Origin: Botryllus schlosseri
Lineage: Eukaryota
Reading direction: 5' to 3'
Length of the DNA stretch: 64,000 nucleotides
Assembly (NCBI GenBank): GCA_051294905.1
Contig: CM119379.1
Coordinates: 16,492,001 to 16,556,000, forward strand
Made by a program: the position numbers and the translations under genes. This document shows positions 1-64,000 of this stretch, piece after piece (positions within the stretch are counted from its first letter, which is position 1; each line of letters begins with the position of its first letter). The notes beneath the pieces were generated by a model. That model was not told the DNA's origin, ran no database searches, and worked only from the letters and a program-made list of their open reading frames with translations.

Positions 1-430
1 CGCAGTAGATGATGTGGTGATAGGACTTATCCTTAATGAGTATTCAGGGCAAATTAACACCGAAAACTTCGTTAAATATAGCCTTCAAAATACATATAGG
101 TTTAATTGTCCATGGGCGCCTAAATGACTGACACCGAATGTTCCTGTCTTGGCAATCTGAACTCCAGAAGACGAATTCCATCTGGCAGGGAAAAATTATA
201 TATCAGTGAGGAAATACCAATCTGAAATTGGTGCGTCTTTTAGTTAAGTACGATTGGGCGACAGGGATTTTCCTGTTGGGCGATATCCCCGTTGAGCAAT
301 TCTATATTTTTTGATATTGCAGACAGGGGGTCACGAAATAACATCATGCAACGAAGTCATACCAACGGGCTCGCCTGCCCGAATATGTTTAATTAGTAGT
401 AACGGGCCCTACAGTTTTTAAGAAACCTCA

Positions 431-615
431 CAATGTTCGCTTTAAGTTTTGATGAGTCTGCGCACACTCAACAGCTCATTGCGCTGACCCTTGGACAACA
501 GTGTGTAACGACTAAAAAAAGGTAATAACTTCGGATTTATTGTGCGCAACGTAGATTTCCTGTGCGCAGAGACCGTGTCAGCACTGCGCACGTGCGCAGC
601 TTAGAGGGAACATTG
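431..615. mobile_element. Short hAT-like MITE (185 bp)
   Basis: Inverted termini CAATGTTCGCTTTAAG (431-446) and CTTAGAGGGAACATTG (600-615), 14/16 complementary. Flanks aacctca / cacctca match at 6/7 and may be a TSD. Internal TGCGCA repeats. Confidence 0.65.
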
Positions 616-617
616 CA

Positions 618-1290
618 CCTCACTCAGCTCTACCGGTAAATGTGTTTACATGAGCAGAGAGAGGATAAAAATTGATCTCAATTTACATGCAATACCCGAT
701 GATATTGACCAATTTAATCATTAATTAGTGAAATTTTTCGCGCTTCGCGCGACTAGGTGAACATAGCTGCCTCAGTAAATGGACACCTAACGTAGATACC
801 TAATAGGCTATCAGCCAATAGCGGACAGCCTAATGGAGGTCTGGGAGTGAAGTCCCCCGGAAGTTTGGTTTATCACCCGATGGGGGCCCTGGACCAACGT
901 TTTTTGTTTGGAGGGGGGCTGACGAAGTGCTGTTACGGCCCTGGTAACGAATAATTGTACCTGCGGGCACGCCCGAAAATGTTTAATTATCAATTACGTG
1001 CCCTTTATTTTCCTATACAACAGCTCACTCAGTGCTACTGGTAAATCTGATTACGTGGGCTGAGAGGATAAAAAGTTTATAGCGAGTTATATATGTAATT
1101 ACCACCTTTCCATTCATGCATTATAGAAAATTTTGGTACCTAGGGCGACCAGGCCACACAAACTTTGCTGACCATCAAAATCACGATATGGGGTTCGTGG
1201 GGGCGAAGCCCTCAGAGGTTCAGTTTATCACGCTATGGGTGCGCAAGGCAATCGTTTTTAGGGGGGTTGACGAAGTGCTATTACGGCCCT
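618..1290. repeat. Diverged tandem duplication of a MITE-like segment ending in a CAGGGCCGTAA-type terminus
   Basis: 618-672 resembles 1025-1078 (ctcactcag..ggtaaat..gagaggataaaaa). 862-941 resembles 1217-1289 (tttatcac..ggggg[c/t]tgacgaagtgct[g/a]ttacggccct). Confidence 0.6.
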
Positions 1291-1920
1291 CCCTATTACT
1301 CATTGTCTTTATTACATTCCTTACAATATGAAGTTGGGGGGCGCTGGAGCACGATAATTTTTGAAAGGGGGCGCTGGAAGAAAAAAGGTTAAGAACCACT
1401 GGACTACACAATCCAATCTTGAAATTGATCAATACAGAGGCAGACCTAATGAAATAATATTTGCCATTTTCAATGATTTCCTGTAGCCTGTATAAAAAAT
1501 CCTTACCAGTCGCATGCATTGTAAAACAATATTAATCTCGCCGGGGTAGTCATGGGGTTGTAAGGCCCATATGTATCCACTATGCCACGACGGATTGGTG
1601 GCGTTACGTCATTTTTAAACGTCGTCGTTTCCCAAAACATTTTATACTGCCCTCCAAAATTTTCCTCGTATGGTGACACGTAAACGTACACGATGCAGAT
1701 TATATACATAAAATATTTAAAAAGCCCATACTCTTTACTTACGACATATAATATGCATTTCAAATATCACAAATGAAGACAGCTGAATAAAATGTATCGA
1801 GGTGGTACATCGGATATTGAAATATTGTATAGTAGTTGATCAGAGGGAAGAATCTAGCCAATCCAAAATATTCCTTTAAACAACGATTATACTCCCCCAA
1901 TATCTCATTAGTTGAGTGCG

Positions 1921-2342
1921 TAGGGTTGCATTTAAAACAAACGGTATTTTGAAACACATGTTTTAAACAGTGTTTTAAACAAAGGCCTTTTAAAAAAAAC
2001 GTTTTTTTTTAAGTTGTAAAATTATGCCATGATTGTGTAATACTTTCCAAAAACATGTTGTATGACCCACGGACAATTACCACCCGATATAGCTGACGTA
2101 CATCGATATGGGATGGTTGGAACCCTCAGAATAGTCGGTTTAACATTAATAGTACAAATATTTCGTCAAAGGAGCTATATTTACCCTATCTTTTCAATTG
2201 TCAATGTCAATCCACTATGACGTCACAATTGAATATTCGTGACGTCATGGCTTTAAAAAAACAATAAACAACATGTTTTAAATTACGGCCTTGTTGTAAA
2301 CATGTTTGTTTTGAATTGATTTTTGTTTTAAATGCAACCCTA
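1921..2342. mobile_element. hAT-like MITE with TIR TAGGGTTGCATTTAAAAC
   Basis: Perfect 18-bp TIRs at 1921-1938 and 2325-2342. Flanked by the direct repeat GAGTGCG (1914-1920 and 2343-2349). A partial second copy lies at 11881-12032. Confidence 0.85.
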
Positions 2343-4531
2343 GAGTGCGTATGTCTGGACGTAATATGTCATAGCGTTCGGCTTGACATGTTTTCAGGAC
2401 ATTTCTGTGTATTCAGCTTCCACTGGAGCGCTGATAGCAATTAAAAATAACTTCAAACTTGACAGACAGTTGTTACAATTTATTACAACTGAAATAAATA
2501 TCATTTTGTTTTTTCAGCTAACGCATCATCACGTTAGAACGACACATTATAATCATTTAGCAATATTGGATAATCATATCCAATCGCTAAAGCCAATATA
2601 TAGGCTTCATTTAAACTTGTGCTGCTTCGGATCGAACTATTTCGGTCTCACATGTTCGTCTTACGAACCATAGGTGTTTGTTAAATTCTTTCCCATCCTC
2701 ATAAATATATAATGGATAAGGCAGCACATTAATTTGACAGGTTTTAACTAAATGATCTGGCTTCTTTTCGATCTGAATTTGCTGCGAATGATATCTTAAA
2801 AACATTGAAAACTATTTGTGGACAAATTTCTGATTAAATATTCATGTATGTAAAAGTTTTTGCTAAGGAATATTTAAACAACTACTCAGTGTCCAGCAGG
2901 TCATTAATATCGACGCATGCGGTCATCTATTATTATCTTATAACTTATAGTATTTATATTCAAGCCAAGATATATCCTAGCTAGGAGAACCGGGTTGACA
3001 TTTAATGGATCAAAACACTATTAACCACATTAAACGACGCAGCCAAAGCAAAGTCATACCGTAGTTGGTCTCAAATCTAAGTTAATATCAAACTGTACTT
3101 ATAGTGGCGGTGTACCACTGCACTCAGTGATGGCTAAGTAGGATGCAAGGCCTCGTGATCAAGACCGATTTTGCAGTCCGCGTACAACCAGTGCTTCCTA
3201 ATTTTTCCTACACGCCACCCTTTCCCTATTTTGGTACGCTTGACTCCCGACTCACCCCTTACCCCAATATGACGGAGAACGAAAAGATTCAGAAAACCAT
3301 AAGAAAATAGCTTGTTATTTCTCATGGCAACTTCGCGTCGAATAAGCTATGGTTGCGCTGCGACAGTCGAGTAACAGATATGAAAAAGAAGGATATTAAA
3401 ATGCGAAAGCTATAGCCTACACACGAGCTGGTGTGAATTATAGTACCTTTAATTGAGACAGGCATATAGTTACGCATCAAGAAATAAAAAATTGTTATTC
3501 CCAAGTTTACGTTTAATATGAGGTTTCCGAAAGAATCATGGGAAGTCAAATACAGAAAATTTGTTGAAGGCGTTTGCTCACAAATTGTCTTAGACAACCC
3601 AAAGCAGGTAGCCAATTCGAACTATACCAGCATTATGATGTATACTATCTCTTGCATTCTCTCACTCTTGGGATCCCATGAAAAAAGAATTTTCGTAAAC
3701 TGCGTGGAAAATTTCACGACTAAAAATATAAACCGAATGCAATTTTTCATGTTCTGAATTCTCCTTGAGAATAAATGAACTATCGATCTGCAAACCGCAA
3801 TTTACAGAAGCTAACTCGCCATTACAAAAGTGTTTCATTGTGAGATGGAAAAGTTGGTCGCACCCCGTCGTTTCAACCGATGAGAACTACAGCCCGCGGA
3901 AAGACATTATGCACGTCGGGCAAAACAGCTCAAAGCGCAACCAATTGTTTGATTACAAGCGGCGAAATTGATTAACCTTGCAATGATTTTTTTAAACTGA
4001 ATATCGAATTTTATATCCCAAAATAGGGACTCGATCCCCGCCCACTGAATGAACGGAAGAGCGTTTATACTGATTATTATAGCATACGGTTGGACATTAC
4101 TCGAGTTCCAAGAAATTGTAATGGAAACTATGATGCGGATATACAATTAGGAAAAATTTATAATTCATTTTCGTGAAATTCCACATGAAGTAACGATGAT
4201 TCCCCAGGAGAAATTCTTTCCTGTTTTGGAACCGTTGGTATACGCACCACATACAAACCAATTCTACTCGTCGGCAGAGAATTGGAACCGTAGCGACCTG
4301 GTGTACAAGGCCATAGCAACTGATCGCCATATTATAATACTAAGCACAACGAGGCAAGGCTCCGCCGATTCTGTATCACGATCTTATATTTTGATGTGAC
4401 AAGAATTGTAAGTCACGATATGGCTGAAGCTGAATCAAATATGTACGAATGAGCAATTGAGCATGAGCAATCGAGCCGTATTCAAGTGATGGCAAAGATT
4501 TTAGCATTTATATTTTATACATATATTTCAG

Positions 4532-5653
4532 GTGATGTGAGATGGCAGGGTTTTAAATGCCATAACGGTGTCGTTGGTCACGCACCCGTACAGCAATCGG
4601 CGTATTTGAAAGGCTATTGCTGCGCGGTAATGAGAGGCGCGAACATTACGGACCGCAGATACAGGTGTGTACTTGTACATTGTTTTGTACATGCAAATAC
4701 CAGAAGCTTGCATGTAGGGTACGAGGAAATGCTAGGCAGGGTTTGAAAACGATTCCTCGTTACAGTACTTTCACGCAAGCGAAAATCGGATGTAACGAAA
4801 TAGGTCATCACATATGTACGCTGGAAGAAATGTACCGGGTGTGGGATAAGGTGAGATTGTGATGTTGTTGTTTATTGAACAAAATGATTTGGCGCTTATC
4901 GCCTGACGGCCTTTTGCACCGCGGTCAATGAAATTCATATTGTAGGCCTACAACACGAAAAAAGGAGGCCGTATGAAATAACGATAAAATATCAGAATGT
5001 AGTAGAAACACTCAGGTCATAAATGGCGCTTATGTGGATTCTGTAATTTCAACCTCATCACTTCTGAGTTACGTTACGTTCATTGTTCGTATCCGCCATA
5101 AATGTAATTTTATTAGTGTCGATGGATCAAGTATTCCACCTGTTACCAGTTTTTTAAAAATGTGAAATGGGACTTTGTTCTGGTTCAAGGCTTTTTCTCA
5201 ATGGTGGCGGCATTATGACTAATATTGTGCTAAAAGCCCTTACTATATATTAGCCCTACCTGCGTCGTAGCAAACTAATCAATGCCGGTGGTCACCATTG
5301 TTAGTTGTTGGCCATAGTTAGATACCGTTATATTAATGGTTCGCAACTCATTTACCACACAATATTAAACATTATATATTATAATTTGTATCCAGTCGAG
5401 CTACAAAAGCGACATGTGGGGATGGTTTCACGACGACCGTCACCTCGTGAAGATGGTGCACAGCTGCAATCCGAACCAGCAATTGTGGCCGGGCTACCAA
5501 TGCCTCCAAGGCCGACTGGTGACTTCGGAGATTATGACGTCTAACGTCCAAGAGAGCGCTTACTGTTGCCACACAAGTTCAACGAGTTCCAATGCTCGGC
5601 TAAACAGCTATTTTGTTTTGTTTTCATTTCTTATCGCTTTCGCTATGCGTTGA
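4532..5653 (+). CDS. 3' part of a tandem Link-module-like (C-type-lectin-fold), predicted GPI-anchored protein; 5' exons unresolved
   Basis: Exons 4532-4664, 4766-4850 and 5396-5653 join with GT-AG sites and matching phases (1, 2, 0) into ...DVRWQGFKCHNGVVGHAPVQQSAYLKGYCCAVMRGANITDRRYSTFTQAKIGCNEIGHHICTLEEMYRVWDKSSYKSDMWGWFHDDRHLVKMVHSCNPNQQLWPGYQCLQGRLVTSEIMTSNVQESAYCCHTSSTSSNARLNSYFVLFSFLIAFAMR*. The pattern Y.TF..A...C...G..[LI].T..[QE][LM]Y..W...GW...C...AYC is Link-like. The C-terminus is Ser-rich then hydrophobic, like a GPI signal. Confidence 0.7.
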
Positions 5654-8600
5654 CCAAATTTGATACCCATGCTTCCTATTATTGTTTGCTGTAAAATTGC
5701 GTTTAAGTTTTTAATATTTTCACCTCGTGAGAAGATGTTGGATCGTAAATAAATTCTATATATGTGATTTATGATGGTAGCATATTCTGCTACAAACCAG
5801 GGGTGTTTAAACTCAAAGACCACCGACCGAGTACAGTAACCTAAGCCTAATAGATCTACAGCCTACACGACAAATTCTATTTCAAATCTGCCAAGTAACG
5901 CAATCGGGGATGAAAATATGACTACAAATATTGCGATATTTCAACACTAAAATTTTTGATATGCTGATATCGAATATATATTTATTATATCTGTGGATAA
6001 TTCATTGATATTTTAGACGCCTCTGAGGAGCCTCAGATTGTAGACATAATATAGAAGTATACACAAGCGGTAACAGCAATACCGTATTGCAGTAAAAAGT
6101 ATAATAATTTGGATTATTATCCACAATTGCAATGAACGCAATGATTGAAGTGTCATATTGCTATTTGGATTCCCATTTTAAATAATTCATTTTTGGATAG
6201 CCTTCTTATAGTAAGCCCTGTGTAATATTCAATAATGCCCCATGCTGTCAATTTGATTTGACAGGACCGTGCTTATCACACACACACTCTTCAGCACGTC
6301 GGCGATCCTAATGTACATACGGACACCACTAGCATAAAACATTCATATTCGAATGGTCTCACCATGAAAATGATATTTCCTTTTTTCACACGATTATGTG
6401 CAAATAAGCGTATACCGGTCGATTGCGTGGCATATAGGGTCATATCAGGTCCCAAATTCGTTCTATTCAATTATGTATAGATTATTACATCACCGTCATG
6501 AAAGCGCAACGTGACCCACACTTTTTGTAGTATATGATTGCTCGTGCCCATAAAATCAAATCCTGATTCAAGACAGCGCGATTCGCTCGGATAACTATGC
6601 CTTCTATCGCATGATTAACACCGCTGTGCCATTTCAGCCCATGTAAGCTCCTGCAAAAAGACGCTACGTAGGGAAAGTCCTTGAAGACCAAAAATATCTA
6701 CATAATGTTCACCGAGGAGAGCATTCTAAATATCAACCGGGGAAAGTGTTAGCACTGCTTAGCAGGATATGGTTTTCTGGAGTACGTCACTTGCGTTGTA
6801 GGGATGAAAATTTTTGGACCGTATGATATTCTATCATAGACGTTACGTTAGAACGTCATACATACATTGTGGCATGGACAATTTTTCAACCCGACCTTGG
6901 AAGGGTCAGAGCACCTTCACGCATGCACCAAAGTATTGGCTAAAGATTAGCATAAACAGAGCATAAGATAGGGATTGCTTGCAGGATCGGATTACGACAT
7001 TTTAATTGTTCAACGTAAGACATTTCTGGATTCTGCAGAGTAAATGGATCTTAAGGTGTCGTATATCAATATTTTATCACCATACGCTGAAAGATTCGGG
7101 CCTCGATAGCACGCCATGCCGTCCATTCTTGGCACATGAACTTAAACAATAGATTATATTATTAACCTACACCTAAAGTTGTTGGGATAGGCTACTTTCC
7201 AATCTTGAAAAAAAAAAAATAGAAAACCGGACCGGAATCTGATGATGTGCCAAAATGAAAGTTTGAGAGGGTCTATAAATTTTCACCATTGATGTTACAC
7301 AATATGTGACACCCACTGTAGAATAGAAACCTCTGGTTTGATTTCCTTAGGTTGTATCCCAAAACCCAATTGCTGACAAGCAAAACCATTACCGGTGCCG
7401 AGCCAGGTACAGGGTTGCGACAGGTTACAAAGAGTATGTTCCCTTGCTTGGCTACACAGGCAGAGCGAATGATTTTTCAAGAGTTATCAATTCGTCGAGA
7501 TGATTTTGAGCAGATGAGTCAAAATAGTCATTGTTACTACTCAAGAAGAAGTAGAACCATAAATTTTTACTCGATTAGAAGTAGAAAATGGAAGGAATGA
7601 AAAGTAGGCCTACTCAAGTAAGTTCTTTCAAATAGTAGATTTCCTCGAGAGATCGCGTACTTTTAACAGTTAACAGGGGTTGGCTATGCTATTACTATCA
7701 TAATTGCAAGATGTATCTTTGCGACTAACGCAAAATGACTATAATGACACATATACGTACGATATTCGAAAATATACGCGGTTCCAACGACGATTTCACT
7801 CGTAAGAGTTATGCAAGCCTATTCAAGAACTAATTTCTACTTTTCAAAATCCAAATTATAAAAAGCAAGTGGTAGGACTGGGCAAAATCCGTCGAGTCGA
7901 GCATCTCTCATTATGACGAGTTCAACTATATGAACCTTTTAGGCGACCACAAAGAATATAATGCAGTTCTTGATCGCATTAAAGATATACCTGTTTCATT
8001 GCAATTTGTGACAATGCCGCGGGTTGAGCAGGAGTTCACAGAAACGCCATTTCCACTAGCGTGCGAGCTGCGAAGCTTTGTACTACATGTTTCGTATGCT
8101 GTGGCCTGTGATACGACCATTCGAGGTTAAGACTTTCTTCCATTCGAATCATTGTGTCCAGCTCTATATACTCATTAGTCGATAAATTACTTATACGCCA
8201 CCGTGCAAATTGAATTTTGTAAATACGCGGTTACAACATGTCAAACCTCATATCCCACAACAAATTTAATCAGACGTAGGGAGGGATTTGCATTTGCTCT
8301 GATCGGAATACATATTTATGAAAATGGAAAAGCTTTAGCTCTGAATGTCGAGATTATAAATCGAGTTGCGGGTCCGCAGAATTTATTCCGTTTAAAGGAC
8401 CTCGTAAATATAATCATGAAGCAGGTCGATGGTTACTCGAAACTGTAATCTAAGTCTTCAGAAATACCGATTTCACCAATCACCGTTCAGATATATCGGA
8501 TTATTTTCATCAAAGACTACCTTCCCGCAACATACATGCGCTTATCTATATGATGATAAGCTTTACATTATTATATTGCCGATACCAAAAATCGATGAGG

Positions 8601-8690
8601 CGTATGGGATATGGCGCATCAAATAGACTGGCAAGTCGGTACGATACATTCGTGGCTGATTGAAGGAAAAAAAGAAAACAATTACCGGAG

Positions 8691-8792
8691 TTATATATAA
8701 CAGGTGGATCGAAAGTGTCCCGTTCATATCGTGGAAAGATCTAGAGTTTTACGGGATTGAATGCTAGAATCTTTATAGTCACATCCGCAAAG
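8691..8792 (+). promoter_or_regulatory. Candidate TATA box and non-coding first exon of the galanin-like gene
   Basis: TTATATATAA at 8691-8700 is followed by a strong donor AAAG|GTGAGA at 8793 and closed reading frames. It lies upstream of the acceptor TTTCAG at 9461. Assignment to this gene is inference. Confidence 0.3.
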
Positions 8793-9463
8793 GTGAGAAT
8801 ACTTGAAAATATCTTCGTTATTTGACATTGAATTCGGACCACCGACTGGATGTAGCCAGGATTGAAGTTTCGGGAGGGAAAGACAAATTAGGATATTCAG
8901 TGACGTATGTCCATTGTGACGTAATCAATATAAATAACGTCCCACTGGGGGTATTTGTACCATGATTTCATGACTGACCAAAAATCAATTTCCCGGACGA
9001 CATCGATATTGACAACTATATAGCTATAGTTTCCATATCGGCCCGCAAATGTTTTTTATGTTGTTTTGTGAGTCGATGTCATAATCATATATAGAGCGAG
9101 ATAAAGACAATCGCCACAATCTGTACAAGCAATGAAACAAAAGAAAAGGTCGACTTAAATGAGAATTGTTAGCGTTTAATATGGGACTCGCACACGTGAT
9201 AAAATCTAAAACCCGAATCATTAAACATAAATTAAAATCAATTCTAACCGATATTAGATAGTTTTATATTATTGGCATCAATTCATTGAATTCAATTTAT
9301 TCAGTAACTCTATGTCGTCCTCAGCGTAAATTTCTGAAAGTGTGAGCTCCATGCTATCGTGTATCTTACTAAAACCATTGCATAATGTGCTGTTTTTCGA
9401 TACCCTCCATAGAGACATTTATCGACATCGACAGACAAGGTTTTCACTTGCATTGTTTCAGAA

Positions 9464-11005
9464 ATGATCAATTCCAATATCTGTCTCGTTCTCTGCCTTG
9501 CTTTGATCGCGGAAAGCCAGCAAGCGAATCCAGAAGCGGTAAGGAATTTCATCATCCAAGTATATGCAATTACGCATTAAAGTATATTATATATAGTTGT
9601 GCTGAATATATAATCCAATCCAAGTTGTAGAATTTGTGGTCTGGTGAAGGTTGATCCCCACTAAAATCGGTATTCTCAGTAAGCAGTCGCCAAATTTATG
9701 GCCCTCTAATATTCGTTGAATTAGCGATACCAACTGTTGTAATTCGAGTTTTGTACATTTTTTTACTTTATAGGTGTTTTCCAGACTTACGTTAGGTCAT
9801 GAGTGTTTTCTTTATATACTTAATGTATATTCTGTAGTTTCTGGTATTATCGTCAAATTTAGCGCAGGTGGAACAGTTTTGCGCGGATATATATAAGCAG
9901 TGTAGGCCTAATGATAAGCCCACGTATATAAGTTTATATTCTTAAAATCAGACAAGATGACCAATTCACCACACGATGCGACGCTGTCGTGAGTAATGCG
10001 TTTCGACATCTCGGAGGGATGTCGGATCGCCCAAGAAAAACTCTTTCACAATATCTTTATTTATATCTCCAACATTGCGTGACGAAAAATGATCTAAGCT
10101 AAAGAAATGAGTGATTAATCGATGTGTGCGGTTAATTAATGATCAATATTTAATGTGATGTACGAAAAACGAAACTATTCTATTTAAATAACTTGACTTA
10201 TCTGGACAAAATGCAACATGGACAGAAACAAATCTACCTTTACACAATAAGGCTTACAGAATAAGATGTTGACAGTTTGTATAGCTGCTGATCGGAACTG
10301 AAGTTACAGTCGTTTAAAGTCCCGTCTTTGACGAATGAAATAAGTTATTCGTGAATACTTTTACAAGTTCTGGTTATACACATGTCTCTAACCTACCTAT
10401 GATTTAATTACACTATTTACACCGGGCCTGTCAAACCTCCACGCACTGCGATCCGGTTTAGGAAAAACAACTATCTGAGCTGACCAAATATGGACGTATC
10501 CCAGCGGTTCGCAAACTGTTTTGTTGACGGCGTCCTTTGATGCAAAACGTATCGCGAAGCTATTTCAGTTGGTTCGCGAAGCAGTCTTCTATCCAATCTG
10601 TCATATAAAGCTGCTTTTGGTAGTTAATAATGCCAGAAATCTTCCTATTGCCGTGACAGCAATTTTATATGTATAAATGAAATACTGACGATCTTACATT
10701 AGCCGAAAATATGTGTACCTTAATTTTAGGTATTTCTGAATATTTCCCGAGTGGGAAAATCAAGTCAATCAACGAATCAAGTCTAGACATGATAATATCT
10801 AATATATAGCTCTATCTTCGCATTGATAGTAAATTGCATGTGTACACATTACACAATGATTCCTTTCTCACTAATTTGTTTTCAATTCGTTTGTGGGAAG
10901 AGTTGGTACCGACAGATCGAGATCCCAACCCTAACCCCAAATTAGCAATGTTTGAGATTTTATTTTCAAAGTATCTGCCCCTAAATTTTGATTGACGGCG
11001 TAACG

Positions 11006-11043
<38 letters not shown>

Positions 11044-14000
11044 AAAGAGGCAATGACCAATGACAGCACTACAAAGTCACAGGTAATATGCTTGGACAAT
11101 GGACAATTGGACATGGACAAAGCAGTACCAGTTTAACGACGATGAAATATTCTAGAAGTCAATTTTTTACGCACGTATGCCCATCATTTTGACGAAGACG
11201 GAACAAAGCATGTTTCGCGGTTCTAAGCGGCCAGGGGACCGCGATCCCCAATTTTAGACGACCTAATCCGCACAATCAGTGAGCATCGCATACCATAGAC
11301 GCAACTCTCTCGTTTAGTAATCTAGAAAATATAAAAGCTAGGATAGCAAGATTAATTTTTGGCCACGCTTTATCCGATGAGATTTTAGCACATTTTAAAC
11401 ATCTATTATCTTTCCACTGTGTCGCAATCTTATGATACGAACGAACGAATTATACGTACACACTCCACATCCACGCCACGATTATTCCGTCCAATGATGA
11501 GTGATGACTTGAAGAAGACAGTGCTATATCAATTATACACACATCTATATTTTCGTCGACACCTAAAATTCAAACTTGATGCATTTCCGGTCATATGTCT
11601 CGCGTGTTTACGCGGAATTTCAATCAAATTTCTCACAGGCTCTGACGCAACAGACGATAAAGCAGGTCTAATGAATATTGAGCAGGAATTATGACTAAAC
11701 GAGTTACCAAAAAATAAGCATAGTGAATGGGGGAGCTGTCGACGGAGTATCAGATTCGTCGAGTTATACTGGTACGACATGAGAGTTAGACCAGGGAGGG
11801 AACAGATAATTTTATAGTTGTGCTTGAAACGCTACGATACGACAATAAGGAGGTAATATGATTAATTAATAAATAAACAAAGTACAGGTATTTCGTCAAA
11901 GGAGCTATATTTACCCTATATTTTAAATTGTCAATACCAATCCATTACGACGTGACAATTGAGTATTCGTGACGTCATGTCATAAAAAAAGAAACATGTT
12001 TTAAATTGATTTTTATTTTAAATGCAACCCTAAATATAATGGAAAAAGTTTACTATATCCAACGCTGCTTTCCAGCTGTGTGCGTAAACTGAAAAGTGGA
12101 CACTGGACATGAGGATTTGAAAATGGACGCTACTATAGAACATGTTCCGGTCAAGTGACCACATTAAATGGAACTCGACTCTGGAAATATACACTTTTGT
12201 TGAATTCTCCGTTGGTTGACTAAAAAAAATGGTCGACTTTCCGGCTCAACTCACGAAATACCGACCGGAACATTTGCAATTCCTATTGTTAGGTTGTGGC
12301 AGTATATAAACAGCACTTCGTTCATTTTAACACATTATAACTATGAGTGGTTATAGTGAAATAATGACGATCTATCTATGCAGTAACAATTGAATATGAG
12401 CTCATACAAGGTTGTGGCAGGGTACAATTGTGAGCATCTTGTTCAAAAAGGTTTAGCAGTGAAGTTATGCACACTAAAGTAAACAAACATCGAAAAAGTG
12501 AAGACGCTTCCTTGACAATTCGGCAATCAGTTGCGTTGGTGGGGATATCAAAAAATACTATTAGAGTCCTATATCATGTGTTACGACGGTATACAGTATC
12601 TGCTGCTAAATGGCTTGGTACCGAAAATGCTGTACAATATACTAACCTGGAGGTAGGCTATAACTGATGTAATTTTCTGCCATCTGTGCGAATTACTGCA
12701 GTATAGCGCAGCTGCAACTAATTTATTACGCAACAGATACAATATACCGTATGTTGAATGCTTTGTCTGCTTGAACCCACGACCATGTATGAACAATTGA
12801 TTTTTCGCTTAATTCGGACAAACCCGTTTCTTCGCTTAATTCGGTCAAAATTGAGGGGAACCAAACTGCCCGAATTATGCGTTGTCTACTGTACTTTCTA
12901 GAGATTTCTCGACATATTCGGGAATGCTAAGACGACAACATGATGGGGAACATTAAAAAGAGAGATAAATCATACATATATTTGCAAGAGCTATACTGCA
13001 CTATAATTTCAAATACCGTAGTTATTTTAGTATGCCTATATTTCAGAATGACAGATTACGGCGTCCGTTTAGAAATGGATGGTCCATGAACAGCATCGCT
13101 TATAACGCGGGAATCGGTGAGCATTCTTACACAAGATTTGATTTCGCTGGTCTTGCGTATGCTGGTCAATACAGAATGTTGTATTGATGCCGGTAGATGG
13201 CCGATTTACATACAATTTGTCTGGTGATATGGAAAGCATATAGAAAGCACTCTTGCCGCCAAGAATTATCACCGGGAAACATATACGGCGTTGCTCCAAA
13301 TTAGTATTCCCTAAAAGTACCACCGAGACTACAATCTCTGTCGCACGAGTAGGCAATCTATATGCATATATATTTGTCATGCAGTGTTGACTCCGCTGCA
13401 TTTAACGTCGTCCACGTAATCTAAAATCATACGTGGTAGAACCAATATTCTGGCAGACAGTGACGCACGGGATCTTTCTTGCCACCTTACGGTATACCTT
13501 TAGCGATAGACTTTAGATTCGTGGGCTCCAAGTAGTGACAGTAAAGCCGGGTAGACGCCCGCCGTCAGCAAATGTGCTTAATCTACGCGAATGTTTTGAG
13601 TAACAACGCATCTTTAATGGAGGCATATCAAAAATTCGAATGTATATTGCGCTAATTCGTTGAATAAGTAATGTGCTACGTACATTTACTGACTTTTCTG
13701 CAACTCGATCTACGCACACAATTTGCAGATGCCCTCAAGAAGCTGCTTTCGGAGAAAAAACGAAGTGACCCGACAGGTATGTCACTCGATCGCATTGTGT
13801 GTATACCGTTACTACACAATCCAATACTAATTGACGCATTGTGCCCCTATACAATTCGGTCGATGGTTAAAAAAATTGAAGATCACTTCCGTTTTCCGAT
13901 TCGGTAGCTCGGTCAAAGCGATATCAGATAAGTTTCATGCGCATGACGAACCCGAATTTATGGTGCTTTTTACCTTAAAATAGTATATTCTAAGTATTGT

Positions 14001-14867
14001 GAGGTCATAGTAATTAGGCTTGTCCGGGGAAATGCTTTCCAGTTTGACAGCACAGTGAATCCGAATGATTTTGTTTGTTTGAACTTTTTGCAGATGATTT
14101 TCCCGCTCCGAATCGTTTTGGAGACGAAAAAATCAACAACCTCCTCGACGACTTTGTCTTGTTTTTAAAACTGAAGGGTAATATTGATAATTTTATATTT
14201 TAAATTATAGCCTTCGCATACATTCGGAATCGGTGTGGGTCGATGCGTGCCAGTGTGCTTATTAAAAGCTACTAATTATTCGACCCGTGCCAAAAAGCCA
14301 CTGACACCATGCCTTTTAGTATCATTAGAAGACAGCGTCGACGAGTTTTTTTTTTCAAAAAATAGGTTACATATCAGGGGAGACCAACGCGTGGCCCGCG
14401 CGGTATTTGTATTTTTCACAATAACTTAGGGGTTTGTAATTCATGGCGAAATAACAACACCCTTTAACAGAGTCATTGATAACAACGCTCAGCTAACACG
14501 CGAGAACCTATAATAGTTGCAAAAGTAGCAATATTATTGACAACATTCGTTCAATGACTGTAAAGAAAATTCGCGTTTCGCGCGGTTAGACTAGACTAGA
14601 ATGCAAAACAAATGCACACCATTTCATAACATAATACTGGAAATTTTGGTAAGTCGAATCGCACTTACTTTGCTCCGTAAACTGCGCGCGTGTATGTGTG
14701 AATAGTTGTAGTGATGAAATTACCCGCAGAGGCAAACGGGAGTCCGGGGGACGTCCCGTAGAATTTAGATTGATCACGATCACTCTATTGGTGGGACGAG
14801 ACCATTTATGGGTTGCTGATAGAGTGCTGTAACAGTCCTAGTTATATCAGACATCCGTTTCTAAGAT

Positions 14868-14904
<37 letters not shown>

Positions 14905-15463
14905 CCCGCATCCATCGAGGTGCTTTTGACGATGGCGATAGGGTCGAACCTTACAGTAAGGTTAATGCGTAACTCCGTCTCCTCTATGCTATCTCGGAAA
15001 TTGAGCGCCAAGATACCAACTTTCCGTTTCGGCCCTTAGCCTGACCCGGTCGGGGATGGAACCCACGACATATGAATCATGAAGCCCGACGCTTCACCAT
15101 CTCAACAATAAACACTCAACAATCATTTGCGAATCGAATGTGGCCCTTCGACCAAAACGTTGGACAACACTGTCGTGTATCAAGGATAGTTATATGTGTG
15201 ACGTGATTAACTACATCACACAGGACTTCTATTGGGTACGCCCGGACGAACTGTGCATAGGACATTTCTTCAAATAGATGTAGCTTCATGAAATTGTACC
15301 AAGACCAACAGGTCTCGATATATCTCTAAAGATTCGGTGGTATGGTGCAGACTCGTGGAATTATACTGTATTACAATTCTCTACCGTTACAGACAGTCAA
15401 TTGTTCGAGCCTTCGCTTCTCAACTGCATCAGATCTGAGATGTCAGAAATTACAGAAGATTGA
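9464..15463 (+). CDS. GALP: Galanin-like peptide precursor (preprogalanin / Ci-GALP ortholog), about 115 aa, five coding exons
   Basis: Exons 9464-9538, 13047-13116, 13729-13776, 14094-14177 and 15393-15463, all GT-AG with compatible phases (0, 1, 1, 1), give MINSNICLVLCLALIAESQQANPEANDRLRR-PFRNGWSMNSIAYNAGIDALKKLLSE-KKR-SDPTDDFPAPNRFGDEKINNLLDDFVLFLKLKDSQLFEPSLLNCIRSEMSEITED*. It has a signal peptide, dibasic sites, and a peptide aligning with Ci-GALP (PFRGQGGWTLNSVGYNAGLGALRKLFE, from memory). AATAAA occurs at 15554 and 15570. The last exon is less certain than the middle three. Confidence 0.88.
11009..11040. repeat. (GA)16 microsatellite
   Basis: Read directly; lies in an intron of the galanin-like gene. 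Confidence 0.95.
11881..12032 (+). mobile_element. Partial (right-end) copy of the 1921-2342 MITE
   Basis: tatttcgtcaaaggagctatatttaccctat...ttttaaatgcaacccta matches 2151-2342. Confidence 0.85.
14871..15106 (-). mobile_element. tRNA-derived SINE with a (TC)16 tail
   Basis: The minus strand reads GTTGAGATGGTGAAGCGTCGGGCTTC..GTCGTGGGTTCCATCCCCGACCGGGTCAG (A/B-box-like head), then the core ttggcgctcaatttccgagatagcatagagg shared with the other SINEs, and ends in the (GA)16 at 14871-14902. Confidence 0.7.
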
Positions 15464-16833
15464 AACGATGTCCATATAATGAGTTATTTTATCCTCCAAA
15501 CTTTCTGTACCCATAGAGTGCCGTAAACATATTCCTGTATGAAGATGTGCTATAATAAAGGATTTCGCGAATAAAATCTATTCAATACAAGATCAAATGA
15601 TATTCCTATTTCGTCGCATACCCGTGATCTGACGATGTCTTGGTCAAGGCTGCGTGAAGTGGTCAGGGACAAATCGTTGACTTGAAGTGGCATATTTCAT
15701 AATCTTATCGCATCTTCAACAAGGCATATCATCGACACAAACAAATATAATGGCGACCAAAGATTATTTTAAACGAGCTAATTTCATCTGCAGTGAACAA
15801 CACAGGTCAACTAAGCAAGACTTCCAGGGGCCCCCTATAAGTATGCAGTCGCAGCCCCCCCCCCCCAGACTCCCTTTTCGTATCTGTTATCACCACCTTA
15901 ATAGTAGTGCGCCATTTAGAACGGAATTACGTGATGTGTATATGACACGGCTTTAAAGCAGGCTATTCACTGTTGAATTGCTCTAGTGCTCTAGCTTCTG
16001 CGTCTTCTTTTATCATACATTGTCAAATTATAAAAGAAGTGACTCGGTTAACTATAATTCATGTGTTCATGTATGGCAGGTAGCGTGAAATAATAGAATA
16101 GCGATACAACTGCTGCAGGCTAAATAGGTAACACTAATCTGGACACTGTGGACAGCTATCGGCTGACATTACTAATAAGCCAGCACACCACGTCAAGGTT
16201 TGAGCCAGGCTCTGGATTAGGCCATATCTATTATTGAATGATTGCAAGGATAGACTACATCAAAACTATACCTCTACCGCATACAGAGACTTGATGATTA
16301 TCGGGTTAAGGGACTTTTCTACCAAATGCATAGATTTGATGATTGACCCATCTGTGCGGAATCATTGGTTCACAGATTTCCACGTATATTCGCTATGATC
16401 CTTGAAAAGGGCGCTTAAACCAAAGAGGGGGAGCTTTGAGCAGGGGGCTCGGACGACCGCCCATCTCGCCCACACCAAAAGCGATCACTGCCCAGTGCTC
16501 ATTACCCATTCTTTTATAAGTGATATTACTGTATCTCTTCAATTCGATGAGGATTGGCAGTCTATACAGACGTGACATGTGCGGGTTAGAGGCGCAACAG
16601 CGCCCGCCAACGTGCGACGACTTCGCATTTGGGCAAATTTCGTCAAATCAATTCAAATAACGTCGGTTTGTCTGGAGATTTCACAGGTTGGCACTGTTTA
16701 AAATTGAAGAGCTTATTGGAAGTACAGAACTTCGTTATTCAATTGAATAATATTCATTCATTCATTGTGGCTACGTGGAAAAAGAACGACACAACTTTTG
16801 CAGGACCGCATAAAGCAGCATATCCCTATAGAC

Positions 16834-17638
16834 CAGAGATCTCAAACTCAAATGTGCTCGCGGGCCAATTTCCTACTTTTTGATGACGTCGCGGCCGCAG
16901 CACCAATAATGATAGGGTACTTCAATGTATTTCCGAGTAGGTCTTATTTGACGGCACCTTGCAGACTGACATTCCACATGTATCTTGAAAATGTGATTTA
17001 CTATTGTGAATTCGCGCCTGGCACGAAAAAAATCACAGTTTAAAATATTTGAATAAAATTGTTGCTGTACTTGGCATAGTTGCTGTATATTTATTTGTAG
17101 ATACCATGCGAGACTACAAATGCACTAGGAAATCGTAAAAGCTGTCGAGTTATAATTTTGCAGTAAGCGGCCATTTGACGTGTCACAATTATAGGTAGAA
17201 TATTTTAGAATTTTACAAAGATTGATCTGATATCAGAGCATTGGAGGTTTGGAGCAGTACAGCCCAATCCGGGTTTCGGGCATACTCCTGAAAACAAGGC
17301 ATGTCATTACTTAAATCAAATTAAATCAGCGTTAGATTTACCTTCGAATATTGGAACAGATCTAATATCTTGCATATAATGATTACTGTGCCATATAGCA
17401 ATAGAAATGTCCAATCGCCGAAGTATTCATTGAACTTCCACTGCGTGGTAACTTGAAAGTGATGCAATAGTGAAGTTTGATGAGTATATAGTTTCAGGCT
17501 CCTGGAGTAGTTTTGGGGCGAATTTACAGTTTTCAAATAAAAATAAAAAAGATATTTGGCAGTCGAATACTTCGAAATCCAAAATACCGTCGCGGGCCGC
17601 ATAAAATGGTCTCGCGGGCCGCGTGTGTGAGGCCTCTG
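16834..17638. mobile_element. hAT (Charlie/Buster-type) MITE, 805 bp
   Basis: TIRs CAGAGATCTCAAAC / GTGTGAGGCCTCTG, subterminal cgcgggcc repeats, and a perfect 8-bp TSD CTATAGAC (16826-16833, 17639-17646) with central TA. Confidence 0.9.
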
Positions 17639-19892
17639 CTATAGACATATTAGAATACCCGAATCACGCTTGGAGAACAGTTCGAACTTGACTCATCCCC
17701 GAAGCTTGAATCTGAACAGGCAAAGACCATGAATCCTACCATTGGCACACAGCATTTGTTCGATAATTCTGTTTGTACGAAAAATTATCGAGACCACAGA
17801 ATTCGCGTTGTCGGAAGAGGCCATCTAGCTCACACTTTCATTTGTGTGCCTGAGAGTCGACTTTTATCAAGATCCGCCAACCTGTTTAGTGCCAACAGAA
17901 GCAATAAATGTATCTTCTAAATTAGCACATTGATGAGCTTTGGCGATCTCGAGTATCATAAGTATATTTGTATGCCGCGATCCGTAGACCACGGACTCGC
18001 TGTATACCCCCACTGGATATTGGACAAGTCAAACGTTCTATATGGTTATAAGGTATATTATACGTATGGTATATAACCGTTTACTTTTCAAGGCACTGGC
18101 GAGCGCCGGGGCTCCTGATTTGGAGTCAGATTCCCCGAGAATAAGATTCGATAATATATAAATCCTAAATTGTTAAATGATTCTATTGACGACTAGCTTA
18201 TATTCCTTAGCACAGTCCTCATAGACAGGCTACGTAACAAGCTCCTATACGCATCTGATATTGAATATGAGTATAAAAATACACAATACCTACATCAACT
18301 GTTTGCTCAGCACTTTGTTGGCCGTGACAACTTCACTATTCGTAAAATACATCCAGTTCGCAATATATTATACTTGAACAAATGTGTACACCTTCAACAG
18401 CAAACGGTTTGCGTTGGGTGGAGTGTGTGAATTGAAAACGAAACATATTTATCGACTTGAAGCAGAGCATGAGATACCGTTAAACTTATGTAAAGCCAAG
18501 TCGCGGCTTCGGCTACTGGTGGACAGTGGACAGCACACAGGCGCAACTATCGCATTAACAACGTAAATCGAACGGTGACAACGGTGTTCGTGAAATCAAG
18601 TTCAAACTGATTCAAAACAGTCATTTTGGAATACTTTTGTGTATTCACATTTCTCTACAATTGCGCTTACGCAACTTTTATTATATAGTTTCAGCATCCC
18701 TTCATATGCTTTTCTCCGTATCGGAAGACAAAACGGGGTCACATGAGTTTATTATTCGGCCACGTCTGAAAAGGGCTGCCGACCACTGCTATACATTGGT
18801 GGATAGTACGGCGAACATGGCCGTTTCGATATCCGCTAATGTGTTCATCACATGGCATATTGTACGTACCCGTCGTACATTCATTGCGTATCGTTTGCAA
18901 ATAAAAAAATACTAGCGCCGGTGGTTTATCAGCACTTAACCGCGGCATGTGAAAAATATTTCCGATTGGGATAGCTGTCATCGCAACTCACCCGTGCTGC
19001 TACTCAGATACTCTAGGAACAGTGATATCTCCTTACTACGACTTACGATACACGCTGCGAGAGTATAATAATTTGTTTGGATCTGCGATCAAAGAAACCC
19101 GCGAATGTTGAGAAAAATGTAGAATTATAGATTTTATGCCTGTGCTCGGAGCTTGACTCGCAGCTGTATACACTCATTTGGGATAAAATCAGGCTTAACA
19201 GATTAACATCGTACACAACAGCGTGTTTACACTGTTAGGACAACCATAAGACTTGACAATGAGTCGAAGGTCAAATCTGAAAGCCAAGTCAGGAACGCGA
19301 CTCGCAGATGAAATCTCAAAAGGCAACAGGAATTAGTCGATAGAGCCGACGGTTTACCACACACGTTCACGTTCAGTTTACTAGGTCTATCGGTGGAAAA
19401 CATGTACATTATTCCACAGGGACATGGTAGGTAATCTAATAGAATGTAGCAAAGTTCACCCTTACATATACACATTACACAGCGTCCTTTCATCACGCAT
19501 GCCATCGCTTTATTGTTGCGGAAACAAAATACAAACACAAGATGAATTGTATGCCTAGATCAGGCAAATGTCTGTGAACTCGGGGCATGAAAAAATAAGA
19601 AAAAATCGACGCGATTGATATCAATCTTCGGGTGTTAGTGTTGGCACCATCCCTCAAACCAGTCCGATACCAATTCTTAGCAAATAGAAGCAAAATAGCA
19701 TTCACAAAACGCTTCAGCACCACGGACCAAATAAATGGGTACCTTACATAAGAGATTTCACCGAAGTTGGCCGACGATAGTACGATGAAGCCAGCCATCA
19801 AATTATACTGCAGTACCGTTGTGATTCTACGGAGTGCCACTACTATGAGGCTTTTATGATAATACTGAGATTATAGAAAAAGCGATATATTT

Positions 19893-21323
19893 TCAAGCTG
19901 CGATACTGCATTTTTCCGCGACTGCGGCGATCAGCGCCGCGCCTTTACCGCTTCCGTCGAAGGACAGCATGAAGTTGACAGTAATTCCGTGGTCTTCGGT
20001 AAGAAGGGCTACTTTCTCGGACATCTTCGCAGCAAAAGTGGGATGCTTTTTGTACACTGTCCCATCCACCCCGACGGTTATCGTCATGTTGCTTTTGTCG
20101 GGATGATTCGCTTTGATTTTGCGGGCGATAGCGGCCACGCCGGCCGCGCAAAGATACGCGGATCTGGTAGAGACCGCGTCGCATATGTAGTGTACATTTT
20201 CGCAATCGTCGCGCGTGGCGCCGAGTTCGAGATCGAACAGGATGCTTTGTATTTCGTGAAAGCCATTCTTCACGTTGCTTTGTATTTGGGAAACCAGATC
20301 GGTGCCGAACTTACCTTTAGACCGTAGCTCTTCTGATGTCTCGCCGTTGAACAAGACCTTTTCTTCTGCCAGCTTCACCAAGACCCGCCGAACTATTTCT
20401 CCCATGTACATACCGCTCATCATCTTCTCGTACACTTGTTTACCGGGATTTATTGAATTCTTGTCGATGACAATATCGTATTTGTTTCTGATGTCATCCA
20501 AAATACCATCGTCCCCAAAAGCCCCCCACTCTGTATTGACGCACATTTCGCCTTCATTGGAGTCTAGACTGTGTATGTTTTCCATATTCTCCATGTAACA
20601 ACAATTGGTGCCAGTGCCAATGATCAAGCCGGCTTCACAATCTGGCGCTTCATACGCACAACTCATTAGCGTGCCTACAGTGTCGTTGACCACTGCCGAC
20701 ACTGAAACTTTCATACCTCCATGCCTATCGATGGCATCGCGAAGCATTTGTACTACATCTCTGTCAACAACACCGGCGCAATTGAAGCCTTTCGTCCATG
20801 ATATTAGAGTAGCCTTATCGATCCCGTGCTGTCTGAGCGGAAACGAGAAGGTAAAACCTATTGACATACGGCGCTCAAGGATGTCTAATCGCTCAAGAAA
20901 CTGGTAGATGCAATTTGCGATGTGGTCGAAAAGCTGTTCCCCGTGTCCGGTCATGATGCTTTTTGGTACCCTATAAATCTGACTGTCCATCTCAGGACGC
21001 TCGTTAGCCTTGAGCGTGACGTGCAACACTCTGAAGTTTGTACCGCCCAAGTCTAACGCCAAAAACGACCCCTCTTCAGATCCGTCAGGCTTCGATTTTA
21101 CATAGGTGGGTAACATTTTCAAAGGAGGTTCTTTGTCAGTGTTTTTGGCCAGGCCCTGCGACATGCTCTCTAGCATCCTGGACGTTATCGATTCTAGTTG
21201 CTCATCTGAGAGGTAGAAGTCGCTTAAAGCATCCGCTAAGTAGTACAGTATTGATGGGGTTCGCACCAGAGTGCCCCTACGCCTCAGTCTTGGTTTTTCG
21301 GAGCCCGACATCTCTATATTCAT
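19893..21323 (-). CDS. HK: Single-domain (about 50 kDa) hexokinase, intronless, 476 aa
   Basis: Uninterrupted ORF with hexokinase motifs LALDLGGTNFRV, GFTFSFP, VVNDTVGT, IIGTGTN, EKMMSGMY and DGSGKGAAL. Confidence 0.95.
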   Translation of the reverse strand: MNIEMSGSEKPRLRRRGTLVRTPSILYYLADALSDFYLSDEQLESITSRMLESMSQGLAKNTDKEPPLKMLPTYVKSKPDGSEEGSFLALDLGGTNFRVLHVTLKANERPEMDSQIYRVPKSIMTGHGEQLFDHIANCIYQFLERLDILERRMSIGFTFSFPLRQHGIDKATLISWTKGFNCAGVVDRDVVQMLRDAIDRHGGMKVSVSAVVNDTVGTLMSCAYEAPDCEAGLIIGTGTNCCYMENMENIHSLDSNEGEMCVNTEWGAFGDDGILDDIRNKYDIVIDKNSINPGKQVYEKMMSGMYMGEIVRRVLVKLAEEKVLFNGETSEELRSKGKFGTDLVSQIQSNVKNGFHEIQSILFDLELGATRDDCENVHYICDAVSTRSAYLCAAGVAAIARKIKANHPDKSNMTITVGVDGTVYKKHPTFAAKMSEKVALLTEDHGITVNFMLSFDGSGKGAALIAAVAEKCSIAA

Positions 21324-23719
21324 CTGCAGCCTGCTACAAACCTGGCAGCAGAATAGGCGATGTCGAAGTGCAACGGCGGCAATCGTTGATTCGTTTGCTT
21401 GAAGGAATTTCTCAACAAGCTAAATAATACAGCGCTAAAACTCAACTTCCCATCTCAGGAACGAGAGATTAGCTAAAGTTTACGTCCGAATTATTTATGG
21501 CTTCTGTCTTCTGTGCAATCTCTGTTTAGCACACCATATGTGCCGTGGCATTCTAGTGTAGTGACATACGCCTCTTGATACCGCCTACATTTCCGCCTAT
21601 TTTCAACAGTACAACAGTACGGGGAATGACATAATCTTATCGCGAGCTCTGCGCGGATTTATGACGGAATTCCTTGAACTTGTTGAACGAAAAATAACAT
21701 CGTAACTGCGATTCTTGTTCCAACACCGGAGGTCACAGAGTACAGACAAGCAGTAGCAAAGCCAGTCGCTTGCAGCCACAGTGGCTGTACGAGCGTAATT
21801 TGTGAATCATCGCCACTTGGACCAGCTTTTTCTACTTCAAATCGCAGCGTGCGACTAAACGATTGTGATTTACGATATACGCTCGAATCGTGATTGTCAC
21901 TATATTTGGAACGTTGCCAGTTAAATTTCCGAAGTAGGTGTACACATTGGGTCATATTTCTTCTCTCAGCATCGTGCGCACGTCCGGCTTCTGAGGTTTT
22001 CGGTTGAGTCACATCGTACGAATGCCCGATATCATGTGACTTGCGCGTAGCCGCCGGCTTGTGATGGAAGTACGCCTATTTATTGCTTATTCACGATTGT
22101 GTAGTGTTGGCCTATATGTAGGCCTGGATGTATGATTGTATCGTTCACGGTTTCTCACGACTCTTCCAGAAATAGGTGATTTCAAAACAATTGAAATTGC
22201 ACGTTGCCCAGTTCGGGGATGAATTGCGGGTAAGCCGCGCGAAAAATATAATGTAGGTATAGGTTTTAAACATACGAGTATAATATGAACGTTGCATCGT
22301 CCATTTCTCGTTTTCTAACCAGATCGCCAACGATCGCTCTTTGCTCAAAAGGCGGAATAATACAATAACCACTAGGCTACAACTACTCCATAGAAACTAT
22401 ATCACCTACTTCAGTGGTTACCTTATTACAGGACGTGACCAATGATCACTGTGGCGCATGAAAATAACACCAAGACATATCGAAAGGAATTTTTTGTCCA
22501 CAATAGCATCCATATAAATTTGGTCAGACAACCCCTCTTTAACGCCAGCCTCGAAAAAAAAACACTTCTGAATCACGCGATTACGATTACACAGAAAAGT
22601 AACAACGATTATTCGTGAGTCGAGATTATATAGGCCTACATTTTGCTTCCTTGAACTTGAGCCTTTAACGCATACTCGAAAATTATACTACTACGTTGAA
22701 TACTATTTACCGACCACGTGTGGGTAATTCTTTACGCAATGGCATGCATAGCAAATACCTGTGATGTGTAACAATGAGCGGCAGTGAATATCCTAAGTTG
22801 GTACTTTCTCGATACAACGCACCATTCCTTGTTCACAAATGTGCAGTTTATGACAAAAGTTGAAGTAAAGAAGTTCAGTAATCGTTTTTTACAAAGAAAT
22901 CAATCAGATATGTAAAAGATTAAGACCAAGCTGGATTTTTTCGAATTTATTTCATTACAATTACAATTACTTGGAAATGATTACGAGTACAGATCAGTAT
23001 ACTTCATGTCTTGCTCTTGACGTATCAATTACTAGGGTAACTAGTCTGGCGCTTTAGTAACGAGAAACGCACTGTAATATATAAATGTTCAAAACGGAAA
23101 TTTAGGGCGCGAAACTGCACTATCCTCACCTTTTAGCTGCTAAACTGTCTCATTTGGTTCAAACCTATCGTACCCAACCGTGAAGCGCATTTTCAAGTCG
23201 CTAAGACGAATTAGTCTACAACCCATTATCCAACCTTACTGAAATTGGTTCGACATCAATTATATATTACCAACGATTGAATCATTCAATCTCACATTAT
23301 GAAAACGGATTTATTGCACTTTCACATGTATTCAATTACTTCTATCGTGTCGACATTATCAACTCATCAACCAACAGAGAGGACAGCATTAATTAGTCAT
23401 CGATGTAAGCATGTAATGGGCGGTTACACCATATTGATGTAGACCAGATTCGGCATCTCACAGTGTAGCTGTCTCAATACTAAAATCTTCAACCATAATA
23501 TAACATTGGAGTTGCTAACTGATCGTTGTTCTCTACTAAAATACCTTGAAAAACAACCTGATCGCGTTCTGATGGAATCACTTTGCGCGAAAGCTGATAA
23601 TTCCTGATCGTTTTCTTCCTCGATCGCAAACGCCGAGATGCAATCCCTTCAGTGCTGTCCATCATAGACTTGAGAAATGTCAATCAACAATGACATGGTC
23701 ACTGACAAATCAGGATCCG

Positions 23720-26700
23720 CTAAGACTTCGCCAAATATTCCTGCCATTCATCGTTTGCTGGCGGAGAAGGCTCGACCCAACCAGTCGGAATCCTGCATCC
23801 TGCTTGACTGATGAAGCAGTCCCATTGCGCCCTGAATTACAAGCCAATTGCATCCAAGTTTGAGAGTTTGAGCTATAACATTTAATTAGGTCTTCACCAT
23901 GAAATGATGGATATGAAGTGTAGCATATAAAGTAAAACCCGACCACCATCCCCGGGTAAACGGATAGGGTTGTAGCAGGAAGGGCGTGTGACATAGAATT
24001 TCAGCCATATCACTGAGCACTGTAACATTGTAACAATCCCGCATTCGAAAGAAGCCGAAAGATCCCCCTCCCTCTCTCTAATCTTGACATCAGTAAGGAC
24101 TGGATTTTGTTTCGGTTGACAGAAATTCAGTAAATCAATTCGGTCTGGATTAATCAGTTGTTCTATTATATTACTGTTGCCAGTGATTTGTCTGTTATGG
24201 GGAGGAATGTCTTCTACTATACGTTGATAGCGTAATACTTCCGGTCAGAAATTGAAACACGGCATTCTTACCTCATGCCAATCAAGCTCACAATATTTTT
24301 CATTCCTTGCTGTTGAATCTCTCTTGCCGGCCACAGTGTGTCCGACGGCTCCAGCTCAGCTGGAAAAAAAGAGATCGCACTGAACCGTCATTATCTATGT
24401 CTCTCAGAAGGTTTTGTTCTTCACAAACTGATTAAACAGTCGGCAAGACGTGCTTAACGCTTGGACATAGACCCGACGCGTTGATCAGTACAGCCAGAAG
24501 TGGACAATGTGGTTGGCGTTGCTACTCAATGACAAGTAGAAGTAGCAATTTCCGAGAGATGTGAAAGTTTCTTCAAGTGGAAGTAGATAATAGAAGGTCT
24601 GGCAAGCACTCAAGTAGTTTCATAAAGTAGATTTAGACGAGGGGTCACATACTTCAAGCAGGTAGTCGGAGGTGGCTAATTTTGAAATCGTAAGATATAT
24701 CTTCGCAAGTCACACAAAATAACACTTGAAATAGATAGAATCGTTGAAAATATATAATCGCGTAATCAGTTAACGTGTTTCACCCAGTTACAATGTCACT
24801 CATATAAGTGGTGTAAACATATCCCAAAACTATTCCTAACTTTTTGAATGCCGAATGGTAAAAAGTAAGCAGTTTTGTCTAAAACCTGCTCAAGCAGAAG
24901 TGGAAACAGTTTAAAAACATAACACTCGAGTACTAAGTAGTGTAAGCAGGTAAAACCCACTTGTGTACTCCGAAAAGTTATAAGTACTTCATTATTGACC
25001 CCCTGTGTGTAGCAATTTTACTTTTACAGCTCATTATTCAAGTGATATAAGCATAATACCAGCCAGTGACGCCAGTGGAGGAGTTAACAACTTGAAACAC
25101 TATACTTCTAGCTCTGAGTCGTTATCTGCCACACTGATCTTTGACCACATACAAGACAGTGTAACGGTGAAGCATCCGGCTTCCTAATCGGCAGGTTGTG
25201 GGTTCGATTCCCGGCCGGGTCAGACCAAAGACCTGACCAGTAAACCTGTTATCTGTTGCTTCCTCGCATAGCGCTCAGCATTTCCGGGATAGCATGGAGG
25301 GGTGGGTGTACGAATTAGAAAGCCTTACAAGGTTATATCTGCACCTTCCTTGTCCAGCGTCATATGCATATCCTGCACTCATGGTATGCATATGTACAGA
25401 TAGTGCGTACGTATATCATTAGTCGTTGTATAGTATATGCCGCAAAAACAAAACATATAACGCCCAATATTCCCGCAACAATACACAAACACACCTTCAT
25501 TGCCGAACAGTACACACGATCTCTCATTCTTCCATTCGCGAATCTTTTGTTCCTTGCACTTTCTCGATCGATCACGGATTTTTTTCTCTTCCGCCCGATG
25601 TTCCTCGGTTCGATATTTCCTCATGAAACTCTCCTCACGTTTACAAGTCGAAATAAATTCCCTAAGCTTGTCGCTCGAAGCCTTGCGAGCCGACTTGAAA
25701 ACGTCGTCGTGGGCTTCGGAAGGCGGCGACCGTCCCTTTCTGATGACCGCGACGTGTCGAGCTTTGCGTAGTTTCGCAACGGCTTCAAACAGATCGAGGT
25801 ATTTTTTGGCTTTATGCTGCTTCTGCCGAATGTCCGACAGGTATTCGTCGAGGTCTTTTTGAACTTTTTTCTCCTAGGTGGTAGGGAAACATGTTAGAGT
25901 GTCACGGAATGAAACGTGTTTCATAATCGAAAATTTACGGAGACACTTTCTCCACGTCATATCTGTCTACACAGAGCTAGTCAAAGTAGTTGGCTACTCG
26001 ATACAAGTGAAGCCGTAATTTCTAATCACTTACACGTAGAAGTCACAATTTCAAGAATATGTGAAGATCGACAAATGACATGACAACTATGACAACCATG
26101 ATACAGAGATCTTTCACCCAGTTCTCATGTCAATTTCGCTGAAAAAATTCATGCAAGCACACCCAAAAGTGGTTTTGCCTAATAATTGCCAAATAGAGAT
26201 GGCAGTAGCCTAACACATAACCATATGAGTAAGTAGTACAAGCAGATCAAACCTATTCGATTACCGTACACAGAAAAAGAAGAAGTACTGCATTATTTTA
26301 CACACTGCATCTACATAGTATTCAAAATTGCATTGCAGATATATAAAAAATCACATATCATTTCAGTAATTCGTGGACTTGGAGGGGATGAAATTCATGC
26401 TAACAACGAGTCAAATTGAATTGACCATGAAAACGCCCCCCCCCCCCCAATGTATAATTACAGGAATTTCCAGCTGATACCGATATATATCGAAACCTCA
26501 ATAATGCTAGATTAATCCGTCCAAATTAGTTCATACCCTTTTCGAGTCCTCTTCCACCTTTCTCCGTTCTTCCAGCCATTTATCAATCCGTGAGTGCTCC
26601 TCTCTGATCTTGATGTTGCGTTCCATTATTTTATTTAATGCTTCTTGCTTTTTTGCTTTCACCCTAATTCGTTTTTTTCTCCTCTTCTCCAACTTAGCAG

Positions 26701-28016
26701 CGAGCTGTGTGGTATAAGTTTCATCGCTAAACACGGCGAGAATACTGTCCAGTTCTTTCTGAATAGACAGGAAGGGGTAATGATTATGTCAGGGATGCTG
26801 CCGATGATCAGATATGGATATGGTTTTGAATCTGCCCGATTGCTTGCAGTTACAACTGAAGATCTTTCTATTCGGTCCGCTGAGGGCGGAATATGGGATG
26901 TTTGATAATCAGTAGACCACAGAACTGAGATAACGGTCAATGTTTAATGCAGTAGTGGACAAAGTAGACTACCTTGATGTTTGAAATTGAAAGTTCATCC
27001 AATGCTGCTTCGCCGCAAGTGTGATCTTCCAATTGCTTCAGCAATCGGTAAGCTTTAGTGTGCTTATGTTTGGCTTCCGATATCTAAAAACAAATGATTC
27101 GTCGAAACAATAGAGGCGCAACCAAATGGAAGCAACTGATGTCGATTCTTTGCAGTGCTCCTAACCCATAATATTTCATCAGAGAAAACAGTTTCACGAC
27201 ACCTGTTGAGGGTTTAAACATGCCATGAGAAGATCTATCGATAACCATAAGCATCAAGCAATTCTGATGATCAGGAAGGAAAAAGTGTAATCTATCGGTA
27301 TAGTAATTTTCTTTCAAATCACACGATAGAAATGCAGCATAGATACTTCCTAAATCCCATCATATTTTTAGATCTTGACTGACCGCGATAATTTGAGAAA
27401 CCTTAGTATCTCAACCAATACATTTGTCTACCGGTCAATAACAATATTATGCTGTTTTCTACCAAATGGGACAAGTTACAAATAACGAGAACAAACTTTA
27501 CCGCTGTATCTTTAAACATGAAAAGCTACAATATCATTGCGCATAGTGAGAAAAAAAATTTAATAATCACCAAGGATTCTTTAGCCTGACCATTAACTGG
27601 GAAATTTTGCTAAATATACACTTGGGTTAACCGATGAATTTGCAAATAACCAACAATGGAATGGATATCTTCATTACCTTGTCTGTATTCTTTCCAGCTT
27701 CAAGCCTCGACGAACGGCATCGCTGAAGAAAGCTGTCAAGCCATTCTCGGTCAAGCTCAGCCTGAGATTTCACTTGCTGCCCACAACTGTTTTCGGGTTT
27801 ACGCTGAAGCGGAACCCGAGATCTTTCGAGATGTAATGGAGACGGTACAGATTGCATCATCCCTCGCACACCAGGATTACTCCAAGGTGGTGGCATATGT
27901 GGTGGAGCAGGTGGCCAACCGGTGGGAATGTTAGGGTTCATGTTGGGCATGATTGGAAAAAATGGAGGAGGCGGGTACCTCATTTGAGGTGGTGTTGACG
28001 AATTATTGCCAAACAT
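23720..28016 (-). CDS. PDCD7: Programmed cell death protein 7 (U11/U12 snRNP 59K), six exons
   Basis: Exons 28016-27678, 27083-26973, 26758-26537, 25873-25495, 24359-24272 and 23831-23720 splice in phase with GT-AG. Pro-rich N-terminus and coiled coil; the C-terminus GMRAQWDCFISQAGCRIPTGWVEPSPPANDEWQ matches the PDCD7 motif QIRHDWDQYL..VPQGWVLPPLPSNDIW. Confidence 0.9.
25153..25460 (+). mobile_element. tRNA-derived SINE in PDCD7 intron 4
   Basis: Head with B box GGTTCGATTCC, core gcttcctcgcatagcgctcagcatttccgggatagcatggagg, and 3' part homologous to the copies at about 43713 and 46420-46750. Confidence 0.85.
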
Positions 28017-28374
28017 AACTCAGCATTACCTTTAAATAGGGATCTGCGCAATAAAACACTGGGTTTAGTATATTTGCAAGTAAGCCACCGTAAATGATTG
28101 TCTGTAATAGGATTAAAGTTAGTCGGAAAAAGATTGCAAAATGCAGGCAGGTAACTGATGAAATATTCATGCAAAAAAGTTTAACAACAATCAGCCGTAA
28201 CCAGGATTGTGATTTGGATGAAGCAAAATATTTTCGCCAACAACTGACTTGCATATAGTCATATGTAGCCAACCATAATGACACAATATTTGATGGTAGC
28301 AAGATCCATTCCCGTCTCACTCAGGTTATGCTACATGTCGTTACGAGCGCTTGCACAATCACATGTCGTACCAT

Positions 28375-31300
28375 TCACTTTGACAGGAACATGTCCAACG
28401 TGGTGCGCTGCGTGCATTTTTTACGGGACGGGCCAGACAGTTTTTGAGGGTATTTTCTCTTTTTTGCGCGTGGATTTGTTTCTGACTCATATAATTCAGA
28501 CTCGCACCGCACAAGATCGATAACTGCTTTGCGATTAAGACACGAGTCTAAGTGATTGTTGAATTTGGAAAGGGTTATATCTTCGGCACAGAACGTGGCA
28601 TTGCACACCGGACAAGTCATCGGCGTGGCAGAGGTATTTCCCGAACTGCTGCTACTCGATATTCCGAAATTACATGTTTTTGATGGGGAGACCAAACTAG
28701 AAGGATTCACTTCTTCAATACTTGGATTTGAATTGTCAGAAATAGCCGATTCCAATTCAACCCTCTCTATGGCTAGATTCTCATCAAAACACGATGATAC
28801 ACCATTTGTAGAGTCGTCATTGTCTGAAGTATGGCAATCTGTCCGAATAGTAGTCAGCTGCTCACTCGGTAAAATTTCAGTATCTGGTAGTAACTGCGTA
28901 CAGTCATTAAAAATATCTGATTCCTCATTGTCACTGATATCAATATTGCAGTTTTCACTTGAAATCGGCGCAACCGAAGGATCTGGTTTATCGCCATTAG
29001 AAAGCGAATCATTGTTTTCGTCATTCGAGCTTCCTGCCCTGCAGATTTCGGGAGAGTTAGTCGCCACCTTCTGACTTGATTTCTGCAAGAAGTAATCCAA
29101 GGATTTTTGCTTTCTTCCAGCACGACTCCCTTTTGTAAGCTTCGATAATCCAACTCCTGAAGTAGAACAATAGTATTTCTTGGTTGTTCCATAGTAGCTG
29201 GGCTAAATTCCAAGAGGGCAAAATAAGTGCTAGGATCTATCTATGGGATGCAATATTTTGATGTTTGAGGTATCATGAAAAGGTATGGTGGATAAAACTA
29301 AGTATCGACTAATTCAATTCCAAGTATGTGCCCCTCATGAATCTCATCATGCATGGTAAAAAAGAATAAATTTAAATCCATAAAATTTTTGGTGGCTTCA
29401 AAGTAAAATTAGGGTTGATTAATGCGAAGTAGATGTGTTACTTTCTGCCTTTTTGCCAGAAACATCAGATCTGTTAACACAGGTCATTTTGTCGAACACA
29501 TTCAAGTCAGAGATTCGGGAACATAAAGTTTATACCTTGATTAGCTACATTTAAAAAGTAACAATATTTTAAATTTAGCTGGCTTTCATTACCTATCAAT
29601 CGCAACGACAAAGCCTTCTTTTTCAATGCCAATTCTTGTCGAAGGAGATCAGCTATGACAGGAAAGACTTCGGACTTTGATGATACCGGATGCAGCAAGG
29701 TTTTTGACCGTGTATGAAGCTGAAACAATATTGTGAAATTACAATTGTAAAAGCCATGAATTTTTGAATTGGAAGCCAACGGGTCTGTGGATCCTACTTC
29801 GAAACAAAAAGTCCAGTATGACAATTTAATTGGAGATGTGTATTGTACATAATTCCATTTTCCGCCTCCTGAGTAACAGTACTAGTCTACCAGTAATACT
29901 GGTAGGCGGTAGATAAACAGATTGAACAGTCAAATGATAGTCACGGGGTAGCTCAGTGGTTACACATCTGATGTTACTTGTTGGGCTCGATTCCCGCTGA
30001 CCCGTTTTCAAAGGACCCAGTTGCTGGCGAGCAAAACCAGTGCCAGTCCTAACATCTCGGATAAATAACTAAGGTTGCGGCAGGTGGGGACATCTGGCTT
30101 AAAAATTCAGCCATATCATTGCGTGGATCACTCAGAACTTATTCGCTGTGGCAGCTTCACACTCGGGAGAAGCCAAAAGACTCTTTCCCTCATACAAATA
30201 GATTGGTCAGTGACTAACCTCAAAAGTAGCAAGTTTTATTTTCAAAGTGACGGTGTGTCCTTGCACTGCAGCATTTTTGGCGTCAACTTCCAGACCATCG
30301 CACAGCTCTTCGCATTTCTTATACATCACCTCTGGCTTTGAGATATTGTGAAAGGTCCTATCAAGTCATGAATATTAATTAATTCATTCAGATGGGCATA
30401 GCATGTATAAAACCATCTACGTCAAATATTTAGCTGTACTTTGATGGGCAAGAGTGATCTCTACAATTATGAATATGACAATAAGCCAACATTAGTCACA
30501 AATTTATTTTTAAGATGGCTTTCCCAGTAGATATAGCCTCAAGTCAATGCGACCGCAGCTAAAAATAACAATTTCAACCTTCCCACAAATTATATTAGTC
30601 AGATTAGACACAAATCAGTCGGCGACTAGTGCAATCAATGTTTGAGAGAACCGCTAAATCCGATAATACATCAGAACTGAATGGTAAGAAATGATCAATG
30701 GCGAAAAATTAAATCATTGAAACACCTTTCAATGCTGATGCTCTTTCGTTCGGAGTCATTGACCAGTACCGTTGATCCGATTCCGATAGATATACGAAGA
30801 AAATGATTGCTCATCGTGGAAGAGAATAACGAAAAAAGAAGAGAACGCTTTTCGTACAGATCGCTGCAAGTCTTCACACCCAGAGCGTTCAGCAGTTTTT
30901 CAGTAACTTTACCAACACCTGTAACCTACACGGACCTTTAAGTTAGTGAATGGCACTTTTCAACAAAAAGAATACCTTGCGTATCGACAGTCCTTTAACG
31001 AAGCTCAAAACGCTTTCACGGGAAGGTTCCAGAATAAATTGACCATTCGGCTTATTCATGTCGCTGGCGACTTTTGCTAGAAGCGCATTCGGGGCTATAC
31101 CGGCACTTGCAGTTAGCCTGGTTTTCTGTATGTTTGAAAAATACAGTTTTGAAATCATATCTTATAAATGCAGCAAAGTGGTTCGTAATAAAGTACTTCT
31201 TCGCATTCAAGTTAGTGACGCAATACGTCGTACCTCATACAATTCGGCTCTTGTGAAGTAGAAGTAAAGGATTTCGGATTGATTTGCATAGTTTTGTGAG

Positions 31301-33508
31301 TGAAATTATGATTATAGCTGGCAAAATGGCATGTATTATGGTAAACGTATGAATTTTTGAAAATTCCCTTATTCGTAGTGTCATCAGTTTTTTTGTGTTG
31401 TCGAGACGATTAATCTTGCAACTATGAAAGTAGTCCACCTTCAGTTCACTACCAAAAGTATGAGGCGTCTTGACCAAATCTACTTTTGAATACGACGTTA
31501 TTGTGCACTTCCAGAACTTAATAATTTTTACTGCTACTTGATGGAGTTTTGGCATATCTAACTCCTAATGCATTAAATTGGGTAGGTTGAAAAGGACTAT
31601 TATAGTTGTAAAAGATAATTTCAGATATTAGGAAATGCGCTTTTACAATATCACACAATTTGCCCAGGTGATCTTGAAACATTTTATGCCGCGATCCAGT
31701 AGCCATCAAAGACTAGCGAGTGCAGCAACTTCACAAAAAATATCAGAGCGATGGAAAATTGCGACGAAATCAAGGTTGAATCTTTCAAAGCGAAGACAAT
31801 ATATCATGGTTGGAATTGGTTGTAAATCAAAGTGCAGTATATGGCCTGCAACATGAATAGGAGAAAACTTGACAAAATGACTCTCGGCCACTTACCAATT
31901 CGATCCGAAATCTCATCTCCTGTACTACATCTTCCGCAGATACACCAAAGACAACGCAGTGGTCCGAATCCGTGCCATCTTTTGAAATATTGTCACAGGT
32001 GAATGTCCGTACCTCCTGCGTGGAAACGCTTTGTAAGAAGCACTTTTAAAGTGGGTTGGACGTTACAATAGCAGACATCTACTGCAACAGTTTTCAAAGT
32101 CAAACTGAAAATTACTCTCGATATTTCAAGTGAGTCTTGGACATAACGACCTTACTATTTTTTACCTTACTATTTTTATTACTATTTCCAGCTACCCATT
32201 CATATGCTGTTCCGACAATTCAGTCGTTCCTTATACACAACCATTTCGAGCCATCCTTTCGAAGTGATTTCTTACATGAAGTCTTTGACTGGACTAACTT
32301 ATCAAACGGGTAATAGGGAAATTTAGTCACCTCTGACATGACCTTTCTCGTTTCCAAGTACTTTGTGATATCGAGATACGCCTCGTCCAAGCCCATTGGA
32401 CAGAAATTTGGGTCGTAATCTTTGAGAACCTCTCTGACATTCTTGCTCACCTGAAGTAGCCAAGTTAATTTGTATGACAATTACGGATGGCAATAATTGC
32501 TTACTTCTCTGTACTTGGAAAAGTTGAGCGGCACAAGGACAAGCTCTGGGCAGAGTTTCTTTCCAATGAATCCTGGCATTGCCGCCCTGACCCCGTACTT
32601 TCTTGCGGCATAATTGGATGTGGACTAGAAATGGGAACCGAACGTTGGTTATTCTCGATAGCATAGTGCAATTTGATTCAACCAAAACATGGTGAACAAA
32701 TTGGAAGAAGATTATACAAAATCCCGGTTATGCTACAAAATCGGCCATCATGAGTTGTATCATTGTTGATAAGTTGACATTCACGTCATAAAGCATCATT
32801 AACTATATTGCTAATATCGGAATTTAATTGATCCTATAAATAAGATACACCAGTCGCCTGCGTAGACCTGACGAAATATTGCAACCACTCACGAGCATGT
32901 CCATTCCACCGACGGCCATTGGTTTATTTTTCAACTCTGGCTTGTCCCGTTCCTCGACCGATGCGTAAAACGCATCCATATCGACATGCACAATCGTTCT
33001 TGAAAGGTCGCGTGATTTCTCCAATTCTTCAATGATCACGTTTGTCTTGGAAGAAATCTTTTACTTTACAACTCAAACCAACAATTCGGCATAAACAGGG
33101 AATAGGAATGGTGAGAAAGTTTGTGTTTATTATACAGTTAAAAATACTATAAAATTTGAATATACCTGACCATACGCGGCATCCATCTGTTCCGGCGTTA
33201 TTTGGCTCATTTGCTCAAGAAGTTTTTTGATTCTTTCGTTCACCATTGCGTCTTTCTTTCTTTCGTTTTCGTAGAATTTGGATCCAACAGAATTGTCATG
33301 AATTATTCTAGAAATATACAGAACTGCAACCCCATTCGTTTACACAGCAGCAAGATCATGTACTGTACTTGTTTATCTTTGCTTTGTCTAGTCCTTGCAT
33401 TCCAGCTTTGTTATCATTCAAGGACATACGAGACAGGATTTGCGGTTGTTCCATAGTTTCGTAGGACGACTCATTTTCCGCATCTGGAGAACTACACTCA
33501 TCCTCCAT
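28375..33508 (-). CDS. POLK: DNA polymerase kappa (DinB / Y-family), about 734 aa, 11 exons
   Basis: Exons 33508-33369, 33307-33166, 33057-32893, 32624-32505, 32450-32331, 32015-31896, 31125-30976, 30925-30726, 30357-30219, 29719-29593 and 29156-28375, all in phase. Motifs: [51 protein letters not shown], a UBZ4 finger CPVC..HLDSC, and a C-terminal PIP box QRTTLDMFL. Confidence 0.96.
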
Positions 33509-33734
33509 GTTGTTTTATAATATTTATCTTATAAAACATTATGCAAAACCAATAAAAATTTGCCAACACTCAACTCGCACAATAACAAAATAGGTGTGCA
33601 ATAAGTTGCCTATATAGTGGTCACACGTTAACATTAAATTCACCTATTACTTTTGCATGCAGCCTAATACTTCAAATAGGCATGGCACAGCATCCACTGG
33701 CTCAATCTACTAGACTCAAATATTCAACCAACGG

Positions 33735-34793
33735 TCAAGAATTGAAATCAAACGGTATACTTTGCATATATTCAAAATCGGTGAGCGAAATATCGATGAG
33801 AGACGCGGCTCGATCTAACACAACATCCCGGCCCAATTTCTTGGCCAGTCGAATGGCCGGAGTCTCATCGCAATCATCCGGATTGAGCAAGCACTTCAAC
33901 AACAGTCTGTCTTCTTCATCCGATACCGCTTTGAATCCTTGGGGAAAAGCACCATGCATTATGTAGTGCCTGGCTACGTCTTCCTTACCATTACACTTGA
34001 ACAAAATCTTGAGTATCACTTTAGTGTCCAAGGTCTTCTCCCTCTTCACTGCTTTTACAAACTCGCCGATTAGAGAACGGTATTCCTTTGGAGACAACCC
34101 AGGGGATAGCGTGTTTCTTCGGGATTCTATTTCCGCCAGAAAACTGCCCGCCATAGTTTCACTATTAACGCTGGTCACATCTTCCGAATCTTGATCATCT
34201 TCGGAACTTGGGAGCTTGAGATGACTCCGCTTTTTTTCGACGGGGGGCGTCGGCAACGGACCAATCGTTCGAATATCGAGATTATAATTTGACTCGTTCC
34301 CTCTCAACTGCTTCAGGTATCGATCCCTCATCGACTGCCAAGACCTACCTTGCAACTGAAGCATGTTCAGTGATTCAAGCTTTTTCCAAAACGAATTCCC
34401 CGCCACATTTGTGGTCTTCTTTGCGGTATCACGAACATACAGTAGGATATGGGTGTCTTCAGTTCGTGAATACGATGATCGGCCCTCTGTATCCGACAAG
34501 CTAATATCTATACACGTGTTACTGGAGTACGCATCACGAGACAGCAACTGACCCCCTCTCACACAATCTTTAATGTAACTAACCCGCAACGCGTTCTTGC
34601 CGGTAACAGGCTCTCCGTCAGGAATTAGGGTGATGGCATTTTCTCGATAATGAGCCGGAACGTGAAGCACGGAAGAGAAGCAGAAACCGCCGTACCTTTC
34701 GATGAGCTGCCTGACTTTTTTCTTAATCGGACACGGCCGTAAACAGAATATCATTGGGGTTTTATCGCCATTCTGAAATATCGGAATGTCCAT
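33735..34793 (-). CDS. TERF2IP: Telomeric repeat-binding factor 2-interacting protein (RAP1), intronless, 352 aa
   Basis: BRCT-like N-terminus (IFCLRPCPIKKKVRQLIERYGG), Myb domain (YSRTEDTHILLYV..GNSFWKKL..RSWQSMRDRYLKQL) and RCT-like C-terminus. The ORF-track start at 34838 is TTG; the first in-frame ATG after the acceptor at 34822-34824 is 34793. Confidence 0.9.
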   Translation of the reverse strand: MDIPIFQNGDKTPMIFCLRPCPIKKKVRQLIERYGGFCFSSVLHVPAHYRENAITLIPDGEPVTGKNALRVSYIKDCVRGGQLLSRDAYSSNTCIDISLSDTEGRSSYSRTEDTHILLYVRDTAKKTTNVAGNSFWKKLESLNMLQLQGRSWQSMRDRYLKQLRGNESNYNLDIRTIGPLPTPPVEKKRSHLKLPSSEDDQDSEDVTSVNSETMAGSFLAEIESRRNTLSPGLSPKEYRSLIGEFVKAVKREKTLDTKVILKILFKCNGKEDVARHYIMHGAFPQGFKAVSDEEDRLLLKCLLNPDDCDETPAIRLAKKLGRDVVLDRAASLIDISLTDFEYMQSIPFDFNS

Positions 34794-35477
34794 GACAATC
34801 CATGTACCAAATAAAACCAAACTGGAAATGGGAGACAAGTATATTTGAGCATTGCGTGGAAATTAAAGAAGTATCTGGCTCGATGCGTGGTAGTAAAAAG
34901 AAGAAAATATCTAAATACGGATTGACTTGATTAAGAAAACACACAAGCACATAAACACAAAAAAGCGGATATCGTTTTTTGATGCAAGGCACTTCACACG
35001 AGGCAATGTAGAGCGCACGGCATAGGCCTATATAGACACTGTGTAAATGAAAACCGCATTAGGAGTTCAAAGAAAAGATATGCAATAATAAATCAAGATC
35101 ACCGATGTAGAATCTGTAATAATTCCGTCGTTGATGGTGAAAAGTGCTGCATTATTCCGGAAGAAAAGAACTCCTTACTGCAATAGATGGCCACATAGAT
35201 GACTTGGTAGGCTTGCATGATGAAATCAACTAGTACTGCACATACACATTTACAGAGTCAATTAGAGCGGAACAGTCACATATGCTACAGAATATAGGTG
35301 CAGATTCAAAACCGTTGTTGATCTCTAACAATGCAATGGTCTTTTCCATACCATACTCGTATTTCTCTGACAGGAGATAAAAGACACAACAATACCAATA
35401 TGTGATAACATCCCATGGCACACTAAAAATCTCTGGGTATTGAAGTATTCTACTTCACTTTGGTGAAACTTCTAAGC

Positions 35478-36206
35478 CAGTGGTTCTTAACCAGGGGTCC
35501 GCGAAGCATTTTCAGGGGGTCCGTGAAACCTCTAAATTCGAAAAATGATTGATTACCTAATTTGTACCTTTTTTAAATTAGGGAAGCACGAGACAGTTTC
35601 GCTTCATAATTGCTAAAACTTCAGGACTCGTATCATTAGAATAGGCTTTTGAGATGAAATATCCTACCGTGCAAACGCATTTAACTGACAAATTGCCAAT
35701 AGCCTACTGAAATTCCTTAACTTTTTTCCTAATCTAACTACTACTCCATAAAAACTTCAAGATGAGATGCGAGATAGAAATGACTAGGCTGGACGTTACA
35801 TGTTCATTAAATACTCTCTGTTTCTCACTTTTGGTTCCATATATATGTTGAAATCACAGCCAAAGGTGTCATCGGAAGCGTTGCGTGTTAATATTACATT
35901 CGTCAGCCCCTATCTTTGTGGGAATATTCCCGGCACTCTTCCATATCAATCCAAAGACGGGGATTTTCAAGACAGTATATACAGCTGCAAAATTCGCTTC
36001 AAAATAATAAAATTCTACCCAATTTCCACATATGCTATGATGTCATCTTGTTGCTGGTTTGAACAAGCCTACAGTTAATATTTGCACGAGAGAGGTGACG
36101 GTTGCACGATGATTGGGCTAATTTTGAACGAAAACTTGAAGGTGTCCATGGGGGTCTGTGAAGGTCCAAAAGGGGGCCGCAAAGACAAAAAGGTTGAGAA
36201 TCACTG
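35478..36206. mobile_element. hAT (Charlie/Buster-type) MITE, 729 bp
   Basis: TIRs CAGTGGTTCTTAACC / GGTTGAGAATCACTG and a perfect 8-bp TSD TTCTAAGC (35470-35477, 36207-36214). Confidence 0.92.
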
Positions 36207-36459
36207 TTCTAAGCTCTATAACTAATTGACTAAAGTTACTTTGACCAGCTCGGAATATCCAGGATCAACGGCCTCTGTAGAAAGTGCACGGAACAGGCAA
36301 TCAACAAGATGTCATCATCGGTTATGGTCAATTATATCACCCAATGCAATCCCAAAATAGGTAGTCGACATTCGATCGTAAGTGAAAAATGCGACGGTCC
36401 ACCACAATAGAACTTGCGGGTCACTTGGAATTAGGATATCTATCAGGCAAAATTAGAAC

Positions 36460-36888
36460 CAGGGCTGTGCAATCGGAGTCGTATGCGTTTCACACCGTTT
36501 GGAGTCGAAGTGGGGGAGATACATACTGGCCAGAGTCGGTGTTTGTTAAATTACTCCTACTCGCAAGCTCACCCCGCTCACCCCACTCACCAAATGTTCT
36601 CAAATGTTACTAAAAAGTATTGTCGCAGTCACAGAAGATGTTACGTTTCTCAATTCCCAAACGTAATTTGTTTCTCAGAGCACAACATTTTGATTCATTT
36701 GGTAATATTTTACACATCTAATTTTCTACGCAGATTCACAGGAATGTTGGAATTGGAGATTTGTGAAACGAACATTAGGAGTCGGTGCATTTGAAGTTTC
36801 GGGAGTCAAAGTTATAGTTGGCACATATTGAAAATGTGACGAGTATCAGTTGGAGTCGGTGGTAAAGTGAACCGACGCCACAGCCCTG
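36460..36888. mobile_element. hAT-like MITE with GGAGTCGG subterminal repeats
   Basis: TIRs CAGGGCTGTG / CACAGCCCTG and repeated ggagtcg motifs. The flanks attagaac / gttcaaac match at only 5/8. Confidence 0.7.
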
Positions 36889-37034
36889 GTTCAAACACAG
36901 CCTACGACAACAAAATATTTACGCCCAAGGAAGCTACAGCGAGACGACAATAACGAGGAAACGAAAAAATCTATACAAAATAAACTCTGTCGATTTGCGG
37001 CGTAGTAAAATATCGAATAAAAAAACGCAAAAAT

Positions 37035-38465
37035 TCACTCCGTCTTCTTCTCCATTTCCAACCCTTGATCCATTCCGGGGTCCAGCAATGGATCGTGGAC
37101 TTCCTCATCCATTTTCACCGCCTTACCACCGCCGTCACTTTTTACCGCCTCTTCCTGCTCTCTCAACTCCTCCTTCATGTCCTCCAACTCCTCCTCGTGC
37201 TCGTCCGCGTCCACTTTCAAATCATCCAACGCCCCTTCCTCGTCGGCAATCTCCTGCTTCTTGTCCTCGATACTATCCACCTCGTCTTCCGACGGGCTAG
37301 GACCAAGCTTACCTTCGCGCTCCGCAACCTCTTTCTTCATCACGTCAATAGAAGCCGACTTGTTCTTGATTTGCTCTAGCTTGTCCGCAAGCTCCTTTTC
37401 GTGATCCGCAATCATTTGCCGAAACTCCTCCAGTTCCTCCGCAGTGTAAACCTCTTCCTCTTCAATCATCTCGTCGACTGATTTGTAAGAGTCCGCGTCC
37501 GGATTGCGGAAGTCGTCAGTCTTTGTGTACTGCAAAAATTCATCTATAGTGACCAACCCGTCTCCGTCCTTGTCTACTTCTTTCGTGACGTGCTCGCGCA
37601 TTCTCCGTTGCTCTTCGTCTCTCTCGACCATGTCGTCTTCTGGGTTTTTGACATCGTACACCTTTCCGAGCTCTCGGTCGAACAGAGACTCGAGCTCAGC
37701 CTGGTCGAGGGTTCCATCTCCGTTCACGTCGTGGAGCATGAAGAACGTTTTGGGATCGAATTCTTCTTCCGTAAGACCATCTTTTTCTTTCCACACTTCG
37801 TCAAGCTGGGCTTTGCTGCCGGGATGGTTGACTTTCGGGTGGTCGTTATGCTTCTGTCTCATCTCCTCATATGCCTTTTTTTCTTTCTCTTTCTCTGCGT
37901 CGCTCATTTGCTCCAATTTCGCGTCGCGCTTTATTTCTTTCACCATCTCGTACTGCTTGAAATCTGCGTGCCGCTTTGTGTCGTAGTTTTCCAAGTCTTC
38001 GGTGGCCGCTTTGATGAGGTTGGTCAAGTCTTGCGGTCCGAAAGAATGCGGGTTAGCGCTGTCCAAGTGTTGCGCGATATTTTTCAGGTAGCTCCCCGGC
38101 TTAATTCCTTTCTCGGCGTCCATCTTGGCGCGCAGCACCCTACGTAGGCGCGACAGCTCCTCCTTTTTCAAAGCGTCTAATTTTTCACGGATTTCGCCCG
38201 GTATTTTCTGCACCTCGCCGCTCAGTTTTCCGTTTTTGATATCGTCGAAATCCGCTTTTTCCATCGCATTACGAAAATCTTCATCGCTCTCCAGCAATTT
38301 CACCACCTCCTGGAGGTACTGCTCGTAATAAAGTCCGAAAGATGTCTCTTGTGATTCTTCTTCGGGGGAAGGTGCTAGCGTTGTCTTTGTCGGGGCAGGC
38401 GGACCTTCTATGGAACAGACCGAAATGAGGAGTAAAATGGATCCAGTTAAATATCCTCGATGCAT
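37035..38465 (-). CDS. NUCB2: Nucleobindin (NUCB1/NUCB2 ortholog), intronless, 476 aa
   Basis: Signal peptide, GLYYEQYLQEVVKLLESDEDFR, HPKVNHPGSKAQLDEVW, two EF-hands (DVNGDGTLDQAE, DKDGDGLVTIDE) and an acidic coiled-coil tail. Confidence 0.94.
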   Translation of the reverse strand: MHRGYLTGSILLLISVCSIEGPPAPTKTTLAPSPEEESQETSFGLYYEQYLQEVVKLLESDEDFRNAMEKADFDDIKNGKLSGEVQKIPGEIREKLDALKKEELSRLRRVLRAKMDAEKGIKPGSYLKNIAQHLDSANPHSFGPQDLTNLIKAATEDLENYDTKRHADFKQYEMVKEIKRDAKLEQMSDAEKEKEKKAYEEMRQKHNDHPKVNHPGSKAQLDEVWKEKDGLTEEEFDPKTFFMLHDVNGDGTLDQAELESLFDRELGKVYDVKNPEDDMVERDEEQRRMREHVTKEVDKDGDGLVTIDEFLQYTKTDDFRNPDADSYKSVDEMIEEEEVYTAEELEEFRQMIADHEKELADKLEQIKNKSASIDVMKKEVAEREGKLGPSPSEDEVDSIEDKKQEIADEEGALDDLKVDADEHEEELEDMKEELREQEEAVKSDGGGKAVKMDEEVHDPLLDPGMDQGLEMEKKTE

Positions 38466-39541
38466 AGCTGCCAGTAATTACTACAAAATGATATAGATCT
38501 ATGAAAATTAAAGAAGTTCATCGTTAAAGAAAAATGTATGATTGGATGCATCTCATTCTCAGTACAAAAACTAGACAAACGGTCGATATATTCGTTCATT
38601 TTTTATTCCAAGGGCCAGTATTTTATCCACAAAAACGCAATGGATACATTTATAGACCATAAGCCCTAAAGATGCGACAATAAATCTTTTCGCAAAAAGT
38701 ATCAATATCGCTAGCGACACTCATTAAAAATATTTTGTTTGGTGGGAAATAGCAGTCACCACCAAATTCTGTAGGCCACAGTGCCGCAATAGAAATATTT
38801 TAAAAAACACATGTGCAGTAGGCCTATTGAGTTCCAGAGCAAAAACAGATTGAAATTTAGTACATGTGCATGTATCATTAACTGCAGCACCAAATATGTG
38901 TAACTTCATTAAAAAACTTTGTCAGCAGTACCATATTTACTTATAGAAGTACCTAAACGATTGATTATAACAAACAAACTTATACCCTAAGATGTAATAC
39001 CGGTATTCAAACATTTACTTATAACAGAGCTACGTCGAAAAATTGATACATATTCTCTGAAAATTCAGTGTTCCTATTAATGAGACGCATAACCTCCAGA
39101 CTAGCGAGGTTTACATGAAATAAATGTGTCTCGCACACAACTAATTACGATAGAGTTTATTTCGATATATTTCATCTTCATACTTGTGGAACGATTGTTG
39201 AACCATGACAATCTTAGAAGCAGCCATAAACTCTATAACAACTATAAATTCATTACGAATTGCTAAATTGTAGATGCACAAGTTGGAGCAATCGCAAAAT
39301 GTCCAACTTGCATATCAGAAATGCTCGGGTTGTCGATCGAAAGCGGAGCTTATCAAATAATGGAGATTTCATGTTACTGTTCTGCAAATATGCATAGCTG
39401 AACGAGTGTAGTGTGCAAAGCAATTAGACAATATTGCCAGCCAAAATAAGTGGTGTGTACGTCATAAAACAGTATAAAATTAGACACCGAAAGCGTCACA
39501 CGTCATAATTACAAAACATGGTGCAAGACAGAAAAACGATA

Positions 39542-40600
39542 TTATGATTTAACAGAAACTGCCGGCGGGGCATGTCCATCTGCCGCCTGCCCACCTTTCC
39601 TCAAACGGACAGACATTATTTCCATTGTGGCGAGGCACCTATCGCAGGCCCACAAAGCCAGTTCTTCCGCGCATAAGCACTCGTGGGCAGCTTTCGTCAA
39701 GCCTGTGCAAGGACGATGGTACCAGCTGTTGCAACTCGCCAGGCAGCAAACCGTGTCGTCTAGTGGTTCTTCCAGCTCTTTCGAGCATTTGACGCAAGTT
39801 TGAGGGAGAGTAGGTAGCGCAGCGTGTGGCGGAGCGTTCTTAGTTACGTTTGGTGATGATTTTTCCTGGTTTGCAGGCCAGCTTTCCGTGCGTGTTGGTG
39901 TTTCTGTAGGTTTCACCACCGGGTTCGGCTCCACTTTTGTTTTCTTCGTCTTACTGCCCCATCCGGTCTCGTTCTTGCGAGGTTTTTCAGGTTTCCTAGC
40001 CATCACCTTTTGATACATTCCACCGGCTGGGTGTCCCATTGAGGCAGGTACATTCATGTGGTTTGGGACGTTTGGGTCTGGGTGCATGTGTTCGAAAGGC
40101 GGACCTTCTCTTGGAATATCCGGACCTGGCATTGGAACACCATACGGCGAATGCTTTACTGGTCCAGGTTGACTGTGCATTGGCATTCTGTTGTAGTCTA
40201 TTGGAGGCCCCGGGCATGGATAACCTTGGCCCATAGGAGGCATTGGTTCTCCGTGACCTTGCTGCCAACCTGGCCCTGGACCGACAGGTGGGTGCATCAC
40301 TGGATTTGGTTTCCACCCTGGCGCGTTGTATGGGCCTTTGGCCATATATCCGGGAGACATATTTGGCATGTGCATTGAAGGATTCATCATTCTTGGTGAG
40401 CCTTGCAAATAATTGGGTCCAGGACCGACCATATTGTTAGGAGGGGGGTCGTCAAAAGGATTGGAAGCGAAGAGATGTTTCGCTTTTGGAGTCGGTGGCA
40501 TGAGCACCTCCTCGGTAGATCCACTGGCGGTACGCGAATCTTTAGATGAGCCACGTCTCTTCTTTGTGTCCGAGCCGTCCTTCGAGCTCTTTTTTGGCAT
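39542..40600 (-). CDS. PYGO: Pygopus, coding region intronless, 352 aa
   Basis: KKRR NLS, NPFDD motif (NHD), Pro/Gly/Met-rich linker and a C-terminal PHD (CVKC..CLASCNSWYHRPCTGL..WACDRC). ATG at 40600 follows an acceptor at 40612-40614. Confidence 0.92.
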   Translation of the reverse strand: MPKKSSKDGSDTKKRRGSSKDSRTASGSTEEVLMPPTPKAKHLFASNPFDDPPPNNMVGPGPNYLQGSPRMMNPSMHMPNMSPGYMAKGPYNAPGWKPNPVMHPPVGPGPGWQQGHGEPMPPMGQGYPCPGPPIDYNRMPMHSQPGPVKHSPYGVPMPGPDIPREGPPFEHMHPDPNVPNHMNVPASMGHPAGGMYQKVMARKPEKPRKNETGWGSKTKKTKVEPNPVVKPTETPTRTESWPANQEKSSPNVTKNAPPHAALPTLPQTCVKCSKELEEPLDDTVCCLASCNSWYHRPCTGLTKAAHECLCAEELALWACDRCLATMEIMSVRLRKGGQAADGHAPPAVSVKS

Positions 40601-42418
40601 GGTGTGCAAATCTGTTGACAAAAAATATTTAGTAATAGTGCCACAACAGATTTACACATAGCATGCATTTTAAACATAAGCGCACAATGCGAATATATAT
40701 TTTAAAATGTCCGCATTATACTGCACATTGGAATAGAACAATTAAGAGCAGGCTAGGTACTTCAATAATTATAGGATATAGATTATATAGTATAATGCGA
40801 AATGCTATTTCCAGTACAGCAAAATATAGGGCCACCGGATAACTATAATTATTTGTAGACAAGACACACTTCAAATTTTTGGTCAGCACTGGACAAAAGG
40901 TTATTTATGTATTAGAATGTGTAGTTAAGTCAAAATCTATAGTTGAATAATTATGTTATTTTGTATTATGTAGCCTATTATTATTGCAGTATGCAATACC
41001 TAGTATCTAGTCTACTCACTTGAGAATTCTTTTCTTGTAATCAGTCTGTGGACAACTCTTCAAGTATTATAAATCCCCATGTAGTCTCTAAACAACTTGC
41101 ACTCGTGTATTTCAACTAAAATGCGATTCCTATTGGCTATTTCAATAACTATATGCACTATACTGGTTACTTTTAATGGATAAAAAGGACATAACATGTA
41201 TGCTACATCTCTAAGCAAAATCCCCAGGGGATTCAACAGGCTTCTATTTGAAATCATGTTTGCTCATTGCAATACTATTCGGCATATTGAGTGTAGTTTC
41301 TTACCCAGACGGCCAGGCCTAATATATTCCTCATTATACCACATGTTACCTGTTACTTGAAAACTCTGAAACGGCGCGATAAAGTCTATAAAGCTACAAC
41401 AAACGTCTCGAAATTAAGTCAATTGAAAAGGAAATCGTGAAACTTAGTTAAATACAATAAAAATTGGCGGCCATATGGCCAATGCACGCACGACACCAAC
41501 CTACGGTACGAAAACTACCGACATGACCAAAACATTGTCTTAGCTGTGCGAACTGCGTATACCTCGGGTATTTACTACGATAACGTAACTTACAGACGAA
41601 CTACCTGCGGTGATGGACATTGGACATTGAAGTCATTGAACACTTGTGGATTCCGAGACAAATACAACATCAACGCTTAATGCGCAGTGCTCCCGGTGAT
41701 CTGTGCAATGTGCACATCGGCTTACTACGGATGATTGCGCGGCACCGGGTTCAAATTAATAATGTTATTGAACTGAGCTGAAAAATGAGGACACGCGTGA
41801 CGCGTCTTGTGAACTTCGAATCGTGTAATGTTCTGTTCCAGCATGAATGAATATGGATACATTGGCAAGCTCTGGTTTGCTGTATATTCATGCAGGCCAG
41901 ATAGTGTTAGCGTTTAATTGTTATTGACCTGGATATGCAGTAATTTAGTGATGCCAATCTATCTATGCTGACAAAAGTTAGACTAGCACTAGCACTTACC
42001 TACGAAAAGTGGGCGAGTGGGACAAATAGCGGTACAATGAATAATACATGGTTGTGGTAATCTAATAGGCGGCCAGAGCGCAAAATTTAATTAAACCGGT
42101 CTCAATCGAAAGATTCACACTGATTCCGAAAATATAAATTGAAATCTGGTCCGGGAACTAGAACCCCCCCCCCAAAAAAAAAAAAAATCGCCCTCAAAGT
42201 TCGAACTTGCCATTGTTCCGAACAGAGACTTATAGACTGGCATACTGCAGAAGTTTCATTATAGTTCTACATTCATTACATGCTCTATTTTGACTACCAG
42301 GTGAAGTTGGCAGTTTTAAATCATTGCAACCTCAATTATAAGATCCATTTGGGACCTTTTCTCATTTATTGTAAATCTGAGATATTCATAGCCTACTGCA
42401 GTCTTCAGTGAAATAAGT

Positions 42419-43609
42419 ATGGATGAAGACAACGAGCAAGCATACAGATGGGAAGGTGGATATAAGAAAACTTGGGAAACATTGAAAGAAGATGAAAGTG
42501 GATCTCTACAAGCCAGCATCGATGAAGAAATCAGAAAGGCAAAGCGTAAGCGTCTATCGGCAAAGAAAAGCAATGTTCGACTTGGTATGATGCGACATTT
42601 GTTCATAATCCTGGATATGTCAGCACCGATGGATGATCACGACTTGAAACCAAACAGGGCGACTTGCTGTTTGAAGATGTTGGAAATATTTGTCGAAGAG
42701 TTTTTCGATCAGAATCCAATCGGTCAACTAGGAGTAGTCACTACAAAGGACAAGCGTGCAGAAATATTGAGTGGTATGTCCGGTAGTTCTCACAAGCACG
42801 TGGACCTGATCAAAAAATGCAAGGAACGGATTATTAAAGAAAATGGCATTTCGTTAACAGGAGAGCCTTCATTACAGAATTCGTTGGAATTATGCAAACG
42901 TACACTCAAACAGATGCCGAAACATGCAAGCCGTGAGGCTCTGATTATTCTCGGAAGTTTGACTACTTGCGACCCAGGCTCGTTGTACGACACCATAATT
43001 GAATTGAAGAACGAAGGCATACGCTGCAGCGTCATAGGCCTTTCTGCAGAGATACACATATGTACAAAATTAACCAAAGAAACTGGTGGAAGTTACGGCG
43101 TTATCCTGGACGAAAACCATTTCCTTGATTTGTTACGTGATCATATCCCGCCGCCTTCATCAAGTGAACACAGTGAATCGTCTTTGATAAAAATGGGATT
43201 TCCTCAACACACATCATCCAGACAATCCACAAAAGTATCGCTATGCATGACTACTAAGAAATTCACGCTCGGTGGCTATTATTGCCCTCAATGTCATGCT
43301 AAGTACTCAGAACTTCCAGTGCAGTGTGTAACCTGTAGCTTGACACTGGTTTCCGCTCCTCATTTAGCACGGTCCTACCACCACCTGTTCCCGCTACCTA
43401 TATATAATGAGACCAATGACTCAAACATTTCGGCGTGCTTTTCCTGTGCAGTAGCGATACCAACCGACGATTCTGTTCACATATGCTCCATATGTAAGGA
43501 AGGTTTTTGCATAGACTGCAACCTTTACATACGTGACACTTTACATTGTTGCCCAGGTTGTATCAATTCTAGGTCTGAGCTTATGTCAAAGTCGACGGTG
43601 CAGTGCTGA
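42419..43609 (+). CDS. GTF2H2: TFIIH subunit p44, intronless, 396 aa
   Basis: YRWEGGYKKTWE, the vWA motifs GMMRHLFIILDMS and GEPSLQNSL, a C4 finger GYYCPQC and a C-terminal RING-like LHCCPGC. AATAAA at 43612. Confidence 0.96.
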   Translation: MDEDNEQAYRWEGGYKKTWETLKEDESGSLQASIDEEIRKAKRKRLSAKKSNVRLGMMRHLFIILDMSAPMDDHDLKPNRATCCLKMLEIFVEEFFDQNPIGQLGVVTTKDKRAEILSGMSGSSHKHVDLIKKCKERIIKENGISLTGEPSLQNSLELCKRTLKQMPKHASREALIILGSLTTCDPGSLYDTIIELKNEGIRCSVIGLSAEIHICTKLTKETGGSYGVILDENHFLDLLRDHIPPPSSSEHSESSLIKMGFPQHTSSRQSTKVSLCMTTKKFTLGGYYCPQCHAKYSELPVQCVTCSLTLVSAPHLARSYHHLFPLPIYNETNDSNISACFSCAVAIPTDDSVHICSICKEGFCIDCNLYIRDTLHCCPGCINSRSELMSKSTVQC

Positions 43610-43712
43610 TAAATAAATGAGCATACCCTAATATGATCTTTTGACAATTTGGCACGTGGGGTTTTGACCAGGCATATATTCAGATTGAAGATAAATTTGG
43701 CTCGTTAGAGCC

Positions 43713-43990
43713 CAAGATGGCGTGATGGAGCTTCCGGCATCCTGATCGGTAGGTCGTGGGTTCGATCCCCACCAAAGACACAAAAACACTGGTATCCATG
43801 ACTTCCTGCTTGGTGCTCAGCATTACCAGGATAACATGGAGGATGGTGCAAGACTTGGAAAGCTTTACCACCTATTTATGCACCTTCCTTGTACAGCGGC
43901 GCACTCATTATGCTATTACTATTAAGAATACTTCCCGTCTATAAAAGGACCGCCACCTGTCTATGACAGTGACTAACAGTACTAATCAAC
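43713..43990 (+). mobile_element. tRNA-derived SINE between the convergent GTF2H2 and CCDC117-like 3' ends
   Basis: A box TGGCGTGATGG, B box GGTTCGATCCC, core gacttcctgcttggtgctcagcattaccaggataacatggagg. The 3' end is approximate. Confidence 0.8.
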
Positions 43991-44055
43991 TCCTTGTCAT
44001 GAAATTTATTTTATAAAAGAAAATGAAAAAGAAGAAGAAATAACAAATTCACCAT

Positions 44056-47000
44056 TTATATGTCCATGCAAAAATCCATGTCTGAATTTTCAAATAACCT
44101 CTTTTCCCGGTCTGACCCCGTCTTGTCAGTGCTTAATAATCCAACATGCGCAGTTGGATATTGACGTGATGGCAGTGCATTGTTACTTGTGTCCATTACA
44201 TCCATCTGTGATATTGCCTGAAGTTGAGAAGCGTCTTCTTCCTCGATTCTATCCAGTCGAGTTGCCGTATATCTTTGACCGTCATCATCACTGTCACCCG
44301 ACCCATTCGAATCTCTAATTGCGGCAAGGATGTGTCCTAATGAACCGCCTGGTGGCTGCCACAGGACCAACTCTTGACAGGGATTACAAGGCAACCTTGG
44401 AAGGAAATAGATCAGGTAAAATACTGCCAAATACCGAGAAATTGAAAAATAAATGTAATCCGAAATTTCAAAAGCTTAGTAAATACAATATGAGAACAAT
44501 CTGGAGTTAAGTAATTAATGGCTTCGACGTTCGTTTCCCAATACAGAAGACAAGACTTCAATCTCGAACATTTGATTTTATAACTCGGTAATCAGTATTG
44601 GTTCGACTAAATGTCAATAATGGCATGAAAATAAATTTATGAAAGCATCAATGGCCACACTAGATTAATTAGCCCCACTACATAGGCTATATAAATATAT
44701 ATATAAATTGATACTCATTATGGAGTTTAATCGAAAGCAGAATTTTTACTGTACACACTCACTCACCTTTTTGTGCCAAATCTGTAACTTCCAGCGGTTA
44801 ATATTTTTCTGCTTATCTTCCGAATTTCATTCGCGAGTTCAGGAGCCAGCTCAACTGTTGGTACTGGGTCACTAGCTTCTGCGAATGAGTCGATTTCAAT
44901 GCTGAAATCAAAGCAGCAAGACTTGAGTTTCAATCGTTAGGAACTAGCATTCATTTGAATGATTTATGGCTTATACAAATTACTTGCAAATCGAAATTCC
45001 TAATATTCGTAGCAAGATACACAGTTACAAACAAGTAGAGCCTACACCAGTAAACAATAAATCAAAATAAGTTATTTAGCAAAATTCATTGTGACAGTTG
45101 TGATAAGTTCATTTTGAAGAGCTTCTTATAGGTACAGAACTTCAATATACAATTGAATACTGTAGTGTATTCATATTGAAATGAACCCGAATATTTTCGG
45201 CTGTCGGATTTCACCGACGTGGAGCCACTAATGGACTAATGTTTTACTTAATTGGCAAAAAAGTTCTTCATAATTTTATAACTTTTTTTGGGGGGGGGAG
45301 GGAATGTTACTGTGGGCATATCATGTTAATTTTACGGGGTTCAATAATTTAGGGGCCATACTTGTCATTGCTGACCGTCATACATATTGAGGTATTCGAT
45401 TCTGAATCGAGATTTCCAAAGTTCAAATATATCTTTCAATGCTATCACAGAGAATATATACCCGTTCTACGTCAAATTATTGATGATTTGGTACCCTTCA
45501 TTGCACATACGACAATCATGCGGGTTGATCACAGCTTCACAGACGTGTCATTGCCACTAAATTGCGTAAGCTCTGTACTACAGTACACGTTTCGTAAGGA
45601 AAACACACCTGAAAATACCTATCGAAACCATAATTTTCCCTGATATATTTACTCTTAATGTCAAGGAGCTCCTATAAGGTAGGGATAGCATATGTCCTCT
45701 TTTAAGAGGATTTGTCCTCATTTCACGAAAACCGTAATATCCTCCAAGGACGCCCAAATGTCCTCTTTTCCGCAAATCGTCCTCTGTTATTGCAGCGAGT
45801 GTTAGTTGACGATATAAAGACAATCAAAATGGCAATATCGGGAAAACAGACACATGAAAACTGACTTTCTATGCAATTGACCCGAAGGTTGACTAAAAAA
45901 AGGCATAGTTGTAGAAACCTCTTTTTTCAGGCCAAGCTCAGAATAATGACCTTAACCCACGACAGATCATCATTTTTTGTGAAAATCTCCCGTTTAAGTG
46001 TCTGTTGATGTCACTTGTAAAAAGTGTCCTCAAGATATGGTAACCTTACACCAGAGTGGAATTGGTGGCAAACGTCACGCGCAACTTTCCATTCAATTCC
46101 TTAATTATTCTAGGGAAGAAACCCTTCTGTCACGTGCAACTTATTGCCGAAAACAACCACTAATTCCAGTCTGGACCTTACATAACTATCTTCAGTAGGC
46201 TTATACTGGAAAATATCATCTCTTGAAGAGCTCTTTCAATATGAATATGCTATCCATTATCCAATTGTATAATCATCACTTGCGACTCGAATCATTAGAC
46301 TTAACACTTGATCGGGATTCGACTAATCGAATCCTTGTGCCTAGCCCAAATGTAGATAAGTCATTTTGTGTAGCAGTGTGAAGGTATGCCTATTACAACT
46401 ACGGCATCCGTGTGGTCTTAACAGGAAAGGACGTAGTTTATTTTTGTCCTGGATGTTTTTTGCGGCATATACACCGACTCATGATACACATACACACGAT
46501 CTGTGCATATGCATACCATGAGTGCCTGATGTGGATATGCCGCTGGACAAGGAAGTGCAGATATAGCCTTTACAGCTCTTTTCAAGTCATGCACCACCCC
46601 TCCATGCTATCCTAATAATGCATGAGCGCCAAGCAGGGAAGTCATGGATACCAGTGTTACTAATCTGGTCTTTGGTTCGACCCGGCCGAGGATCGAACTC
46701 AAAACCTACCGATCAAGAAGCCGGACGCTTTACCATTACGCTATCTTGTCAGTGTCGGTGTCTAACAGTGCATGTAAGCTGCCAATAGATTCTTATAAAC
46801 CAGTTCATCGATTAGCATTATTCGCACTTAATCACACAGATTGAGAAAAAGGTCATAAGAATCATCTGGAACAGGTGGTAATATGTTAAAGATGGTATAG
46901 GTAGTGATGAGAGCTTAACAAGATCATAATACAGTCAATAAAAATAAATGAGGTCTACCTGTCTTCCAGCTCTTGAAATGTTTTTCTTCTGGTCTTGCCG

Positions 47001-47306
47001 TCCAAGAGAAAATCAGGTTTTTGTACTTCAGCACCGGATGAATGCGTGCTGGTGTTGCACAACGTCAAGTTTCCAAATTCCTCCGCTACTTTTTCTTCAG
47101 TGACATGTACCTTTTTAGGGAAGAAGCTGAAAAGTAAAACTGGTACGTTGGCACAGATAAGAATTCCCTATCATCTGTACATACCTGGGGCTCCCACACC
47201 TGCGTTTCATGGTGGTCCTACGAAAAGGAGATTTGACAGGCTTTATCCAGTTTTCTGATTCCATAGGAGGGCTAGGGGGTGGTCTTTGATAATTATACGG
47301 TCTCAT
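44056..47306 (-). CDS. CCDC117: CCDC117-like protein, 254 aa, four exons
   Basis: Exons 47306-47185, 47126-46959, 44901-44767 and 44395-44056, all joined in phase 2 with GT-AG. Motifs KKVHVTEEKVAEEF, RRKTFQELED, VELAPEL and QELVLWQPP match CCDC117 as recalled (RRKLQEIEDR, MELVLWKP). Minus-strand AATAAA at 44010-44005. Confidence 0.75.
45680..45790 (+). mobile_element. Left end of a hAT-like element related to the 50302 MITE
   Basis: TAGGGATAGCATATGTCCTC followed by repeated tgtcctc motifs. No convincing right end or TSD was found. Confidence 0.4.
46420..46750 (-). mobile_element. tRNA-derived SINE in CCDC117-like intron 2
   Basis: The minus strand reads GATAGCGTAATGGTAAAGCGTCCGGCTTC..GAGTTCGATCCTCGGCCGGG, with the same core and 3' region as 25153-25460. 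Confidence 0.85.
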
Positions 47307-48042
47307 TTTGCCTAATAGGTGAGGGGTTTGTAGAGTGAAGTACGGTATACTGTCGAGTTGGCAGATTTATATTTCAAATTTGACGGAGGATTTCGGGTCG
47401 CCAGGCGTCAACGCACGGCGGCCTTCTAACTTTCCAATAACTTTGATCCAGAGCTATCCTGTTATAGAGAGATAGCTGAAAAATACATATCTTTGATGAA
47501 CACAGAACACTATTTATACATTTACATGTGTCAAATGAAACCAATTGAGTTTTTATTGATACACATTATACAGGATACACACATGTCGAACATTCCAGGG
47601 ATGCCTCGAAACTTGAAGCTAGAAAAAAAACTTGTGAAACCCCGAGTGTTGGAATTAGAAAATTAAACATGGCTTCAGGAGTATGTCGTAAACGGTTTCA
47701 ATCAAAAGTTTCGGTCAAATAAGTGCTGTTATCTCGCTTGTCAGTGCTGCATTAGTTTTCTCACCTAAGATAGTGTATAGACTAATCACTGTAATCAGTT
47801 CAATCAATCAGCGGTACTATGCATCTTAATAAAGACCAAATTATAGCCTCATTCCAAGGATCGTGCCAAGCGACAATACACAAACATTCCCAACTACGTC
47901 CATCACCGGTGAATCTTTTCGAAGACGTGTTCAACCATGGTTCAACTGTTCATTCACAAGATGTGGTTCTAAACTGCGTAATGCAAGCTTTTATCTGGTA
48001 ATCAATAATCATGGGTAAACTGTTCTGTTTAATTCTGCGGGG

Positions 48043-48048
48043 AAAAAA
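48043..48048 (-). terminator. Pol III terminator (T6) of the tRNA-Ile gene
   Basis: TTTTTT on the minus strand 2 nt downstream of the discriminator base. Confidence 0.85.
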
Positions 48049-48050
48049 GG

Positions 48051-48140
48051 TGCTCCAGGTGAGGCTCGAACTCACAACCTCCGCATTACTCCGTGACTGT
48101 CATATAAGTACGGCGCGCTAACCGATTGCGCCACTGGAGC
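48051..48140 (-). tRNA. tRNA-Ile(TAT) with a 16-nt intron
   Basis: The reverse complement folds as a full cloverleaf: GCTCCAG/CTGGAGC acceptor stem, anticodon TAT (48106-48104), intron 48102-48087 after position 37, T arm GTTCGAGCC. Confidence 0.95.
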
Positions 48141-50301
48141 TGGCGGCGTAGAGGGGAACAATTGAAATAGATAAAATCCAAGATGGCTCTACTAAATATC
48201 AATGTTGCAGTAAAACACTCAGTATAGCTCAGTGAAAACACTTCTTAATTTCATTGAAATTGTGTAATTTGTAGAGAAGCCAATAATCGTCTTATAATAT
48301 AGAAAGAGTTGGGATTTCTATGCATCTATATACATTATACACGGGTAGTTGATGAATTGTCAGAATATTATATTATGAGGTGTCCTATTGTCATAGCCAG
48401 GCCATCTTATTTTTCGAATTCGACAATCCTACTTACTTAAAGAACCGAGGCAAATTCATGGGTAATAATAATTGTTGAGTTGTATTTTCATCTGAACAAG
48501 ACACACACAATGTTAAATGAGATATAACACAATGCAATGTAATGAACGGATAGTTGATAGGAGGATGCCGAACGACGCGCGTTGCGGTCTTTTAAACTGA
48601 CATCCGCCTCGGCCGTCACTGTTCTTCTCGATGCTGATCTTTTTGAAGCCGCAGGCCTGTCTAGTTATTTCCATTCCCTGTAAGTGCTTTCTTTCGTCGG
48701 GGCTTATGTCGCCGTAAGAACGGGTCGCTCAAGGTAGACTTCTGTTTTGTAGTAGCGGTAGGCCTATCTATCCGAACCTTTTTTAAATTTCATATTGTCA
48801 GCAGTGTTATCAGGCCGATGCGCGGAATAGCTTACTTTACCCATTGTGACTGGATTGAAGCCCAACGATAAGAACAAATACAGCTTTTTCGGTATTTCCG
48901 TATCACGTCCTGAGATAAATAGTACACGTCTCCTGTAATCGTGTGGTATAGTCGGGCCGAAACAGTACTCCGTCAGCCCCGCCCCCCCAAAAAAAACGTT
49001 AGCCTTGGACCCCCATGTGATGATAAAACAAACTTCTGGCCCTGTCCCACCCCCTTCACGACGGGCCTTTGTATACTAGTAGCAGAGAGCACGTTTTCCT
49101 GGTGTAGGTGACATGTCTGTGTAGTGTGTATGTGTACGTAGTCGGGCGAAGCGCGAAAAAATCATACTAACGATTGTAAATCTTCTCTTAGTAATTGCTT
49201 GCATTGCTACTAATTTTTCATCGTCTCCACAAGTCCACGTGAGCAGATTTACTGGTAGAGTTCAGGGAGGAGAGTTCAGATAGCAAGCGCAGGACTATTT
49301 CGCACCAATAACAGACATCAATTGACAATAGGCTATATGTAGGGGAGACCGGGGACAAATCTAACAAGGGGCAAATGTAACAATCGGGTGGAGAAATGTC
49401 CTAACATACCTGAAGTTACGTTGAGCTACGACGAGAAACCCCGGAATAATTTTTTTTTAAGTATTTTCAGGTCTGGATTAATTTGTTCAGAAGAATAATA
49501 CCTCAAGTGGTTACAACGCAATACCGTACATGTAGCTGAAACAATGTTACCTTAGTCCACCGTGATAATAGAAAAACTAGGACTTGTATCGCCGGTAAGG
49601 TACCATACTGTGACATTAATCATGGTCCGGATTCAGTGATGAGCCTGTGATAAATCACCGAAATTTATCGAGACGTGAACTTTTCGAATCTTCAAGCTTG
49701 CCTGAGCTATATAACGGTCCAGATCCGACTTTTCTGGAAACAAACAGCAATCATCGCCACACTCTTATAGCGAAAAGAGCATGTATATTGTATATCGTAT
49801 ATCCACACCCAAGGGGAGTACACGAAAACAGAACCTACCTAAGAATCATATCACGGTAATAAATCCTACGTGCCTAGCTGCCTATACGTCCATACCTTCC
49901 TAATACATTCCTACGTGCGTGCATAAATTGGATTGAAACGTTGTACTCGATTTATAAGACGTTATAAGTCTGAGGTAGGTTCTGATTTCGTGTGTCATCG
50001 GTGTATTTTCACACCCATACATCGGGGGTGGTAAGCAGGTGAAAATACACTCATTTGTCATTAGTCACTAAAAATGCAGTCACAAAAATCATGATCCGCA
50101 TAGATAAGCAATACCTAAAAGCAGCAATATAGCAACGGCCTATATTCAGTTAGTGTTGGATAGTGGATATCTTCTCAACCAGTTTTCATGGGATCAATTG
50201 TGTACAGTACAATGTACATTCGAGAGCCTGCATTCGGCGCATACCAGTTGCGATGTTTACTCTTTGTCACTAGCACGCGTGAAACCATCTAGTCATATAA
50301 T

Positions 50302-51063
50302 CAGGGTTGCCATACCGTCCTTATTCCTAAGATTTGTCCTTATTTTGAAGGGCCACGTCTTAGAAAACTCAACTGTCCTTATTTCTAAGAAATGTCCTTG
50401 TTTTTGACTTGCGTCCTTATATTGTCTTATTTTCAACCACTACAGAGCTTCCATCGTTTTCCTCTGGTATTTCATTGCATAATATTTTAAAATTATGCTT
50501 TTGCGTCAAGATTTTATGACATCATAAATGAAAGGAACTCTCGTGACGTACACAGTAGGCCTACACACCACAGGATTTGACTTCTAAGTGGTGAGATAGC
50601 TAGGGGAGTGCGGAGTGGTGATATATAGCAGTCTCGGCTGTGCCAAGCTACCGCAGCGGACGTCATTTTAGCAGTAAACAGCAGTAGCCTAGGTTACTGC
50701 TGTTTAGTCTACGGCAGAATAAGCTGTAGGGAAGGTAGCATTTATTGCGTAGTGAAAAAAAAGGCACAGTACAGTCGACACATTGGTTAAAAAATAGTAA
50801 AGCTATAAATTATTCCTAAATTTATCTAAATTATATTGCACTTGCGCATATAGGTAAAGGAAAACCTAGACCTGAGCTGTCGTTGAGATTCATGAAGCAC
50901 TCTTTAAGAGGTTTCTGGGGCAGATTGTTTCTGGCGAAAAGTATGGAATGTGATATGCCAGCCATGGCTCGTGTAAATACAAATTCTGTACGAAAACGCT
51001 TTTTCATGCTAATCTAATTTTTCGACTGTCCTTATTTTTAAGTCCATGTCGATGGCAACCCTG
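50302..51063. mobile_element. hAT MITE, 762 bp
   Basis: Perfect TIRs CAGGGTTGCCA / TGGCAACCCTG, subterminal GTCCTTATT repeats, and a perfect 8-bp TSD CATATAAT (50294-50301, 51064-51071). Confidence 0.93.
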
Positions 51064-52195
51064 CATATAATTCTGTGTCGCGATTTCGGCCTAGTTCAGA
51101 CCACGTACTCGAAAACAGCTTAGCAGTGTGTAGCATTAATCTCAAGCCGGAACGAATTTTGGCCGATGTCGTAATTAGGATAGTATGCCCAGAGAAGGAT
51201 GAGTGACCGGAGTTACGTTATTCAGAAGCAGGAATTTGACATACTAAAATTTAGTTGTAGTTCAAATGCAGTTGCTGCTATTACAAGTTTCTAAAGCAAT
51301 ATATGGATTGAACTGTTCTTAACAGTTCTCGCACCACTTCCGGCTGCGAGCACCGAGGTTGAGAACTCCTGTTTCAAAACAACGCTGGCCATGATCCATG
51401 AGCAATTGACCAATGACCATGACATCGTTAATGCAACATATTTGACGTAGAGCGATTGCTGGTGGGTGGACAATTGAACATTGGGCACCATAAGCTTTAA
51501 GTCACATATAGAAGGTCACTGTTTCGTGTTAATAAACTTGCAACTTGGTTTCTGCCGGCTTTAGCGGTCTACGCAGTGCACTATGCTTGCACAGCGCATG
51601 CACAAGACTTCTATCAGCGCTCAACGATAGCTCAGTTACGATAGTTACAATGAGAAAATCGAATATGTCCAGCGCTAAAGCTAATTTCGAAAGTCATTAT
51701 GGCAATAAAATGAAACTATTCTCCGTAGACGACGAAACCTAGGCCTACTTTTCGAAACCAAACTACAAATTCTTCGCCTGTATCACTCGGTGGCATCTAC
51801 AGATGTGTTTCCACATCTTATCACTGTCCTACAAAGCTAGGGGCCTGTGGTGGGCACCGGCACCCCGGCACCGGCAAAGGGTACCGCCGGGCGTAGGATC
51901 GGTAGCTACAGTAGTTGGTAGCTATATATATACCTATACTTACTAGGCCTAGACCACGATGATTCGCTCATATTTCTGAAATTATTAACGAAGATATTTT
52001 TCTAGTTTTGACAAGAATGTTTATTTGAAAATGTGAACATTTGCAATGTTCGAAAGGGAAATAGGAATAGACTAGACGTCGAGAAGGATAAAAACGAATA
52101 TTTGGCCGAGATCCTCGTATAAAAAGCAAACATCACGCTCCAAAATGCGCAAGTCTGATCATTTTTTTTACCTTATGGTTCCTTTGTTTATATGG

Positions 52196-55100
52196 CTAGC
52201 TATTAGATGTCTTCAACGACAAGACAATCACAAACAAAATACAAATATACATAAATACACGAGAAGCTCTATTGCAATGACTTTTGTTGTTGTGATCGCC
52301 ATCAGTTGGGGTTCGCTTTGTTTTTTTCAGCTGGCTGTTTATATCCAATTGCTTCGTACCGCTGGTTGTCGGTAAAGATTCATTAGAGTCATTGGCTGCC
52401 AATTGGTCGAGGAAGTTTTTCACCGCTGTTACGATTACCACCGCCGAATTAAACGGACACAACTCTCGAGACACTCCTCTACACACTAATTTATCATCTA
52501 TCCCTCTCGCTTGATATTGTCTGGCTAATTTTCTGATGTGTCGCTGGACCTCCCCCGACATATGACGGAACTTCAGCCCCTTTCTTATTATATTTCTTCG
52601 AAAATCCGGGAGATGTGGACCGCAGAACGGGTTCCAGCACCTAAAAAGACGAACAGAACTCGTTAGATTACCTGTAATTTCAAACTCTTTAAATATATGT
52701 AGCCTGTATATATCATTGCATAGAGGTCACGTGTTATCACTTCTTAACACTTTGCGAAACGTCTAGTACGCATTTCTTCACTGTCGACGCGATTGGGCAA
52801 TCATCCCGAAAATGATTTTCAAATAGTTGGCATTACCCTTGACGAGTGTCAGCCAAAAATATTCGGGTTCATTTCAATATGAATATACTATTCAAATAGT
52901 TGGCAGTCGATATTATCCAGGAATTTCGCCAAGGGTTAAGAAGTGATGACGCATGACCTCGATACCAGATATTCTAGAATCTAGATTCTAGAATGAATAT
53001 CTTTTAGCTGTAGTTCGCATACGGCGGCTTCCAAATATAATTTAAGACCAGATCATAGTTAGGGCGCAGTGCCCCTTTGAGTTATCACTAGGGCAAGTTT
53101 TTGCAACTGTTTTTACAGCTTCCTAGATACACAGAATATATGTACTATGATGTTGTAAGGTGTTTGGAGGGATTTTATAGCGCAACTTTTTGCAACTTTT
53201 CTCTATTTTCTATCAAATATTGCGTAAAAATGTAAAGAGGTGATTCAAAAACATGCTAAACACTATTTCTAGTATGGTTCTTCTATTCTCTTTAATTTGC
53301 ATAACAAAGAGCTATATGATGGGCCAGTTGCATCTCACTGTCATCTATGGCACAATGGCTTACAAGCAAGAAGTTCAACCACCCTTGCCAAGCACGACCG
53401 TGCCGGAACAATATCTAAATAGATCGCTTCATTAATTCTGTCGTTTAGATTTGAGATAGTTTCCCATTTCACGAACGCCCAGGCGAGACCACCGAAAATT
53501 ACATTATCACTGGTTCACCTTTTTCGGTCTATTGATTAAAGTCGCCAAGAGTGAGTTTTTCTGTAATGCCCTGGCTGAAGTTTGCGGACCTATGGCGTTC
53601 GGGTGTGTTATTTGACTAAGTAACAAATTTGACCGCTCTGCAGGAACTTGGTTGTACAACGGAACCTTTCGAGTATCTCATACCCTAATAATTCAACAAA
53701 AATTATAAATGCAACTTTTTACTGCAACTCTTGTTAAAATTAAGTGCAGCTTTATCGCGATTTTGGTGCAACAAACACTTGCCCTAGTTATTACACAAGA
53801 ACGGAGATAATCGTAAACATACTGACTTATCAAATTTTCGGAAAATGTGCAATCGTCCTAGCATGGCCTGCTACAGGCCTCTAGGTACGCGTGAGCATTG
53901 AGCAATCATCGTATGGTCTACGTCGCTGGTGTCAGAGATTTGTGGCTAAAACTGGTGGTTCCAAACGTGGGCGATTTTGAGAAACAAGGGGGCGATAGAG
54001 GGAAAAATGTTGGAACGTCCGGTGAGTTTAATTAACGCAGCCAAAAAATGCACGTGACGGCGGCTTGTCATGGAAATGACGCGAAAGTTCACTAAAAAAA
54101 GGTCAACTGAACGTAAAGTAGACGCGGAAATCCGATTTTCCGAGCACCTACTCGGAAAAATGACCTTGCCTTAGTCAATAAACCAGCTATCAGAGTTAGG
54201 TGAATAAATTCACAGTTAATATGTCCACTTTTTCGGATTCGTGAATATGGGAGACGAAAATTGATGTAGAGCTTGATAAGGGGGAGATGAGTCGAAAAAG
54301 GTTTGGAACCACTGGCTTAAGCGAATATTTGGCGTGGCACACCGACTGGAGGCTACATTACAGTAATAGATCTGAAAAGATGAAGGATTCCATGCTACAT
54401 GTCATAAAATTTGATGTCAATTTGATGATGAAAACCGGGATAGGTTATATATTTGCCTTGAAATTTCGCATGTTGTTAAATCACTATCCTGCCCATTCCC
54501 CTGCTCAAGTTCTCATCTTCTATTAGGTCATGCCACTATAAGGCAGGTCAGGAGTCAAATCAATTGGACACACGTCGTCGGCGAGATTAATCTTAGTTAA
54601 TTACTTCCGCCGCTCCAGTTTTTGTGCATAGACTATATCCATAAAGCACACAACTAGACAGCTACGTAGTTACCGGTTGTAATTATCAATCACTTAATCA
54701 ACAAGTGAAGAATGAACCAACCTGTCGATACTCAATCTTTTTGAGATCAATAAAAGCATTTCATCTCCGTATTGACAGTGCACCCCTTCAGCTGTGCTGG
54801 CGCAAGATTTCGCTTTTTCGTATAGGTCACAAAGTGAATCATCGCTTGCATTTCTTCTGAAGGTCCTGTGGAAGTTTCGGTAACATTCTTCGACTTGAAC
54901 ATAGTATTGACTTGCGCAGAAACTTCGCGGCCTGAAATTGTGTCAACAAGAATTACAGACGAATACCGATTACGATGTTCTTCAGACTGAAGGAGATGAT
55001 ACAGACATTGCGCACTAACTTCCATAACATTCTATGCCGAAATAAACAAGTCTATGAAATTTCAAAATTTGCAACAAATTGATATTCGAAGGCTGGGCTG

Positions 55101-58100
55101 AGCACCTGTCTACTACAACATCGCGATTGGGACATCGCACCACATAATAACAGGGTGCAAATTAGGTGTTTTCGCACATAATGTTAAAATTTTACTATTT
55201 ATCTTAATTTCTGTTTGGAACTGTCTGCGCTTAAGCAGTAGTTTGGCCTGAAAACACGTTTTTGGCTTAAAAACTGACAAATTTTTACATGAAAAAACTA
55301 GTATTTTACTGAAATCTGGCCCTATGAAAAATTCCAATAGTTACATCACATATTATGGTAGAAATAATTAAAATTTGTTGTAGTACAACGAAAGATACTT
55401 TCCTACATTCTCGGGTAGAAAGTGCCTGTCCGTACTAAGTAGCTTGCCAAGAATGGAGAATAACGTTCGACAGCAGCAGTTGTTGGCTGACAACACTGAA
55501 GTTGTGCGTACACTGATGGTGACACACGATGTTGCTTCATTCCGAATATGCTATCTACACCACAATTTTCCATCATGCGTTTCTTGATATAAGAACCATG
55601 CAATGACCAAGCAGTCTTGCTTCAGTTAGCATATTGCGGTACGTTGACCATAACACCATGTCAACCTATTTGATTCATTTGACCGTTTATGATTCACAAG
55701 GAGCAGACAATGAACCGTCTACAACGGTAGGCCTATAAAGTAGGCGACTAAGCTGTAAAGTATCGAATGATAAGTTCAACGACAGTGCAAAATATACGAT
55801 ACAAACGAAATGCAGAGGACAAATTTTGACCTAACGCTATAATTTTGACAAAATTTTGACATGTCAAAAAAAAAAATCGCCCTACTTATATAAGCGAATT
55901 ATACTTATATTATATTGTTTCAATAAAAACCGATTCGAAGCATAGCCTCAGTAAAGGCAGTTACGGATTCACGAGGAAAATACCTGCTTTTTGATAGAGA
56001 TAGAGACCCATCGTTACAATACTGCGCCTGCAAGTCGTATCGAAAATTAGCCAGTCCAGACTCTCCCTGTCCCAATTCTTGGGGAGAAGGCAAGTCGTAG
56101 CATTTTTCACACTTCGTACGAATGCATTCTTCAAGTTCCTCGTAGACTCTTCTAAATCAACAATCAACTTGTTAATATAACTGCATCATATCGCTCGTTT
56201 CCGTCACACTATGAATAAAATAGCGAGGTCATTGTTCTCTACTACTGATAACTTTCCGACGATTTAAATATCGCAGTATATTCGTTAAAACGTAACGTAC
56301 AGTTCGAAGCGGGATGATCTAATGGTATGAAAATATCACCACTGTGCTATCAATTATACATGTAGGCCTACTTCTTTGATCGGTGACGAGCACCAGAAAA
56401 TGATTGTGGTCTACAGCTATCGAATCGAAGTGTCAGCGACGAGGTATTATCATGTGCTTAATCACACTTCATGTGCTTATCCTAACCAATCATAGGTTAA
56501 CTCTTTCCTAATCTTCGGGCTTATTTGATACCTTAGGGCCGACTCTCGTGAATCTTATGCTTATTTATGCGATGGAGAGACTTTGGTGGGTGAGAAGTGA
56601 TAATATATTACAGAAATGAATATAAGCATAAACCATAAAGAACGCCGATTTAATTCTTCGTTAATTTCCAAATAACTCGTTTTGTTCTGTCTTCATTCAG
56701 ACTGTTCGGCATGTAGCATTTCTTTTTCTCTTTTTTGCAACAAATGAAAATGTTTCTAACTTGAGTATAGCGCCTAGCCCGAGCATATAACATTCAAAAT
56801 CCATAAATGGAACTGACAAGAAGATCTGCGGTAGGTCTTAATGATTATAGCGCTGTGAAATGCATTGAATTTAATTGCAATTGTTGTGAAAAAACTGTCT
56901 GTATGTCTGTCAGAAGCCTAGAGATATCCTCAGTTTAGATATCCCTGTAGAAAAATACATCCCATTTGTAGCAGATGATTCGCTATAGAACGACGATGGG
57001 TATTTTTACCGGCGCGACTAATCTCCAAGCCGATCTAAACAAACTTACAAGCATGCAATATTTATAAAATGTACGCACTGATTCAGGACTCCGAATATCA
57101 TAGTAAATACGACCTACAAGCTACACGCAGTGTTGCACAGCGATGTAATCTTGCGTTATTGATCCAAATATTTCCAATACTTGTATGTTTTTACCGGGAA
57201 AAAGTAATATGTTTTATGTTTCTAGAAATCCAAGCATTGTTTTGCATGGTTTCAAAATAACATAACAGCTGGTAGTGGATACGAAATCCATTCAGTGTAA
57301 TCCACCACCAACGTTGTCCTTGATCACTGTGTTAATTTCTCGAGACAGCCCTATTAATTGGTTCATCATATATATCTATGGGCTTCGCTGTACGTGACCC
57401 ACCAGCCCAGTTGGCTACAACTTTATCAATAAGATTTCTATGCATGCGGGAACTTTCAATTTATCTTCAGTATAATTGTCTCAGGACGGGGTGGAATATG
57501 AAATTAAACGGATCACTATGAAATTACAAGTTATAGATCGACATGCTTCATAACTCATAATGGACTTTGTACTATATTACAGTGCAAGCGACTCTTCAAT
57601 TGCCGATACGAGCGAGACGACGTCCAGTTTTGTTTGCACAGGGATCAATCATTCAGGTTTAAAATCTCAGTGTGGTCTGATTTCTGATTAATTTTCAATA
57701 TTATGATAATGAAGCGGAAAAATTTCACTGTAGGGCAGTGGTTCTTCAACTTTTTCGACAGCGACCCAAATCTTAGTTTTACGTTCTACGGGTATATGAC
57801 TGTCTACTCTGATTGCAAGGACGGGACTATACGGCGTCGACAATTTTGACAGGCGGACATATCAAGATCGAAGGTTTCGGCCAACCAGTGACGGTCATTT
57901 TTGGCCAAGGTTTTATCGCTGCCGATCTTTTTGGCCAGCATGCTTTGCCCAGCCGTATGTTGGCCAAAACTTCATGTCGTCATATGTCCCGGCGCGAAAG
58001 GGGCTGGCCTCGAAATAACTGTGGTTTCCAGATAAACCAATGTCGGTCAAATCTGATCATGAATTCAAACCAATTTGTGTTTTACAAAGGTCAACACATT

Positions 58101-61100
58101 TTCATGCTCAAACCATAGTATGGGGTTTAGTATAGGATTGGTGTAAACGTGAGGTTCACGTTCGTGTTCTGTGTGTGAACCTCAGAAATTTAGAGGTTCA
58201 CGTTCACAAACGAACATTGGTATAGGTTCTGCACTGTGAACCTTTTCATATGTTACAATTTTCACTTCATTGTAACATCCTTGGTTGAAATTTATTGCAT
58301 TTCAACTGCGGGCCACTATATGTATGGCGTCGGTAGCATAAAAAAAATTAACACTAAACGAGCATGCACCTTGACAATCTCAAAAATTGTACTTGCTTTG
58401 TTACAAAATTTTGCTCGGAAATTTAGTGACTCTCTGCTGTGAGCATGACTCGCAATCACACAACATCAAGAACGAAATACACTACATGTAGGTATAGGTA
58501 GTCAGCGAATGATGCCTATTCAACCATTCAATGAAATTGATATCGTTGTCTGATGTAAAAAATCTAGCAGGCGAACGGGATCAATCTTGATTTAATATGT
58601 TTATCGTAAAATAAAAACCAAATCCATGAGGTTGGGGTGTTGGCTGCTGCTGTATAACTCGTTAATGGGGAAATATCGGTTGCAAGTATAGACACCCGTT
58701 GTCCACTCTGCTCAATATCAACGTAGCAACACTCAGACGCTGAATACAGTGTCCGGTCTGGCCTAGACCGTCACGGCGTAATCTACTATTCTCTTGCAAG
58801 CCCTCGTCGAAATAGTTGGCAAAGCGATGGAATAGATTGATTTTATTGATAATTTGATTGCCCCAGTTGATACAATTGGCGACGTCAATATGTAGCCCAC
58901 TTCAGCATTGGGGCATTATGTGGCCCGAGTCGTCGCTAGGTATCGTGTACTGGTGTACATTAATATAGTCTATCACTTCACTGAAATGTAGGGTCGGAAT
59001 TAGCAATATACCGTCACGTGACGTCATGAGGTTCACGTTCGCGTTCACACAGAACCTTTCAAAAAGGTTCGCGTTCACACGAACCTGAACCTTTCAGAGT
59101 TTCACACCATCCGTGCTATAGTACTCAGCATAGTGACTTCGGATAAGGACAAACTATCCAAAGGAAATCGCACGCCGCGCGAAGAATTGTTGTTGTTGCA
59201 AGAAATTCAACAAGTGTTGCATAAATTTTATAATATATCTCCTCTCGAATCCATAGTACGACAGTATCCTACTTTGTAATATGATACTCCGATGTGATTG
59301 CTGATTGCACATGCACAATGTATATATTATGTGGTCATCGTCGGATCCTTGCTGTTATGGTATGCATGTTGGTGCGATATCAATGGTCATTTTAGATCAG
59401 GCTGTTTGGTCTCAGGTTTTACAAGCGTCGCTAACACCTTCTCTACGTACCGAGAACCGATCTCGATCGGACTCGAACGCCTGCCCATTTGGATGTATAC
59501 ACTATTGGCAATCACAGGCAAATTCAAGCAGCAGAACGCCTGTAGCTGTCAAGATTTCAAATGTACTTTATTTATGGTCATAACTATTCTTCTAATGGTG
59601 CCATGCGCGAAAATGACATCGAATTATAAAACATCACGAATATCCATATCATAAAACTGCTGGGACTAGATGTTACGGAAATTTTCAATCCAAAATTGCC
59701 CGGTCGAAATCACATTGTAGTATTGTCTTCTCGCAATTATAAGTCCGAGTGGAACTCAGCCAATTGCAGTGCCTTTTCCAAGTTCTCAATTAAAGTATCC
59801 TATGAAATGCGATGCGATCTCCTAACTAATATAAACTCAAACAAGATGAGTTATGAAATAAGCTCGAATGAGTTCGGCTGACACTCGTCAGAGGTAATCG
59901 TCAGCAACTAGTAGTGAATTGGAAATAACATTGTATATTAACACTCGATGATGAGTTATGTAAATATGACACAAGTCATGTAATATTTGACATTATGATT
60001 TGAGAACGGAAGCTACATATCAGAATCAGAAAAGGAAAAGCCCTGCTGTGATCACCATCAACGAAATTTTAAGCTGATTTTAACAATGCAATATCTGTGT
60101 TTTCGATCTGTTCCTTATCACTTGTCACACTGAAATGCAATGTGTAATAATTGTCTGGCATCTATCATTGATGATCTATGTACCAGCTTCTAAATGATCG
60201 TTGGCAGCGGTATTTGCAGGTTCGGTGCTCCGAGCAACGTTGTAGGCTGCGTATGACGTGCGATTGTAATTGTAGAGCACGGTGTTATTCGCAGCGGTAA
60301 CAGTTGCATAAAATAGGGATGTTGTGAACGTAAGGTTCACGTTCGCTTTCTGTGTGTGAACCTCAAAAATTTAGAGATTCACGTTCACAAACGAACCTAG
60401 GTTCTGCACTGTGAACCTTTTTCAAAAATTACAATTTTTCATGTCATGATAACATGTTGGTTCGAATTCTTTGCGTTTCAACTTCGGACCACTCATAGAA
60501 GATAGACATAGACATATAGAAGATATGGGGAAACTAGAAATCGCCAAGTTTATGTATCAGTTCCACTGCGGTCGTTGTCCCGAAAATTTCAATGACTTTT
60601 TTTTACCTCGGAGTCAAAAGCGCACAAGTACAACACACACGCGTCCACCTCGTCCAAATATCATATGAACGACCGAAAAGATCATCGCTCCATCAAATAT
60701 GCCGGACCTGATGTGTGGAACAGTATCCCGCTGGCTATCCGACAGTCGACGAGCATGTCCACTGTCCACATTCAAGTCGAAATACAAGCAATTACTACTA
60801 AATGAATACTAGAGCATCCTCAAGATTACCGGACCACGACTGACCTATCGATCTCGCCTTCCATGACATGCCACCCCATTTTGTCGCTTACTTTTTTCTA
60901 TACTATCTTCTCTACTTTTCATTCAGTGTGCATGCCTCCTCTTTACATCGCCTAGGCTAAGGTGGGTGTCTGATTCCATAGACTACTCCAAGTCGCTTCG
61001 ACACCTTCCTATCTTTTCATTGTATCGCTTTTTTTGTGGTGTATTGAACCGATAAAATTGCTAATAAACCATTGATGATGCATGGCGCTGGAAGCATAAA

Positions 61101-62098
61101 AAAATCAACGCTAAACGTGCTTGCACCTCGCTAATCTCAAATATTTTACTTGCCTTGTTACGTAAGTTTGCTCGAAATATTCAGCTTTCCGTTTGTGGAT
61201 ATTTAGTGGCTCTCTGCTGCGAGCTGGACTCAAAATAACACAACATCAAGAACGAAACGCACTACACTACGATCAGTGGAATTGATATAAAGAATACATC
61301 GTTGTCTATTGTAAAAGAATCTAGCAGGCGACCAGGCGTACGGGATCCCTCTTGATTTGATATGTTTATTGTATCATAAAAATCAAATCCGTGAGGTTGG
61401 GGTGTTGACTACTGTAAACCTGTTTATGGGGTAATATCGGTAACAAGTATAGAAACCTGTTTCACACTCTGCTCAATACCAATGCTACAATAGTCAGACG
61501 CCGAATAGATTGTCCGGTCTGGCCTATAGACCGTTAAGGCGTAAGCTTATTTCCCCTTGTAAGTCTTCGTCGAAATTGTTCGCAAAGCGACGGAAGACAT
61601 TGATTTTATTATAGCACTGGATTGCTCCAGTTGATACATTTGGTGACGTTTAAAACGTCAGCAAGTACTTTATTAAGCATTGTGTCTCATGTCGCCTGAA
61701 AAGCAGGGTTAGCATTGAGAATATGTCGTCACGTGACGTCATAATGTTCAATTTTGCGTTCACACAGAACCTTTCAATAAGGTTCGCGTTCACACGACCT
61801 GAACCTTTTAGGGGTTCGCACCATCCCTAGCATAAAACCATTCTACTTACATACAAAACGTTTCTGGGCTAGCTTTCAACTGCAAAAAGAATAGCATTTC
61901 GCAGACGTGTATTTCCAGCAAGACGTCGCCCGTGTCGCACTCTTGTCTCGGGATCAAATCTTCGATGGAAAAGTCCGCTTTCGCCGATGATGATGTGTTG
62001 TTGTTCCCGCAGCATCCGATCGCGAACATCAGGGCGCTAAATCCTGCGAATATAACTAGTAAAGTACAGCATGAGCAGTGAACACGGCACAGCAGCAT
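52196..62098 (-). CDS. Uncharacterised cysteine-rich secreted or membrane-anchored protein with two helical repeats (DUF19 / neuritin / RGM-N-like spacing), about 356 aa, four exons
   Basis: Exons 62098-61851, 56151-55984, 54931-54722 and 52640-52196 all join in phase 2 with GT-AG. Hydrophobic N-terminus; repeats ..VCEMLFF..TFCIRVYEELEECIRTKCEKC and ..EECYRNF..SLCDLYEKAKSCASTAEGVHC; hydrophobic C-terminus VFMYICILFVIVLSL. The family label is inference from cysteine spacing only. Confidence 0.75.
53953..54314. mobile_element. Older hAT (Charlie-type) MITE
   Basis: TGGTGGTTCCAAAC / GTTTGGAACCACTG termini; flanks gctaaaac / gcttaagc match at 6/8. Confidence 0.65.
55368..55603 (-). pseudogene. 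Decayed hAT transposase C-terminal (dimerisation-domain) remnant
   Basis: SPSVYAQLQCCQPTTAAVER continues, after a one-base frameshift, as FSILGKLLSTDRHFLPENVGKYLSLYYNKF*, the hAT PxTxAxVERxFS pattern. Confidence 0.65.
58133..59115. mobile_element. hAT-Ac-like MITE, older copy
   Basis: Degenerate termini TAGGATTGGTGTAAAC / TTCACACCATCCGTG, arrays of GGTTCACGTTC / GAACC, flanks gtttagta / ctatagta (6/8). Colinear with 60314-61829. Confidence 0.8.
60314..61829. mobile_element. hAT-Ac-like MITE, younger copy carrying a nested LINE fragment
   Basis: TIRs TAGGGATGTTGTGAAC / GTTCGCACCATCCCTA (TAGGGATG as in Ac/Ds) and a perfect 8-bp TSD GCATAAAA (60306-60313, 61830-61837). Confidence 0.92.
60500..61075 (+). 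mobile_element. 5'-truncated LINE (L2/CR1-group) 3' fragment
   Basis: Absent from the sister MITE copy. Encodes frameshifted KLEIAKFMYQFH..PENFNDFF..HKYNTR..SIKYAGPDVWNSIP, typical of the L2/CR1 ORF2 C-terminus, followed by a 3' UTR with AATAAA. Boundaries are approximate. Confidence 0.75.
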
Positions 62099-64000
62099 AT
62101 ACGGTACTTCAGCTCTCAGACAAAATATTCAGTGTCTGTTGCTGCATATACATCGTTTTACGCAGTTTCGTAAGTAAAATATTTATTATAGTCACCATAA
62201 GCAAAATTCACTTATTTCTAGCTTTGTTTGTCGGTTATATACAGCTTCAATTTCCGAAATTATTAGTCCATTGACTGATTCGTCGCGTATATGGATTTGT
62301 GTTCCAATCACAAATACCGAATCATTACACTTTTAGGTTCAAGCTCAATAGATATTGTAGAAAGCACCATCGTCACAGTTATACGCCCATATTTACATGC
62401 GTATTTGGAGCACTTACATTTGTTTATAATATCTGTAATGCCATAAAGAAAACTCTTACCCAAAAGCATGAAATTCGCCGGTTCATGCCGCATCGGAAAT
62501 TAAGTTGAAATCTCACTGGCCTTGTTGCCGCAATAGATCTATCTATGATCAGATATGGACTGCAATAGGAAGTGCAATCGATTTTGCGGTTGATCCTGGG
62601 TTAGTCGTGTCCCTCACGGGTTCTCTAGCGCTCCAAATTGAATAAATTAGCGACAGCGATATCTGAACGGGATTGCAAATCCCTAAAGGTACCTTTTACT
62701 TTAATTCAAGCCAGTCCGCAAAACGCATAGTTTGGAAGCTCAGCTATGATTGCATTTCAATATTGATTACGGAAGAAAAACTTATTGCATCTAAATCGCA
62801 TATCTCGTTCCAGTTCTATTCCTCAGGGAGCATGCCGAGGCAAGAAATATGACCAATATCATGACAGCGACATAAATTGAAAACCGTGCGTGCGGCGTCA
62901 AGCGACAGAACGCCGATTATGCGCGTTGCATTCAATTATTGCGTTGCATTGCATGCGCAGATTGCGCCCCGACATATATAGGCAAGGTTTTTTTCATTAC
63001 TTACTAATATAGCAAAAGGGAGTAAAAGATTCCAGTCCTCCTGGAATCTGAGTATATCTCGCTATCGCCCCGTTTGAAACGTCACAATGTCACAGTTAAA
63101 CGTTCATTATATGACAAACTGGCATGTCTCACTTTTACTCGCGTCTCACCAATTTACATGTCCTTGTAACATAGCAATGTCGCAATGTATCAACATTCAA
63201 TATTGATAACCCGCCGAGTGGTACTAAATGGTCCAAACGGGACAGGTGAATGTATGCTGCAATTCTGGTTCCTCGATAGTCCATCGTTTTTAAGCTAATA
63301 TCTTCGGACGTTAGTGACTGCTGGCTATAACGTATAACTAGCATGAATACCGAGCATTTACAATATTATACGCCGCGATTCCTTTCGATCGATATTGGAA
63401 AGGATTTACCCTGTCAATTAAGAAATTAGTGCCCGCTTGTGGATCTTGTTCTGGGCCTATAATCTCATATAACGTCACACAGACGGCTTATGGAGGTATA
63501 CGCCTGAAATAGTTCACATTGATGTGCCTAATGATAGAGAAAGGTTTTTATCCGTCCAGTAATGAATTTCGTAATATCCATGGGAACAGCAACAACATGG
63601 CAAATCGAATCTGATTTGAAAATGCTGACTCCAGATGGTCATACAGAGTTTAATAATATTTAAGACAGCATCATAAGCATATAAATATATGGAGTATATT
63701 AATATGAATAAAACTGATACGTCGTAGGCCTTACCAAACGAAACTCCATGACATGGACAAAGCACCCACTGCATAGGTCAAGTAATAATGACATGTCACA
63801 TGTGATGTATATATGGTATCAAATGCTTTATATACGCAATCAGACACAAATAGTGCTTACGAGTTTATACTTCATATCGTAGCTGGAAAACCAAACAGTC
63901 TTACGTCCATTTTTAGGAATTTTGACTTTGACCATATTATTTGGACATAAACCGGTTTTGCTTTCAATTTACCTTGAAAATTCAAGTTCATATGTCCATT

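What the first reader, a model, noticed from the sequence alone, without database searches (positions are those of the whole stretch)
4532..5653. Cryptic tandem Link-module-like, GPI-anchored protein
Seen: three phase-compatible exons encode the tail of one repeat (RWQGFKC..GYCC) and a complete second repeat (YSTFTQAKIGC..ICTLEEMYRVW..WGW..SC..LWPGYQC..SAYCC), then a GPI-like tail. Known: Link modules (TSG-6, CD44, HAPLN, lecticans) share Y.LT..EA...C...G..LAT..QL..AW...GW...C...AYC, and the reported Ciona Link protein binds heparin rather than hyaluronan. Inference: this is a divergent six-cysteine, tandem, surface-anchored Link-like receptor with an unknown glycan ligand. No ORF-level annotation would reveal it.
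Basis: partly seen in the sequence, partly recalled or inferred. Interest (0 to 1): 0.75.

Follow-up and report, generated by a model that had tools for sequence, protein, structure and literature searches.

The report
Divergent tandem Link-module sea-squirt surface protein
The three exons are real and transcribed, but they are only the tail end of a 24.6-kb sea-squirt gene for a large, probably lipid-anchored surface protein that ends in two very divergent copies of the Link sugar-binding fold, a family found so far only in sea squirts, their relatives and unlabelled marine samples, and not yet studied.

Summary
Observation confirmed. Exons 4532-4664, 4766-4850 and 5396-5653 have canonical splice sites. 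Spliced contigs from three runs in three studies show both junctions.

Interpretation partly supported. The peptide is the end of one six-cysteine repeat, a full second repeat and a GPI-signal-like tail.
- 13 of 16 orthologous repeats hit Pfam Xlink and no other family repeatedly.
- Profile comparison with this genome's canonical Xlink modules gives 91.6% probability (shuffled controls at most 2.8%).
- A confident AlphaFold model of the Styela clava orthologue's repeat 2 (pLDDT 91.6) matches Link modules first in every library. The only four PDB chains with Z of 8 or more are aggrecan G1, two LYVE-1 entries and TSG-6.

- These are the last three of at least 17 coding exons.
- The protein runs signal peptide, FG-GAP beta-propeller, proline-rich stalk, two Link-like modules, hydrophobic tail.
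- Repeat 1's head lies 553 nt upstream of the window.
- Orthologues are already predicted as "uncharacterized protein" in Styela, Clavelina and Ciona, so annotation does reveal the gene.
- The canonical Link cysteine pattern is not kept.
- The ligand is unknown, and net charge is not conserved.

Verdict: a new variant of a known kind, of moderate interest.

The parts
1..4531 (+). 3' part of the 5,084-nt phase-1 intron between the exon that encodes the head of repeat 1 (C9:16491241-16491447, outside the window) and the exon at 4532. It holds multi-copy repeat sequence at about 1-1400 and 1900-2400.
   Evidence: The loose 5' ends of the spliced contigs at 4531 map to L009:9417-9446, followed by G|GTATGG. 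The in-frame join was checked.
4532..4664 (+). Third-from-last coding exon. 4532-4623 encodes the last 30 residues of Link-like repeat 1 (DVRWQGFKC...GYCC). 4624-4664 encodes the first residues of repeat 2 (AVMRGANITDRRY, with an N-glycosylation sequon NIT).
4665..4765 (+). Intron of 101 nt, GT..AG, phase 2.
   Evidence: Joint seen in contigs of X1, X5 and X7.
4766..4850 (+). Second-from-last coding exon. It encodes helix 1, the strand and helix 2 of repeat 2 (TFTQAKIGCNEIGHHICTLEEMYRVWDK).
   Evidence: Alone it hits Pfam Xlink profile positions 14-40 (E 0.054, 14.2 bits, below the cut-off).
4851..5395 (+). Intron of 545 nt, GT..AG, phase 0. Its position is conserved in another tunicate genome (WDE|SSYK in L018). 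It contains a dispersed repeat at about 4855-5032.
5396..5569 (+). Last coding exon, first part. It encodes the C-terminal 58 residues of repeat 2 (SSYKSDMWGWF ... SAYCC), holding four of the six cysteines.
   Evidence: phmmer finds tunicate orthologues at E 8e-27 to 5e-13. The invariant columns are kept.
5570..5653 (+). GPI-signal-like tail (HTSSTSSNARLNSY + FVLFSFLIAFAMR) and the TGA stop at 5651-5653.
   Evidence: A Ser/Asn/Ala-rich stretch is followed by a 13-residue hydrophobic end with no cytoplasmic tail. The same layout is found in all 8 orthologous proteins examined.
5654..5824 (+). 3' untranslated region with AATAAA at 5748-5753. The exact 3' end is not determined.
   Evidence: Contigs end at 5674 (X1, X5) or 5824 (X7).

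Best explanation
The finding is the 3' end of a single-copy, transcribed ascidian gene. The gene has at least 17 coding exons and runs from the ATG at C9:16473077 to the stop at window 5653. The encoded secretory glycoprotein has five parts: a signal peptide, a roughly 390-aa FG-GAP/VCBS beta-propeller, a long proline/serine/glycine/asparagine-rich stalk, two tandem modules of about 100 aa, and a C-terminal GPI-attachment-type signal. The two modules are very divergent members of the Link-module branch of the C-type-lectin-like fold. Each keeps the first and last Link cysteines and the GW core. Each has lost the canonical second cysteine and gained three new invariant ones, giving six in all. 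Shown here: exon structure, transcription, orthology, domain order, and sequence and fold similarity to Link modules. Inferred: the protein is GPI-anchored on the cell surface. Also inferred: the membrane-proximal Link-like pair acts as a paired carbohydrate-binding unit, as the tandem Link modules of aggrecan and HAPLN do. The ligand would be a tunicate matrix polysaccharide, sulfated or neutral, and not hyaluronan, which tunicates are reported not to make. The propeller on its stalk would offer a second, distal binding surface. Odds: about 0.85 for the anatomy and Link-fold homology, about 0.7 for the GPI anchor, and about 0.35 for glycan binding as the function of the pair.
For: Splicing and transcription:. 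Whole-gene colinearity with P0001 and P0011 from residue 1 to the end at one locus. In-frame join of the last five exons. Orthologues with the same architecture in Styela clava, Clavelina lepadiformis, Ciona intestinalis and four unnamed sources. Pfam: FG-GAP_3 scores 33-46 bits (cut-off 26.9) in every full-length orthologue. Xlink scores 29.1 bits in Styela (cut-off 27) and 14.8-25.2 bits in the others. 13 of 16 single repeats hit Xlink, and no other family recurs. hhalign of the 16-repeat profile against three canonical Xlink modules of the same genome gives probability 91.6%, E 8e-7 over 60 columns. The best of 60 column-shuffled controls reaches 2.8%. AlphaFold2 on repeat 2 of the Styela orthologue gives pLDDT 91.6 and pTM 0.82. 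Foldseek against PDB ranks LYVE-1, aggrecan G1, TSG-6 and CD44 with probability 1.00 and TM 0.59-0.71, while C-type lectins reach TM 0.40-0.53. The top 28 Swiss-Prot AFDB hits and all 30 listed AFDB-cluster rows that carry a name are Link modules or Link-family proteins. An unbiased VIA-align search of 48,161 chains finds only four with Z of 8 or more, all Link modules: aggrecan G1 at 10.1, LYVE-1 at 9.7 and 9.6, TSG-6 at 8.9. The tandem model matches the tandem Link pair of aggrecan G1 at Foldseek E 4.9e-5. All nine invariant columns (A, 6 C, W, G) are kept in both repeats of the window's gene. The tail layout is conserved.
Against: The window's own spliced peptide could not be given to Pfam or AlphaFold, which accept contiguous references only. 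The fold evidence therefore rests on an orthologue that is 59% identical. Most orthologues fall below Pfam's Xlink cut-off, and the match covers only profile positions of about 10 to 62-73. The sequence-profile search of PDB is not significant (aggrecan E 0.03-0.4). The canonical Link disulfide pattern is not kept. Repeat pI ranges from 4.4 to 9.0 with no conserved positive charge, which argues against a heparin-type electrostatic site. No GPI or signal-peptide predictor was available. No binding data exist. The tandem model is only moderately confident (pLDDT 70.5), so how the two modules pack is unknown.
Confidence: 0.75

Rival explanations
1. The Link-fold pair has lost carbohydrate binding. 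It serves instead as a protein-binding or purely structural base next to the membrane, as many C-type-lectin-like domains of NK receptors do. The FG-GAP propeller would then be the functional ligand-binding head.
For: Net charge is not conserved across orthologues (pI 4.4-9.0). The cysteine pattern is rebuilt. The propeller is the best-conserved part of the protein, at 57-90% identity per exon against 51-58% for the last three exons. Protein-binding CTLDs (CD94/NKG2A, KLRG1, intimin) also appear in the fold lists at Z 6-7.5.
Against: The nearest structures by every search are glycan-binding Link modules. The aggrecan G1 tandem is the top hit for the tandem model. Conserved exposed aromatic candidates (WGW, W.GY) are compatible with sugar stacking, but this was not tested.
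Confidence: 0.3
2. The hydrophobic C-terminus is a transmembrane anchor (type I protein with almost no cytoplasmic tail) and not a GPI-attachment signal.
For: No dedicated predictor was run. The hydrophobic stretch reaches 16-18 residues in three orthologues (P0001, P0027, P0030).
Against: In the window and in all 8 orthologous proteins examined, the stretch is only 11-18 residues. It runs to within a few residues of the C-terminus with no basic stop-transfer tail. It is preceded by a Ser/Asn/Gly/Ala-rich segment at the spacing expected for an omega site.
Confidence: 0.15
3. The repeats are an independent short offshoot of the C-type-lectin-like superfamily. Their likeness to Link modules would reflect only shared superfamily ancestry or convergence on a minimal fold, not membership of the Link lineage.
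For: The canonical Link C2-C3 disulfide is missing. Pfam coverage stops at profile positions 57-73 of 92 in every hit. The intron inside repeat 2 lies within one codon of the intron in this genome's C7 Xlink modules but in a different phase (0 against 2), so it is not clearly shared.
Against: No repeat hits Pfam Lectin_C at E of 1 or less, while 13 of 16 hit Xlink. The hhalign probability against bona fide Xlink modules is 91.6% with clean controls. Link modules outrank all CTLDs by 1.5-3 Z units and by TM score.
Confidence: 0.12
4. The three exons, plus one or two upstream exons, are also expressed from an internal promoter as a short stand-alone Link-only protein, roughly.
For: The assembled contigs are only 850-975 nt long. 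One environmental relative (P0005, 305 aa) starts with Met inside the stalk.
Against: Such a product would lack a signal peptide. P0005 comes from a 1,137-nt contig and is most simply a 5'-truncated transcript. The contigs extend 327-352 nt 5' of 4531, further than the 207-nt repeat-1 head exon, so they run on into the stalk exons. All full-length orthologues carry the propeller.
Confidence: 0.06

Closest known systems
Link modules (Pfam PF00193 Xlink): TSG-6, CD44, LYVE-1, and the tandem pairs of HAPLN1-4 and of the G1 domains of aggrecan, versican and brevican
   Same: Module of about 100 aa with two helices and two sheets. It keeps the A...C motif of helix 1, the L(A/C)(T/S)..(E/Q)L motif of helix 2, the GW core and the final (A/G)(Y/F)C. 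The tandem arrangement resembles G1/HAPLN. These are the best structural matches in every library.
   Different: There are six invariant cysteines instead of four. The canonical cysteine before GW is absent, a new cysteine replaces the Ala of 'LAT', and the module ends in CC. Scores fall below Pfam's cut-off in most species. No Ig, CUB, EGF or sushi partners are present. Net charge is not basic. The ligand is unknown.
Canonical ascidian Xlink proteins: the Ciona Xlink protein of Yoneda et al. 2010 (J Mol Evol 71:51; heparin-binding, not hyaluronan-binding), and Ciona A0A1W3JP67 (297 aa, Xlink plus F5/8 type C)
   Same: Tunicate proteins with the Link fold in an animal reported to lack hyaluronan.
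   Different: They are a different gene family. This genome has its own canonical modules on C2 and C7 that score 25.9-35.6 bits per half-module exon (one weaker first-half exon at 19.3), whereas the finding's exons are not listed in the same scan. The orthologue of the finding in Ciona is LOC100176022 (800 aa), which carries no precomputed Xlink annotation. The Yoneda paper itself was not available, so whether A0A1W3JP67 is their protein rests on inference.
Styela clava LOC120333741, Clavelina lepadiformis LOC143446302 and Ciona intestinalis LOC100176022 (all 'uncharacterized protein')
   Same: Orthologues with an identical domain order and tail. Identity to the window's C-terminal peptide is 59% for Styela. 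All invariant residues are shared.
   Different: They come from other species. None has a described function, and no paper in the searchable library names them.
FG-GAP / VCBS beta-propeller proteins (integrin alpha head, CRTAC1, ITFG1; roughly 400-aa FG-GAP proteins of molluscs and bacteria)
   Same: The N-terminal 390 aa hit PF13517/PF01839 and carry D.N.DG..D-type calcium-loop motifs. The language-model neighbours are FG-GAP families.
   Different: To my knowledge, none of these combines the propeller with Link modules and a GPI-type tail. This is recollection, not a database survey.
C-type lectin domains (Pfam PF00059)
   Same: Same superfold. They score Z 5.4-7.3 and TM 0.40-0.53.
   Different: The long-loop region is absent. 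There is no Lectin_C Pfam hit. They rank lower than Link modules throughout.

Membership tests
Link module (Pfam PF00193 Xlink) | Pfam Xlink HMM score at or above the curated cut-off of 27 bits | tested here: inconclusive
   Window exon 2 alone scores 14.2 bits, E 0.054. The exons are not listed in the genome-wide six-frame scan. The Styela orthologue scores 29.1 bits (above the cut-off) and seven others 14.8-25.2 bits. 13 of 16 single repeats hit Xlink at E of 1 or less. The spliced window peptide could not be submitted.
Link module (Pfam PF00193 Xlink) | Profile-level similarity to bona fide Link modules | tested here: met
   hhalign of A3 against three canonical Xlink modules of the same genome gives probability 91.6%, E 8e-7. 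Sixty column-shuffled controls reach at most 2.8% and the reversed control 0.7%.
Link module (Pfam PF00193 Xlink) | Compact alpha/beta Link fold (about 100 aa, two helices, two sheets, no long-loop region) | tested here: met
   The model of the orthologue's repeat 2 has pLDDT 91.6. The only four PDB representatives with Z of 8 or more are Link modules. TM 0.59-0.71 to TSG-6, LYVE-1, aggrecan and CD44. The AFDB lists are all Link. Caveat: the model is of the orthologue, not of the window's peptide.
Link module (Pfam PF00193 Xlink) | Four conserved cysteines forming the C1-C4 and C2-C3 disulfides | tested here: not met
   The C1 (helix 1) and C4 (final YC) columns are kept. The cysteine before GW is absent in all 18 repeats. 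Three extra invariant cysteines are present. Disulfide pairing itself was not determined.
Link module (Pfam PF00193 Xlink) | Hyaluronan- or glycosaminoglycan-contact residues and actual binding | not testable with these tools
   No structure-based residue alignment or binding assay was available. Bulk charge is not conserved.
GPI-anchored surface proteins | C-terminal signal: small omega-region residues, a short polar spacer, and a hydrophobic stretch running to the C-terminus with no cytoplasmic tail | tested here: met
   A heuristic hydropathy and composition check was run on the window and 8 orthologues. The hydrophobic end is 11-18 residues long and is preceded by Ser/Asn/Gly/Ala-rich segments. 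No dedicated GPI predictor was available.
GPI-anchored surface proteins | N-terminal signal peptide | tested here: inconclusive
   Exon 1 (C9:16473077-16473196) translates to MQLITNLVALFWITNTCSG|AFGPK, which aligns with the orthologues' N-termini. It was judged by eye; no predictor was run.
FG-GAP / VCBS beta-propeller | Pfam PF13517 above its cut-off of 26.9 bits, with repeated calcium-loop motifs | tested here: met
   Orthologues score 33.4-46.4 bits. This genome's exons are colinear with them at 57-90% identity. The window itself holds none of these exons.
C-type lectin domain (Pfam PF00059) | Lectin_C HMM hit and a long-loop region with calcium and sugar motifs | tested here: not met
   No Lectin_C hit at E of 1 or less in any of 16 repeats. 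At about 100 aa the domain is too short for a long loop. CTLD structures rank below Link modules.

The most novel reading that the evidence does not exclude
Tunicates possess a second, lineage-specific branch of the Link-module family that domain-based surveys have not flagged in Ciona. It is fused to an integrin-like FG-GAP propeller and tethered by GPI. Its rebuilt six-cysteine modules would recognise a tunicate-specific matrix polysaccharide (tunic cellulose, or the unusual sulfated dermatan or heparan chains of ascidians). That would physically couple epidermal or blood-cell surfaces to the tunic or basement matrix.
Probability: 0.15. Interest if true: 0.7.

Novelty: new variant of a known kind. 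Interest (0 to 1): 0.45.

Why it matters
Link modules are the hyaluronan-binding units of vertebrate cartilage, brain matrix and leukocyte homing. Their origin is usually traced through a handful of invertebrate chordate genes. The papers read here describe the Ciona Xlink protein as binding heparin and not hyaluronan.

This gene shows that tunicates carry an additional, much more divergent Link lineage. It has a new cysteine framework and an unseen domain combination: FG-GAP propeller, stalk, two Link modules and a GPI-type tail. It falls below domain-database thresholds in most species, so domain-shuffling surveys can be expected to miss it.

It gives a concrete single-copy candidate, with a Ciona orthologue, for testing what the Link fold bound in a hyaluronan-free chordate. 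It does not reveal a new kind of molecular system.

Tried and rejected
1. tblastn of the spliced peptide against the whole window, looking for the head of repeat 1: nothing found. It lies upstream of the window.
2. Pfam on the three exon translations separately: only exon 2 gave a weak Xlink hit. Exons 1 and 3 gave none.
3. Sequence profiles of the repeats against PDB sequences: aggrecan is top but not significant, at E 0.4 with 10 rows and 0.033 with 16 rows. TSG-6 scored E 0.95.
4. Shared intron position as a homology marker. The intron in repeat 2 (K|S, phase 0) lies within one codon of the intron in the C7 Xlink modules (phase 2). It differs from the C2 module's intron and from repeat 1, which has none there. 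Inconclusive.
5. Net charge and pI as a proxy for heparin-type binding: no conserved basic character.
6. Literature. Yoneda 2010 and Kawashima 2009 are not held. No paper names LOC100176022, LOC120333741 or LOC143446302. A search for 'Ci-Link1' found nothing. That gene name is my recollection and is unverified.
7. Phmmer of the propeller against PDB sequences: only chance antibody hits.
8. The scan's own notes: nothing on FG-GAP or Link in this genome.
9. The weak Xlink hit on C14 looks like an ordinary C-type lectin exon and was dropped.
10. The stalk exons between about C9:16485906 and 16489546 were not resolved, so no full coding sequence or exact protein length is given.
Full report

The window is C9:16492001-16556000 of a 495.5-Mb genome.

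The three stretches 4532-4664, 4766-4850 and 5396-5653 each start after AG and end before GT. Joined, they give one open frame of 157 codons that ends at the TGA at 5651-5653. Intron phases are 1, 2 and 0.

I laid four public runs on window 1-6000.
- Both junctions appear as GT..AG joints inside single spliced contigs of 850, 850 and 975 nt. These come from three runs in three different studies.
- Each joint has 88 letters on its shorter side.
- A bulk RNA-seq run of raw reads covers exon 3 at low depth.

The contigs carry 327-352 further letters 5' of 4531. Their last 30 letters match L009:9417-9446 with one mismatch, and G|GTATGG follows. The next exon upstream therefore ends at C9:16491447, 553 nt before the window begins.

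**2. What the exons belong to**

A phmmer search of 1.84 billion representatives with exon 3 found a handful of proteins. All of them carry the match at their extreme C-terminus, twice over. The list includes P0001 (1001 aa), P0002, P0003 and P0005.

P0001 is Styela clava 'uncharacterized protein LOC120333741'. Further searches added P0011 (861 aa, the closest relative), Clavelina lepadiformis LOC143446302, Ciona intestinalis LOC100176022, and two unnamed proteins.

All full-length members share one plan:
- a signal peptide;
- about 390 aa that hit Pfam FG-GAP_3 above its cut-off (33-46 bits against 26.9);
- a long proline/glycine/serine/asparagine-rich stretch of very variable length;
- two repeats of 97-100 aa;
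- a short hydrophobic end.

Searching this genome with P0001 hits one locus only. That locus is colinear from residue 39 to 995. tblastn with P0011 extends the match to the initiator Met at C9:16473077.

The gene has at least 17 coding exons spanning 24,577 nt from ATG to stop. The last five exons join in frame. The finding is therefore the last three exons of a large gene.

The 'tail of one repeat' is completed by an intact exon just outside the window. That exon encodes APPNLILSITPDSYRYQEEAADACTFEDKVLCSLMQLESATSAGELPPIEWGWFETPGRAAEIKNCIPG.

The spliced window peptide is 64% identical to P0011 (E 2e-81) and 59% identical to the Styela protein.

**3. Are the repeats Link modules? Sequence evidence**

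- Exon 2 alone gives a weak Xlink hit: E 0.054, 14.2 bits, profile positions 14-40.
- The Styela orthologue passes Pfam's own cut-off (29.1 against 27 bits). The others score 14.8-25.2 bits.
- When 16 repeats from eight orthologues are scanned one by one, 13 hit Xlink. The only other family seen is a single stray hit.
- This genome also has canonical Xlink modules on C2 and C7. Their half-module exons score 25.9-35.6 bits each, apart from one weaker first-half exon at 19.3 bits. The finding's exons do not appear in that scan.
- I spliced three of those canonical modules in a script and compared them with the 16-repeat profile using hhalign. The result was probability 91.6%, E 8e-7, over 60 aligned columns covering helix 1, helix 2 and the GW core.
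- Sixty column-shuffled controls reached at most 2.8%, and the reversed control 0.7%.
- Profile searches of PDB sequences put aggrecan first and TSG-6 third, but neither is significant.

**4. Are the repeats Link modules? Fold evidence**

The tandem model (pLDDT 70.5) has the pattern strand, helix, strand, helix, then four or five strands, twice over. Its best Foldseek match is the tandem Link pair of the aggrecan G1 domain at E 4.9e-5. VIA-align gives TSG-6 Z 10.1 (rmsd 2.4 Å, 79 of 85 residues), aggrecan 10.1, LYVE-1 9.5 and CD44 7.8.

Repeat 2 modelled alone is confident, with pLDDT 91.6 and pTM 0.82. Four searches agree on it.
- Foldseek against PDB ranks LYVE-1, aggrecan, TSG-6 and CD44 at probability 1.00 and TM 0.59-0.71. 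C-type lectins reach TM 0.40-0.53.
- The first 28 Swiss-Prot AFDB hits are Link modules of HAPLN1-4, LYVE-1, brevican, aggrecan, versican and stabilin-2. Each is aligned exactly over the Link range.
- All named rows among the top 30 AFDB clusters are Link modules or Link-family proteins.
- A search that does not depend on Foldseek, over 48,161 PDB representatives, finds only four chains with Z of 8 or more. All four are Link modules.

**5. How it differs from canonical Link modules**

Nine columns are invariant in all 18 repeats, including both repeats of this gene. They are the Ala and Cys of helix 1, a Cys where canonical modules have the Ala of 'LAT', the first Trp of WGW, a Cys after the fourth strand, the Gly and Cys of W.GY.C, and a terminal CC.

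The alignments to aggrecan and to the canonical ascidian modules show that the cysteine which normally precedes GW is absent.

The defining C1-C4 plus C2-C3 pattern is therefore not kept. Six cysteines probably form three disulfides, but their pairing was not determined.

The Pfam match never extends beyond profile position 73 of 92. For these reasons I call the repeats a divergent branch of the Link lineage and not ordinary members.

**6. The tail**

After the final CC the window encodes HTSSTSSNARLNSY followed by FVLFSFLIAFAMR and a stop.

The same layout is seen in all eight orthologous proteins examined:
- a segment rich in Ser, Asn, Gly and Ala;
- then 11-18 hydrophobic residues;
- the hydrophobic stretch runs to within a few residues of the C-terminus;
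- there is no basic cytoplasmic tail.

With the N-terminal signal peptide, this is the classical arrangement of a GPI-attachment signal. No dedicated predictor was available, so the anchor is inferred.

**7. Mechanism**

Shown: a secretory, multi-domain protein whose last 200 structured residues are a pair of Link-fold modules next to the membrane-attachment signal.

Inferred: it sits on the cell surface by GPI, with the propeller held away from the membrane on a probably glycosylated stalk. The Link pair would form one binding unit like the paired modules of G1 and HAPLN.

Two reviews state that tunicates make no hyaluronan and that the Ciona Xlink domain binds heparin instead (PMC8508827, PMC12383584). 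Hyaluronan is therefore an unlikely ligand.

The repeats have no conserved positive charge; pI runs from 4.4 to 9.0. This weakens a simple heparin-type model. It leaves a neutral or specifically sulfated tunicate polysaccharide, or a protein partner, as candidates. I put glycan binding at about 0.35 and a non-lectin role at about 0.3.

**8. Relation to what is known, and novelty**

The only Ciona PF00193 protein listed in the supplement of PMC12383584 is a 297-aa Xlink plus F5/8-type-C protein. That is a different gene from Ciona LOC100176022, the orthologue of this gene, which carries no precomputed Xlink annotation.

No paper in the searchable library names any of the three annotated orthologues.

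The family has been seen only in tunicates and in unlabelled marine assemblies.

Gene predictors do find the gene in other species, and Pfam flags the Styela protein, so it is not invisible to annotation.

I rate it a new variant of a known kind: a Link-lineage module with a rebuilt cysteine framework, in a domain combination I know from no other protein. Interest is moderate.

**9. Limits**

- The fold evidence rests on an orthologue.
- The stalk exons and the exact protein length are unresolved.
- The 3' end is only bracketed, at 5674 to 5824.
- The primary Ciona papers could not be read.
- Nothing here tests binding.

Noticed in passing
window 4855-5032: A dispersed repeat of about 170 nt sits inside the 545-nt intron. 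At least 39 other copies lie on many chromosomes at 72-94% identity. It looks like a SINE or MITE but was not classified.
   Followed up: no
window 1-1400 and 1900-2400: Contig depths run into the thousands, with many short contigs, odd joints and loose ends in all four runs. This is multi-copy, probably transposon-derived sequence inside the 5,084-nt intron upstream of exon 4532.
   Followed up: no
G000:C2:2470484-2472547 (L013, L011); G000:C7:3568454-3569358 and 3577590-3579392 (L014, L015): These are canonical Xlink modules of the same genome: one on C2 and two in tandem on C7. Most of their half-module exons score above Pfam's cut-off. Each module is split by a phase-2 intron shortly before the C.(C)GW motif. 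The rest of these genes was not examined.
   Followed up: partly
L017, L018 (ENA assembly ERZ25067590, contigs of 0.55 and 1.07 Mb): An assembly filed as a metagenome holds two long haplotig-like contigs with the orthologous last exons of this gene. The WDE|SSYK intron is conserved and the introns are much shorter. An unlabelled tunicate genome appears to be inside it.
   Followed up: partly
G000:C14:17403286-17403411 (-), L016: A weak Xlink hit (19.7 bits) translates to YRASNCYDYLLSREEVVYAEAQTACENLGGTLAQV. It reads like the start of an ordinary C-type lectin domain and not a Link module.
   Followed up: partly
L009:8125-8434, 8561-8764, 9241-9447 (C9:16490125-16491447): The stalk and repeat-1 exons just upstream of the window are all flanked by phase-1 introns. 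That is the symmetric phase typical of shuffled extracellular modules.
   Followed up: partly

Follow-up and report, generated by a model that had tools for sequence, protein, structure and literature searches.

A six-exon gene for a probable galanin/GALP-family neuropeptide precursor in the ascidian Botryllus schlosseri

We analyzed a 64-kb stretch of the B. schlosseri genome (64,000 nt, hereafter referred to as the window) and found on its plus strand a gene of ~6.9 kb with one non-coding and five coding exons. The coding exons are 75, 70, 48, 84 and 71 nt long (9464-9538 to 15393-15463), have canonical GT donors and AG acceptors at every border, and join into a coding sequence of 348 nt that encodes 115 amino acids followed by TGA; their positions, lengths and reading frame are those proposed in the initial annotation. 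Exon 2 (9462..9538, +) holds 2 nt of 5' UTR, the ATG at 9464 and 25 codons for a predicted signal peptide, MINSNICLVLCLALIAESQQANPEA, and is followed by a phase-0 intron. Exon 3 (13047..13116, +) encodes the putative cleavage site NDRLRR, a PFRN extension and a galanin-like core of 13 residues, GWSMNSIAYNAGI, and ends in phase 1. Exon 4 (13729..13776, +) encodes the second half of the predicted peptide (DALKKLLSE), a KKR site and the first residues of the associated peptide, exon 5 (14094..14177, +) an acidic linker and a GMAP-like helix, KINNLLDDFVLFLKLK, and the coding part of exon 6 (15393..15463, +) the last residues of the associated peptide, DSQLFEPSLLNCIRSEMSEITED, and the stop codon. 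The 3' UTR (15464..15595, +) contains AATAAA signals at 15554 and 15570, and its end is not mapped exactly. Because the ORFs that host these exons span only 20-51 aa, the exons are unseen at the default threshold of 60 aa, which agrees with their reported absence from the ORF track. A scan of positions 8000-16500 against Rfam gave no match.

Transcripts of the gene are spliced to give an mRNA that codes for the 115-aa protein. All four coding junctions were present in RNA from four independent studies, and single RNA contigs of 508 nt (X27) and 448 nt (X30) span the four together. These two contigs and 6 raw reads of X6 carry the 9538>13047 joint, while the 13116>13729 joint, on which the initial annotation had staked its model, was found in two contigs and 4 X6 reads. 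The 13776>14094 joint was seen in two contigs and 7 X6 reads, and the 14177>15393 joint in three contigs, including one from X28, and 4 X6 reads. Four more X6 reads show a separate joint, 14177>15395, with 'AT' between its two sides, which we read as a synonymous C>T at 15394 in reads of the 14177>15393 joint. In the RNA runs, 79-86% of the sampled words of 15393-15595 were present; the introns were silent apart from repeats, and coverage of the gene was low. The runs differed from the window at three sites, two of them synonymous, and carried a C>A allele at 13743 that changes Leu54 to Met (L54M).

The RNA also revealed the non-coding first exon. Contigs and reads of X27, X30 and X6 have loose ends at 9460 (11 reads, median 58 nt), the consensus of which has a unique match in the window at 8767-8790, and splicing connects the exon end at 8792 with the 9461|9462 acceptor. 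With this 5' UTR exon (8733..8792, +) upstream of the five coding exons, the gene has six exons in total. Its 3' end is fixed at 8792 (CAAAG|gtgaga) and its start is left loose, the exon being at least ~60 nt and possibly ~90 nt long; it contains a uORF of five codons whose first base is 8761, and a TATA-like motif occurs at 8692. We considered trans-splicing of a spliced leader to the acceptor that precedes the ATG and rejected it, since the letters upstream of the joint match window positions 8767-8790, which indicates ordinary cis-splicing.

The reading frame encodes, in order, a hydrophobic N-terminus (the predicted signal peptide), RLRR, PFRNGWSMNSIAYNAGIDALKKLLSE, KKR and an acidic peptide of 55 aa, exactly the plan of signal, RR, 26-mer, KKR and associated peptide that had been described from the genomic letters. 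The N-terminus contains a hydrophobic core of 11 residues (ICLVLCLALIA), which by eye and by alignment occupies the same place as the hydrophobic stretch of the homologues. This N-terminus would direct the precursor into the secretory pathway, where prohormone convertases would be expected to cut after RLRR and at KKR, and a carboxypeptidase would then remove the basic residues. The predicted product is a non-amidated peptide of 26 residues, PFRNGWSMNSIAYNAGIDALKKLLSE, with a mass of ~2896 Da. Its GW-x-x-NS-x-x-Y core would be the part that engages the receptor, as in galanin with galanin receptors, and by analogy with Ci-GALP the 26-mer may signal through the GALP receptor of this species in the neural complex; we infer both the mature 26-mer and its receptor. 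In the AlphaFold model of the precursor (mean pLDDT 63), a helix is predicted in the exon 5 region (pLDDT ~80). A conserved amphipathic helix, the counterpart of vertebrate GMAP, may lie within the 55-aa acidic peptide, which could be a co-released peptide or a sorting or folding module.

The same gene might instead yield a different mature product, because residues 21-22 of the peptide (KK) form a formal dibasic site at which cleavage would release a 20-mer, PFRNGWSMNSIAYNAGIDAL, with or without N-terminal trimming. However, Ci-GALP has RK at the same position and yet is described as an intact 27-mer, and the ALxKL segment is conserved across ascidians, which suggests that this segment belongs to the active peptide. 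We therefore regard the shorter product as unlikely and retain the 26-mer as the predicted peptide.

We assign the locus, with a probability of about 90%, to the galanin/GALP family of neuropeptide precursor genes, as an orthologue of Ciona Ci-GALP and of the Styela clava 'galanin peptides-like' gene. By alignment, homology to ascidian galanin-like peptide precursors covers the whole length of the protein. A phmmer search of 1.84 billion representative proteins returned Styela clava as the best match (E 1.3e-14), followed by Ciona GALP (E 4e-10) and sequences from Phallusia, Clavelina and C. savignyi (6e-8 to 6e-6); pairwise BLASTP gave E 7e-26 for the Styela precursor. The similarity to the Ci-GALP precursor anticipated by the initial annotation was also borne out (45% identity over 80 residues, BLASTP E 6e-21). 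Two other proteins in the 1.84-billion search, one of 3597 aa and an ankyrin-repeat protein of 1622 aa, were rejected as artefacts that scored through several short repeated matches only. The pattern G-W-x-x-N-S-x-x-Y-N-x-G-x-x-A is present between the basic sites RLRR and KKR. In an alignment of eight ascidian sequences, every invariant position of the peptide is retained (G, W, N, S, Y, N, G and A), as are those of the GMAP-like helix (F..F..S), and the exon 5 region lines up with the motif DFVxFLKLKESG found in other ascidians. Conservation reaches 59% in the peptide and 35% in the GMAP-like core, which stand out as two islands from the 10-16% elsewhere.

Gene structure and genomic context point in the same direction. 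Exact exon maps place the introns of the window gene, Styela and Ciona at the same alignment columns and in the same phases (0, 1, 1, 1). In addition, exons of a Link-domain gene that adjoins the Styela GALP gene match window positions 4522-5635 (E 2e-27, 7e-24 and 1e-10). This microsynteny rests on a single neighbour in a different orientation, the Link-domain gene being upstream and on the same strand here but downstream and convergent in Styela, and the Ciona locus has no neighbour in common with the window. The matching introns and the neighbour shared with Styela support orthology and, together with the Ci-GALP alignment, uphold the galanin/GALP identity first suggested for the gene.

No other member of the ascidian set has a peptide core as divergent as this one, which shows 57% identity to the others against a mean of 76% and differs from the ascidian consensus by four conservative substitutions (T>S, L>M, V>I and G>A). 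This divergence would fit a lineage-specific paralogue, with a canonical gene of the GWTLNS type elsewhere in the genome, as would the multiple GALP-like genes of Clavelina (two or three on one contig) and C. savignyi (two models). However, the locus shares its neighbour gene with Styela clava and has nearly the same exon sizes, and a six-frame motif scan found only the exon 3 copy of the galanin-like motif in the 64-kb window, so that a diverging paralogue is even less probable than the shorter peptide. It is highly improbable that the gene is transcribed but non-functional, decaying or non-coding, as the low RNA coverage and the four core substitutions might suggest, since the frame is intact over five exons with canonical splice sites throughout, all alignment-invariant residues are retained, the substitutions are conservative and two of the three differences between RNA and window are synonymous. 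Orthology with Ci-GALP and the Styela gene thus remains the preferred reading.

Public protein sets for this ascidian seem to lack the precursor. Among ~15 billion public proteins none was at least 50% identical to it, which is consistent with the suggestion that automated pipelines had missed the gene. The only match to the window protein in a word-indexed protein search was a read-through ORF across exon 4; the family profile in this type of search recovered tunicate-type sequences only (at E 1), and the Clavelina protein recovered only its own paralogue. A literature search on Botryllus and galanin, or on the letters of the peptide, found no description of this peptide. The proposal that the gene represents an undescribed system was nevertheless overstated: the peptide family and its receptor have been published for Ciona, and annotated GALP orthologues exist for Styela, Phallusia and Clavelina. 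Since Ci-GALP and its receptor were already known, our finding fills an annotation gap and does not add a new kind of system. The gene model, now verified through RNA support for its junctions and extended by a 5' UTR exon, is that of a neuropeptide precursor of a type whose small exons are routinely lost in automated annotation, and it provides a concrete peptide for synthesis and mass spectrometry.

At the sequence level, the direct link to vertebrate galanin is weak. The window protein matched no Pfam family at E 10, Galanin (PF01296) and GMAP (PF06540) included, and a phmmer search of PDB sequences with the 26-mer gave only chance matches to PPR-repeat proteins and no galanin, so the vertebrate link is indirect. 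Nine of 10 ascidian homologues scored 7-14 bits against the Pfam Galanin model (cut-off 20.5) and five of these nine scored 12-18 bits against GMAP (cut-off 25), all below threshold, with the Galanin match upstream of the GMAP match wherever both models scored; the tenth homologue scored on neither. The best PDB matches of the family profile were galanin-derived (E 0.05-0.24), and among named Atlas clusters those of vertebrate galanin peptides lie nearest to the Styela homologue. Foldseek against Swiss-Prot models gave E > 1 throughout, with zebrafish 'Galanin peptides' at rank 4 (25% identity over 79 residues, not significant).

The preprogalanin layout of six exons, with an intron after core residue 13 and a GMAP-like helix, is common to three ascidian lineages and human GAL, an argument for one galanin-type gene in the ancestor that tunicates and vertebrates share. 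The GMAP-like module, DFVxFLKLK-E/D-S..L....L.C, forms the second island of constraint, and because module and exon borders are kept from ascidians to vertebrates, it could be a functional product with a role that predates vertebrates, either as a co-released bioactive peptide or as an essential sorting or folding helix. As a separate matter, the divergent features of the B. schlosseri core (S3, M4, I7, A8, the short extension and the segregating L54M) might reflect a shift in receptor selectivity. These readings are possible but doubtful.

Among the closest known systems is Ci-GALP of Ciona intestinalis (type A / robusta; NP_001265894.1), whose peptide, PFRGQGGWTLNSVGYNAGLGALRKLFE, activates the Ciona galanin-receptor orthologue KH.C3.660 with an EC50 of 1.29 nM (PMC6475428). 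The two precursors share a predicted signal peptide, a basic site, a PFR-extended GW..NS..YNAG..AL.KL..E peptide, a second basic site and an acidic peptide that contains one Cys and a DF..FL..K helix. Ci-GALP had been given as an amide in the initial annotation, which is incorrect: the published peptide carries no amide, and neither the Ciona precursor (...KLFE-KR) nor that of B. schlosseri has a Gly amidation donor. Compared with Ci-GALP, the B. schlosseri peptide has an N-terminal extension that is shorter by two residues (PFRN vs PFRGQG), a GWSMNSIAY rather than a GWTLNSVGY core and one additional residue at its C-terminal end (LLSE), and its cleavage sites are RLRR and KKR rather than KR and KR. 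Peptide and receptor have been shown for Ciona only. The predicted Styela clava protein (XP_039257031.2) is encoded by coding exons of 75/76/42/90/71 nt, compared with 75/70/48/84/71 nt here, and its gene likewise has an acceptor a few bases ahead of the ATG. The peptides of the two species have GW(T/S)MNSI in common; that of Styela ends in ...KLFG-KR and is therefore probably amidated, unlike ...LLSE-KKR in B. schlosseri.

Vertebrate GAL and the B. schlosseri gene both have six exons, with a non-coding exon 1 and a signal-peptide exon whose first bases lie just upstream of the ATG. In human GAL, too, the first exon is non-coding and an intron follows core residue 13 (PMC12749109, PMC9367524). 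The intron between core residues 13 and 14 thus has the same position in both genes, and both carry the associated peptide on their last exons. At the protein level, vertebrate galanin and the B. schlosseri peptide share the GW.xNS..Y...G core, and the associated peptide at the C-terminus of both precursors has an (E/D)F..FL.LK(E/D) helix. Galanin begins with GW immediately behind KR, and in most species it is amidated, whereas the B. schlosseri peptide has an N-terminal extension of four residues and no amide. Vertebrate GALP is 60 aa long, and its precursor is not known to have a recognisable GMAP. Like the B. schlosseri gene, however, vertebrate GALP has six exons and an N-terminal extension before the galanin core inside the mature peptide, and the gene in ascidians is probably best regarded as a relative of GAL and GALP alike.

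The galanin-like peptide (GALP) precursor gene lies on the + strand and spans ~6.9 kb, with five coding exons preceded by a non-coding one. As read from the sequence, the coding exons are located at 9464-9538 (75 nt), 13047-13116 (70 nt), 13729-13776 (48 nt), 14094-14177 (84 nt) and 15393-15463 (71 nt), corresponding to exons 2-6 of the gene. They are bordered by polypyrimidine-AG acceptors and GT donors and splice into a 348-nt frame of 115 codons with a TGA stop, and polyadenylation signals occur at 15554 and 15570. The encoded precursor has a hydrophobic N-terminus (MINSNICLVLCLALIAESQQANPEA), followed in order by NDRLRR, PFRNGWSMNSIAYNAGIDALKKLLSE, KKR and an acidic C-terminal peptide of 55 residues (pI 4.1). 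Re-reading the sequence bore out the exon coordinates, lengths and translation proposed in the initial annotation, as well as its remark that these exons are absent from the ORF track: the enclosing ORFs reach only 20-51 aa, below the minimum of 60 aa usually set for such a track.

That this five-exon frame is more than chance is decided by the RNA junctions. We searched public runs with the last GALP exon and its 3' UTR as the query, which were present in same-organism RNA runs from several studies, and mapped three of these runs onto 9440-15439, along with raw reads from a bulk RNA-seq run of 2026 (X6). Two introns carry long (GA)n microsatellites (10996-11041 and 14874-14901), which were treated as repeats and skipped in the mapping. 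A 508-nt contig from run X27 spans 9538>13047, 13116>13729, 13776>14094 and 14177>15393; the same four junctions are spanned by a 448-nt contig from run X30, and the last by a contig from a third study (X28). Raw X6 reads crossed the four junctions 6, 4, 7 and 4 times, respectively, and we read four additional reads at the last junction as carrying a synonymous C>T at 15394. The 13116>13729 joint, on which the initial annotation had made its proposal depend, was thus found in the X27 and X30 contigs and in four X6 reads. Given that intron depth was zero outside repeats, these data reflect spliced RNA, not contaminating DNA. The gene is transcribed and spliced, and its frame is intact and secretory-precursor-like. 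At 13743, the C of the window is replaced by A in both covering contigs (X27 and X30) and 6 of 11 X6 reads, changing Leu54 to Met within the predicted mature peptide (ALKKLLSE to ALKKMLSE); this is variation among individuals or strains, and the remaining exon differences between RNA and window, at 13103 and 15394, are synonymous.

Reads and contigs starting at the acceptor before the ATG extend upstream with letters absent from the intron. Addition of a spliced leader was ruled out as their source, as these letters have a unique match in the window at 8767-8790, indicating cis-splicing. This match and the donor there (CAAAG|gtgaga) identify the sixth, non-coding exon, which ends at 8792 and is spliced to 9462, two bases ahead of the start codon. 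A TATA-like motif lies at 8692, and the exon contains a 5-codon uORF at 8761-8778 (ATG and four codons, then TAG). Separately, all RNA runs covered a short element within the first coding intron (11881-12031) at very high depth, its word depth reaching 1420 versus about 10-25 for the GALP exons. It has a second copy at 2151-2342 and a fragment at 1921-1963, its flanking letters differ between contigs, and no Rfam family matches it; it resembles a dispersed repeat present in numerous transcripts, and it does not belong to the GALP mRNA.

We further compared the pro-protein with 1.84 billion representative proteins using phmmer, and recovered Styela clava XP_039257031 ('galanin peptides-like'; 45% identity, E = 1.3e-14), the Ciona galanin-like peptide (4e-10), the Phallusia mammillata 'galp galanin-like peptide precursor' (6e-8), and Clavelina lepadiformis proteins and a Ciona savignyi model (1e-7 to 6e-6). 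Two giant matches, one of them an ankyrin-repeat protein (P0007), scored only via several short repeated matches and were dismissed as artefacts. Pairwise BLASTP over 80-87 residues gave 7e-26 against Styela and 6e-21 against Ciona NP_001265894, the precursor of Ci-GALP (the published Ciona peptide), similarity to which the initial annotation had named as a check; its galanin/GALP assignment was right. The family has duplicated in some ascidians: a single 26.5-Mb record of Clavelina lepadiformis carries two or three GALP-like models (P0006, P0008, P0016), and Ciona savignyi is represented by two (P0010, P0019). Within the 64-kb window, no second GALP-like exon was found. The ascidian alignment contains two conserved islands, namely the peptide (invariant G, W, N, S, Y, N, G, A; mean pairwise identity 59%) and a C-terminal DFVxFLKLK(E/D)S...L..C segment (35%), versus 10-16% for signal, linker and tail. 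Both islands are predicted by AlphaFold to be helical, and in the C-terminal one the pLDDT is near 80.

Orthology was also examined by mapping exons exactly in the Styela and Ciona GALP loci and comparing them on the protein alignment. The coding exons measure 75/76/42/90/71 nt in Styela versus 75/70/48/84/71 nt in the window, and the matching Ciona exons 76/45/78/80 nt; the four coding introns occupy equivalent positions in all three (phases 0, 1, 1, 1), and Styela likewise has an acceptor a few bases ahead of the ATG. Next to GALP, Styela carries a gene for a protein of 1001 aa that shows faint Link-domain matches, and the exons of this gene (18382-26608, - strand of the Styela locus) match window 4522-5635 (+; E = 2e-27, 7e-24 and 1e-10). 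A Link-module (Xlink) gene with 55-69% identity to this neighbour lies upstream of GALP in the window; the neighbour is conserved, although its orientation relative to GALP differs between the two loci.

Publications on Ciona already describe the GALP family, its peptide and its receptor, and existing annotations include orthologues from Styela, Phallusia and Clavelina; what is new here is the Botryllus schlosseri member. A collection of ~15 billion proteins held no protein at least 50% identical to the window precursor. The only related entry there, P0001, is an 80-aa ORF on a short Logan contig of another sample (SRR25569784), representing a diverged copy of exon 5 (the fourth coding exon) read through into the intron. 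It is 84% identical over the exon and similar in the intron translation, and it probably derives from either a divergent haplotype or an organism closely related to Botryllus schlosseri. Our literature search found neither the peptide's letters nor a description of a Botryllus galanin-like peptide. The gene is real and was correctly assigned. It adds an unexceptional new member to an established neuropeptide family and is of use in annotation and for comparison between species.

Functional evidence for ascidian GALP comes only from Ciona, where Ci-GALP activates a receptor grouping with vertebrate galanin receptors (EC50 1.29 nM; PMC6475428) and where its location in the cerebral ganglion has been mapped (PMC12441681). 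Most likely, the putative Botryllus signal peptide would be removed, convertases would cut after RLRR and at KKR, basic residues would be trimmed off, and the released 26-residue free-acid peptide would act on the species' galanin-type receptor. No Gly precedes KKR, hence the predicted peptide is not amidated; the Ciona precursor likewise lacks a Gly donor (KLFE-KR), and the '-amide' given to Ci-GALP in the initial annotation was wrong. Cleavage at an internal KK could in principle yield a 20-mer, yet Ciona has RK at this position and its literature peptide is the intact 27-mer.

At the sequence level, the link to vertebrate galanin is weak and indirect. No Pfam model matched the window protein, a PDB search with the 26-mer did not find galanin, and a Foldseek search was uninformative on this relation. 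Among ten ascidian homologues scanned, nine gave Pfam Galanin scores and five of these also gave GMAP scores (galanin's C-terminal associated peptide in vertebrates) downstream of the Galanin match, all below cut-off. The best PDB matches of a family profile were transportan (galanin 1-12) and human galanin (E = 0.05-0.24), and the named ESM Atlas clusters nearest the Styela homologue were vertebrate 'galanin peptides'. Stronger than any of this is the evidence from gene structure. The human GAL gene comprises six exons, the first of them non-coding; its exon 3/4 border separates residues 13 and 14 of galanin, and its last two exons encode GMAP (PMC9367524, PMC12749109). The window gene shares this plan, its exon 3 ending right after GWSMNSIAYNAGI, 13 residues counting from the Gly of GW.
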